The notes under the pieces: generated by a model
What the model was told of the DNA's origin: nothing
The model's input: only the letters and a program-made list of their open reading frames with translations
Databases searched by the model: none
NCBI GenBank assembly: GCA_001179505.1
Contig: CDMY01000117.1
Span: forward strand, 124,682 to 188,681
Source: Vitrella brassicaformis CCMP3155
Lineage: Eukaryota > Protista > Chromerida
Direction of reading: 5' to 3'
Length of the DNA: 64,000 nucleotides
Translations under genes and position numbers: made by a program
Part shown: piece after piece, positions 1 through 64,000 of the stretch
Numbering within the stretch: the first letter of the stretch is position 1
Layout: the number at the start of each line of letters is the position of its first letter

Positions 1-16
1 CTGGGCTGGGGGTGGG

Positions 17-69
17 TTTGTGTGAGCTCTGCGGCATCAATGGGATTTGTGTGAGCTCTGCGGCATCAA
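17..69 (+). repeat. 24-bp direct repeat, two copies
   Basis: tttgtgtgagctctgcggcatcaa at 17-40 and 46-69. Confidence 0.9.
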
Positions 70-498
70 ATCAATAGGTGTGTAAGAGCGCAGCGCGTGT
101 GGGGGTTTGGATTTTGTACGTATGAGTCAGTAACTGCTGGGCCGTTCCTTTCGCGTCTGTGCTTTGTTTTGTGGTGTGGTGTGGACTCGCGTAATGAATC
201 CCATTGAATGCACACACACATGGACATGACATCGATAGGTCGACCACAAATCAGACCACTCATCTCATAAACGATGCATGCATGAGCCCTCCCTCCCATC
301 GCCCTCTCAGTCTAATCAGCTATGCACACAGAAGCTAAGCTAGCAGCACACGGGGGAGTGTGCGCGTGGGTCGCCAGGCCGGTGGCCGCAAGTCGCTCAC
401 TAAACCTGACCAAACATGCCGACCACACCACACCACATCCCACCGACTACCTCACCATTTGTTCCATCGCCCCAACTGTGTGTAGCTGACTGACTGAC

Positions 499-2238
499 CT
501 ACGGGGGCCCCGCATCGATGAGTGCCTGGATGTGGGGCGCGTACTGCGCATTGAGGGACGCCAGCTCCTCTGCCATGCGGTTGAGGTTCGCCTCGCTGGT
601 GCCGAGCAGTCGCGCAATCGTCCGGCTCATTAGCTTCATCATCTCACAGGGGTCACGGTGCGCCGGGTGGCGGTGGGCTTGGATGTTCGAGAGCTCGAGG
701 ACAACGGTTGCTTTCTCTGTGATCTTGTTGCACATCTCCACAGGCATATCAACAACCGCCTGCTGCAATGTGGCGCTGAAGGTGAGAAGTCTCGCGCCCA
801 CGTAGGTGAAGAGGTGATTGCGGACGAGGTCGGTGAAGTCGAGGGCCTTCTCGATCAGCTCACGCTTGACGTTGGGGGCACGCAGACGCCTCTGGACAGG
901 TAGGAGAGAAAGACGGCCATGCGATGCGTGTGTGCTATATGGGTAGGTGTGTGTTGGTGCGTACGCTGGTGCCGCAATGCTGGTGGATGGCCACCGTCTT
1001 GATGTCTTGTGTGTCCACAATGGCCACGATGCGCCTCCTCCACTCCTCAGGCGACAGGTACTGAACCAGGCTGAGGGGATCTGAGTATGTGTCTGGGCCC
1101 CCCAGAAGATACATCCCGGGGCCGAGGACAGCGACAAGGGCCTCCTTCTGGCAGAAACACATACAAAAGCACAGGTGAGCGTGTGTGACTGTTGTCCCCT
1201 CCTCGTGCGTTCATTCATTCTTGCCTTACTTACCATGGCCGACTCGCAGACGCTCCCAACGGTTGGCATGAAGAACCACCCCCCATCGCCCACCACACAG
1301 CTGCTCTTCCACCAAAACAGCGGACCAACCTCACTCAGGTCGCACTCGATGAGTGGGTTGGGCAGCAAGCGGCCGTGCGACTCGCGCACACACACCTCGA
1401 TGGCATGCGTCACAGTGGCCTTGACGCGCTCCATCACAGCCGGCAGCTTGTGGGAGGGAAGGGGTAGAGGGGTGCCCGGCTCAGCGACACGGGCCATGTT
1501 GAAGACTCTGTACACGACGAACTTGCCCGTGGGGTCGAGGGTGGTGGCGCAGGGTGGGGTCAAGGGGGGTTGGGTGCCGTCGCAGGAGGCGCTAGAGAGG
1601 GCCACGACGCAGCAGAGGGTGTCGTTGTAGCGTCTCGTGTTTAGGTGCAGGTGGCGGCTGTGTGGGGGGGTTTGAGTTCTGCTGAGCACCTCCTGGATGA
1701 TCTTGGTCTGCCCGCGGGCTAGCACCCGCTGGAACTCGCCCTCATCCATGTAGCCGAAGAGGTGCATGATGGCCGCCCGGCAGGACCGCAGCGCCGACTG
1801 AGACTCCTCCGACATGAGGTCGCCCATTTCCTTGCAGTGGTACTTATGGCGGGCGTCCCAGTCGCTCGCCCGGCACTCCTCGCTGCAGTAGATGACGACG
1901 TCGCAGTCGCTGCAGGCAAACATGGTGTCCTCCTGGTCCACCTTGCCGCAACAGACGCACACGCACCGGGCGGATGCGGTGGTGGGGCTGGCGGTGCTCG
2001 CGCTGGCGGCGAACTGGCGAGGACAGGTGTGTTTGTGGCCGCTCTTCCAGTCCTGCCGCTGGTGGGCCTGCATTGCACCACACAAGCATAGCACAGCACA
2101 TGCCAGCCAGCGATGCGGTGCAGCGGTGTTCCTCTTCTCTACCTTGCAGCAGTAAAAGCGGGCCTTGCACAAAGAGCACCGCTGCTCCGTGATCTCGCCG
2201 CACACCGCACAGGGGCCCGACAGATCTCCCGATGACAT
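499..2238 (-). CDS. Multi-exon protein with two N-terminal MYND-type zinc fingers and an unassigned C-terminal region
   Basis: CAVCGEITEQRCSLCKARFYCCK|AHQRQDWKSGHKHTC (intron 2068-2132 removed) and CVCCGKVDQEDTMFACSDCDVVIYCSEECRASDWDARHKYHC both fit the MYND pattern. ATG at 2238, TAG at 499-501. Confidence 0.8.
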   Translation of the reverse strand: MSSGDLSGPCAVCGEITEQRCSLCKARFYCCKVEKRNTAAPHRWLACAVLCLCGAMQAHQRQDWKSGHKHTCPRQFAASASTASPTTASARCVCVCCGKVDQEDTMFACSDCDVVIYCSEECRASDWDARHKYHCKEMGDLMSEESQSALRSCRAAIMHLFGYMDEGEFQRVLARGQTKIIQEVLSRTQTPPHSRHLHLNTRRYNDTLCCVVALSSASCDGTQPPLTPPCATTLDPTGKFVVYRVFNMARVAEPGTPLPLPSHKLPAVMERVKATVTHAIEVCVRESHGRLLPNPLIECDLSEVGPLFWWKSSCVVGDGGWFFMPTVGSVCESAMVSKARMNERTRRGQQSHTLTCAFVCVSARRRPLSLSSAPGCIFWGAQTHTQIPSAWFSTCRLRSGGGASWPLWTHKTSRRWPSTSIAAPAYAPTHTYPYSTHASHGRLSLLPVQRRLRAPNVKRELIEKALDFTDLVRNHLFTYVGARLLTFSATLQQAVVDMPVEMCNKITEKATVVLELSNIQAHRHPAHRDPCEMMKLMSRTIARLLGTSEANLNRMAEELASLNAQYAPHIQALIDAGPP

Positions 2239-2613
2239 GGTGACGACGGCTCAAAGCAGGGAGAATGGCGACCAACACGTCCGGCGGCTGCAATGCTGGG
2301 TAGGAAGGGAAGAGCGGTGGGGCGCAGAGCGGTCGGTCGGGTCTGCCGTGGTGCTCTGGACTCACAAAAAGATGCAAAAAGCCGCCTCACGAGAACTGAG
2401 CTCGCAGTCAGATGCTGAGCTTGCAGAGAGCGAAACCGAACTGGCGATGATTGGCGTTCCAGTTGGCGCTTCTACGGCGATGAAGCAAAAATGACGAGGT
2501 AACGGGAGTAGCGGTGATCTGTGTGGAGCGGGCGATGGAGGGAGTGTCGTGTGTCCGCTGTGCTGTTCAGGTGTGTGTAGTTCTTGTCACTCACTCCCGA
2601 GTGGCCATCCGCC

Positions 2614-4850
2614 ATGGCGGACACAGGTGGGCGGCCCGGGTGGGTGGGCTGGTGGCAATGGATGCACAGCAATGACGTTGAAGCGCATCGTGTGTTCTCT
2701 GCCGATTGTCGCTCTTTCAGATAACGTTGGTTTTGACGCGTTGGCCCAGGAGGCCATCGACACTCAGACGGTGAGCCGTGGCGCATCAGAACCGCTGCAT
2801 GTGCCAGCCCTTCTGCATTGTGTTGTGTTGTGTTGTGTTGTGTATGTCTCTGGTTAGGAGAGCATTGGTGAGGCGTTGGGGAAGGTGCGAGGCCTCGTCA
2901 ACCAGTTTGCGGAGTTTCAGGCGCAGGTCACACACACACAAAGATAGCATCACATGGACACACACGAAGAGAGGCAGAGTGCACCTGGATTGTTTTCTCT
3001 CTCTGTGTGTTGTCTCTGCGTGTGCAGGCGCGAGAGTTGTTGGGTTTTCTGACTTCCAAGGTGCGCATCAGATTACACCACACCACTCGGACGCCAGAGA
3101 GCGGGCATGCATGGGCTGCTGCTCTCCTGCTCTCTCTCTCCCTCCGTCCGTGTGTGGGTGTGGGTGCGTACAGGACACGGTCCGCGATAGTCGTTTGCAT
3201 CTGATTAATCGCGCCATCCACAATTTTACCGACGCGTACCGGGCCTATGGCAAGGGCCTCTCGCGCATCGCAGGGGTGGCGGGGGTACGCTCCCATCCAC
3301 ACACACATACACACACTCCCATCCCAGAGAGAGAGGAAGGATCCATCTCTTTCCTCTCTCTCTCTGTGTGTGTTGGTTGTGTGTGGCTGCAGTTGGAGGG
3401 CCATGGCAAGACGTTCAAGCTGGTGAAGCGCGCTGAGCCGCCCAAGAAGAAACCGGGCTCATCGAAGAAGAAGAGAAAATCGGGCAAACAGGTCGGTCAC
3501 GCCGCACCGACACATGAAGCGCACCAACACCGAACACCAATTCTTGTGTGTCGTGTGCCGTGTGCTGCCTGTGTGTGTGTGTGTGTGTGTGTGTGCAGGC
3601 TGCATTGCGACGTTCCCAGCAGCAGCAGCAGGGCCGCCCCGACCTCTTCTCGCTGCTGCCCGACGTGATTCGCGACAACCTGCTGCCCCTGCTGACCCCC
3701 TCGGACACCTGCTCCCTGGGCGCCAGCGCCGCATCGGTGGGAAGCAGCCAGGTGGGTGCCGCCGTCGCATCGGGCATCGACAAGTGCATCCGCACCGAGA
3801 ACCTCGGCGACGTGCTGTCCTACTCCACCATCCGGGAGTCGACCTCCGCCCGCCGGTTCTCGCAGATGGTGCGGCTGCACTACGCGATGGAGAAGGGGGG
3901 CTGCTGGCGGCGGAGCGGGCACATGATCCGCGTCGCCAAGCACCACGGGTGGGTCAGGTCGCTGCCCATCGAGCTCACCCCCGCCAGCCTGGAGCGAGCC
4001 GGCACCAAGACTGAGATCGACCGGCGGTCCCCGATGTCGGCGGTGCAGCTGATGCTCTTCACCGACCGCCTCACGCGCAACGGGGCCAATGTGGAGCTGG
4101 ACCAGAACCCGGTGTATCATGGCCTGGGTAAGCTCACACATGGATGGATGGATGGATGGGTGGGTGGGCTGGGAGAGAGAGGGGATGCATTTGATTGTGT
4201 GTCATTTAAACGTTTGTGTGCAGGTGGCCAGGTGTTTGGTGGCGAGTATCGCATCGGCGGCAGGACGGTGCAGGACCTGACGAGCAGGGTGACGGGCTCC
4301 CTGCTGTCCAACGGCGACGCGGTGCCAGACTCGGGCGAGAAGCTCCTCGAGTGTAAGGGTAAGTGTATGTAAGTCTGTCCACTCCACCACACACGACAAA
4401 CAACACAGTGACTCACTCTCTCTTGCTCTCCTTCCTTCCTGTCTGTCTGTCTGTCTGTCTGTCAGGTTCGGGCTACTACTACCAATCGCTGCACGACCCC
4501 ATTTTCTGCCGGTGAATGGAATGCTCCATCCATCCATCCATCAGGGCCGCCTCACCGCCTCATGGCAACACGCCGTCCTCCGCATTCATCTCTCTCTCTC
4601 TCTCTCTCTTGTGTGTGTGTGTGTTGTGTCTTCTGCAGGGTGCAGAGTGACTGGGGACACAAGGTCGCGTCAACGGGTGAGATCTACCCGCGGGAGACCG
4701 CCCGCTTCAAACGCGTCGAAAAACTCAGCCAGTCGGGGCCGCTGTACAGCAACGCCTGGTCGACCCGCAGCAGCTGGCACTCGGTACACCCACCCACCCA
4801 CACCACACACACAACCATGAGCCATGCACCGCACACAATACATCTGCTTG

Positions 4851-4890
<40 letters not shown>

Positions 4891-5134
4891 TTGTGTGCAG
4901 GTGGTTCGCCATCTGACGCTGTACGGGCACGAGAAGGACGACGAGTTCACTGTGCATCTGCGGATCACGGCCATCAAGGAGGGCCACGTGGAGGTGTCGC
5001 TGTGCACCACAGAGCCCGCCCCGCACACACGGGCCATCGCCAAGGCGTACGAGAAGATGGGCGAGGAGGAGGTGATGCTCATCTTCGGCAAGGAGGGCAT
5101 AGTGGCCGGTGGAGACGACCTCAGACACAACTGA
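2614..5134 (+). CDS. Lineage-specific multi-exon protein with a basic NLS-like patch and an F-box-like motif
   Basis: GT-AG exons join in frame from MADT|DNVGFDALAQ through KKKPGSSKKKRKSGKQ and FSLLPDVIRDNLLPLLTPSDTCSL (F-box-like) to SLCTTEPAPH...DDLRHN* (TGA 5132-5134). Confidence 0.65.
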
Positions 5135-5936
5135 GGTGGGCGGATGCCTAACGTAGTCAACAGGTGGGCGGATGGGGTGGGTGGCTGAAGAAGATAATGG
5201 CTATCACATAAAGGCGATCTGTGTGTGTGTGTCTGTGTGTGGGTGTGTGCGCAGTGGAGTAGACGTTGGAGACGGCGGTTGGCACCCCCTGTTTGCTGGC
5301 TAATTCTTGGGTGTGAATGAGAGTGAGAGTGCGTGTGGCGATAGGTGAAGACGTCCCTGCCCCTGCGTGGGTGGGTCACACTGTGTGTTGCTCTGTCTGT
5401 TTAAGAAGCCAGCCCCCCCTCCCCATCCCCCCCAGTCTGTGTGCTGCTGCTGGATGCATCATCCCATCTGTCCCATCCGTCCAGCCATCGATCCATCCAT
5501 CCATCCATCCATCCATCCATCCGCGGATGGGATATATGCCCTTTCATGTGTCCCCATGTGCATGTGCTGCATGTGCGGACCTTTTATCCATTGGTTCGTC
5601 TGGTTGGTCGCCGATGGAGGCATCCCATCCATGTGTGCGTTGATGCATCCAATGAATGACACGGACTGAATTCAGGTCCATCCTTCCTAAGACGTTTTTG
5701 CCCATCCACATCCGCACGCAGAGCCTTTCTTTGTTCAAGTGCAGTGCAGGCATTCACGCCACACTACGGGCAAGCCAGCCACTTTTGAGTCAAAAAAGCT
5801 CGCAGGCGCGGCGAGTAAACGTGCTTCCCAGTTTGGAAAGACCATCCACTCAGATGGCCTGACCTTGGCCCCGCAGGCTAGCAACGCTCTACCCCTCATA
5901 CTACCCATCATACATACCAACGTTCTGACGTCCGCG

Positions 5937-8171
5937 ATGAATTCAACGTGGCTGGTGTTGTTCCCGGTGGTGGTGCTTCTGCTGACGACAGCGTCCGCTC
6001 ACGTGCACCCCAACGCCTCTGAAGCCTCAAAGCACTCTGCTGCGGCCGCCGACGAGTCGGCCAATGGCACCATTGGGTCAGAGGGGATTTCGGCCAGCAT
6101 CCTCTCATTCGCCAAATCCGCCGCCAGCTTCGTGCCCTTCCCCTTCCCCCTCTCGTCGCTGGTTGCACTGCGCCACATCCCCAACACGCAGGGCGCCCTC
6201 CGCCACGAGCTGCGCCAGATCATCCCACTGAGATTCCGCATTGAATTCGGCAAGGCCGGCCAGGGTGGCCAGCAGGGGAGCAGTCCGGGTGGCGAGGTGG
6301 GTGGCTCATCGCGGCAGGTGCCCGGCGCCCCTTCGCTGCAGCTGCCATCTCCGTCGGCCCAGCCGACGGCTGCGGCGAGCGCCTCTGAGAAGCGGTATGA
6401 GGAGCGAGAGGCGAGTTTGTTTGAGTTTGACTGGCTGGTGGTGACGGGGTGCACTGTGATGACGGCCCTGATCTTCCTGCTGCTGTCGTACGGACACTGC
6501 AGCAGATGGACGCTACCCGAAATGCAAAAGTGTGACATAAGGTGAGTCAGTTTTAAGGAGGAGAGATGTGATGTGATGTGCAACGAACGGGGAGACAGAC
6601 CATTGGACTCACTCCGCTGTTCTTGTGTGTGTGTGTGTGTCAGGGTATTGTTTTACCTGTTGCTATTCTCCGTCATATCCTATGTCAAGTGCCTCACCAA
6701 CCAGAAGCGCCTCTGGCTACTCGCAAGTATGGGCACATGTGCTGGCTGCATACGACACGCTTATTTGGAGTGCTCTCTCTCTCTCTCTCCCTCTCTGTGT
6801 GTGTGTGTGTGTGTGTCAGTTCGCTCCTTCTACGAGGCGTACGTGCTGTATCTGCTGTTCTACGTCATGCCCGTCCTCTTCATGGGCGGCGAGACCAACA
6901 CCATGACCAAACTGCACATACGACACAAACTAAGAGACCCACGGACGTACCCAATCGCACACACACTGTCACACACACACACACACAGATGCGTCTGTCC
7001 GATCGGTACCCTACCTTGGATGCAGCTATGTGCTGACGACCAAGCTGATGTTCATGTTTCTCATGGCGTTCGGTCCGGCGGTCAATCTCATACACTATGC
7101 CGTGCAGCAGCGGCGGGGCGGCGAGGCCCTGTGGGTGGAGGAGGCCCTTCTCATACTCGACATACTCGTCATGATCGCCGTCCTCGTCAACGCACTACAG
7201 GTCACCTGGCGTCTCAGAGAGAGAGGGAGTGGACAGGCGCATGACAATGGTTCGTTTGGTGACTCATTCTGACTGCAGTTTTGGTTCAAGATATCGCGGG
7301 AGTGCCGATCTCTTCGACTCCAAACAAAGAAGTCAGTCACCACTGACAGTGGAGTAGAACCGACCAGCAAGCAGAGAGGGCTGTCATCCATCCATTCGTT
7401 TGTGTGTATGTGGCTGGGCTGGCTCCAGGGCGTTGGTCGTGCCGCTGGTTGTGCTGGGCAGCTTTCAGGACCTCATCTGCGAGGCGGCCTGGGGAGATGC
7501 CGAGAAAGGACTGGTAAGGTCGGCGAGGCTTTCTTTCGACAGATATAGGGAGGGAGAGAAACAGACAGACGGGAGGGTGACTGCATACCATCCACGTCTC
7601 TCACCGCGCTTTTCTGCCTGTGGATCGGGTCAGCGTTTCTCTGGAGCCTTGTTTGTCTTCGAGATAACCGCCATCAGCTTCGTCGCCCTCACAGACTACA
7701 GGCACCCACCCCACCCCACCCAACACACACACAGATGGACGGACACATAGCATTTCTCGTGTGTGGGTTAATTCATGTGTCTCCTGCTGCCTTCTTATGT
7801 CTCTTAGCGCCGATCGTGACATCCTGGTCGACGCCTTGCCGCCACAGGAGCTGTCGATGCTGCAGAGGATCGGGCAGGTCCTTTGCATCTGGGATGTGTT
7901 CCGCCGGCTCGAGATGGACCACCAGCGGTTCGTCGAGATCCGGACGGCACTCCAGCGCACACAGGCACCTTTCAAGGCACTGCTCCTGCCGTCCAGCACG
8001 CAGCACTTCCACTACCAGCAGCAACACACACACAATGCCTATGCGGCGCCGCACACACAGGTACGCAGCACCAAGGTGGCATGGCATGGTGCGGCCTGCA
8101 CTTTGGCGTGTGTGTGTGTGTGTGTGTTCTGTGCTGTTGTCTGTCAGTACGGGTCTGCTGAGGGCGAATAA
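5937..8171 (+). CDS. TMEM184: TMEM184/organic solute transporter-alpha family membrane protein with an N-terminal signal peptide
   Basis: Hydrophobic N-terminus MNSTWLVLFPVVVLLLTTASA. Motifs GHCSRWTLPEMQKVLF, IRSFYEAYVLYLLF..GGE, KALVVPLVVLGSFQ and GALFVFEITAISF match the family pattern (IRxxYEAFVIY, KxVVFxxFWQ, LICIEM). One intron requires a GC donor at 7702. Confidence 0.7.
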
Positions 8172-9856
8172 GACAGACACACTCCGATGTATGTATATCG
8201 CTGTTCGGTGTACATGGCTGGTTTGCTGGTCGATGTATGTGGTTGGACCTGTTATCGTAATGGTCAGCTGACAGTGAAAGCAATGCCCGTCCTCTCCTCT
8301 CGTGTCTGTCGCATGTTTCTACCACCCACACCACACCACACCACACCACGTCACGCGTCAAACCCACGACCGACAACGAAAAAGCGGGTGGTGAAAATTG
8401 CCACACCAAGGAAACTGAACCTGCCGATCGATTTGTGTCGCGACATGCCTCTCATTGCAATCTTTGCTGGCTGTGCTGTTGACGAGTGCAGCAGCGCAGT
8501 GCAGTGCGCACAGATGTGTAGGTAGATCGATCGAATCGATGCTCTCACGCACGCAGGTCGTTGCTGCCTGCCGTGTGGTGTGGCATGCCATGGGGAGGGA
8601 GAGGTACGGTAGGTACGTCTCTCCATCCATCCATCCACCCACCCACCCACCCATGAACACCACACGTACCCCCAGCTGGGCCCCTCTCTGCCTGCCCATT
8701 CCTTCCTTGTCATGTCAGGACAGGAAGCAGCAACGTGCCGTGTGAACAGAGCCACACTCGTATCAACCAACGGGTGCACGCTAGCAAGTAAACTACCTAC
8801 CTGCATCCTATCCACACATTCGCTCCCCACACTCGACTCGCCCCTCTCAGCACCTCGTCTCTCGCCCCTCTCTGTATCGCGTCTCGATGTGCCCCGCCGC
8901 CCCTCGCCGCCCCGCCCCTCCCGTCGCGTGTGTACTCACATACGTGTACGCAAAAATCGGCAGGCAGTCAGTCAGTCAGTCATGACGTCATGTGCATCCA
9001 TCACCTCCTTGCTTCGTCAGGAGACGTCGGGGTGGACGGCCGGGTGGCAGGCGAAGCTCGCCATTCTATAGACACTTCGGCCCACATCAATCAGAGCCCA
9101 AGACTAAAAACATGTACGCAGGCCACCGCACCCCCACATCTCACTCACCCGACGATAGACATGCCATATATACAACACCGACAGACAGACAGACAGACAG
9201 ACAGACATAGATGCGGCCAGAAACCTGGACATGACAAGACAGACGGATGTCAGTCACCCGTGTGGCGCGGCGCGTGCGTGCACCTTCGTGGACAGACCCA
9301 CAGACGCACTACGGCATGGCATGCACCCGAACAAACCGTGCGATGTGTCTATAGCTATATATAATATAAAGTTCTCAATCATACCAATGAGCGAGCGCAT
9401 CCATCCGACCGACCGACCGACCGGTGTCAATGGGCAAAACGGCGAGAAAAGCAAAAACCAAAAGCAAAGACGCACTCATACATACAGTACACGGTGCACA
9501 AACATCACTCTGCCCACCGACCCGAGCCACCGACGCCGATGGATGGATGGCACGCCGCTCCTCTCTCCCCTCGTCGCAACATCAACACCCCTTCCCCTCT
9601 CTCTCACTCGCAAGACCGACCCGACCAACATCAGAGCAAAAGATGCGCAGACGAGCCACACAACCAACGCGGACGTGCAAACACCTCTAGCCGCCGCCCC
9701 ACCTGCCACCCAGTGGCGCATACATCATGTGACACACGCAATGAATCAAAACTCCCGCTGGCTGCCCACGGCTGGCGGATGGGTGCCGCTCTCGCAGCTG
9801 TCAGACGTAGAGGGATGCAAAGGAAGAAGACCCCACCTAGTCAGGATGGTGTCTGT

Positions 9857-12586
9857 CTATTTGGCTGCCTCTGTCTTCGTGGTTTCATTGGTCATGGCGT
9901 AGGAGAAGCCGGCGGTGGTGCTGCTGGCCTTGCAGGTGCCCATCATCGCCTTGACGGTCGGGATCAGGGAGCTGGTAGGTAGGAAGGACACACACAACAC
10001 AACACAACAGGGGCAGGCCGAGCGACAGACATGGCGGCAGATGCAGATGGGGAATGTCTGTGTGCGGTTCGATTACCCGAGGTATTCGGCTGACTTCTTG
10101 ACGGTCCTCGGGCGCTCGGGATCTTTGAAGTCGATATAAGTCAGACCGAACCTGGGAAGGCGCGCACACAGAGGGAGTTGGGTGGCAGCCGTGTGGGTGT
10201 TGTGCTGGTACACGCGCACCGCACCGTTTGTCATATCCGTCGGCCCATTCAAAATTGTCAAGGAGCGACCATGCGAAGTAGCCGATGACGGGGACACCGT
10301 CCATCATGGCCTTGGCCATCTCAGAGAGGTAGTCCTGGTAGCAACGACATTGACCAGTAGGTATGTCCCTCCCTCCCTCCCTCCCTCCCCGTGTGTCTGT
10401 CTGTCTGTCTGTCTGCCTGCCCTGCCTGTGTGTCCGTGCGTCGAGTCGACACGTACCTGGTAGTAACCAATCCTGGACTGGTCATTGATGAGGATGTCGG
10501 TATCTTCGCTCTCCTCGTCAGACGTGCCTGTACTCACAACACAACGGGGGCATGACGACATCCATGTCAATCCCCGTGTGTGTGTGTGTGTACCATTTTC
10601 GGTGACGATGATCTCTGAGGGATTCCACCGGGCCTTGATGTACCTGAGCAGTCGGCTGAAGCCCCAGGGCACCACGTACAGCCACTTGGAGGCGGCCTTG
10701 GGGCCGATCGACACCCCGTTGCGGAAGCTCGTCTCGTGCAGGCCATACTCCTTGGTCGAATCAACGTACCTGCACACACACACAGACACACCGAATGGAT
10801 GGCGAGACACGTGTGCAGGAGGTCTCCGCCCGTCTGTATGGTGTTGGTGTGTTGATGCGTGTGCGTGTGCGTGTGTGTGTGTGTCTGTGGGCGTACAGGG
10901 AAGTGTAGTGGTTGAGTCCGAAAAAGTCGGCGGACCCCTTGACGGCTGCCTTCTCCTCGGTGGTGAAGACGGGCATGTCGTCGCCGTACTGAGCCTTCAA
11001 GCTCTCGGGGTAGTCGCCATTGCCAAAGATCTGACCACACAAGACAAGACACCAGACGTCGCTGCTTGGCTGGCTGGGCCGTGTGTGTAGGTAGCGTGCG
11101 TGTGTAGGTATGTACCGGCTCAGCGAACCATCCGAGCTGCGAGTCCATCTCTGTCTCGACGAGAGCGACGTCACCGGGGTTGCTTGCGTCGAGGGGCGCC
11201 CGCCACTCTGAGTTGAGGGTGATGCCGATCTTGGCGTCGGGACGCTGGTCCGCGTAAAACTCCTTCCAGATCGAATACGCCTGCCAAACAGAACACACGT
11301 GTGATTGCCATCGTCTGTCTGCCTCTTGTGTGTGCGCCGCTCGCCTTGGCGTGAGACTTCAGGACGTTGTGGCCACACATGAGGTGGCCAGTGTCAGAAA
11401 CGACGCCAGGGGCATCTGTGGGGGGGGGGGAGGGGACAGACACACAAGGGGTTGTTGATGTGTCCGTCTCGTCTCGTGTGTGTGGTGCCGCTTACGCGTT
11501 CCCCAGTGGTATCCAAGTTTGCAGAACACCCAGATCTCGTTGAACTGACACGCATCACATCACATCACATCACACCCACACACAAATGGCTCTGGCCTGT
11601 CCACGCCTCGGTGTGTGCGCGTCGCTCCATCCATCCCGCCCCTTTGCTCACTGTGAGCCAATACTTGACGTCCTTGAGCTCCCAGAACATCAGGTCCGCG
11701 TACTTGCCGAACGCATCAACCACCGTCTCGTTGCGCCAGTCGAGAGTGCTGCAAGTGGGCAGGCCAGAACACCCAACAGACAGGTATCAGCAGTGTCCCT
11801 TCTCCCGCCTGACATCGCGCCGCTTACGATGGCAGGTCCCAGTGGTAGAGGGTCACGACTGGTTCGATGCCCGCGTCGACCAGAGCCTTCGTCAGGTCCC
11901 GATAAAACTTGATGCCTACAAACAGCACAGATGAGCGGACCGGCTGTGTGTGTGCGGTGTGCGGTGTGGCCAGCAGACCTTCTTCGTTCTTTTCGCTGCC
12001 GTTCATGACGCGTGGCCATGCGATGGAGTAGCGGAAGTGGGTGAAGTTGAGGCTCTTCATCAGCTTGATGTCGTCCGCGTACTTGTGATAAAAGTCGCAC
12101 GCAACATCGCCCTGAGAGAGGGAACACAGCATCAGGCACACAGACCACCAGTGGGTGCAGGTGCAGAGACCCCATTTATTGTGTCGAGATTAGAAGAGCC
12201 TCCTTGTGTGTGCGTTGCGTACATTGTCGTTGTTTTTGATCTTGCCGCGCCCCTCGGCTTCGCTCGTGTGTGTGAAGGTGTCCCAGTGGCTTGGCACGCG
12301 CCCGCCCTCATTCCAACCACCCTCAACCTGCGACCAACAAACAGAGATACAGATACTGCCTGCGGGTGTCTGCGGGTGTCTGCGTGTGTGTTGGGACCTG
12401 GTAGGCAGCCGTGGCTGTGCCCCACATGAAGTCCTTAGTGAGGACGCCGTCCTTCTTGAGTTTGCCGATGGCCGATGCCAGCTCCTGCGCCACGCTCTCC
12501 TCGAGGTCAAGCCCGGCGTTGCACGCCACGTCGCTGCCCTGACCCAGGGCGCCTGCCACGATGGACGTCACCAGCAGCAACAGCAT
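9857..12586 (-). CDS. Secreted glycoside hydrolase family 1 (beta-glucosidase)
   Basis: Signal peptide [15 protein letters not shown]. Motifs [50 protein letters not shown], acid/base (T-V-N-E), nucleophile IVTENG, and [22 protein letters not shown]. Confidence 0.95.
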
Positions 12587-12841
12587 CCTGACGGAGCAGC
12601 GGCCCAAGACACCCATTTAAGCGACAGGGACAGGCTGTGTTGTGTGGCAGTTAAAAACGGCAAACTTAACGGCGGCCGGGGCCGCGGCCAGGATAGTTTT
12701 CGTCGGCGATACCCCATGCCATGGACAAGGCTTGGAGGAATAGAAGCACGTGCACGTCATGAAGGAAAGCGCTCGCAATCCTAAACTACGTTCCACGTTG
12801 CGAGCTCAGAAGCGATCGGCAGGAGAAGAAAGCGGCGGAGG

Positions 12842-14257
12842 ATGGGTAATCACCATAGTGCGAACCGCCACAGTGCCACCATCGATGAGCACACGCTGGA
12901 TTTCCTCCACAAAGTCGACAGAGATGCTCTCCACACGTACGCAAACACACATCAGTGGACCCTCTTGGGTCTGTGTCTGTATGTGTGTGCTGTGTGCAAC
13001 CGGTCGGAGGTGGGCAGCCTCAGAGCCACGGCGCATTTCCTCTGGGAAGTCGACTTCTCGCCATACGTCCTCCGCAATCGACTCAATCGCTGCCTTGCGG
13101 CCAAGGGGCTGCATACCGTCGTCGGATTCGACGCTCTGCTGGACCGCCCTCTGCTGCTCAAGGCCATCTGGCTGGTGGACACGCAGCAGTGGAACGAGGT
13201 GGCCGATGCGCTGAAGTTGGCGGCTCAGCGCGGCTTCTGTCAGCTGCCCATGACACTGGCTGTGGCGGATCTGCAGCGTCACGATAGCAAACAGGTGGGC
13301 ATGATGACCGTGGGGTGAGATGGCTGGCACTCATCTGTTTGTGTGTGTTCCGTTGTGTTCGTGTAGGCGTATTTGGCCGATGTGCGTGTGATTGGCCTTT
13401 GGAAGATGGTCGGCAGACACGTCAACTTCGGCGGCCAGCGGGGCCATTTTGAGCTGTTCGACCAGCCGGGCGGCGGTGTGCGGGCGCTCCGTGACGAGCC
13501 TGGCTTCGAGCTGGACGTCAACCCGCCCCTCCCCGCCAACCACCCATACCACCCACACATCATCGATGACAACCCGCCCGTCAGATCACGAATCGGCAGA
13601 GAGGGGGCCAGCTGGACGGCCGGAGGTGCACGTGTGGTGGTCACGGATGCATCCGTGTCGTCCTTCATCATGCGGTTCATCACGAGGCCTCCAGAGCCGA
13701 ATCGGGGCGAAACCCCTTTGGCTAAGGTGGACCGGTACGCAGGACACACCACACACCACACTCAGACAGACAAGATATCCATCCATCCACGACCGCCTCT
13801 TCCCTCTGCTCTATGTTAGTCTCCTCAGGCATGCTCATGGCGGTGTGCTGGACGGCATCCTGAACCACTCTCCCCACCAGCCGCCCGACGGATGCACCGC
13901 AGTCATGGCGGGCAGGTGTGACGATAGTGATCCCCCTGTAGAGGCTCGGCGGCTGGTGCTGACGCCGTTCGACAGCCCATTCGTCGCATGTGTCGATATG
14001 TGTATCTTTTCCGACACACACATGGGTAAGAAAGGGGTCAGAGATCCTCTGGTGATGGAGCCGTCCTTTGACCACGTGTGCTGTTTTGCTGCATGCAGAG
14101 TTTTGTTTTTCTCGTCACCACCGAGCCGCCAGTGGGTGATCCATCGGATGTCTTCAAGGACCGCCGGCCCTCTTCCGCCCCTCTGGTGCGCGGCCTGGTG
14201 GGGGACGCCATCGCAGCCACGCTCGTCTACCAGACAGAGAAGGCAACTACGCAGTGA
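12842..14257 (+). CDS. Lineage-specific multi-exon protein, probably the same broad family as 2614-5134; possible N-myristoylation (MGNHHS)
   Basis: In-frame exons VGSLRATAHFLWEVDF..., RALRDEPGFELDVNPPLPANHPY and FLVTTEPPVGDPS...TTQ*. It shares the C-terminal TTEP motif with the 2614-5134 gene. Confidence 0.6.
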
Positions 14258-14779
14258 ATGTGGGTAACTGCTTCGCTTATCAGTCTCTCTGTGTTGGGTG
14301 TGTGTGCGCTGTGCAGGTGGACGAGGCGAGCTGACGTGACGTGACGTGACGTGTGTGGTGGAAAGGACTGTTGAAATAGGGAGGATATGGGCAGGTGTGT
14401 AGATTCGCATATGACCGACTGACCGATGGATGGGTGGACGTCGACTTCATCCGTGCCGTGCACACACCACACGTGTGGGAGAGTGCCAATTGGACCACTG
14501 TCTGTGGTGGGTTGCATGACATGACGGCGTGTGCAGTGAGGGTGGGGTCGAGGGGTACGGTATGGTATGGTAGCTGCATGGGGCATTCACTTGTGGATGG
14601 ACGGACGGGTACATGTCGATGCATCGACGGACACTTACTACTTCATGTGTGTGTACAGTCAATTCAACCATTCATCGCATAACAAGAGAATCCGTGTACA
14701 CTGGCGAGTCTTTTGCACACATCAAATTGATATCAGAATCGCCGGCAGCGAGTGTGCAGGTACACCATGTGTGTGCCCA

Positions 14780-17700
14780 CTACATGATGGCGTCTTGTAG
14801 GTCTTGGTTGTCGGCTTGCGGGCCGTTCTGCTCCTCGCCTGCCTCCTCGAACTCCATGCGAGCCACGCACGAGCCAGCAGGGGTGCCATACACACCTGCC
14901 ATCCATCCATCCATCCATCCCCACCTCCACACACTGGGCCCCTGCTGGGGAGGAAAAGGTCTCATTTCTCCCCTCCCTTTCCCCTCCCCTACCGATGATC
15001 ACTTTGGCCTGTTCGTACATGTGGGGTCTGTGCGTGATGACGACGAGCTGGAGCTGCTTGAGTGTCTCGGCCTGCTGGAACAGAGTGCACAGCCGGCCCA
15101 CAGCCACGCTGTCCATGCTCGCATCTACCCAATTGACCAATTGACAAGACACAGACAGCCGTCGATGCGATGCACGTGTTCGTACGAGTGCGTACGTGTG
15201 AGTGCATTGTTACCTACCGAGTTCGTCACAGAAGAGGGAGGGGATGGGTGCAGGCCCGAGGATGGAACACGCCAGCGACAGACACGCAATGGCCTGGCTC
15301 TGCTGACCTGCACACAGCCACACTCACGGAGGGAGCCACCCTTGTGTCTGTCTGTTGTCCATTGTTGTTGCTGTCGTATTTTTGTGTGTCTGGCTTGCCC
15401 ATGGAGAGTCGCGGGAGTGCACGCCAGGGGCCGTTGGCCTCGGGCTTGACCTGCATTGGAGCCGAAACACACATGTGGAGAGGAGACACGGCGGTTGGTG
15501 TTATGCCATCAATGTGTCGTGGCCTGTCTCACCATGATTTGTACGCCGTGTGCGTTGAGGAGGAACGCATCGCTCGAATACTCTATCAGCACCCTGCCGC
15601 CCTGGTTGTTCACCACCTGACACGCACAGAAAACAACTCCATCCATCCATCCATCCAGCCACAGGTACCTTATAGAAAGATTGTATAGTGTCGTTGAGGC
15701 TGCTGAGAAACTGCACGAGCTGTGTGTGTCGCTGGTCGGCCATCGCCTGCCGCTCCGCCGTCTTGTGCTCGATCCGCTGCTGCAGGCTCTCCATGCGCTC
15801 GCTCACGATGGCCATCTCATGCTTGGTCGAGAAGAATCCCCCGAGGGCCTGATCGATCGATGTCAAGGGACGTCATAAAATGCATGACATGGATGTGTGT
15901 GGCTGTGTGAGAGAGATGGATGGTACGTCACAGTCGAGTCCGTCACGAGCCTTCGCCAGTGCCTGGATGGTGGGACACAGACAGGAAAGTGATCCATGGT
16001 ATTGTGTGTGTGACACTGTGTGCATGTGTGTATCAGTCAGCTCACGATGGTGTCCTCTTGTATCGTGTCTTGGTCAATATGCTCCTCTTCCTCCTCCTCC
16101 TCCTCTTCCATGTCGTCTTGTTCGTCATCACGCTCTACATCGCCGCCATCGGCTTCATCGCCCTCGCCACCCCTGAACACACAGACAGAATTAGGATGGA
16201 TCTCTCCCTCCCTCTCCCTCCCGTACCTTGCCGCACACCAGTCCTCAGGGTCGCCTTCGAGGCCGTTGTCCTTCGCCTGCAAAGAAAGGAGAGAGGGATG
16301 AAAGGATGCTGTAGAGAACCAGCCGGCTGGGCTGGTCGTCAATGTCTGTGCTCACTCACAATTGCGATGAATGTGGATCTGTTCATCTTGGCGTGTCTCA
16401 GCTTCTTGAGCCGTGTCGTCAGTGTCTCCCTCTCCTCTGCCAGCGCCGCACTCTCGGCCTCACTCTTGGCGATCTTCTTGCGAAGCGAGGCCAGCTGCGA
16501 CTTGGCCTTGTCGGCCTTGGTGGCCAGGTCGTCATGGCGCTTCTCCATCGACGACAGCTCACGTGTGAGGGAGCTCTTGAGACATGACGCATCCTGTGGG
16601 CACGGGCAGGGAGGTGAGGCGGGTGGGATGGGGCGGCAGTGTGTGAACTCTTGTGGTGTGAATGCATTCACCCACCTGTATGCCGTTGCACATGTCCTGG
16701 ATATCTGTGTTGAGTTTGTCCAGGTCGACATTCAGGTTGGGACCCCCACTCGAGGCCGATACCTGACACACAGACATTGATGCGCAGGGGTGGTAGGTTA
16801 GATCAGGTTGCCTCAAGCTGACCTTCTGTTTGAGCGATTCGAAGGATGTTTGCAGCAGCCGCGTGCGGTCCTCCAGCCTGTGTTGCTGTTCCTCTATCGA
16901 CTCGAGCTCAGCCAGATGGGTGGCGTACTCCGCCAGATGACCCTCACCCCTCTGGTGCAGAGACTACCGGAGGATGGATGCGCAGTCGACAGACAGGCAG
17001 ACAGACAGACCTTTCAAATTGTTGGGTGCCTCGGAGGGCAGCTCCATGCCCACCTGCGGCAGCCTCTGTTTGGCCTCATCGATGGATTTGGTTGCGTCAT
17101 TCCTGACCACAGACATACAGGGGAGGGAGATGTGCTCACTGCCTGTCTCTGCCTGTGGGTGTTGGCTTACACGAGCTGCATCTGCTGCTGTGTTTGTTTC
17201 TTCTGTGCGTTGAGCGAGGACACCAGGCCGCGCTTCTGCCGCACCAGCGACTGCATACATCGACAGAGAGGGACGTCGGAGACAAATATGCAAAGGCGCA
17301 ATGGATAGAGCCATCAGTGCTGCTTGGTATGTTGTGTGTGCGGTGTAAGTACATCGATCTGTCTCTGCAGGGCACTTCGCTTCTGCGAGAGCTCCTCAAG
17401 ACCTGCACACACACACACACACACACACATGCAGAAAGAGCATATGGCGCAAAGAGCAGCACCACGCACCAACCATATGCCGTACCTCTGATTCTGTCCA
17501 TGAGTGTGCTGCGTTGGTCTCTGACATCCGCCAGCGCCTTCTTGACCTTCTGCATCTCCTCCTGCTGCTGGTGGTGGCCGGCCCCCTTGTCGTCCACACG
17601 CGGCCGCTTCTTGTCACCATCAGCCGATGCTGCTGATGCATTCTCCGCCACTCGCAGCAGCCTATGCGATGCGCCGCTGCCAGGACGACCACAAGCCATG

Positions 17701-20700
17701 ATCTCACCGTCACCTGTGTGAATGCGGACAAAAGGAGAAGGCTGGAGGAGTCGGTGACGGTTCGTGTGGTGCATTGGTTGTCTGCGTGCCTCTGAATATC
17801 TCGTTGTCGCGAGTGATGAAGTTCTTGCCACGAAACGTCTTCTGCAGCACGAGGGCGTCATCCACGGACTCCACCAGATACCTGAGCACATCCATCCACA
17901 CAGGCACTGGCTGCTGCTGCTGCTGCTGCTGCTGCGTGAAGCCTGCCTTGCCTCCATGCGTACCAGTTGTTGACGAGCGATGACCAGATGGGTGTGAGGT
18001 CAGGCGACTCGACGTCGATAAACGTCATCAGCGGTGTGGCGGTGGCGTTGTTGTGTGTGAGGGGGTGGGGTGCGGCAGTCTCGCTGCGGTACTCGTCAAG
18101 GATAACACACTTGACCTGGCCCAGCTGATGGCGGAAACGGACAAAGGCCAGTTAGGGTTGGTGTGGGTTGCCCCCTGCCTGTCCGTCTGTGTGTCAGCTT
18201 GCCTTGTTCTGTTGGAAGTGCTTGACCACTGCGATGGCCGTGTTGCGTTGCCGGACAACCACACAATGCCTCAGAGGCCAACTGATGACCTGACAAGGGA
18301 GGAGGGAGAGGGAGACATGCGCTAGTGCGATAGGTACGGGTGTCCTGTGGATGTCATTTGACCCGACCGATTCGATCACGGAGGCCACGGACGCGTCGTT
18401 GCAGGCACCTGACACAGCACAGACAAGCTAGGACACTTTTTTGCCATCACCCATTTCATATATTCGGACCCGTATCCCGTAGAGGTCCGATGAAGGCGTT
18501 GCATAGTGTCCCCCTGAGCTGCTTGACACCCTCCTCCCACTTGCCACACATTGCGCCCGCACTCCCAGCACCATGGGCTGCAACATGGCCCTCGAGCTGT
18601 TTGAGGCGCGCCTCAAGATTGACCATCTGCTGGCTGCTCTCGTCGTACTGCCGTCGCACAGACCGCAGCTGCGACTCCTCGCACTCCTTCATCCCATCTG
18701 ACCATCATCAACGTGCCCATGGTCTGTGGCAGCCTCGGCTTTGTTCGTGTAGGATGGGCAAACCGACCCGCTGAGAGCTGTGCATTGGCTTTTTCCTCCT
18801 TCTTGGCCACATCCTGGATCTGCTGCTCGATGTGCGAGCACTCAGCCTCACTCGATTGCACCTCCGACTCGTACTGCATCCATCGATACAGGGCACAGAG
18901 GGGACAGATGGATGGGTGCTGGCGTGTTGTGGCGATCTGTGATGCAATGACCTGTCGTTTCCGTTTGATGGCGTCGAGGTAGGCAGACACGGCCTCGCTG
19001 GGCGGCCCGTCGCCGATGTCTAACCGACCCGCCTGACAAAGGGATGGTGGATGGGGCAGGGCAGCACACATAGGCATTCTCGTGATTTCACGCCACCCAC
19101 CCATCCAAACTTACCAGTGTGTTGATGTTCGTTTGTGTGTGCTTGTATTTCTGTTGGCAGTCCTTGAGCTGCTTCTTGCAGTCTTGCAGCTCCTTCGACT
19201 TGGACTTGTAGAGCTCCTTTGCCCTCTTGACCTGAAACAGACACAGACACGGATGCATCCATCGTGGTGTAGGTCTCTATGTCTGGCTGTATGGCTACTG
19301 GGCACCTCCTTCTCGTGTGCCTCGTGCTGTGCCTCGTGCTCGTACAGTGTGTCCTTCTTTACACGCAGATCTGATGCATGGATGGATGGATGAGAACAGC
19401 AAATCGATGGAGACCTTCCCTCCCCTCTGTCTAATGTCTTGCCTTGCTGGAGCTTCTTGACTCTGTTGTCAGCTTGTTTGAGGGCCTTCTCCTTCTCCAC
19501 CCTCTGATAAACACGCAAACAAGCCAACGGTTTCCTCTGTCCGTGCCTGTTTGCCTTTGTGTGCATGGATGTCTGGCCCCTCTCCTCTGCTCGCGCCTCA
19601 CCTCCTTGTCGAGCTCCTGCAGTGCCTTGCGCTGCGTCTCATACAGATCCTGACCAATCGACATACACACGTGACGCGCTATGTGTGTGTGTGTCATCGG
19701 ATGTGCACGTCGCTTCCCGCACCGTGGCAGCCTCCTCCTTGTCTTTTGATGTCTCCAGCACACTCTGACACTGCGCCGCCCTCTCAGCACAGCTGGTGCT
19801 CTGCTCCGTCGCGGCACGCAGCAGGCGAGCAATGAGCCTCGTGTACATGTGGTGCAGCCTGACGGCGTCTTGGTAGACAGGCTTGAGTGTCTCCATCTGG
19901 TCAGTGAGCCGGCGGGACTCCTGGCCGGCCTCGTGCGCCTCGCTCGACAGCCTCTCCACCTCCTCACTCTGCAGCATGCCGCACGATAGATGCAGCAGCG
20001 GCTGTCCAATGTCTGTGTGGGGGCCTGCAGGGTGCATTCGCGTACCATTGCCTCTATCTTCTCCATGAGCTCCTCTGTCCGTGCGATTCGCTCGACAAAC
20101 TTGAGCAGAGCATGAGGACCCGACAACACCTGAAGCAACACACATCATGGAGCTGTGTAGAACTCACTTCCATGCCCACCCATTCCCCCCCGCCCTTGTC
20201 CTTGCCCACCTGTGCGATTCTGTTCTTCTGTGAGATTGCGAGCCGATCGATGCTGTGGATGTCGAAGCCCAGCTCAGCAAGGGCCGACATGTACTCCTCC
20301 TTCTTGCACACCTGCAAGATCCCACAACAAGTGCAGAGGAAACGCCACACACACTGCACACGGGCGTGGCGTGCCCTCGCATCTCACATTGTCCGCGGCA
20401 GCCTGCAGCAGCTCGGCCGGCGACACCTTCTCCCCCTCCCCATCAGCCTTCTTGCGCATCATCATGTAGTCACTCTTGGCGTCCTTTGTCGTCAGCTTCA
20501 CCCGACGCCCCGCCAATACGATGTCACAACTGCAAAACACAAAAACACACACACAGGAGAAGGGAACAATATGCACATGGCTCATGTTTCCCCACCTACA
20601 TACCAGACCCACCATCCACCCACCCGCTCTGCAGAGTGATGCCGACGAACGCCGATGCCTTCTGCTGCTGCTGGCGACGGTTGTCATTGACGTACGACGC

Positions 20701-20945
20701 CAGGTTGCCGCGAAGACTCTCCCTGCACCCAGCAGCATTGCATATGGTTAGTGTCGCGCAGTCAGTGCCTTCCATCCTAAGTACTTGTTGGACACGCCGA
20801 GGCAGAACTGCAGTGCGTCGAGGATGGCCGACTTGCCGGATCCATTCGGACCTATCACAGAGGTGAAGCGCGAGTCGAGCTCAATCTCGACTGGGCGGGA
20901 GAAGGACTTGAACGCCTCGCAATATATGGTCGTGATCTTCCACAT
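14780..20945 (-). CDS. smc: Structural maintenance of chromosomes (SMC) ATPase, divergent, most SMC1-like
   Basis: N-head EAFKSFSRP...IGPNGSGKSAILDALQFCLG (Walker A) and Q-loop region LAISQKN. Long coiled coils and a hinge-like segment (CVVVRQRNTAIAVVKHF; NFITRDNEIF). C-head LSMGQ...LFCDELDASMD (signature, Walker B, D-loop) and VVITHR (H-loop). Subtype is uncertain. Confidence 0.88.
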
Positions 20946-21121
20946 TATGACTCCTTGGATGGAGGCGCCACCAGTAAATCCATGCGCCGAGACTGGGGGT
21001 GGTGGGGGCTTCTCTTTCTCGTCTTCCCGCGCCGCGTTGTGGGGGAAGGGTTCGGCGAGCTTAGCGGTGGAGCTGAGCGAGTCCACAGGAGTAGAAGGCT
21101 GATGGCTTGACACCACTGGCA

Positions 21122-22696
21122 ATGCCGGGTGCTACGTTACCATCAGCCGTTGACAGGCTGCACCAGTGCCTCAACACCCTCCAGAAGAATGTCCACCCTT
21201 GCCCCCTCGACGCCCTTCCCCTCGACGGCATAGCCAAGAGGGAAGGCAAGCTCACTGACGCCCACCTGCAGCGACTGGCTGACGCACTCGCCCGTTCCAC
21301 CACCTTCCACGGCTTTGTGGACCTCTCCAACAACCTTGTAACGGACCAAGGCCTCGTGACATTCGCGGCTTCATTGCTCGCCTCCCCCAGTTCCCCGCTG
21401 ACCGGCCTGTCGCTGTGCGGCAACCCCGTGGGCGACAGAGGTGCCCAGGCTGTGGCGCAGCTCCTCGCCCGCCACCCGTCATTCACGAGTATCGACTTCT
21501 CGCGCACTTGTGTGGGCGATGACGGCACGGCCGCCCTTGCTAACGCGGCGCGGCTCAACGGTCACGTTCGTGAGTTCAGGGCGGCTCGCGTGGGCCATCA
21601 CGGCCTCCAGTATATCCTGCAGATGGCGCAGAAGCTCCGTTCACTGACCTCTTTGGAGTTCACGCCAATCGACCAGGTGACGACTCTGCGGTTCAGGACG
21701 TCGCTTGAGGATGGTGACTTTGACGTGTCTGACTATGTGGCGCCGAGGGAGGCCGGCGAAGAGGAGGAGCCGGCGGCCGCTGCGCCACAGGGAGGGGGAG
21801 ACGAGGAGGACGAAGAGGGCGCTGCAGAGAGGAGACCGAAGTGGCCGCCCGAAGGCATTCATGCCGATGACGACTCTGTCGGAGAGGAGACTGCTGGCGG
21901 CACTGTCGCGAACGGTGTGGACCTGACCCTCACAGTGCAGTCTCTGCGGCTGCTGGACATCAGGGGCGACGGCCATACTCTCAAGCTGCCCATAGGACCC
22001 GACAGCCGCAAAACGGCCTTCACGCCCGCCTATGAGGCGCTGTTGAAGCAGCTCGTCAAGTCGCTCGAAGGCCATAGGAAACTGACGGATGTGCGGTGCG
22101 GGGTCGGTGAGGGAGAGGGGGAGGAGGGAGAGGGAGAGGGAGGGGTGCCGGATTGGCTGAGGAACGACCTGGCCAATGTGTGTCACGAGCACGAAGCTGC
22201 TCTGAGGTCGGATGCGGCCGAACATGCCAAGAGACACCACAGGAGCCCTCTCAAGTACGCCGAGCGAGTCGCCACAGAGCTCGACAAAGGCAAAGGTACA
22301 CACGACACACACACCAGAAGATGATAAAATGCCCAGACAGGTGACCATGCGCATGGCATGTCTCTTATCTGTGTGTGCAGCTCCTGAGAGCAAGAGTGTG
22401 CTGCCGATGCGCTCTTATGTCGACCGTTCGCTGAATGCGCTGCTGAGCGACGCCTTGTTTGAGCTGCAGCGGCACAAGAGTAAGGGCAACGAGGCCGTCA
22501 GCGACGCCAAGGGTACGCCCAAAGACCCACAGCAGGCAGCAGAGTGGCGGGGGGTGAATGGATGGATGTGGGTGGGGTTCATCTTTGTGTGTGTCTTGTG
22601 CGTGCCGTTTCTTTGTCAGGCGAGTTGGCGTTCATCTCCTTATTCATGCAGAGGAAGATCAACAACACCAAGAGGCTCTTCGACACGACTCAATGA
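21122..22696 (+). CDS. RNI-like leucine-rich repeat protein with a C-terminal Dpy-30-like dimerisation motif
   Basis: Repeats VDLSNNLVTDQGLVTFAASL, LSLCGNPVGDRGAQAVAQLL and IDFSRTCVGDDGTAALANA. Spliced C-terminus LPMRSYVDRSLNALLSDALFEL...GELAFISLFMQRK resembles Dpy-30 (LPxRxYLDxTVxPxLLxGL...PIEFLAxYL). Confidence 0.75.
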
Positions 22697-22854
22697 ATGA
22701 ATGAATGAATGGCTCTTGAGTGGTTGGGGGGCGTGTGCAGGGGTATGTGGGTGTGGTGTGGGAGGTGGGAGAAAGGGAATTTCCTCCTTAATTGTCTCTT
22801 GTGTGATCTCATGTGAACGGGTTTCCTCAAGTCTCCTTTCTTATTGTCTGTCAC

Positions 22855-25760
22855 TCACGTGTCTAATCTGACAGAAAGCACCCCATCCTGCTGTCCGTCG
22901 ACTGTCGGCATGCATATGTCCCCCTCCCCCAGCTCCTCAAGTGCATCCCTCACCTCACGCCCCAGCACACTCTCACTGCGGGACCGCACCGACTTCCTCA
23001 CCAGACCACAGACGAAATGCACCACCACACCACCACCCCTCTCCCGCACTCTGTCAATGTGACCCCTCACGACAGACAGTGAACCCCCTTCCCCTTCCCC
23101 CGCCCCATCATCGGCGTCATTTCCGGGCTGCCACCCCGCACTGATCCGCCTCACCACCCACTTGGCCGTCTCCCTCGCAAATGGCACCGCGACCTCCCGC
23201 AGGTCGATGGCCATCTCCCTCTGCCGCTCATCCACATGAGCCGACACAGAAACGGTGAAGACACCCCCCTGCAGCGTCATGCTGTCGCGCCACAGCTGCT
23301 GCGTCGTCACTTCGGTGCTGCGTGCTTCGGGCAGGGAGGCCGTCAGTATGGCATAGCCGCGGCGGGTGAGGGGGACGCCTCGCTGTCGGGCTGTCTTTGC
23401 CACGTCCAGTGCGAGTTGCGACTCATCGACCAGACAGAGGCCAATGGCGGCGGCGCTGTAGGCCATCTGAATGGGTGGCTCGGCAGACAGAGCAGGCGAT
23501 TGTGTTGTGTTGGGTGCTTGTGTGTGTGAGAGGACAAGTGGACGTACCCTTAGCAAGGGGGGTCGCTCAGCGTCGCTGATGTGGGCGTCGGCGTCGATGC
23601 GCCCCACCGTCTCCGCCAGTACTTGGCGGACCAGGGACGCCCTCTGTGTGCGGTCATCAGAGGTCTCGGGCAGCATGTCCCCGCCCATGGCCATTCTTCT
23701 CAAGAGCTGCACGTATAGATGGGGTCGCCACTTGGCCGGTGACGGGCTCTGCTGAAGCAACTGCCATGACTGAACCGAACCCGCCACACAGACAGACAGA
23801 GACGAAAAGGCTAATGCGATGATGCGGATACAGTCGTATGTTTTCCTGCATTAACTAGATGCACTGCACCCACTTACCTCTTCTGGCGACAGCGCCACGT
23901 CCATGGCCGCCATCAAAAGGCGCTCGCCCCCCTCCCCCCTCTCCCCAGTTGCCTCCCTGACAGCTCTTCTGGCCAGCTCTTCCGCTGCTGTGGCCAGCCC
24001 CACCGCATCATAGGCTCTGATGACCTCGCCAACATGAGCACCATACACCAGAAAGAACCCCTCCTTCTCAGCCACATGGCTCTTGAGCTGCTGGAATAGC
24101 TCAATGCACATGGCATTTTGTTTGCTGCTGCGGGCCTTCTCCAGCACCATCAGCCATTCGGAGGTTGTGAGGCGGTTCAGCTGGGCGGGCGAGTCGAGAA
24201 GGGAATGCAGGAGGCGGCCGACGGTTGCTGGGCGGACGGTGTGTCGGAGTGCACGGATGGGGGATGACCGGGCGGCTTCCATGGTGGCGGCGTGTTTCTT
24301 GATGTGATAGCTGAAGTCGGTCAGCTGTGAGGGGCCCCAATGCTGTCCATCGACCATCTTCCGCTGCAGTCGGGCCCTCCACTCGTCAATCAGGTCGTCA
24401 GGGCATCCTTTCAACGCCTCAGCAAACTCACCAGCAGGATCCAGCAGATCTGTAGCAGGCAGGCAGGCACAAACAACATCATGGAATGGCCACCCACGCG
24501 GCCATGCATTCGATGTGATGTGATGTGCTTACTTGCAGCCAATTGGAGCTTCGATGCCTCCCCGCTCCTCTCACACGCGCCGACAACCGCCGCCACCATG
24601 GCTGGCGTCACTCCCGAACCACCCAGCGCCCCTCTGGCATCATCCAGCCACCTCAGAGCCATGCCGGCAGGGTCCACTGGTGCCTGTGAGCGATCGAACG
24701 CAGAGGGCTGCACGACCAGGGAGGAGTTGCCGGCACCGTCTGTCGTGGACGGTGGCAGCGGATGCGCAGACATGTCCTCCAGGAGGTCAAGGAATGTCCC
24801 CCAGCAGGCCGCCACGAGGGAGAGGGGCGACCTGGACAGGTGGATTCGCACATCGGTGTCGTCAGATAGTGATGTGGGTGCTCTTGATAAGAGCGATGGG
24901 GGGCGTTTCTCGACAGATCGCTTCAGCCTCTGCCCAAGGTAAAGGGAGATGCGATGACTGACTGACTGACCGATTGACTGCTTATTTATTGACGGGCTGG
25001 CTCACTTGCATGAGGCCTTCAGCGTCTTGCCAGCGGTAGAGGAGCCGGTAAGCATACAGGGCGTACAGGCACATCAACAGAGCTGGACACACACCACACA
25101 CCACACATCAGCGAGTGATCCCGAGGCAGCCTAGCCACAGGCAGTGTCCCACCATTCTCATTGAGCGGTGCCGTCTCGTCATCTCCCTCCAGCACTCCCT
25201 CGGCAGCTTCTCGCAACACCTCTAGTGCGTCCTCAGGCAGAGAGGTGGCAGTTCGCGACGCCGACGCCGATCGCAGAAGGGCTCCCGACACCAACAGGGA
25301 GGCCTCTATGTCGACGGGGTAGGGTGCACTCTTGCCGTCTCGGTAGAGATCTAACGCAAAGGCACCCCTAAAGGACGGACGCACCCACACACGCGCATTC
25401 AACCAGGCTGTCTGGCAGGCAGGCAGACGTACTTGTCCAGTTTGGCTGCGGCGGCGATGGCAAGCCTGAATGCATGGTCATCGTTGAAGGCCACCCCCTG
25501 CCACTGCGCCAGCCGCCATACCATGATGACCTGCTCCATCGCACCCACACGATAGCATTCCCTCATGACGCGGAGCGCCTCGCCGCTTGTTAACACCAAC
25601 GAGGGGCCGATCGTCTGCGGCTTGTTTGCGGTGGTTGCCCTTGTCTTGTCTTTGTGCCATGGGAGGACAGTGACATCTGGGGGAGCCATGCAGGCCTTTG
25701 TGAGCCGACTGACGAGGGAGGCAGCCTCATCGCTGTCATCCACGCGCTTCAAAGCCTGAA

Positions 25761-25792
<32 letters not shown>

Positions 25793-26934
25793 GCAGGCAG
25801 GCAGCACATGACGTGTGTGTCTATGCGCCCGTGTGTGTATGCGTGTTGTAATGCACCCACGAGTATGGTTCTCGATTTGAGCTGCTCGTTGTGTAGGTGG
25901 TGTCGCAGCTGCCATGTGGCTGGCGGGCTTCTGTCGTCTGCCGTGGCCATTGTGGCCAGCCTCTGCAGGCGTCGCTTCAGACGGCCCTCGTGCCACTTGC
26001 TGAAGTTCTTGAGCTGAGACCTGCCGACATCCATCCATCCATCCATCAATCTGCACAGGTGTGTGTCTTCCCCTCCCTCCCTCCGTCCCTTGTCTGCTTA
26101 CTGCAGTGTCTGGATGAATGCATCGCGGTGCGGGTGATTGACCAGCAAATGCATGCCTTTGTAGAACCAACTGAACTCAGGCAGGCAGGCGGGCAGGCAG
26201 GACACAATCGCCATGCAACAAGGCGGAAGGAATACAGGCAGGCGTCCGTGAGTGAGCTCCGCTCTACTTCCTCACGCTTCGATGTGTGTGTAGAGGTCTT
26301 CCTCCTCAGTGAGAGGGCTGTCGCCACGAAGACGACCGATCCGCCTCGTCAGCTCATCCAATGGCAGCAACTCAACCGCCTAACACACACACACACACAC
26401 ACGCACACGGGGTACTATCAGTGTCGTATAGGTGCCTCGCGTCACATCGTTCATTCATTCACCAGGCAGGTCTTCCACAGGTTGAGCCACTGTTTGCGTC
26501 GTCGCTTGGGCAGCAGGGGGACTCCGACCCCGTGTCTGCCCAGCACCCGGTAGGCAAACCCCGCACGGCTGGTCGCCTTGGCAACCAACACCTCACCCAC
26601 CGGCACTCCAACCTGACACAAACAGACAGACAAAACAGGCGGCTTGGCTCAGTCACTCGACGGCCACTCATTCTGTTTTGCTTACGATTGGGCTCTGCGG
26701 CGTTGATCTGAAAATGTGGTACTCGCCAAGCAGCCCCCGATGCATCTCTGCTGCCGAATCGTTGCTCTCAAGCCGCTCCAACACCTGATGCACCTCTGCC
26801 TCATCAGCAGCATGTCGGGATGAGTCGGATCTGTCAATCACGACGCCGTCAGCCGTCTGGTGCGCCGGCAGAGGCAGCAGCGCCCTCGCGTGTGGTGGTT
26901 GTGACGCTGCCGGCCGCCTCCAGGGCTTCGGCAT
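22855..26934 (-). CDS. Helical-repeat (PPR-like) protein with a C-terminal Smr-like domain
   Basis: About ten exons join in frame. Helical pairs such as VTPAMVAAVVGACERSGEA, TSEWLMVLEKARSSKQNAMCIELFQQL and HVGEVIRAYDAVGLATAAEELA. The C-terminus IDLREVAVPFARE...VHFVCGLVRKS...VLGREVRDAL...DGVLSVRL follows the Smr layout. The true start may lie further upstream, near the gap. Confidence 0.6.
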
Positions 26935-27700
26935 GAGTGTGAGGCCAGATCTGTGGATAAATGCCGTGTGTGGAGCAGTCTGGGACGGATCTACAGCACA
27001 CAGAAGCACCAACGAGGGAAGCATGACTCATGCAGCTTAGCTCGCAGCGGGGGGGGGGNNNNNNNNNNNNNNNNNNNNNNNNNNNNNNNNNNNNNNNNNN
27101 NNNNNNNNNNNNNNNNNNNNNNNNNNNNNNNNNNNNNNNNNNNNNNNNNNNNNNNNNNNNNNNNNNNNNNNNNNNNNNNNNNNNNNNNNNNNNNNNNNNN
27201 NNNNNNNNNNNNNNNNNNNNNNNNNNNNNNNNNNNNNNNNNNNNNNNNNNNNNNNNNNNNNNNNNNNNNNNNNNNNNNNNNNNNNNNNNNNNNNNNNNNN
27301 NNNNNNNNNNNNNNNNNNNNNNNNNNNNNNNNNNNNNNNNNNNNNNNNNNNNNNNNNNGCCCTGGGGATGCCCCGCCTCCCAAATCTTTGCGAGTCCGAT
27401 TCATGTACACTGGCCACGCACGATCACACTCCGATCGACCGATCGCACGCCTCTGTGTCCTCAGCTTTTACACGATTCGATTTCACGGCAGCTACCCTAC
27501 GCATTCTAGTGCCACTCCTCGGCTGGTCCTCGCGGCGCGTCCAGTGAGATCCGTTTCAGTCCAGTGAGATCCTTAGGGTAGCTAGTCTAGACTCCCCTGC
27601 AGAAACTTGCGCAATGGGTCCGATGGAGGGCTCGAACCCATGACGACCGGCTCACATGACTCCGTGGCTGCGGGAGAGAAGGATTTTCGAGAGAGGGAAG

Positions 27701-27912
27701 ATGGGCGGTTCGCAGAGCGGCTTCTGGGGCGTCAACACCTACAAGAGCCATTACAGCAGGAATGCCGCATTCTCCATTGCGTCGATAAACGCTGCGATGT
27801 GCCTTCTCGTCATCAACGGAGCTCTGGCGCTTCTCGCAATCAACTGTGAGTGCCCACCGCACTGCCAGCAAGAGGGAGAGCCCAATGGAGAGAGCCTAAC
27901 TTTCATTCACAC

Positions 27913-27944
<32 letters not shown>

Positions 27945-28145
27945 CTGTCTGTGTGTCTGTCTGTGTGCCTGCCAGGCATTATCGGGGCGTTGAGCATCAA
28001 CTCGCTCTTCTCGCTGCTGAGCGTGAACAGCGCCTTCTCAATCCTCTCGGTCAACTGTGCGCTGTGCATCGGATGCACCGGGGACCTCCTGGTAGGGGAG
28101 GCAGGCCATTTGTTCAGGCCATTTGAGGAGCATCTCTGCCACTGA
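27701..28145 (+). CDS. Small two-exon hydrophobic protein built from 9-residue Asn-anchored repeats
   Basis: Intron from gtgagt after AAC T (about 27847) to gccag (about 27975) joins the two exons in frame: MGGSQS...NAAFSIASI/NAAMCLLVI/NGALALLAI/NCIIGALSI/NSLFSLLSV/NSAFSILSV/NCALCIGC...HLCH*. An upstream in-frame ATG exists at 27656. Confidence 0.75.
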
Positions 28146-28919
28146 CTCATCGTCTGCTTGTGTGTGATGCAGTGTGTGAATCCGGATTGGTTCTGACAGG
28201 AGGGGCGCTGCGGGATGATAGACAGCGCGCAATTAGGATACGCCGGATGGCTCCTTGTTCGTATCTGACGGGTGACTGACTGACTGGGTGGCCTGCAGCT
28301 AGCTAGTAGCTTCATGGGATGGGCGTCTGTCTGTCTGTCTGTCTTTTTCGTCTGTCTGTCGATATGTCGTCTGTTCATATGGCGGGTGGGGTGGGGCTTA
28401 TGGNNNNNNNNNNNNNNNNNNNNNNNNNNNNNNNNNNNNNNNNNNNNNNNNNNNNNNNNNNNNNNNNNNNNNNNNNNNNNNNNNNNNNNNNNNNNNNNNN
28501 NNNNNNNNNNNNNNNNNNNNNNNNNNNNNNNNNNNNNNNNNNNNNNNNNNNNNNNNNNNNNNNNNNNNNNNNNNNNNNNNNNNNNNNNNNNNNNNNNNNN
28601 NNNNNNNNNNNNNNNNNNNNNNNNNNNNNNNNNNNNNNNNNNNNNNNNNNNNNNNNNNNNNNNNNNNNNNNNNNNNNNNNNNNNNNNNNNNNNNNNNNNN
28701 NNNATATGTCGTCTGTTCATATGGCGGGTGGGGTGGGGCTTATGGGAGGGAGGGTGGGTGGGTGGATAGGTGGATCGATCTGTCTGTCTGTATGACTTTT
28801 GGAGTGAGTGAGTCCGTCAATGTCACCTGAGAGTCAATGTCAGTCAGTCACAACATACACACACAACAAAGGCAGGCTCCTTAGTGAGTTCTCGTCTGTC
28901 TGTCGGCATCCAATAAATA

Positions 28920-30291
28920 ATCACGTAGTAATCTCCAGTGGCTGTATGATCCTGCGGAGAGTCCGCCTCTTCTGCTCCCTCTCTGGCTGCATGTCGAAGG
29001 GCCACAGGTCGTTGTAGCACCGCTCAAACACTCGCCTCGTGCACTCCCGCGCTACAGACTCATCTACACACACACACACGCACACACACACACACACACA
29101 GAGGGGCGGGTGATGGGATGCAATTCAGAGCTGGTTGTGTTGTGGGTGTGCCCACGGGCCCACCCGAGCATCGCTTGCTGTCTTGGAGCGACGTCAACAC
29201 GCGATGAGCAAGGCACCGCTGACCACAATCACACACAGACGAGCACATGACATGTCCGGCCATTAGTGCATATCGGCCACCCAGGTGCAGCTGAGCTCAG
29301 CTGCCCACCCCACTGCATGTCTGTCTCACCCCTTTCTTTGAGTTGGCGACAGGGTGGTCGATGTCGAGGGATCTGAAGCTCTCCTTTGGGATGAGGAGCG
29401 TCGCCATCCGACTGCACTGATGACTCAAATTGTACGCACGCACCTGCAGAAGAAACATGAATCAGTCAGTGAACAAACGACACACGCAGGCAGCCAGGCA
29501 CCCTGATGTGATGCATGCAAGCATCGGGAGGGAATGGCTGGATGGCAATGGCCAGCCATTGTCTGTCTGTCTGTCATATGGCTGCCAGCCCTCCGTCCTC
29601 CGTTGAGTGTTTGTCTTGTCACCTCAGTGCATGCGATGTGGTCACAGTTGTCGGGGTCGATCTTGGCGCGGGCAAAGTCAAACGCATGAACCAACTGCAC
29701 ACACAGACAGACAGACAGACAGACAGGGGCAGACAGGCTCCCATGCGCCACACCCCACCCACCCGCTCACTCACTCACTTCATGGCTGAGCAGCCTCCTG
29801 AACTCCACAAAGTTCCATATCTTATTGGCGCACATCCATATCTGTCAGTCAATCCCATCCCCACACACAACACAACACAACACAACATAACACATGAACC
29901 AACCCACTCATCTCATCTCATTAGCTATATGCATGCACCATCCATCCATCCATCCCCACCAGACCACCTTATGGTGTTTGGGTGAGTATCCCGCCTTGTG
30001 TGGCGCATCCCTATCGCAGTGCACACACATGAGCTCGGGCGGCGCCTGCATGGCCGTCAGCGCGTGGGAGAGCACCACGTTGCGCCAGTGCCGGAGGGCG
30101 TTGCGCGAGTACCACTGGCACCGCTTGAAGGCAAAGTAGCCCAGCCGCTTGTCGCACTGGGGCTCAATAAGGATGTCCTGCGACAGCTGGATGCGGGCAG
30201 GGGAGGAACAGGGAGGGGGAGAGGGAGAGAGGGAGGGGGTGTCGGCCACAGGTTGGCCGAGGTGCTGGTACTCATGAATCCACGTCCACAT
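28920..30291 (-). CDS. ATP23: Mitochondrial intermembrane-space metalloprotease ATP23 (peptidase M76)
   Basis: Spliced sequence IWMCANKIWNFVEFRRLLSHE|LVHAFDFARAKIDPDNCDHIACTE|VRAYNL...RCLAHRVLTSL...ECTRRVFERCYNDLWPFD contains HExxH and the typical ATP23 C-terminal motifs. The start codon is approximate. Confidence 0.9.
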
Positions 30292-31104
30292 AATAATAAT
30301 GGCATTAAGTGGTCAGGCAGCGGACAGGACGCAATCAATAGTTAACACTCCTGCCTGCCGGGCGATGGATGATGATTCGTTGACTGACTGACCCTCAACA
30401 CATCGATTCGATGTAGGGCAAGGCAGACAGACACAACGCAGGTAGACAGGCGAAGCTGCAAACAAACAGAGAAGCAAACACAAACGCATCGCACTGCACA
30501 AGTTCGAAGGATCATCGAATCGACCAAGCCCCGCGATGGATGGAGGCGCAGCTCTATTCTCTTCCTTACCTGCACCGCGTGGCGTCTTGTCACAAGCCTT
30601 GAATGCACTCAGTGCAGATCTTGCATCGTTTCTTGCCGGAACGTGATCCCCAACAGCTCATGTGTCTCGTGGGAGTGCGGCAGCGGTTTCAGGCAGCAGC
30701 GGAAGGACGCGAGCTTTGCGAGCTTACACAGGCAGGTTTCCTCGTTCCGCTTCCTGCGTTTCTGGTGCGCATTCAGTGGTGTTGGGCGATAGTTCCTCGG
30801 TAGAACCACACATCGCACGAGTGCGCCACTCGATCTTCTTTCCCCTGTTGAGGACCGAGATCTGACCGTCACCCACCGCCACACGGCCTTCTGCGGCCTC
30901 CCTGCTGCCCAACACACGCACTGCGGAGGAGTCGGAGCCGCGTGTGGCCCGCTTCATCAGCCAGTCTCCCTTATCGGTCTTTTGGGAGCGTCAAGGCGTT
31001 TGCGGCGTCAGGGTGGTGCTGTCTGAGGCGATGGGACGATCAGCGGTGCCCATTCTGCCGGCCACGGGTGCCACGATTTCCTGAAAACCCTTCTCCCTGG
31101 CCAC

Positions 31105-32764
31105 ATGAGCGAGCAAATGGCGACAAACGGCTTGGTAGAGCCCACAGAGGGGCCGGCGCAGCAGGTCGAGGAGTCGCCGGAAGCGCCCAAGGCCAGCCAA
31201 TCGCAGCAGTCGCAGCAGCCAGACATCGGCCAGCCCGTCCCCCTCTCCATCGCAGCTGCCTCGGCACAGGTCGATGGGGTGGCCAGACTGACCCTCAATG
31301 GTGGTAGCAGTGGTGGTGCTGGTGACAGCGGTGGGCCTGCTCCCGCGGCGGCAGCAGCGGCTTCCTCGGCGGCGGCGGCTGCGGCAGCTCCAGCGGACAT
31401 GGACAGCCATCTGACCGATGGCCTCATGACGGAGAGCCTGCAGGCCTTGTTGCCCGACATTCTGCACGAGATTGAGCAGTCCCCACCGCCTCCCCTGGCC
31501 CCTCGCATGGAACTCCCCGGCCTTGCTGCTCCCTCCGGCCGCACCGTCCGTCGTCAGGATGCCTCGACGGCGGTGCTGAATGAGGGCGGGCCACAGCTTG
31601 TCCTGGCCGTGTCCGTCGACGACGTGGGCAACGGGGGCGATGTCGACGTGCATGGGTCGGACGGCCACGTGGCGCCCCACTCATCACCCACTGGGGCGGA
31701 TGTGGGCGGCGGGGGGCTGGCGATGGATGTGGCAATGAGGACCCCCGAGAAAAGGCCTGGGGTCGGCTACGCGACGGTCACCCCCGTGCCACCGCCGCTG
31801 TTTGCGACGGGGGGGGCGGCTGGTGCGGGAGGGCTGACGATCGGCCCGCAGCTGCCGCCTGCTGCTGCTGTCGTGCCTGTGGCGGTGAGATGACAGNNNN
31901 NNNNNNNNNNNNNNNNNNNNNNNNNNNNNNNNNNNNNNNNNNNNNNNNNNNNNNNNNNNNNNNNNNNNNNNNNNNNNNNNNNNNNNNNNNNNNNNNNNNN
32001 NNNNNNNNNNNNNNNNNNNNNNNNNNNNNNNNNNNNNNNNNNNNNNNNNNNNNNNNNNNNNNNNNNNNNNNNNNNNNNNNNNNNNNNNNNNNNNNNNNNN
32101 NNNNNNNNNNNNNNNNNNNNNNNNNNNNNNNNNNNNNNNNNNNNNNNNNNNNNNNNNNNNNNNNNNNNNNNNNNNNNNNNNNNNNNNNNNNNNNNNGGGT
32201 GGGATGGGGCGGGTGGGGAGTCATGGTGTGTGTATTGATTGTGTATCTATCTATCTGTTTGTGTGTGTGTGTGTGTGTTTCTTTGTTTCTTTCAGAAGGT
32301 GGCTGACCTGCCGGCTGTGCGTCCCAATGAGGTGGAGCTCGTCACAACCGCCGACATCAACACACTCGAGCAGGTGCGGTGCGCGGTGGTCGCTGCCCAT
32401 CCACACCCCCCACCCCACACAGCCATTACCACACATCGCTCCGTCTGCATGTCATGTGTGTCTGTCTGCATCTGTGTGTTGTGTGTGTGCAGGGTGTGTA
32501 CTCGCCCGAGACCTGTCTGTGGAACATGCGCTTCCAGATGTACGTCAAGCTCGAGAACACAGACGTCAGAGGTGAGCGAGGCGAGCTTAGCTTCCACCAC
32601 ACACCCACACCCACACCGCGGGACCCAGACCCTCACTGACGGATGTGTGTGTGTTGCTATGTGTTGTGTGTGTGTCAGTGTGGTTCTATCTGCAACCGAA
32701 GGAACCGTACGATGGCTGGTGAGTGAACGCTCAAACAAGGAGACGAGAGGGGAGGGGGGCCACA

Positions 32765-32803
<39 letters not shown>

Positions 32804-35800
32804 GTGTCAAGCAAGGATCCATTTATTTGTGCAGGCAATTCAACCACGTGTCGTTCTCCGTTGGGTTGCTCAACCTCAAGGACCCGCAGCGCACACGCAC
32901 CAGGGTAGGCAAGCATCGGACCCACACACAGACACACAGACACACATACACACAGACAGACACCAACAGACACGCAGCTGCCTATGTGTGTGGTTGTGGT
33001 GGGGTGGGGCTGGCTGGTCGGTTGGTCTCTTAGTCGTATGACAGCGGCTTCATTAACGCAGAGTTTCCGTGCTTCCCCAACCAGTGGCCACGTAAGCCAC
33101 CCACCCCACCACACCCCACCACACACACACGCGCCTCTCCCCTGTTTATCTGTCTGTCTGTCTGTGTGCGCTCATCGATCCGATCAGCGGTGCCCTTCAA
33201 GTTCGTCGAGATCAACCTCCTGTATGAGGATGGATACGCAGACTTCGACGGTCAGCCACACACACACGAACACACACACACACATACACAATGCCCCCCG
33301 GCGCCCACACAGACACCCCTCTCTGTCTCTCTCTCTCTCTCTGTGTGTGTACTGGTCATGTCATCCGGTCGTTCAGGCAACTGTGTGTTTCGCGGGAGCT
33401 TCACGCCCCGGACGTCCGACGTGAGGTGGCCGATGACCGTGGCGCCGCAGCCCCACATGCCGCGGGGCCTGCAGAACCACGGCGCCACCTGCTACCTCAA
33501 CGTACTCCTCCAGGCCCTCTTTCACGTACCATCATTCAGACACCTCGTCTACTCGACACTCACCAAGGAGCAGGAGGCTACCACAGCCACACCCGCACCC
33601 GCAGCCAACAACACCCAGCAGCAACCTCAGCAGCACCAGGAGGGCGAGGCTGAGGCAATGGAGGTCGACTTGGTGCCGGCCACAAAGGACAAGGCGCTGC
33701 CGGCCAATGGGGCTGCCAATGGCGCCGCTCCTGCCGTCGCTGCCGTCAGCCACGTGGAGTGTCCCGTGAGCACCTACGTCACGCCCCCCAACAGTGACGG
33801 GACCGCATCGATGGACCAGCCCAACGCCCCCAACAACCCCAGTGAGGTGGGCGCCAGCAACAACGGCTGCGGCAAGCGGGGGCGCGATGACGAGCAACAC
33901 CAACATCAGCAGATGATGGACACGGACAGCGGCAATGGCAACAACGGCAACCGTGGCGCGCCTGCCCCTGGTGCTGTTGGTGATGGTGGTGGTGGGACTG
34001 ATGGCCCGGCGCCGTCTGCCGACCTGCCCCACCCCCACCCTCACCCTCACTCCGCCCCGCCGGACGTGCAAATGAGCGGCGATGAGCCGTCATCGAGCGC
34101 ATCCGGCAACAAGGGCGGCGGTGCGTCTGCTGACCGCGAGAATGAGGCGGAGCCCCTCCCCGCCCCCAAGCGTCCCAAGCTGAGCGCGTCGGAGGATGCC
34201 GACCAGCCCATGATGGGCAGCAGTGAGAGCGAGGCGGCAGCTGGGTCTGCGTCGGCGAGCGGCATGAATGGCGACGGCCTGTCCCCCTCCCCCATTCCCA
34301 GCCCCTCACCCCCACCCCCAGACAAGCCCGATGACGAGGTCATGCAGCAACAGGAACAACAGCAGCAGCAGGAGCCCACAGAGTCCGCTCCCCCAGCAGC
34401 AGCACCAGCACCAGCAACAGCGGCGGCCGCTGCCGCCCCGCCCCCGCCCCCGCCCCCGCCCCCACCTCCCCGCCACGCCGTATTCGGTCCCCAACTGCCG
34501 CCCTGGTGGAAACGGGACAAGGACAAGGACAAGGACAAGGACAAGGAGAAGAAGGACCACGACGAAGGGGCAAAGAGCCCCCGGGCGGCCCCGCTCCTGT
34601 CGCTCAACACGACAGCGGCCACCACTGAGACGGACGGCGTGGGTGTGGGGGCCGCTGCAGAGGGTGGTGGGGGTGACGGTGGTGGCTTGGGTGTCGGCTA
34701 CAGGCGGCTGACCATCCCGCGGGCCCTGCAGGAGGTCTTTTGGCGGCTGCAGCGGTCGAGCAGCCCCGCCAGCACCTGGCGGTTGATGGGTGCCTTTGGG
34801 TGGACTGCGCGGCAGGCCAGTGTGCAGAACGACACGCAGGAGCTGAACCGGCTGCTGTTTGACGCCCTCGACGACAAGCCCAAGATCCTGAGCAGCATCA
34901 GGTTGAAGCGTGCCAAGATCGAGGGCGCGGGGGAGGGGCAGCGGGTGGTGCAGACTGACGGCGAGGAGCCGCTCAGCATCAACGCACTATTCCAGGGTCA
35001 GTCAGTCAGTCAGTCAGCCAGACACACACACACACACACACACACACATGCACACGCACCTGTGAGGGGCGGCTGGGCTGCGTTGCATTGGGGGTGTGTG
35101 TGTGTGTGGTGTGTAGGCGAGACAGAGAACGTCATAGAGTGCGTGGATGTCTGCTTCACGTCGCGCCGCACGGAGACCTTCCTCGACATTCAGCTCAACG
35201 TCGAGGGCAGCAAAGACGTTTACGAGTCAATCAAGAAATACACCGAGGTCGGGGGGCTGGGGGCACACAGACACACACATGGCACACACACGGGGAGGCA
35301 TGGATGTGTGTCTGTGCAGGAGGAGATATTAGACGGTGCTGAGAAGTACGACGCCGGCCCGCAGCACGGCAAACAAAAAGCCAAGAAATACATTCGGTGA
35401 GCGGCACGAGCCTGGCTGGCTGGCTGCGTGCCAAATGTCACTCTTTGGGGGGCAGATCCATTCCTTCCGTGTGTATGTATCTTCTGCAGCATCACGAAGC
35501 TGCCCCCGGTCCTTCAGCTGCACCTGAAGCGATTCAGATACGCCGTCACTGCGGTGCGCATCCAAACACTCACACACCCAGGAACAGACAGACAGACAGA
35601 CAGACAACCGTCACTCCTTCCCCCCCTCTCTCTCCTTTGCCCATTCCACTCACTGATCAGAACGGAGCGCACGACATGGTCAAGGTCAACGACCGGTTCG
35701 AGTACCCCGCCACCCTCGACCTCTCATCGCTCATCCCATCCGCCGACCCCTCCCTCTCCACATACCACCTGCACGCCGTACTCGTCCACCAGGGCGAGAT

Positions 35801-36113
35801 CTTCGGCGGACACTACTACGCATTCATCCGGCCCTCGGGCGACGGCGGCGGCGGCGGATCTGGCGGATTTGGGGGAGCTGCCGGGTCGGCGGGAACGGCT
35901 GGAGCGGCTGGGGGCGGGGGCTGGCTCAAGTTCAACGACCAGATCGTGCATAGGACGTGCCAGGTGGCCGCGACGGAGGAGCAGTACGGCGGGGACGGGC
36001 TGCTCAAGTGCGACTACAGGGACCTCACCGCTGCACCACCCACATACAAACTGTAAGCGAGCTGAGCTGAGCACCGGCTGGTGCTGTGGTGGCGGCTGTG
36101 CGATAGTGTCACG

Positions 36114-36153
<40 letters not shown>

Positions 36154-39100
36154 TGTGCAGGAAGAATAGCGCTTATGTGCTGCAGTACGTGCAGGCCGGC
36201 AACATGGCTGCCGTCCTGGGGGTAAGCACTCCCTTGGAGACAGCCCGCCCACTGAGTCGCAACCATGGATACGCATGAGTACCGGTGTGTGCGTGCCTGT
36301 CTGTCTGTATGTGTGTGTGTGTGTGTGTGTGTGTCAGGAGGTGAGCCCGTCGGAGGTGCTGGAGCGTAGTCTGCAGGAGGACGCGGAGCGCATCGACGAG
36401 TGGCGGAAGAGGGGCAAACAGCGAAACGACGAGGTACACAACACACACACACACACATACCAACTCGCCAGCCAATACGGATATCCATCCCGGCTCCCTC
36501 ATTCATTCATTTGTCTGTCTGTCTGTGTGTGTGTCTGTGTGTGTGCAGGTCAATCTGGTCAAGCTGCTGACTGCGGATGGGATCCGCCGCAAGATCTACG
36601 AGCACGCCGGCCCCCAGCGGATGCCCGCCGTCCAAGTCAGCACATTCGCCGCCACATGCAGGAGCCTCCAAACCAGGTACGTGACTCACACGCTCACGCG
36701 CGCCTCACCGACCGACAGACCCCCCCCCAACACACACCCATCCCATCATCGGACGTGACGCGTGTGTTGTGTTGTGCTGTGGGTTCAGTCTGTGTCCGGA
36801 TCGTGGCAAGACGGACCCCTTCTGGTCCCGGCCCTATCGCGAGCTCAAGGCGCCATACGTCCACGTCAATCCCAACCTCCCCAACTGGGTCATGAACACA
36901 CTGCGCAGGTCTGTCTCTCTGTCTGACAGATGCACACACTGCCGCGGGCGTCGCTCTGTGTGTGAGTGTGTGTGATGTGTTGTGTTGTGGTGTGTTGTGT
37001 TGTGGTGTGTGGGTGTGGGCTGCAGGATAGCGCCTGAGGAGATTTTGACGCTGGATGGTGGCAACCATGAGTCGGTGCCCTCCTGGGAGGTCAGCAACTT
37101 CGTCGAATACATCACACAGACCAGACGGCTCAGGACCATCAGAATGCCCGGTGAGTCAGTCACTGCGCAGTGACCCAGCCATCCATCCGGCCATCTGTGT
37201 CTCTCTCTGTCTGCAGGCCTCGACCTGCGTCTGATCCAGCAGACCTCGCCGAAGGACCCGCGCCGCCTCGCCGACGCCCTGGCGTCTCTCCCCGACCTCG
37301 AGGTGCTGGACCTTTCCTCCCCCCGCACCCACCTGACGACCCCCTTCCTCAATCGCCTGGGCCAGCTCATGAGCCGCAAGAGCCTCGACCTCAGCGAGTC
37401 GGACGAGGCCGACGACAGCGGCAGCAACGACACACAGGGCAACAAGAAAATGGCCAGCCACAAAAAGGGCGGCGGTGCAGCGAGCGTCAGCGGCGCCAGT
37501 GTGTCGACCGCGAGCCCGTCGGGCGAGGGGGCGAGTGCTGCGGCCGCGGCGGCTGCTGCTGCTGCAGGTGGTGGTGGGTTGGGTGTCGGTGGTGTCAAGA
37601 CGACTGACGCGACAAGGGGCAGCGGCAAGGACGGCGCCAAGGATGGCGGCAGGGATGGCGGCAAGGATGAGAGCGGCAAGAGCAAGGGTGATAGCGAGAT
37701 GCCCACTGACCCATTTCCCAAACTCAGGTGAGGTGTGCACGGCACGGATTCCTGCAGGTCTCTCACTTTTCGCCCTTCCTGTATGTATCGTCTCTCTCTC
37801 CTTCCATGTGCCATACCATGTGTGTCTGCTCTGCTGCTGGCTCCTGTAGGGTGCTGAAGCTGGCCGAGATCGAGGCGCCCTATCAGGGCATGGCAAAACT
37901 CCTCAAGGTGCGGAGAAAGGACCCATGCACACCTCCTCTCCACCCCCCCTTTGTGTACCACACGTGTGTTTGTGTTTGTGGTGTGTGTGTGCGTCATGTG
38001 TGCAGGGGATCCGTAGCGCGCAGCTTGACGTGCTTGACCTCAGCGGGGCCCTTGGGGGCCGCTGGATCATGCCACGAGACAAGGACGACCACAGACAAAG
38101 AATCGAGGCAATAGAGGTACGTNNNNNNNNNNNNNNNNNNNNNNNNNNNNNNNNNNNNNNNNNNNNNNNNNNNNNNNNNNNNNNNNNNNNNNNNNNNNNN
38201 NNNNNNNNNNNNNNNNNNNNNNNNNNNNNNNNNNNNNNNNNNNNNNNNNNNNNNNNNNNNNNNNNNNNNNNNNNNNNNNNNNNNNNNNNNNNNNNNNNNN
38301 NNNNNNNNNNNNNNNNNNNNNNNNNNNNNNNNNNNNNNNNNNNNNNNNNNNNNNNNNNNNNNNNNNNNNNNNNNNNNNNNNNNNNNNNNNNNNNNNNNNN
38401 NNNNNNNNNNNNNNNNNNNNNNCCCCCCCACAGAGAGAGAGAGAGAGAGAGTGAGAGAGAGAGAGAGTGGGGTCCCGTGTTGATGTGTGTGAGTTCAGGA
38501 GGCCCTGGAGGAGCTGCTGTATCGGTGTCTGATCCGTGAGTTGGACCTCAGCCGCAACAGCTACCACGTCGACATCTTCAGAGTCGTCTCTTCCGCCCTC
38601 AGGCACAACGACAACAGGCAATACATCAGGTGGGTGGCTATGTCACCCACACACAGGCCACAGGCAGACAGACAGAGAGAGGTACTGATGGATGGATGCA
38701 TGGCTGGATGGCTGGATATGGGTCAGGAGTCTTCGCCTGGGCTGGAACGCGTTTGGCCGGCGGGACCAGATGGGCTACTTCCTCGCGTACGTCTGTGACC
38801 ACCTCCAGCTGACTCACCTCGACCTCAGAGGTACGAACGAAGACACACGCAGCGCGGGCAGACAGGCAGCCATGGGTATCGAAACCTAACTTTCGGTCGC
38901 TCCATCCATCCATCCATCAGGCGTGGACGTGCTTGACCTCAGCGGGCTGGATAATAACCACGGTCTCCTCCAGCGGCTTTGGCTGGCCTTTATGAAGGCC
39001 CAGAAGGAGCGCGACGAGCAGCTGGCCCACGACAAGCATAGGCGCCACAAGAAGTGGGAGGAGTGGGACGCCGAGGCCGTGCCCCCACCCAAGGACGAGC

Positions 39101-41514
39101 AAGAGGCCAAGCGGCGCCGGGAGGCGCTCGACAAGAGGGCAGAGGCCGCTGCCAAGGAGGAGGCGGAAATCCTCAAGACGCCGCCACTCGTCATCGACCT
39201 CAGGGGTGAGGGGGAGAGTGAGCGAGAGAGGGAGGGAGGGAGTCTGCTGCGTACATGTTATGCATGTGTTTGCGCGTCGTGACTGTGTTGGTTGGTTGGT
39301 TGGTGCAGAGAACGATCTGGTCTGCCAGGGGGGGCCACACTGCCGGTGGCCCACGCATATCTTTGAGGCCATCGAGACGCTTCGGAACCTCGGCTACACT
39401 CAGCCATGGATCAGAACCGGTGCGTGAGTGAGTCACTTCAGTCAGTGAGTCAGTCAGGGAGGGAGGGACAATCACATCCACACCCACCCACCCCAACACA
39501 CCCAAGACCCAATGCCTCTCTCTGTGTCTATGTTCGTCCACCAGAGTTGCTGCAGCCGAGTGACCTGTACCAAGACTCGATTGACGTCTACGACCAGCTG
39601 GAGGAGTACGCCCTCAACGTCCCCCGCTACCTCATCGACATACTCATCTCAACGTACGACCCCATGCACCCCCACACATGGCTCCAGCAGGTCCAGCATT
39701 ACGCGAACGACCTCGGCGAGCTCTACCACGACGCCTACATGCACGACTGGACTGCCAACTCTGACAGCCAGTGGGGGCAGGATGACGGCGCCACTTCGCC
39801 CATGGACTACGGCCGGTATCGCCTCTGCCTCGACGGCCTCAAGCGGCTGGGCACCGAGAGCACGCTCCACTCCATCCGGGCGGCCATCACGCAGAGCAAG
39901 ATCGACGAGTGCGAGAGCCTGCTGGAGGTGTATCGGCTGAGCGAGGACAACAACCTCGGGGCCCTTATGCTGCCCGGCCCTGGGGCGGTGGTGGGGGGCG
40001 CATCCGTCCTCGACAACGACCAGAACGAGGGCAGCTACGCCTACCCCATCGGACGCGCGCCAATCGCCGGATGGGACCAAGACATCGGATACGGCCGTGG
40101 GGGCCGGCAGGCTGACGACCAGGAGGATGACGACGAATCAACCTCCGACAACAACGTCCCAGTCGCCCAACCTGCGGGCCGCTCCGGGGTGCTGGGCCGT
40201 GGCGGCCGGGGTCGGAACCGCGGTCAGCCCAACAACGTGTCGGGGTCGATCGTGGAGCTGCAGGACGCCCTGATACATGAGGTCGGCAGAGACAGGGGCG
40301 GGAGCGTCGAGGACGTCATCCAGATTCCTGACACAGGCGCCGACAACCACAGGGGGCAGAACCCCCGCAGGCTGCTGCCGCCACATGGAGGGAGTAGCGA
40401 GTATCGGGGCGAGTATCGGGTCATGCACGCGTCGGCGGCGGCCTACCGATACGCCCAGCCGTCCTCTACCAACGCCCGCGGCCGCACCAAGCAGACCAGC
40501 CCCAGCCAGGTGGACCCACAGCACCAGCACCAGCACCGGCAGCAGGACCGTCGCGCCGCCCAGCTGGAGGGGGCCGACGATGCCGACGACGAGGATGAGT
40601 GGGGTGAGGAGTTCGAGGACGGTGACGCCGAGGCCACCCTGCATGACGACAGGATGGCCGGGGCCGAGTACTCATCGGGGTCAGGCGGCTCGATGGGAGG
40701 CCAGGCCGACGAGGATGGCGGCAATGGATATGAGGACCTCGAGCAGCATGCCCAGGATGCCGACGAGGAGGGCGAGGGCGACGGCGAGTCGGTGGACAGC
40801 GGCGACCAGCCGAGGGTGGGGGTCGGCCAACGTCGTCGTTGGCGGCCGAGTGTCGGTGGCCTGAGCGCCTTCGAAGGCGCGCGACTTGATCGCCGGCGGG
40901 TTTCTGATATGAGCGGCTACGAGGGCATGCGGCTCGAGTCGTTAGAGCGGCGTGACCACCCGAGGGGCGAGTCTGAGGGCAACCCTATCATGTGTGAGGA
41001 GTCGGAGGGGGAGGGCTATGACGAGGAGGAGGAGGACGAACAAGACGACTATGATGAGGAGGAGGGCGATGCCGAGGAGGGGGAGGAGGGTGCAGATGCA
41101 GATGCTCATGCCCACCACCACAACACTCGTGGTGGTGCGGGTGGTGCGGGTGGCGCTGCTGACGGCCGGCAGCGAGCGATGGACCTGGACGCCGACCACT
41201 CTCGCGATGGTGTCGTCGGCGAGGCCTACGACGAGGACCTGATGGAGCCTGATCAGCATCAGGAGGAGCAAGACGGGCAGGAGGAGGGCATGGAGGAGGA
41301 GGAAGAAGACGACAACTACGAGGCCGAGGCAATGGACGACCAACACGAGCACGACCCAGCAGCACCACAAGAGGAACAACAGAACAACGGCGAGCCCCTC
41401 CCCCTCCACGACAGTGGCGCCGTCGCTCCCGATGGTGAAACCGTTGGATATGCCGACGACCCGGCGGCATACACCAGCCAGGCGGCCGGCCTTCCACCAC
41501 CCTACAAACCCTGA
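31105..41514 (+). CDS. USP7: USP7-type ubiquitin carboxyl-terminal hydrolase: MATH domain, C19 peptidase, LRR region, acidic low-complexity tail
   Basis: Cys box GLQNHGATCYLN, QNDTQELNRLL, LPPVLQLHLKRF, His box LHAVLVHQGEIFGGHYYAFIRP and WLKFND. MATH-like exons (VWFYLQP, NHVSFSVGLLNLKDP) lie at 32296-33250. Splice phases stay consistent into the LRR-like exons (37217-38960) and the last exon ending at 41514. Two N-gaps fall inside the gene. Confidence 0.85.
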
Positions 41515-43816
41515 CCAACCGAGCGCACACACACTCGTCGGGTGGGTGGGGAGTGTACCAGGTGTGGGCTGGGCGAGGGGAGGGGGCAGGTGGGGTGGGG
41601 AGGGTGTCTCGTTGCTGCTGGGCTGCACATACTGCTGATGGACAGCACAGCGGGGGTCCTGTGCGTCGTTTTGAAGGCAGCAGCAGCAGCAGCTCCAGAC
41701 AGACAGACAGACAGTGCTGTTGCTTGGGGCGTGTCCATCTTTTTCCCGCCATGCCACTATCTGTCGTTGGTGCATCATTCTGAGGCATGCAATGATGTGG
41801 TGTGTGCATTCCCGTTCCCGGCCGATGGACAAGCTCCCTCCCTCTCCCTCTCCCTCTCTTTGTCCCTCCCTCCCCCCCCCTCTCACTGCCTAGATGCATC
41901 CGTGAATATTTGTGAAGGCACTCACTCACTCACTCAGTGCAGGGCGGCGTGGGTTACTTGCGAGGGTGTGGTGTGGTGTGGTGGGCTGTGGTGTGGTGTG
42001 TTCAGTGGCCTCAGTGCAGTGGTCAGTGGTGGTGGGTGTAGCATAGATTGGCTGACTGGCGATCTGCTTTGAAATGCCCAGCAGACCGCACGGCACACAC
42101 AGACAGAAAGAAAGAACGAGAGAGGGATAGACTTAGTTGGTATCGCTGCCTGCCTGCCTGCCTGTCAGCCCGTCAGCCACGTAGACAAACAAAGGACAGA
42201 GAGGAGAGGGTTTTCGGTCTCGCGACACACGCACACGGCCTTCCTCACACCCTGCTGATCGCACTCACTGCATCCTGGTTTAAGCGGGCTCCCCCCCCCC
42301 CCCCNNNNNNNNNNNNNNNNNNNNNNNNNNNNNNNNNNNNNNNNNNNNNNNNNNNNNNNNNNNNNNNNNNNNNNNNNNNNNNNNNNNNNNNNNNNNNNNN
42401 NNNNNNNNNNNNNNNNNNNNNNNNNNNNNNNNNNNNNNNNNNNNNNNNNNNNNNNNNNNNNNNNNNNNNNNNNNNNNNNNNNNNNNNNNNNNNNNNNNNN
42501 NNNNNNNNNNNNNNNNNNNNNNNNNNNNNNNNNNNNNNNNNNNNNNNNNNNNNNNNNNNNNNNNNNNNNNNNNNNNNNNNNNNNNNNNNNNNNNNNNNNN
42601 NNNNCCCCCTCTCTCTCTCTCTCTCCCTGCCTCCTTCCCTCCCTGTCTGTCTGCCTGCCTGCCTAGCTGCCTCTCCCTCCGGGCGTGGCGTGTTGTGTGG
42701 GTTTTGCCACGTGCATCGCCTTCTCCTATCTGTCTTGGCGGTGCGGTGCCGTTTGTACATATCCTCTCCTCTCTCTCTCCCTCCCTCTCTGTCTTTGTTT
42801 CTTTCTCAGCCCGATGTTAGTTAGCGTGTTGATCCGTTGACTGTCGGTGCGGTGCAGACCAGCAGGCAGGCAGACAGACGGGCACACAGACGGATGGATG
42901 GATGGATGGATGGATGGAAGGGCCATTGATAGTTGCAGCATTTTTTGGCTGACTGACTGGAGAGGAGGAGATGCCATGAGGTAGGTGGGCTGGCTGATGA
43001 CTGATGGACGGATGGAGGCAGGTTTGCAGGTTGGGGGGGGCTGGGTCCGGGGGGTGTGGTGTGGTGTGGTTGGGTTAGTATTTATGCTGATCTGCTGCCT
43101 GCCTGCCTGCCTGCCTGCCTGCCAATTCAGTGACTCACTCAATGACATGCCCTCATGCTTATGCATGAGAGCAGATCTCTCTCTGTCTCTCTCTCTTGTG
43201 TGTGTGTCTTGACCTTCTGTTTGCACTACTGTGTGTGCCTGCTGTGCATGGCGGTGGTGTTGCGTGCAGACTTGACTTGCCTGACATTGACCTGACTTGA
43301 CTTGGCTTGCTGCATCAATGTCTCCTCTCTCTCTCTCCCCTTTAGCAGCAGCTCATACACACCGCCTTCCGTCCGTCTGTCCACCCATCCGCCCTCCTTG
43401 TCCAAAGTCACTCGCCTCCATAAATGGCTCTCACATGACAACCACCNNNNNNNNNNNNNNNNNNNNNNNNNNNNNNNNNNNNNNNNNNNNNNNNNNNNNN
43501 NNNNNNNNNNNNNNNNNNNNNNNNNNNNNNNNNNNNNNNNNNNNNNNNNNNNNNNNNNNNNNNNNNNNNNNNNNNNNNNNNNNNNNNNNNNNNNNNNNNN
43601 NNNNNNNNNNNNNNNNNNNNNNNNNNNNNNNNNNNNNNNNNNNNNNNNNNNNNNNNNNNNNNNNNNNNNNNNNNNNNNNNNNNNNNNNNNNNNNNNNNNN
43701 NNNNNNNNNNNNNNNNNNNNNNNNNNNNNNNNNNNNNNNNNNNNNNCCACTGAAAGGCTCTTCTCTTGCACACCCCCACAGAACCGCCCACACATAATGC
43801 CCATCTGCTTATCTAT

Positions 43817-45166
43817 CTATAGCCGCGATAGCGGCCCCTGGCTCCCCCCCTGATCGAGCCGCTGAGCAATGGCGTTAGCGAACCCGAGGCCGCCACTCTC
43901 CAAAGCACGCAGCTCATTTACCCACGTCTGACGCTTTAACCACCTGGTGCACACACACACACACACACAGACACCGCCTCACCAGGCATGGCATGCTGTG
44001 GTCTCAGCATCCACCCACACGTACCCGTATACGGATCTGTTCTCGCCTTTCGGCGCCACGGTCTTGGCAAACTCAACAGCGGCAGACTCCAGCCGATCTG
44101 TCACTCACGCACCACCCATGCAGCCATACGGCAGCAGGAGACGATGGGAGTGTGCGTATGTTTCTCAGCCCGTGTGTGTGTGTGTTGTTGGTCGGCCATC
44201 CCATCCCATCCACCTCACCTGGTGGTGCTGTTGCGTGTATCATTTGCAGCTTGAGGGCGTCGGCTGCCGTGAATCTCTTGGCTCTGAGGATCATGTCGGC
44301 CCAGAGGGAGCGGTCCACCTTGGCCGTCACTACAGCCGCCATCCCAGGCGTCAACGGCAGACCTGCACACATCACATCCAACACACACACACACACATAC
44401 ACATCGATCGATAGATAGGCACGCAGACACAGAAGCAAAGCTATGGATCCATCCCACCCACCGACTCGACTCACGTCACGTACCGAGGTCGACTTCATTG
44501 ACGCATATCCAGCCTTTGGCGCTGTTCATGACCCGCCAGTCGCAGCAGAAGGCCAACATGGCACCGCCCGCAAACTGCACCAACCAACCACCGACACAAC
44601 CACATAGACAGACAGACAGATACACACACACCGACCGACACGGAGAGAGAGCGAGGGTGTGCTGTGTGTGTAGCTCACGGCGTGTCCGTTGATGGCGGCG
44701 ACCGTGGGTACTGGGAAGGACATCAGGCGGGCCATCACTGACACACACACACACACACGCACAGACAGACAGACAGACAGATAGACAGAGAGATCACTCC
44801 CACACTCACGTGGATCAGCTCACGTTTGTGGAAAGTGGTGAGGAGTCTGCCCGGCTCGCTGCTGAGTGCCTCGAACTTGAGGCCGTTCGAGAAGAACTTG
44901 CTGCCGCTCTTGCCCGTCAACACCACTGCTGCCGCACCCTCTGAAGCCTCTGCAACACACACAAAAAATGGCTGCCTCTGGATCTTTGCCGCAGCCCTCC
45001 CTGGTGGTGTGCAGTGCGGCGCTTCGTCACAGCCCACTCACTCACCTATTTGGTCCATGACTGCGTGCATGGCATCGATGAATTGGAAATCCACCCTGTT
45101 GTCTGTGGTGGCCATCCGCACCACAAACACCTCTTCGCACGGACGCTCCACATCTATCAACGACAT
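43817..45166 (-). CDS. ECI: Crotonase-fold enoyl-CoA isomerase/hydratase with a PTS1 peroxisomal signal
   Basis: MSLIDVERPCEEVFVVRM..., VVLTGKSGSKFFSNGL, FPVPTVAAINGHA|FAGGAMLAFCCDWRVM, ICVNEVDLG. The last exon ends ...QGPLSRL* (TAG 43817-43819). Confidence 0.9.
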
Positions 45167-45231
45167 CCTCACTCTGCAAACCAGCTGCAGAGAGATCGCG
45201 GGATGTGCGAGCTGAGAAGAACGAAGAGGAG

Positions 45232-46358
45232 ATGGAGGGTGTGCAGCCTGTGAACGGCAGCGGCCCTGCGTGTCCGCTGCGGGTGAAGCTGCTCACACTG
45301 ATGTTCGTCTGCGACAGAGATCACGAACAGGTAGGATGGGAGATCTCGCCAGGTAGCGGGTGACAGACAGACACACACACAACGCCCAATGGATGGATGG
45401 ATGCATCCACGCATTCACTCACAAAGAGCCGTGTGCCACGCGGCTGTCTGGTCCGTGGTGCGAGTGCAGGTGCTGCTTGGCATGAAGAAGAGGGGCTTCG
45501 GCAAAGGTCAGCGCACCCATGGATGGATCACATGAGGGGTGCACTCACTCATCAATCATTCCTGTGTCTGCCTGCCCTGCCCTGCCCTGCCGTGCAGGCA
45601 AGTGGAACGGGTTTGGAGGAAAGGTTGAGCCGGGCGAGTCGGTGGCACAGGCAGCCGTGCGGGAGCTGCAGGTGGGTGGCTGGGTGTGGGCATCACACGG
45701 ATGAGTGGATGCAGTCACATGGATATGTGTGTGTGTGGCTGCCGTGCGCAGGAGGAGTCGGGTGCGCTTGTGGAGATGGCTGACGTGCAGACGGCGGGGC
45801 TGCTCGACTTCACATTCGACGAGTCCAACGAGATCATGCGCGTGGTGAGTGTTGAGTGGTGCGTTGGTCGGTGGTGGTTGGTTGGATGGATTTGTGTGCA
45901 TTCCTTCATTCCTTGTGACTGCAGTTTGTGTTCCGTGCTGACAACTATACCGGCGAGATCGCAGAGTGAGCTACAGGGAGAACCGAACCGTCGGATACAC
46001 GGAAACACACCAGCACACACGCGTGTGTGCGTGTCTGTTTCGATCACTCAGGACGGACGAAATGCGTCCGCAGTGGTGGTCGCTGAGTGAGTGCCCATTC
46101 GACAACATGTGGCCAGACGACAGGTACATCCACCCACCCACCCACACCCACCCACATCCACACCCACAGGGCTGTGTGTCTGGCAGGTATTGGTTCCCAT
46201 ACATGTGGGGCCGGCGGCCCTTCGTGGGCAGTTTCCACTTCAAGGCCGACGAGAAGACCATCGTCACGCACACCATCGAGGCCACGACCGTGGAGCACAT
46301 CGACACGAGAGCTCGCGAGGAGGCGGACAGAAAGAGGGCCGCGACGGCCAATAGCTGA
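45232..46358 (+). CDS. NUDT1: Nudix hydrolase of the 8-oxo-dGTP/2-OH-dATP diphosphatase type (MTH1)
   Basis: KLLTLMFVCD..Q|VLLGMKKRGFG|KGKWNGFGGKVEPGESVAQAAVRELQ|EESG (Nudix box), ETDEMRPQWW and PFDNMWPDDRYWFP. Confidence 0.92.
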
Positions 46359-46533
46359 GCAGACGCCCTCCTCCAACACACACAGACAGATACATGAACG
46401 CATTTCTGTGTATACGATGGAGGGAAGAGGGCGGTTTGGATAGCTGTATAGACGGCGGATTCTGAGTGAGAGAGAGAGAGAGAGACATCAAAGCCTCTAT
46501 TGCATTTCGGTGGATGATGGACAGGCTCGTGTA

Positions 46534-47724
46534 TCATGACGACGATGTAAGCACGTTGTGCAGCAAGTACACAGAGAGAACTCCTAGCAGCGTCCTGACT
46601 ATATCTGACAAGGAGAGGAGAGCTCTATGTGCGGCTGATCTGATGAGCAGGGTGTCCAACGTCAGCATCCGCCACTTGAATGAACGCCCGGTGTCACCTA
46701 TACACACACAGCACGTCGACACATGATCATCTGCACGCACCTGCCTGTCTGCCTGCCCACCGAGTGTGTAGCAGTGGCTGAGTGCGATTCTGTATTGCTT
46801 AGCGAAGCCCTCACACCGAGTCTGATCCAAATACTCGGTGATCGTCGCATTTGGGGAATTAGAGTCCTATCACACACACACATGCACAGACAGCACACAC
46901 AGACACAGACGCAGACACAGACACAGACACAGACACAGACACAGACACACAGAGACAGACAGACAGACACGATACATCCATGTCTCTGGCTGCCTTCTCA
47001 CACTCTCACCGATCCCAGTGAATATCTCTCTGCGCCACTGGCGAATCGGAGACACTCGCCGTCGGCCGGGTAGACATATTCTATAAAGGGGATTCCACTA
47101 CAGTCCACAGACTCAAAAAATGATTGCTGCAACCGGCGTACATTGGAACACCTGCACACAGACACAGACAGACAGACAGAACCATTCCTCTCTGTTCCAC
47201 CCACCCATCCGCCCACGCCCATCCCGACTAACTCACTGTGTGTTGCAGGTGGGTGATCTGTCGAGCAGCGAGTACACGGCATAGATGTTTTCAGAGGGGA
47301 GCAGCACCGAGCACGTCCCCACGACGGGCTTGATGACGGCCGTCGTCGTCACGCAGTGGTCCGAGTACAGCCGCACCTCCACCTGCGCCGTCACGCCATA
47401 GGAGGGGGGCACTGACACGACCACAGAGTAGGCCGACGAGGTATTAGACGCCCCTGGGCCAGCAGCAGCAGCAGGAGCAGACGGTGACGCCGTCGCATTA
47501 CTGCCAGCGAGTGTTGAGACGGCAGGTGGGCCGTCCGCTATCGTGTTGGCATAGCACGTGGTGGGGATCATCCTGACAGAGGACGGAGACGCCAGGGGCT
47601 CCTGGCAACGGTTCTCTGCGAAGAGAGCGGCCTGGATGTCGTAGAGCTGCGGCGCGGCGCTCTTTAGCAGTGCAAAACTGCAGAACAAGGATAGAGCACG
47701 GCCCCGACTGATGATAAGGCGCAT
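46534..47724 (-). CDS. Putative secreted, GPI-anchored Cys-repeat surface protein
   Basis: Four exons in frame. N-terminal signal MRLIISRGRALSLFCSFALLKSA, four two-Cys modules, and a hydrophobic C-tail after SAA (RALLSLSDIVRTLLGVLSVYLLHNVLTSSS*). Confidence 0.6.
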
Positions 47725-47821
47725 CTGAGAGGAGATTGGCTGCGGAAACCGGGGGAAAAGAGTCGAGCGATTCAGGCTTGCGAGCTTGGCGCGCGAAACG
47801 GAAGAAGGAATCTCTCGAATA

Positions 47822-48502
47822 ATGTGGCGCAAGACAACATCTGACCGCGATGTTGAGGACACGTGGTACTTCAAGATGCCCAAAGTTGAGCTCCACTGCC
47901 ACCTGGAAGGTTCGTTCCCATTCTCACTGGTACGCATCTGCAAATGTCGCCTCGCCATGACAACGAGCATCTCTCTGTTTAATTGTGCGTGCGTGTGTGT
48001 GTGATGCAGGTGGTGGATGAGTACAGGCGGCAAGGCATCCCTCTGCCGTCTGATGATGAGGCCGCGTTGCGTGAGTACTTCTTGATTGAGAGGCCTTCGA
48101 GCATCTCGACGGCTTCCTGGACAAGTTCGCCCATCTGCAGAAGATCTTCGGCGACCTGGATGCCCTCGAGAGGCTGACGACAGTGGCGGTGGAGGGCAAA
48201 CACAACGAGGGCGTCAAGCTGCTGGAGCTTCGGTTCGCCCCCACGTTCATCGCACATGGTATGGTGAGGGGCAGCCGATGAAATGGATGGACCGAACCAA
48301 CCCACCAGTTGTGGATGTGTGGCATTTATTTGCTGCTCTCCGCTGTCCGTACGTCCACACAGGCTGGGGCCAGTCCTTTTCGTCCATTCTGTCGGCCATT
48401 CAGCGGGGCGTCAAGCGGGCCTGCGAGAGGTGTGAAAATGGCATCCACGTCGGCCTCATCTGCATCGCTGTGGGCGCGTCGGGCCACCAGGAGTTCGACC
48501 GC
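47822..48502 (+). CDS. ADA: Adenosine deaminase, 5' part only (interrupted by a frameshift and cut by the gap)
   Basis: KMPKVELHCHLEGS (metal-binding HxH), LDGFLDKFAHLQKIF, EGVKLLELRFAP and HVGLICI. The frame breaks at about 48095 and the 3' half is not present before or after the gap at 48503-48802. Confidence 0.8.
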
Positions 48503-49431
48503 NNNNNNNNNNNNNNNNNNNNNNNNNNNNNNNNNNNNNNNNNNNNNNNNNNNNNNNNNNNNNNNNNNNNNNNNNNNNNNNNNNNNNNNNNNNNNNNNNN
48601 NNNNNNNNNNNNNNNNNNNNNNNNNNNNNNNNNNNNNNNNNNNNNNNNNNNNNNNNNNNNNNNNNNNNNNNNNNNNNNNNNNNNNNNNNNNNNNNNNNNN
48701 NNNNNNNNNNNNNNNNNNNNNNNNNNNNNNNNNNNNNNNNNNNNNNNNNNNNNNNNNNNNNNNNNNNNNNNNNNNNNNNNNNNNNNNNNNNNNNNNNNNN
48801 NNGTGTGTGGTGTGTCTTCTCTGTGTGTGGGTGCATCTCATAGGCCCCCCCCCACACACACACATCCCCCCCCTCCGCACGCACGCACACACACACACAC
48901 ACACTCTGTCTGTGTGTGTTAGTCATGCGAAGGCGCCCGAAGGGCCGAGCCTGAGCCTGTCTGTGTGTGTTGTCTGTGTGTGTGCGCATCACACGCGACA
49001 CCCCACAGACAGCCACTCACCCCTGCACTCATCGGTTGTCTCTCCCTCTCTCTCTGTGTCCATGGCTTTTTTGCCAACTTGGCGATGCCGTGTAGACATG
49101 AGTATTGACTGTAGAGCTTTACCGTAACCGATTCTGTCTGCCAACGCCCATCGGTTTGCCATTCGTCCTTTCCACCAAATTGCACCTCTCACCACTTCAC
49201 CGCAATCACCCCATCGATACCCCCCCTGCAGCATACCCACTTCTCACACACGCAAGGCCATCCGCTCAAACTCACCACACACACAGCCCATCACACCAGC
49301 AACCATTCCCCGGCCTCCCAGCACCCCTGCAATGGGAAAAAGCCTCCAAAGCGAAAGCATTAGGGTTGGGGTTTGTCAGGGTTCCAAACCCTGCGAGCTT
49401 AGACGTGCTGCGAGGAAAGATTTCGGCAACA

Positions 49432-50732
49432 ATGGCGGCTTCTGCGGACACGAACAAGCCACTGTCGCTTCCTGTGCTTCAGGTGATGTGAATCAATGAC
49501 TCACGAGAACAGATCATCACCCTTGTGCTTCGCGTGTGTTCGTCTGTTGCAGGACCTGATCAAGAGAGATCCTGAAGCATACAGAGAAGAGTCAGTACAG
49601 ACACCGACATTAACACACGCAGAGAGAGAGATGCACATAAGAGAAATGTGTGTTTCGTGTGTTTGTGTGTGTAGGTATGAGTCGCAGGAGGCCCACTTCT
49701 CGTCGAGTCTGTCCATTTTGCGGCTGAAGCCCAACAAATATGACAAAGACTTCAACGAACTCACCATGCTCCTCACACACGTAACGTACACATGGCATAC
49801 AGTACACCGTCACACGTCCCCTGTGTGTCTGTGGCATATGTGTTGGTGTGTGTGTGTAGGTGACGCCCTGCTACCAGAACCAGCAAAATCAGCAGCAGCA
49901 AAACACTGCCGCTGCGACGAACAGCAGTGCCGCCGGTAAGTCGTTGCGTGTCTGCCNNNNNNNNNNNNNNNNNNNNNNNNNNNNNNNNNNNNNNNNNNNN
50001 NNNNNNNNNNNNNNNNNNNNNNNNNNNNNNNNNNNNNNNNNNNNNNNNNNNNNNNNNNNNNNNNNNNNNNNNNNNNNNNNNNNNNNNNNNNNNNNNNNNN
50101 NNNNNNNNNNNNNNNNNNNNNNNNNNNNNNNNNNNNNNNNNNNNNNNNNNNNNNNNNNNNNNNNNNNNNNNNNNNNNNNNNNNNNNNNNNNNNNNNNNNN
50201 NNNNNNNNNNNNNNNNNNNNNNNNNNNNNNNNNNNNNNNNNNNNNNNNNNNNNNNNGGTGACGTGCACTCGGTGAGGTGGTGCCGGTACACCTACACATG
50301 AATGGGCGTGTTGTGTGTGTGTGTGTGTGTGTGTGATGTGGTGGTGCAGGCCGACACTGATCGAGTAAATCCCGACGACCTGCGTGGCGTGAGCAAGAAG
50401 AAGCGGACTCGAGCAGAGAAGCTCGCGAGTGTGCTCAGGGGTCGCGTTGACAAGAAGAACAAAGGCACACACACACCACAGAGAGAGAGAGAGAGAGAAA
50501 CAGAGAGCCATCCCTCCTTATTTATCGATGCGTGTGCACCGATGCAGGCAAGAACAAGGGTGCTGGTGCTGCATCAGCTGCGGTTGTGTCGATGCCGAAT
50601 GCGGTCAAGAGCCGCAACAAGCCCATCATGATGATGCGCAACAAGCGGGCACTCATGGCCGGCCTCCGCAAACACATCAAGAACCAGCTGAGGATGAAGA
50701 CCGGCGGCAAAGCCAGGAGACGCAAGAAGTGA
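49432..50732 (+). CDS. SDA1: SDA1 pre-60S ribosome biogenesis factor (N- and C-terminal exons only; middle hidden in the gap)
   Basis: LPVLQ|DLIKRDPEAYREE|YESQEAHFSSSLSILRLKP..DFNELTMLLTH|V matches the SDA1 N-terminus. The C-terminal RAEKLASVLRGR...KSRNKPIMM...LRKHIK matches the basic C-terminus. Confidence 0.85.
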
Positions 50733-51394
50733 ATAAGCGGATGAATGGGAGTGATGTCACTAAGACGTACTCAGCATAATTATGTTGGATCGCTTGTGGG
50801 CGGGCCAGAAGTCAACAAGCAGAATGAATGAGTTGGGTGCTGCATGTTGTGCGAGTCGATTTGTGGATATGTCGATTGATGGGTGCATGGGTGTCGGTGC
50901 GACGACATCCATGGGGTCTCGTGCAAAGACGCCATGGGTCAGGTCGCCATCGGCTGCGTGCACACACGAAGAGTGCACGACACGCGCAGACAGACAGACA
51001 GACAGACGGACGGATGGATGGATGGATGGACGTGCGCAGCAGTGTGATGAGAACGAATAAAGGTTGACACGCATATCATCGCGTATGCACATGGACACCC
51101 GAATGAATTGTCCATCCATCAGGCCATCAAGTCTGAGCGAGTCGCTATGAAGCTAGCTTGCTGCCGGCAGCCATCAACCATGAGTGCCAATCCTCCTCTA
51201 CGTCCACGCATGAGCTACCTGCACATCACAGATGCTGATCCTGTTGTCTGCTGCCTTGTCATCTCACCTTCCCTGTCGCTGCCTATGTTGTGCCGTCACC
51301 TCCGTTCAGCCGCTCAGCACCTGCACACAGTCAGACACACAGAGCAGTGTTGGCCACGGCCAGCCACCCATATGCTTGCCACCTTGTCGCGCCC

Positions 51395-53338
51395 TCACTC
51401 ACTCACCTGCCACACCTCCATCTCAGTGCACGTGAAGTCGATGGTCTGCGCCAATGTGCCATCGCCGTCTTCATCCCTCTCGCCAGTGTATCCCCCTGAC
51501 AGGTCTTCATTAATATTCATCCACTGATTGCAGCTGCTGAGGTCGGCCACCGGACCACGCCGACCAAACCCCAGACACAGGACTCCAGGAGGACTGCGAC
51601 CGATGCACACGTTGGCGATCATCCGGCCCTCAATGCTCCTCACCGCTCCCTGTGTGCCGGCCACCTCAACCTTCTGCCTGTCCTCCGGCAGCTCGATCTT
51701 GGTCGGCGTCTCGTACGCACCCGACAGCGAGAAGAAGAAGACGGGCACCTTGTACCAGTTGGTCCGTCTGGGATCGTCTGGCGGTGTGAGAGGACCGTCG
51801 ATGAAGCAGCCGAATCGGTGTGTGTCGCCGTCTCGGAGGGCGAAGAGCAGACCGCTCTTGCCGGTCACCTTGTTGAGGAAGGAGGCATACGTAAACGTGT
51901 CACGACTCGACCTGATATCAGCGCACAACAACGATGTCTGTGTGCCCGGCATGTCTGTCTGAGCTCACTTGTAAAGCAGTGACGGCGCCACGGCGATCCT
52001 CTTGTCGGCCATCTTCATCACCGCCAGCCACTCGTCGGCCGTCTTGATGATCGTGCTGTCCGCCGGCACCGGCGGGATCGAACTGAGGCCGTACATTCCC
52101 AACTCGACAGCGAAGATGGCCTTCTCGGCCGGCGCCACCACCGGCGGATGGACGAACCGGCCAGCCGGCATGACGGCCAAACGGCGAGCAAAGTCGACGA
52201 TGAGTTGCAGAAACCTGAAGGATGTTTGGTGGGCCTCCTGGTCGGGCCACTGAGTCCTGAAGAACAAAACACCACACACGTAGACACACATCGATGCTGT
52301 GTGTGTCGGGGGTCTTCTTTCGTACGGATCGAAACGCTTGACGAGTGCGTGAGCTGGCCCGAGGGGCGCGATGGTGCGGCGGAGGACCGACACATCCTCA
52401 TCAGACACGCTCAGTGTCATCAGCTCGATGTCTTCATCGCTGCTGTCGCCCTTGACGAACGGGCGCATCGCCGTCAGGAAGCCCTCCATGCGGCGCTTCT
52501 TGGCCCGCAGCGCCTCCAGCACACGACGATAGCTGCTCATGCACTCGTCGATCTGCCGAAAGGCCTCCTCGACACCCATCCCACCCCCATCACCCCCTGC
52601 CCCCTGGTCGCCGCCGTCGTCCTTCTTGCCATTGCCATCGGCCATCTCCACATCGCCCTGCCCGGCTCCCCCTCCACCTGCCGCTGCCGAGGCCGCTGCT
52701 GCAGCCGATGAGGCCAAGGCCTGTGGCTGCTCCTCGATCTCGATCTCGCCGCCCACCTTCTGCTCGATGAACAGCGAGTGGTGCTCGGCATAAGACGGAT
52801 CGTCGGCCTCCGGTGAGTGGATGGTGATCTCATCCAAATGGGGGCTCTCGAGGAGTGCCAGCCGGTCTCGCAGCCATTTGAAGTAAGCCGGGTGCATCTC
52901 GAGGAAGGGCAGCTGATTGGCGTCCTTGGGCAGCTGGTCGGTGAAGTGCAGCAGTAGCGTCGAGAGGTACGTCGTCTTCATCTTGCGATGCAGAAGTGCC
53001 GACACGGGAATGGACATAACAGTGCCGCCCACATTGAGCCGAATGCGGCCGTCCTTCCGCCGCGGCTCGATGGTGCCTCCATTGGCTGTGATGAGCTGCT
53101 TGATCTCCGAACTTAGCGCCTCGATTTCCTTCTCCGCCAGCTGTTTGGCCGTCCTGGTGATCTGGCTGAAGGTGTCCACAGAGGTAGCCGCGGCCTTGAC
53201 CAGCAGATCTCCCTCCTCCAGACCAGTGGTGACACCGTGAAGACGAGATGGGAGGACGGCCTCGTCATCAGCTGCCCTGCCGTCGTTGTCTTTGCGCTTT
53301 TTGGAGCTGCCAGACGCTGCGGCGGAGGCTGCCGACAT
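51395..53338 (-). CDS. KCTD-type BTB/POZ (two modules) plus C-terminal TLDc domain protein
   Basis: IRLNVGGTVMSIP...FLEMHPAYFKWLRDRL (BTB) and a second degenerate BTB (LSVSDEDVSVLRRT...FLQLIVDFAR). TLDc motifs LLYK|SSRDTFTYASFLNKV...HRFGCF...FFFSL...EMEVWQ. Confidence 0.85.
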
Positions 53339-53587
53339 CGCTGATCTATGGCGGGAAGAAAGGAACGAGGAAGTCCGCTTCCCTCCCGCGAGCTGGGAAG
53401 CTCGCAAATATGGCCAGGATTCGCGACACATGGTGGCCGTGCCCGATTCCAGCAGCGCGCCCACACCCGACGCACTGCAGGCAGAAGGACAGAGTGGTCT
53501 TAGCCTTAGCGTTCGGTGGTCCGTGCCAGTCACGTCATGCAGCCTAGACAGACAGACAGGCAGACAGACAGACAGAGTGGTGGTTAA

Positions 53588-53624
53588 ACTGACACTAACA
53601 AAGTTCACTGACACTAACAAAGTT
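53588..53624. repeat. 18-bp direct repeat, two copies, upstream of the BTB-TLDc gene
   Basis: actgacactaacaaagtt at 53588-53605 and 53607-53624. Confidence 0.9.
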
Positions 53625-55034
53625 GACAACGGGGGCAACCGACACCCCAAACACGCACTCACCCAACCGCCCACAACACATTGTCAAAAGTCACAAGAGC
53701 ACCATCAGGTATTAAGAGACGAGCAAGACAAGACAGTCAGTGTAGACTGTGTGTGTGTCTTGCGGCAGAAATGACTAGCGGGCGCTGGGGACCCGGCGAC
53801 GGGAGAGGGGTAGACAGACAGATGGGATGGATGAAGGTACCATGGCACGGAGGCCGGCAGATACAGACATAGTCAGTCGACTCGGCTGTCGAGGGGAGGG
53901 AGGGAGGGACGGAGGGAAAGAGGGAGGGAGGGAGGCAAAACCAGCTGAACAGAGGACACGTACATACGTACACACGCGCATCGGTGGGTGGATGGAGAGA
54001 CAGAGAGATAGGAACTAGCAGACACACTCACCGGCAGAAAAGGCGGGCAGAGATCTCGCACACACACACACACAGACATACACACATCCAGACATACCTA
54101 TAAGGAGAACGCCACGAAGGGAAAAGGAGGCAGACAGACAGACAGACAGAGACAGAAAGCCCCACAACTCCGGAATACACACCCAACACCAACTCACTCA
54201 CTCAGTCACTCACTCACTCACTCCTCCATCCATCCATCCAGAAACACGCAGGCACAAAAGTCACAAGTGCTGCTGCATGGCGTGGCAAGGGGGGCTGGGG
54301 ACTGCATAAATCATCAGCCACTGACTCTGACTCAATCACTCAGTCACTCACTCAGTCACTCACTGAGTAACACAGCTCTCGTCTGCCCTGCCTCCTTCAG
54401 CTACTTATTAAACGGTGCACAACGGCTTAAGTAATGCGTGTGAATCTGGTGCACTGCCTGTCTGTCTGTCTGTCAGTCAGTCCGTCTGTGTGCCCCCAAT
54501 CAGCACATCAATCAGGCAAGCAGACAGACGGACAGGCAGTCCACCCACCCTCCCCCCTCCCCGTTCAAAATGCCGCCTCGCTTAGCAGAGAGCGCGGTCG
54601 TACGCCTGTGTGTCTACGAACAGCATAACTGCGATAGACGTCTGTGTGTTTGTTTCCCCGTGTCAGGTCTAGTGTGTGAATGTGTGTGTATGCGCCTACT
54701 ATCATTGATCGATCGATCGTAAAGCTAGCTAGAGACACCAAACACCAACTCACCAACAGCCACACACCATGTACCAGACCAGATCAGCACTGCCATCCAT
54801 CCATCCATAAAGGAAAGAACAAAAGCAACTGGCGCCGGCTGGCCGCATCACCCACGAGCCAGCCACACACACAACACAGAGAGGCAGACAGACAGGCAGA
54901 CAGACAGGCAGGCAGACAGGCAGACAGACAGGCAGACAGACAAGTACAAAACCTGCCACCAACGCCGAAGTACCAAACATCCAAACCCATCCCCTCTCTC
55001 GCTCTCGCTCTCCCTCCATCTCCTCTCAATCACG

Positions 55035-57422
55035 TCACGAAGCCATCCACCGGAAGAAATTGGCAATGCTCGTCATCATCCCCGGCGACCCCTGCCCGCC
55101 ACCAACACCCCCGGGAGCCCCCCTCACTGGCTGTGGGACGACAGGGATCGGCCCACCCGACATGCCCGGGATGGGCTCGAGTGCGCGGTAGGCGGCGGTG
55201 TGTCTGAGGGGGAGGTGTGGGGGGTCCACTGAGTGCAGGTGGTTGAAGGCGACAAACACCAGAGCGGGATCGTCTGCGTCGGCGAAGGAAGTGAGCTCTC
55301 CCTGATGGAAGTGACACACACACACACACACAGAGGTGGCTGGATGGGTGGCTGAGTGGATGCAGTGGCTTACCCGGACAAGCTGCTCTGGTCTTGTGGG
55401 GTTCTGGAGGATGACCGTCACGGGCTGCGGTGGGTGTCTGAAAGCCGCGTCGCTCTTGATGTGGCCAATCGCCCATGCGTTGAGTAAGGTGGACAGCGGC
55501 ATACCTGCACACACACACACACGCTTTGTCTTTACGTCTGTCTCTCTCTGTGTGCTCATCAGTCAGCGCACCTTCCAGCGTCCGTGCGGTCCAGCTGTTG
55601 AGGAGAGTGGAACTTTCGACGATCATGTCTTCCTGTGTGTCGGCGACGATTGTGGCGTCGACGGTGGCCTCCAGCACTCGGGAGAGGATGCCCACTCGGT
55701 GCTCCAGGGACGCCTTCTCGCGCTTGCGCTCCGTCACGTCCTGCAAAAACACCAAGTGTCGTCAAACAGAGGGTGGAGGAGAATTCACAAATCGCATACA
55801 CGAGACGGTTCTTTATCGCATAGGTAATGACCGATGACCTTCTCTCTCTCTCTCCCTCTCTCTAGGTGGGGTCATCGCATCGGCTGCGCACCGCACCTGG
55901 ATGTAGCCGTATATGATGGTCGACGTGGGCGAGGCCCGTCTGCCTCCCGCTTGGAAGAAGCGAATCTCGCCGTCAGACCTCTCGTAGCGGATCTGACACA
56001 ACCACACCGACACGTCCACCCGTCCACACACTCGTCCTTGCGTACGTTCATGTCGTAGGGCTCCCCCTGGTCGACGCACTTGACGATCGCCCGCTCGATC
56101 CTGCCGCGGTCGTTGGGGTGCACGTGCTGCGTCCAGAAGCCCCGCAGCCGCTCGTCGGTCAGGGCTATGTCGCCGGCATTCTTGTCGTCGCCACCAGGAC
56201 CGATAGGCAGGCTGACAACCATACACACCACAAGGACATCCAGCCACTCGCGCCTCGCTCGCTCGCTCGCTCGCTCGCTCGCTCCCTCTATATGTGGGCT
56301 CACTTACTCAAAGTCCATCGGCAGAACGATCTCGCCCAGTGTGGAATCGTCCGTCGCGTTCTCGCCGCCATGGTGATCCCCCCTTCCACCAGCAGACCGC
56401 GCCGAGCGCTTCTCCTTTGACCCAGCACTCTTCGCCGACCCGCCGCCCATCTCGCTATCCACCTTCCCATCGTCGACCATCCCTTTCGGCTGTAGCGGGG
56501 CGGGGCTCGGCCGCGGCGGCGTCGGCTGATCCGACGTGACCGTCGCCATCATCAACGAGCCCGCCCTGGTCGTCGGGGTGCGCGTCGCCGGTGTCGCCGA
56601 AAGGGATGACGATGCAGCAGGGTGGATGGGCGGCTTTAACGTGTGCACTGCATGTGCGCGGTAGGTGTGCAGTGCGCCGACAGAAAGGCCGACATTGACG
56701 CTAGCAGGGGCTGATGCCTCGCTGGGTGCGAGGGCGGGGGCGACGGGGCCGTCGAGAAGGCGCGCGTAGGGCACTCTGCCGGTGGGCTGTCTGGATGAGC
56801 GGCCCGTGAGGCCCTCGATGACGCGGGTCTGGTAGAAATGGGTCTCCATGGGGCCCGAGGCGTCCCACTCCCTGCAGGGCACACACACACGGATAGGCGT
56901 AGACAACAAGGGGCATATATAATGGGGTGATTGGCTGCGTACCAGGCGGCGATGTCGACCATGAAGGCGAAGCTCTCGAGCAGTCGGCGGCGCTGGCCCT
57001 TCTCGCGGGCAACCTGCACACACGCAACACCCATACAGACACGTGTGTGTGCGGGCGGGCATTTGCCTTCTATCTAATCGTCTGACCCGATTGGTGTTGA
57101 AGACCGTGGATCTGTAGAACAACTCGAAGTGGCGGCTGGCGACCAGCAACAGCAGACCCACCACTAAACACACGCCAAGGACACATACAGAGAGAGAGAG
57201 AGCCGTCCGATTGAGACTGTCACACAGCCCCCAAGCAGTGCAGCTGCTCACCGGGGTAGAGCTGGATGAAGACCTCATCTGAAAAGATGCCGTCGACAAC
57301 GGCCTTGCTGATGAGGTGCACGGCCACCAGCCCCAGCACTGCCAACGACTGGCACTTGAAGACCAGAAAGGCCAAAGTGAGGAGGCCCAAGTTGTCAAGG
57401 TCAGTCCTGACAACGACGCACA

Positions 57423-57457
<35 letters not shown>

Positions 57458-58436
57458 GGACGTGGCTGTGTGAGTGTGATGAATGTGTGTGTCGGCTTGG
57501 GTACCCGGAATAGTGCTCGGCCATCTTCTCAGAAATGAACTCCTCCCCGCCAAACTCCTCGCCAAACTCCTCGCCAAACTCCGCGAAGTCGTCTTCGTCG
57601 ATCTCGTGCTCTCCGACCAACTCGGCACCATCGATCAATTCCTTGTGCATAGTTACGGTCGCCATGCAGGCGATGAAGAAAAAGTACAACACCCACCACT
57701 CAGCGCGATAAAAAGGCTGCAGTGCATTCTGGAGACACAGACAGAGACCCCATCCATCTATCCATCTATCCATCCAATTGAGCCTACTTCGAGCATGACG
57801 AGGAGTTTCCCCTGGTTGCGGACGTTGCTCCAGTCCTCCCCATCGCCTCGGGTGATGGCCAGACACATGTACCACCGCACCAGCATCTTGTGGAGCAGGG
57901 CATATGTGATAATGGCCACGGCCACGATGAGCGGCACCGTCATCCGCCGCCACCAGACATCGCCCATCCCATGCGCCCTGGTCTCGAACCACAGCACAAC
58001 GGCGTACGCGATCCAGGCAACGGAGAATATCACACCGGCGGTCTTGAGGGTCTCCTGCAGGCAGACAGACAGATGCATTGCCGGTACGCGTGTCGATGTG
58101 CTGACAGGCCAGCTGACTGACCTGAGTGTCTTCCTTGCAGAGCCTCTGGTACTGGAACTCCAGCTCGGGATCTTTGAATTTCATGCAGATGAACGGCAGA
58201 CCCGACCACTGCACACGACACACACGATGAAAACGCATCATTCCATTCTCCCTCCCTCCCTCCCTCCCTCTGACCCGATTGACGCATCCGATTGACCCCC
58301 ATTTGCTCTTGAAGCTCTTGACGAACTTGCCGCAGTAGGCGAAGATGCTGGCCGGCACGAGCATCTCGATGGCCACGTTGATGTTGGCATTGGCGCTGTT
58401 AGACATCCCGGCGCCATGCTCGCTGTGCAGCTGCAT
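55035..58436 (-). CDS. Multi-TM membrane protein with PAS-PAC and a second PAS domain, no catalytic output domain (copy 1)
   Basis: About 12 exons joined in frame. FKDPELEFQY, about six hydrophobic helices and RHFELFYR..F. Then IAAWEWD..., FWTQHVHPNDRGRIERAI...GEPYDMN|IRYERSDGEIRFFQAGG...GYIQ|DVTERKR (PAS_3/PAC) and a second PAS VLEATVDATIVAD...IVESSTLLNSW. Stop at 55035-55037. Confidence 0.8.
57550..57585 (-). repeat. Coding 12-bp tandem repeat, three copies (EFGE repeats), in copy 1 of the PAS gene
   Basis: ccaaactcctcg x2 plus ccaaactccgcg. Absent from copy 2. Confidence 0.85.
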
Positions 58437-59087
58437 CTGGGTCAGCGGGTCGCTCTTCTCGACCTTCTGGTGCTGTTGTTTGGCCTTATCGTCGCCGCCT
58501 GCCCGGATCTCCCTCCCTCGCCGGAGCCTTTCTTCCTTGCGAGCTTTTGTGAGGGCTGATCGTCATGGCTTTTCCCTTTTGAGCGCCGAGAGGGCGCACC
58601 TGAGGTGTCTGGAGACGATGGCGACGAGTTTCGACAGAGCAGGCGGACCAGAACGCCTACCACACAGTTCCGACCGGCTTCAACTTGGCGGCACGACGAC
58701 AGACCACCTCCCCATGTGCTCGACGACTGTGCATCACTCGTTCGCGACGGTAGGCATCTAATGTCTAAGTATGGAGGTGAGCAGATGCTATTTGAGCAGA
58801 TGCACTCATTGCATGTGGTGTTTCGACGTATCTGTGTCCACGCACAGCACGCTTTGATGCGTGAGGTGAAGGACTTCAGGACTTTGGGATGATCTCAAGA
58901 GAGAGATACGAGGAGATCACGCGTGGGCAAATCAGAGAATTGCTGCGGCCTTATAAGTGAGTTGAGCCCGTCATCGATCTCCAGCCTGGCGGGAAGTCAG
59001 CCAGGGGGCAGGTAGCTGGACAGAAGAGGAAGCATATGTGGCTGGCATGGGTGATATGGCTAATGCAGTTGTGTACGAGGTCCATAT

Positions 59088-59556
59088 AATTCGCAATCTT
59101 CTCGAACGGACGTTTTCTCGGTGAAGAACGGATGTTGAAGATTGTTTGTCTTCATGGAGATTCACTCACCTTGAGTGATCAATCATCAGTCAAACACCAT
59201 ATTTGCAATGAGTGAGTCAATGAATGACCAGTTTCATATCAGCTTCCCTACTCATTCATTCAAATCTCTTTGACTCACTTTTATATGTAAACGCCGGGAA
59301 GAGAGCCCGTCCATACGTTGCCTGTACAAAGTCTATATGGGCTGTTTTCATGGTGTGATACATATGAAAGTGAGTCAAAGAGATTTGAATGAATGAGTAG
59401 GGAAGCAGTGACATGAAAGTGGTCATTCATTGACTTTATTTAGTGCAAATATGGTGATTGGCTGATGATTGACTCACTCCAGGTCTCCATGAAGGCAAAC
59501 AATCACCAAAGTCCGTCTTTGACCGAGAAAAAGTGCGTTCGAGAAGATTGCGAATT
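59088..59556. repeat. Long imperfect inverted repeat (fold-back): arms of about 200 bp, spacer about 70 bp
   Basis: 59242-59281 is the exact reverse complement of 59367-59406 (40 bp). Similarity continues outward to aattcgcaatcttctcgaac (59088) and gttcgagaagattgcgaatt (ending 59556). Confidence 0.92.
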
Positions 59557-61138
59557 GTATGTATATGATCGAGCGCAATCAGCGGTACTTCAGGTCTTTG
59601 AGGTTGTGATAGTTGCGTGCGCGAGTCCCAAAAGATGATTTGCCGACACACCTCATCCGAGTGCGGGGGGCATCGCCATTTCATGTGACCTCAGGAACAG
59701 GATCGAGCACGAGGTCACGGAGTTGTCCGCGTTGTTTAGGGTGCGGCGCAATAGCGCGGCAGTGGTCAAGTCAGCAGACGAATCGACACATACACACACA
59801 CTCGCACACGAGAGAGGACAAGGAAGGGCGGGAGGGATGAGCGTGTGTCACTTTGTGTATGGATGTGTACGGATGGATGCGGCCTATGCCAGCAGTAGCC
59901 GCTGGCATTCATCGGCCGCTCGTCTCTCGAAACGCTCAGAAAGATGAAGGGAGGCAAAACCAGCTCAACAGAGGACACGTACATACACAAATTCTGACAC
60001 AATACACGCATCGGCGGATAGGCGGATGGACAGAGAGAGGGGTGGGAACTAGCAGATTCACGGTGGGAACCCGCAGATACACTCACCAACACACAGAAAA
60101 GGCCGGCAGAGGTCTCGCACACACACATACATACACTTCTTTACACACACTTCTTTACCCCTCACACACACACGGACATACACACACATGAATACATGGA
60201 TAAGACATATATGCATATCATATTTATATGGACAACAACACCATATATGGACAACAACATGAGGGAACCTTCACAGGTCCGAATAAACACCACACACCAA
60301 CTCATCCATCCATCCATCCAGGAGGCCGCGGACAACGAACGTATGGATGTATCATGCACACACACGAAAGTCAAAACAGCTGCTGCGTGTGCTGCGTGGA
60401 GGGCCGGGGGGCTGGGGAGTGTCTATATAAATCGTCAGCCATTGGCTCACTCACTCAGTAACACAGCTCTCGTCTGCCCTGCCTCCTTCCGCCACTTAGT
60501 CAACGGTGCACAACGGCGTACGGATGTACGTATATCTATATGTCTGGTGCACTGCCTGTCAGTCTGTCTGTCCGTCCGTCCGTCCGTCCGTCTGTGTGCC
60601 CCCAATCAGCACATCAATCAGGCAAGCAGACAGACGGACAGGCAGTCCAACCCCCCTCACACGCCCAGCCTCTCCTGTCGTTCAAAATGCCGCCTCGCTT
60701 AGCAGAGGTTACGGATGTATGCATGTATGTATGTATGTGTGTTCACGAATATATGTGTGTCGACACAGCATAACTGCGATAGATGTCTATGTGTTTGTGT
60801 CCTCATGTCAAGTCTAGTGTATGAATGTGTGTGTAGGCTCGTACTATCATCGATTGATCGATCATAAAGCTAGCTGGAGACACCAAGCACCAAACACCAA
60901 CTCACCAACACAGCCCACCACCCACACACCATGTACCACACCAGATCAGCACTGCGTGCCATCCATCCATAAAGAATGTAAGCAACTGGCGCCGGCTGGC
61001 CGCTCGAGACACTCACAGCCAGCCACACACAGAACACATAGCCACACAGACAGACAGACAGACAGAAAAGTACAAAACCTGCCATAATACCGAATACCAA
61101 ACAACCCTCCACCCCTCCCCTTCCCCCACTCAATCACG

Positions 61139-63532
61139 TCACGAAGCCAGCCACCGGAAGAGATTGGCAATGCTCGTCATCATCCCCGGCGACCCCTGCC
61201 CCTCACCAATACCCCCAGGACCCCCTCTCACTGGCTGTGGGATGACAGGGATCGGCCCACACGACATGCCCGGGATGGGCTCGAGTGCGCAGTAGGTGGC
61301 GGTGTGTCTGAGGGGGAGGTGTGGGGGGTCCACTGAGTGCAGGTGGTTGAAGGCGACAAACACCAGAGCGGGATCGTCTGCGTCCGCGAAGGCCGTGAGC
61401 TCTCCCTGATGGAAGTGACACACACACACACACACACACAGAGGTGGCTGGATGGATGGCTGAATGGATGCAGTGGCTTACCCGGACAAGCTGTTCTGGT
61501 CTTGTGGGGTTCTGCAGGATGACGGTCACGGGCTGCGGTGGGTGTCTGAAAGCCGCGTCGCTCTTGATGTGGCCGATCGCCCATGCGTTGAGTAAGGTGG
61601 ACAGCGGCATACCTGCACACACACACACACGCTTTGTCTCTACGTCTGTCTCTCTCTGTGTGCTCATCAGTCAGCGCACCTTCCAGCGTCCGTGCGGTCC
61701 AGCTGTTGAGCAACGTGGAACTTTCGACGATCATGTCCTCCTGTGTGTCGGCGACGATTGTGGCGTCGACGGTGGCCTCCAGCACTCGGGAGAGGATGCC
61801 AACTCGGTGCTCCAGGGACGCCTTCTCTCTCTTTCGCTCCGTCACATCCTGCAAAAACACCAAGTGTCGTCAAACAGAGGGTGGAGGAGAATTCACAAAT
61901 CGCATACACGAGACGGTTCTTCATCGCATAGGTAATGACCGATGACCTTCTCTCTCTCTCTCCCTCTCTCTAGGTGGGGTCATCGCATCGGCTGCGCACC
62001 GCACCTGGATGTAGCCGTATATGATGGTCGACGTGGGCGAGGCCCGTCTGCCTCCCGCTTGGAAGAACCGAATCTCGCCGTCAGACCTTTCGTAGCGGAT
62101 CTGACACAGGCACAGCCACAGCCACACCCACCCACACACTCGTCGTTGCTCCTGCCCTTCTCTGTTCGGTCGCGTACATTCATGTCGTAGGGCTCCCCCT
62201 GGTCGACGCACTTGACGATCGCCCTTTCGATTCTGCCGCGGTCGTTGGGGTGCACGTGCTGCGTCCAGAAGCCCCGCAGCCGCTCGTCCGTCAGGACTAT
62301 GTCGCCGGCATTCTTGTCGTCGCCACCAGCACCGATAGGCAGGCTGACAACCACACACACGACATGGACATCCAGCCACTCGCGCCTCGCTCGCTCGCTC
62401 GCTCGCTCGCTCCCTCTATATGTGGGCTCACGCACTCGAAGTCCATCGGCAGAACGATCCCCTCCAGTGTGGAATCGTCCGTCGCGTTCTCGCCGCCATG
62501 GTGATCCCCCCCTCCCCCGGCAGACCGCACCGAGCGCTTCTCCTTCGACCCCGCACTCTTCGCCGACCCGCCGCCCATCTCGCTATCCACCTTTCCATCA
62601 TCGACTATCCCTTTCGGCTGCAGCGGCGCCGGGCTCGGCCGCGGCGGCGTCGGCTGATCCGACGTGACCGTCGCCACCATGGACGAGCCCGCCTTGGTGG
62701 TCGGCGTGCGCGTCGCCGGTGTGGCGTAGGATGACGGTGCAGCAGGGTGGATGGGCGGCTTTGACGCGTGGGCGCGGTAGATGTGCAGCGCGCCGACAGA
62801 AAGGCCGACATTGACGCTAGCAGGGGCTGATGCCTCGCTGGGTGCGAGGGCGGGGGCGACGGGGCCGTCGAGAAGGCGCGCGTAGGGGACCCTGCCGGTG
62901 GGCTGTCTGGATGCGCGGCCCGTGAGGCCCTCGATGACGCGGGTCTGGTAGAAATGGGTCTCCATGGGGCCCGAGGCGTCCCACTCCCTGCAGGGCACAC
63001 ACACGGATGGGCATAGACAACAAGGGGCATATATAATGGGTTGATTGGCTGCGTACCAGGCGGCGATGTCGACCATGAAGGCGAAGTTCTCGAGCAGTCG
63101 GCGGCGCTGGCCCTTCTCGCGGGCAACCTGCACACACGCAACACCCATACAGACACGTGTGTGTGCGGGCGGGCATTTGGCTTCTACCTAGTCGTCTGAC
63201 CCGGTTAGTGTTGAAGACCGTGGATCTGTAGAACAGCTCGAAGTGGCGGCTGGCGACCAGCAACAGCAGACCCACCACTAAACACACGCCAAGGACACAT
63301 ACAGAGAGAGAGGGAGCCGTCCGATTGAGACTGTCACACAGCCCCCACGCAGTGCAGCTGCTCACCGGGGTAGAACTGGATGAAGACTTCATCGCTCCAG
63401 ATGCCGTCGACAACGGCGTGGCTAATGAGGTGCACGGCCACCAGCCCCAGCACAGCCAACGACTGGCACTTGAAGACCAGAAAGGCCAAAGTGAGGAGGC
63501 CCAAGTTGTCGAGCTCAGTCCTGACAACGACG

Positions 63533-63565
<33 letters not shown>

Positions 63566-64000
63566 GGAGGGAGAGAGAGAGAGAGAGACGTGTGCGTGGT
63601 GAATGTGTGTGTGGTGTGTCGACTTCATTCCGTACTGACCCCGCGTAGTGCTCGGCCATCTTTTCAGAAATGAACTCCTCGCCGTTGCGCTCGATCTCGT
63701 GCTCTTGGCCCTCGCCCTCGCCCATCTCAATCATGTGCTCGTGGAGAGTAATGGTCGCCATGCAGGCGATGAAGAAGCAGTACAACACCCACCACTCTGC
63801 GCGATAAAACGGCTGTAGTGCATTCTGAAGACACAGACAGAGAGAGACCCCATCCATCTATCCATCTATCCATCCAATTGAGCCTACTTCGAGCATGACC
63901 AGGAGCTTTCCCTGGTTGCGGACGTTGCTCCAGTCCTCCCCATCGCCTCGGGTGATGGCCAGACACATGTACCACCGCACCAGCATCTTGTGGAGCAGGG
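61139..64000 (-). CDS. Paralogue (copy 2) of the multi-TM PAS-PAC-PAS protein; 5' end lies beyond the window
   Basis: Exons and introns align collinearly with 55035-57900 at an offset of about 6.1 kb. Ends ...NLFRWLAS*. Confidence 0.8.

What the first reader, a model, noticed from the sequence alone, without database searches (positions are those of the whole stretch)
55035..64000. Tandem pair of membrane PAS-PAC-PAS sensors with no output domain
Seen: a ~6-TM region framed by FKDPELEFQY and RHFELFYR..F, motifs reminiscent of the membrane anchors of eukaryotic nucleotide cyclases and PDEs. It is fused to a bacterial-style PAS_3/PAC (WEWD...VHPNDR...GYIQDVTERKR) and a second PAS, then a short Pro/Gly tail and stop. 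There is no kinase, cyclase, GGDEF or PDE domain. Known: such PAS-PAC units normally feed histidine kinases or cyclases in the same chain. Inference: stand-alone receptor or adaptor subunits that signal in trans, possibly as a heterodimer of the two paralogues, i.e. an undescribed sensory module in an apicomplexan relative.
Basis: partly seen in the sequence, partly recalled or inferred. Interest (0 to 1): 0.7.

Follow-up and report, generated by a model that had tools for sequence, protein, structure and literature searches.

The report
Membrane-anchored double-PAS proteins without enzyme domain
Two neighbouring, nearly identical genes of the alga Vitrella brassicaformis encode membrane proteins with six membrane helices and two PAS sensor domains but no enzyme part. 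They belong to a family of about nine genes seen only in this species, whose way of passing on a signal is unknown.

Summary
Window 55035-58436 (minus strand) is a 13-exon gene for an 811-aa protein. Window 61139-64000 is its tandem copy, cut by the scaffold end; its first exons lie on scaffold C326.

Both copies are transcribed and spliced as modelled. Each encodes a cytosolic N-terminus, six membrane helices, a conserved exit helix, a PAS_3 domain split by a disordered insert of about 180 aa, a second PAS fold and a short Pro/Gly tail.

There is no kinase, cyclase, GGDEF or PDE domain in the proteins or at any family locus. The end of the protein is backed by a C-terminal motif shared by four paralogues. 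A full transcript contig of one paralogue also runs through the stop into the 3' UTR.

The genome is Vitrella brassicaformis CCMP3155. The family has about nine loci there. An exhaustive search of 1.84 billion proteins with the membrane part found only Vitrella paralogues.

The likeness to cyclase or PDE anchors was not supported. A homodimer model passed its controls (0.59 against 0.09). A copy 1/copy 2 heterodimer cannot be told apart from a homodimer.

My best reading is a dimeric, membrane-tethered PAS receptor or adaptor that signals through partner proteins. The scan noted a paralogue the same way before (s1-218679). I rate it a new variant of a known kind, of moderate interest.

The parts
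55035..58436 (-). Copy 1 gene. CDS of 13 exons: 58436-58275, 58208-58122, 58054-57788, 57728-57505, 57406-57252, 57163-57087, 57013-56943, 56871-56308, 56211-56046, 55992-55897, 55740-55572, 55504-55374, 55301-55035. It encodes 811 aa. The start could also be Met11 or Met25.
   Evidence: All introns are GT-AG and the frame stays open. The joints are the same as in the database model of copy 2. Spliced transcript contigs end at 57788, 58053, 56308, 56870, 56047/56211 and 55570/55739.
61139..64000 (-). Copy 2 gene (P0001, 659 aa as held), cut by the scaffold end inside exon 3. Exons: 64000-63888, 63824-63640, 63520-63366, 63277-63201, 63127-63057, 62987-62436, 62343-62178, 62100-62005, 61848-61680, 61612-61482, 61405-61139.
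   Evidence: Exon mapping against copy 1. The translation equals P0001. The 5' part lies on scaffold C326:64474-65216. All 29 variant letters in the spliced contigs of run X1 are copy 2 bases.
58049..58436 (-). Cytosolic N-terminal region of copy 1 (residues 1-85). It carries the family motifs W..IGC...W..LP and F.D.ELE.QY.
   Evidence: Family alignment A1 and the copy 1 model.
57120..58048 (-). Six-helix membrane region of copy 1 (residues 86-313, with introns). It includes the variable acidic TM3-TM4 loop (exon 4) and the invariant FKCxS turn.
   Evidence: Hydropathy. No Pfam, PDB or fold match. Mean identity among paralogues is 26%.
56945..57119 (-). Exit helix from TM6 to PAS_3 (residues 314-347: FYRS..VAREKGQRRRLLESFAFMVDIAA), with one intron.
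   Evidence: With the first PAS_3 part, it has the highest mean identity among paralogues (57%). It is a long helix in the AF2 models. It is a symmetric interface in the dimer model.
56799..56944 (-). First part of PAS_3 (WEWD...YQTRVIEGLTGR, residues 348-372).
   Evidence: Invariant columns in A1. Strands and helices in the AF2 model.
56163..56798 (-). Low-complexity insert of about 180 aa inside PAS_3 (residues 373-552).
   Evidence: pLDDT is below 35 in the model of the paralogue. Length and sequence vary among paralogues. The insert is kept in the mRNA: contigs cover 56308-56870.
55732..56162 (-). Second part of PAS_3, the PAC part (FWTQHVHPNDR...GYIQDVT, residues 553-626), with two introns.
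   Evidence: Pfam PAS_3 at 2e-9, 38 bits. PDB 3mr0 at 6e-6 and 3nja at 5e-5. pN/pS is 0.04 between the copies.
55233..55731 (-). Inter-PAS helix and second PAS fold (residues 627-746), with two introns.
   Evidence: The AF2 model gives a strand-helix-strand PAS pattern at pLDDT 85-90. Foldseek matches tandem-PAS structures. pN/pS is 0.08.
55035..55232 (-). Tail (residues 747-811): the conserved PPxLPLR motif (55226-55203), a Pro/Gly-rich stretch, the terminal ..FFRWMAS and the stop codon (55037-55035).
   Evidence: The terminal RW[MLF] motif is conserved in copy 1, copy 2, the C466 paralogue and the C432 paralogue. The transcript of the C466 paralogue runs through the stop.

Best explanation
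Each gene encodes a dimeric, membrane-tethered tandem-PAS receptor or adaptor with no enzymatic output.

Shown:
- The gene structure.
- Transcription and splicing of both copies.
- Six hydrophobic helices.
- A PAS_3 domain split by a disordered insert.
- A second PAS fold.
- No catalytic domain in the proteins or at any of the roughly nine family loci.
- Purifying selection that is strongest on the PAS domains.
- Restriction of the family to Vitrella.

Inferred:
- The N-terminus and both PAS domains face the cytosol. This follows from the even number of helices and the basic residues after TM6.
- Two chains pair in parallel along a helical spine: the TM6 exit helix, PAS_3, the inter-PAS helix and the second PAS, as in sensor kinases such as FixL.
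- A stimulus is sensed by a small ligand or cofactor in a PAS pocket, or by the membrane bundle with its variable outer loop.
- The stimulus changes the spine and the arrangement of the second PAS.
- Because the spine ends in a Pro-rich tail, the signal passes on by binding or releasing partner proteins. The tail carries PPxLPLR in all members, PPxY motifs in one subfamily and a conserved RW[ML]AS end in the other.

The two copies in the window are recent duplicates. They differ most in the outer acidic loop and in the tail.
For: Gene models agree with the database model.

Spliced transcript contigs exist for copy 1 (run X2, no differences) and copy 2 (run X1, 29 of 29 variant letters match copy 2).

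Domains: PAS_3 at 38 bits. FixL aligns through into the start of the second PAS. The tandem-PAS fold matches FixL, LOV-PAS, DosP, PpsR, bHLH-PAS and PER. Hydropathy gives six helices.

All family proteins (715-875 aa) show only PAS hits in Pfam. Guanylate_cyc, HATPase_c and PDEase_I loci of the genome never coincide with family loci.

The C-terminal motif is conserved in four paralogues. The transcript contig L022 of the C466 paralogue has 11 splice joints, the stop after RWMAS and 299 nt of 3' UTR collinear with the genome.

Selection between the copies: pN/pS is 0.29 overall, 0.04 in PAS_3 and 0.08 in the second PAS. Identity among paralogues is highest in the exit helix and PAS_3 (56-57%).

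The homodimer model scores 0.59 against a best control of 0.09. That mark was reached by 21 of 30 proteins solved as pairs and 0 of 23 solved as single chains. The runs agree in at least 29% of contacts and the partner pLDDT is at least 62. The symmetric contacts lie in the exit helix, the inter-PAS helix and both PAS sheets.
Against: No partner, ligand or cofactor is identified. No His or Cys is invariant in the second PAS. In PAS_3 one Cys is invariant and its role is unknown.

The docking motifs are short, were read by eye and could arise by chance in Pro-rich tails.

The dimer pass may reflect memory of solved PAS dimers. The tool itself warns that on eukaryotes only 1 of 7 proteins with no older solved relative reached the mark.

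RNA contigs do not cover the stop codon of copy 1 or copy 2 (depth is 0 at 54904-55054). The 3' end of these two genes therefore rests on homology with the C466 paralogue and on the conserved terminal motif.

The membrane model is poor (pLDDT 60), so nothing can be said about its fold.
Confidence: 0.5

Rival explanations
1. The six-helix membrane domain is itself the output. It would be a channel, transporter or lipid-handling module whose activity is gated by the cytosolic PAS domains, as PAS domains tune KCNH channels. No catalytic domain would then be needed.
For: A few polar residues are invariant in or next to the membrane helices: FKCxS, SRxxE, R27 and E47 of P0001. The N-terminal cytosolic segment is conserved. 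The membrane part matches no known anchor family, so its function is open.
Against: Apart from the insert and the tail, the membrane part is the least conserved region: 26% identity among paralogues against 56-57% for PAS_3, and pN/pS of 0.35 against 0.04. The sequence shows no pore or selectivity motif and no voltage-sensor pattern. Most invariant residues lie in predicted cytosolic turns, which fits contact with the PAS part rather than a pore.
Confidence: 0.2
2. The proteins are remnants or decoys of a sensor kinase or cyclase lineage that lost its catalytic part. They would now act as regulators that pair through their PAS domains with the few PAS-bearing kinases or cyclases of Vitrella.
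For: Outside Vitrella the nearest PAS relatives are bacterial and archaeal PAS histidine kinases (36-65 bits). The helical spine and tandem PAS are built like those of FixL-type kinases. The ESM Atlas shape search puts membrane GGDEF and cyclase proteins first, but weakly (TM 0.38-0.45). Vitrella has seven histidine kinases, five of them with several hydrophobic helices (PMC6324907).
Against: No trace of HisKA, HATPase_c, cyclase or GGDEF remains in any of the roughly nine members or downstream of them. The family is under purifying selection and has expanded, which does not fit decay. The membrane profile finds no kinase or cyclase gene in the genome. PAS_3 is rare in the genome outside this family, so PAS_3-bearing partners for pairing are few.
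Confidence: 0.15
3. The gene models are incomplete. In the cell, the transcripts of copy 1 or copy 2 would continue by splicing into a downstream exon that encodes an output domain.
For: RNA contigs do not cover the stop codons of these two copies. Unspliced transcript contigs lie downstream at 54559-54848. They could be 3' UTR or something else.
Against: ORFs downstream and in the spacer have no Pfam domain. The terminal RW[ML]AS-stop is conserved across paralogues that are only about 47% identical. The paralogue's transcript reads through the stop into the UTR. No joint leaves the last exon; all listed joints sit at microsatellites.
Confidence: 0.05

Closest known systems
Bacterial FixL-type sensor histidine kinases (membrane anchor, PAS-A, PAS-B, kinase)
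   Same: A membrane anchor is followed by a helical spine and two PAS domains joined by a helix, and the predicted dimer is parallel. It is among the best sequence matches in PDB and is the best fold match (8js5).
   Different: There is no HisKA or HATPase_c domain and no heme-binding His conserved in the second PAS. The membrane part is unrelated. The host is a eukaryote and the gene has 12 introns.
PAS_3/PAC domains of bacterial sensory-box proteins (PDB 3mr0, 3nja)
   Same: The motif pattern is the same (W.WD ... HPDDR ... Y..E.R....G..RW ... DVTERK) and the Pfam PAS_3 match lies above the cut-off.
   Different: Here the domain is split by a disordered insert of 100-190 aa and is not followed by an enzyme.
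Tandem-PAS proteins without an enzyme domain (PERIOD, bHLH-PAS factors, PpsR)
   Same: The two PAS domains act without any catalytic part, through protein-protein contacts. The fold matches at E 1e-6 to 1e-7.
   Different: Those proteins are soluble nuclear or DNA-binding proteins with bHLH or HTH parts. No sequence-level relation was seen, and this family is anchored by six membrane helices.
6TM anchors of class III nucleotide cyclases, of apicomplexan PDEs, and bacterial 6TM_PilS
   Same: Six helices are followed by a conserved exit helix that leads into a cytosolic signalling domain. There are weak shape and feature leads only.
   Different: No profile match to solved cyclases at E up to 10. 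No Pfam match, PF25323 included. No match to cyclase or PDE loci of the same genome.

Membership tests
PAS_3 / PAC (Pfam PF08447) | Profile match above the curated cut-off of 25.6 bits | tested here: met
   P0001 scores 38 bits and its C-terminal part 40 bits. P0003 scores 28.4 and P0004 36.2 bits. Exon 9 of copy 1 alone scores 25.5 bits.
PAS fold (second domain) | Five-stranded antiparallel sheet with flanking helices that matches solved PAS domains | tested here: met
   The AF2 model has pLDDT 85-90 over residues 246-341, with a strand/helix order typical of PAS. The tandem alignment to FixL PAS-A/PAS-B gives E 4e-10. No Pfam hit for this domain alone.
Sensor histidine kinase | HisKA/DHp and HATPase_c domains in the same chain | tested here: not met
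   No such Pfam hit in P0001-P0005. The HATPase_c loci of the genome lie on other scaffolds.
Class III nucleotide cyclase with a 6TM anchor | Guanylate_cyc catalytic domain, and an anchor plus transducer helix related to those of cyclases | tested here: not met
   No PF00211 in the proteins or at family loci. The membrane profile finds no cyclase in PDB at E up to 10 and none in the genome. Atlas shape rows reach only TM 0.41-0.45.
Cyclic-nucleotide phosphodiesterase with a membrane anchor | PDEase_I catalytic domain | tested here: not met
   No PF00233 in the proteins. The 38 PDEase_I matches in the genome all lie on other scaffolds.
GGDEF/EAL signalling proteins | GGDEF or EAL domain | tested here: not met
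   No hit in Pfam scans of P0001-P0005 at E up to 0.1 (P0001 up to 10).
6TM_PilS (PF25323) | Profile match to the PilS membrane domain | tested here: not met
   Absent from Pfam scans of seven membrane-region sequences at E up to 10. There is only a feature-based lead at 0.80-0.85.
KCNH-type PAS-bearing ion channels | Ion_trans pore and voltage-sensor domain, with the PAS domain at the N-terminus | tested here: not met
   No Ion_trans hit. The PAS domains lie C-terminal to the membrane part. NavMs/NavAb fold rows have E above 1.

The most novel reading that the evidence does not exclude
This is a receptor class of its own, born in the Vitrella lineage. An orphan six-helix membrane module would be coupled through a sensor-kinase-like helical spine to two PAS domains. 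Its only output would be the regulated recruitment of partners through proline motifs in the tail, or the gating of the membrane module itself.
Probability: 0.2. Interest if true: 0.65.

Novelty: new variant of a known kind. Interest (0 to 1): 0.42.

Why it matters
PAS domains nearly always feed an enzyme or a DNA-binding part in the same chain. A eukaryotic family that is expanded, expressed and under selection, and that joins a membrane anchor to two PAS domains and nothing else, shows another way to wire a PAS signal.

It also offers a compact system for asking how a PAS spine can signal without a kinase. The family makes up most of the PAS_3 domains of Vitrella, so it is probably a main sensory input of this alga.

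Its reach is limited. No relative was found in Chromera, apicomplexan parasites or any other organism, so it says little about parasite biology. The proteins are already in public databases as unnamed PAS/PAC proteins.

Tried and rejected
Membrane-part searches that found nothing useful:
- The Pfam scan of single exons gave only a weak PAS_3 hit.
- The first word-based search, with the 710-aa read-through ORF, found only copy 2's own model.
- The AF2 model of the membrane region was poor (pLDDT 60). Foldseek on PDB gave nothing at E up to 0.001. VIA-align gave only helical hairpins at Z up to 7.2. The Atlas shape rows were below TM 0.5.
- The language-model feature search gave unnamed clusters and, below 0.9, 6TM_PilS with PAS. 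Pfam does not confirm that lead.

Ideas rejected:
- Cyclase- or PDE-like anchor. Rejected at the sensitivity available.
- Bacterial contamination. Rejected because of the 12 spliceosomal introns and the spliced transcripts.
- Splice joints in table 5. Rejected as artefacts, because all sit at (GT)n or (CTGY)n microsatellites.
- A LOV or heme function for the second PAS. Not supported, since no Cys or His is invariant there.

Other blanks:
- Literature searches found no paper on these proteins or their accessions.
- C149 carries an unrelated PAS_3 gene.

Step left out: the joined 811-aa model of copy 1 was used only in local scripts. Copy 1 was searched exon by exon by reference, and copy 2's stored model P0001 stood in for the whole protein.
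Full report
**What is there**

The window is the last 64 kb of scaffold C117 of a genome of 72,700,666 bases in 1064 scaffolds. Those are the exact figures published for Vitrella brassicaformis CCMP3155 (PMC4501334). The paralogues carry NCBI names from that organism.

On the minus strand, 58436..55035 holds a gene of 13 exons. All its introns are GT-AG and it encodes 811 aa. A second copy starts again at 61139 and runs to the end of the window. The two stretches are 90.5% identical over 2.9 kb. Exons are 93.6% identical and introns 94.1%.

The database's own gene model of copy 2 (P0001, 659 aa) has exactly the splice joints I derived for copy 1, and it equals my mapping of copy 2. Copy 2 is cut only by the scaffold end. 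Scaffold C326 overlaps the last 117 bases of the window at 100% identity and carries exons 1-3 next to a run of N.

**Transcription**

Two runs that behave like transcriptomes hold spliced contigs:
- One contig joins exon 9 to exon 11 with 98 bases between them, which fits exon 10 (96 bases).
- Other contigs stop exactly at the exon ends 57788, 58053, 56308 and 56870 and run on.
- Exon 8 is covered from end to end.

All 29 differences of the X1 contigs from copy 1 are the bases of copy 2. The X2 contigs are identical to copy 1. Both copies are therefore expressed and spliced as modelled.

The contigs do not reach either stop codon. The joints that the tool lists all lie at microsatellites, and I take them for artefacts.

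**Domains**

The sequence is read here in copy 1 numbering.
- Pfam sees only PAS_3 (38 bits against a cut-off of 25.6) and a weaker PAS_4 hit.
- PDB sequence matches are bacterial PAS_3 domains (3mr0, 3nja) and FixL. The FixL alignment runs through the DVTERK linker into the start of a second PAS.
- An AF2 model of the cytosolic part of paralogue P0003 shows an N-terminal helix, a PAS domain interrupted by a disordered stretch of about 100 residues, a long helix, and a second PAS domain at pLDDT 85-90.
- Foldseek matches that model to tandem-PAS structures: FixL at 4e-10, then LOV-PAS, DosP, PpsR, bHLH-PAS and PER.
- Hydropathy gives six membrane helices in residues 86-313.
- Basic residues after TM6 and in the TM2-TM3 loop suggest that both ends and the PAS domains face the cytosol. 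The variable acidic TM3-TM4 loop would then face outward. This topology is inferred.

The insert in PAS_3 is about 180 aa in copy 1. It sits between GLTGR and the FWTQHVHPNDR helix and varies freely among paralogues.

**No output domain**

None of the family proteins (715-875 aa) has any Pfam hit other than PAS at E up to 0.1. Open frames downstream of copy 1 and in the spacer have no domain.

The genome's Guanylate_cyc, HATPase_c and PDEase_I loci all lie on scaffolds other than those of the family.

The C-terminus is conserved. Copy 1, copy 2, the C466 paralogue and the C432 paralogue all end in ..RW[MLF] plus two small residues, although the tails before it differ.

A JGI transcript contig of the C466 paralogue (L022) matches the genome across 11 splice joints. 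It ends the frame at RWMAS-TGA and continues for 299 bases of collinear 3' UTR. I therefore rate splicing past 55035 as unlikely (0.05), though it was not directly excluded for these two copies.

**The family**

Searches of the genome with the protein and with a profile of the membrane part find the same loci: two on C117, the C326 fragment that belongs to copy 2, C466, two on C432, C295, C947 and C700. A more divergent member lies on C268. That makes about nine genes.

An exhaustive HMMER search of 1.84 billion representative proteins with the membrane part found five proteins, all of them these Vitrella genes. Profile and domain word searches added one more Vitrella paralogue. After that came only bacterial and archaeal PAS kinases at 36-65 bits, matched over the PAS part alone.

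The sources call the proteins only "PAC" or "PAS fold-3 domain-containing". No paper held here mentions their accessions. An earlier first-stage note of this scan (s1-218679) describes a paralogue in the same terms.

**Selection**

Between the two copies, pN/pS is 0.29 overall. By region it is 0.04 in the second part of PAS_3, 0.08 in the second PAS, 0.35 in the membrane part and about 1.35 in the tail, where changes are few.

Among paralogues, mean identity by region is as follows:

| Region | Mean pairwise identity |
|---|---|
| Exit helix plus first part of PAS_3 | 57% |
| Second part of PAS_3 | 56% |
| Second PAS | 41% |
| Inter-PAS helix | 34% |
| Membrane part | 26% |
| Tail | 24% |
| Insert | 20% |

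**The membrane part**

It has no Pfam family. A profile of it finds nothing in PDB beyond chance GPCR rows at E 0.8. Its AF2 model is poor (pLDDT 60) and gives no fold match.

Two weak leads point to bacterial membrane sensors:
- Language-model features are near 6TM_PilS with PAS, at 0.80-0.85.
- Atlas shapes are near membrane GGDEF and cyclase proteins, at TM 0.38-0.45.

Neither reaches a level that I would call evidence.

**How it may work**

A homodimer of the cytosolic part passes the complex test. The score is 0.59 against a best control of 0.09. That mark was reached by 21 of 30 proteins solved as pairs and 0 of 23 solved as single chains. The runs agree in at least 29% of contacts and the partner pLDDT is at least 62.

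The contacts are symmetric along the exit helix, the inter-PAS helix and both PAS sheets, which is the arrangement of sensor-kinase spines. The pass may come from memory of solved PAS dimers.

The spine ends after the second PAS in a proline-rich tail. By eye, the tail carries PPxLPLR in all members, PPxY motifs in the P0003-P0005 group and the RW[ML]AS end in the other group.

From this I infer that a change sensed in a PAS pocket or in the membrane bundle is passed on by binding or releasing partner proteins. I give this 0.5. The rivals are:
- The membrane part is the effector: 0.2.
- The protein is a regulator of PAS-bearing enzymes: 0.15.
- The gene model is incomplete: 0.05.

**Verdict**

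This is a lineage-restricted variant of the membrane PAS sensor theme. It is already in databases as unnamed proteins and is undescribed in the papers searched. Interest is moderate.

**Method note**

The joined model of copy 1 was used only in local scripts. Database and folding tools received exons by reference or stored proteins, and the joined step was left out.

Noticed in passing
window 63884-64000 and L017 (G000:C326:64474-65216): Copy 2 is split by an assembly break. Scaffold C326 overlaps the window's last 117 bases at 100% identity and holds exons 1-3, directly beside a run of 300 N.
   Followed up: yes
L021 (G000:C268), about 2200-5000, minus strand: A ninth, more divergent family member. 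It has the WEWD...YQTKVVETLTGR, FWTRHV and PPFLSFK motifs, but its membrane part is not matched by the family profile. It may be a distant paralogue or a decayed copy.
   Followed up: partly
window 57505-57728 against 63640-63824 (exon 4): The predicted outer TM3-TM4 loop is the most divergent coding part between the copies: 81% identity and a 45-base length difference. Copy 1 has an acidic repeat (EEFG-like) that copy 2 lacks.
   Followed up: partly
window 27059, 28404, 31897, 38123, 42305, 43447, 48503, 49957: Eight blocks of exactly 300 N each. They are either scaffold gaps or withheld stretches.
   Followed up: no
window 51965-53674, minus strand: A 569-aa open frame just downstream of copy 1 has no Pfam hit at E up to 0.01. 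By eye it holds a BTB/K-tetramerisation-like stretch (RIRLNVGG...).
   Followed up: partly
window 54454-54947, 55304-55343, 55504-55535, 57181-57205: Introns and the 3' flank are rich in (GT)n and (CTGY)n microsatellites. These gave many false joints when reads were laid.
   Followed up: partly
L013:2212-4512, minus strand (G000:C466): The gene downstream of the C466 paralogue encodes a glycoside hydrolase family 16 domain (E 3e-18). It is not part of the PAS gene.
   Followed up: yes
P0007 (C432 paralogue), N-terminus: The protein starts MGVQGSK, a pattern typical of N-myristoylation (read by eye). The other members lack it.
   Followed up: no
G000:C149:137415-137645: One of only three PAS_3 matches in the genome-wide scan and the only one outside this family. 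It is unrelated to the family beyond the domain.
   Followed up: partly
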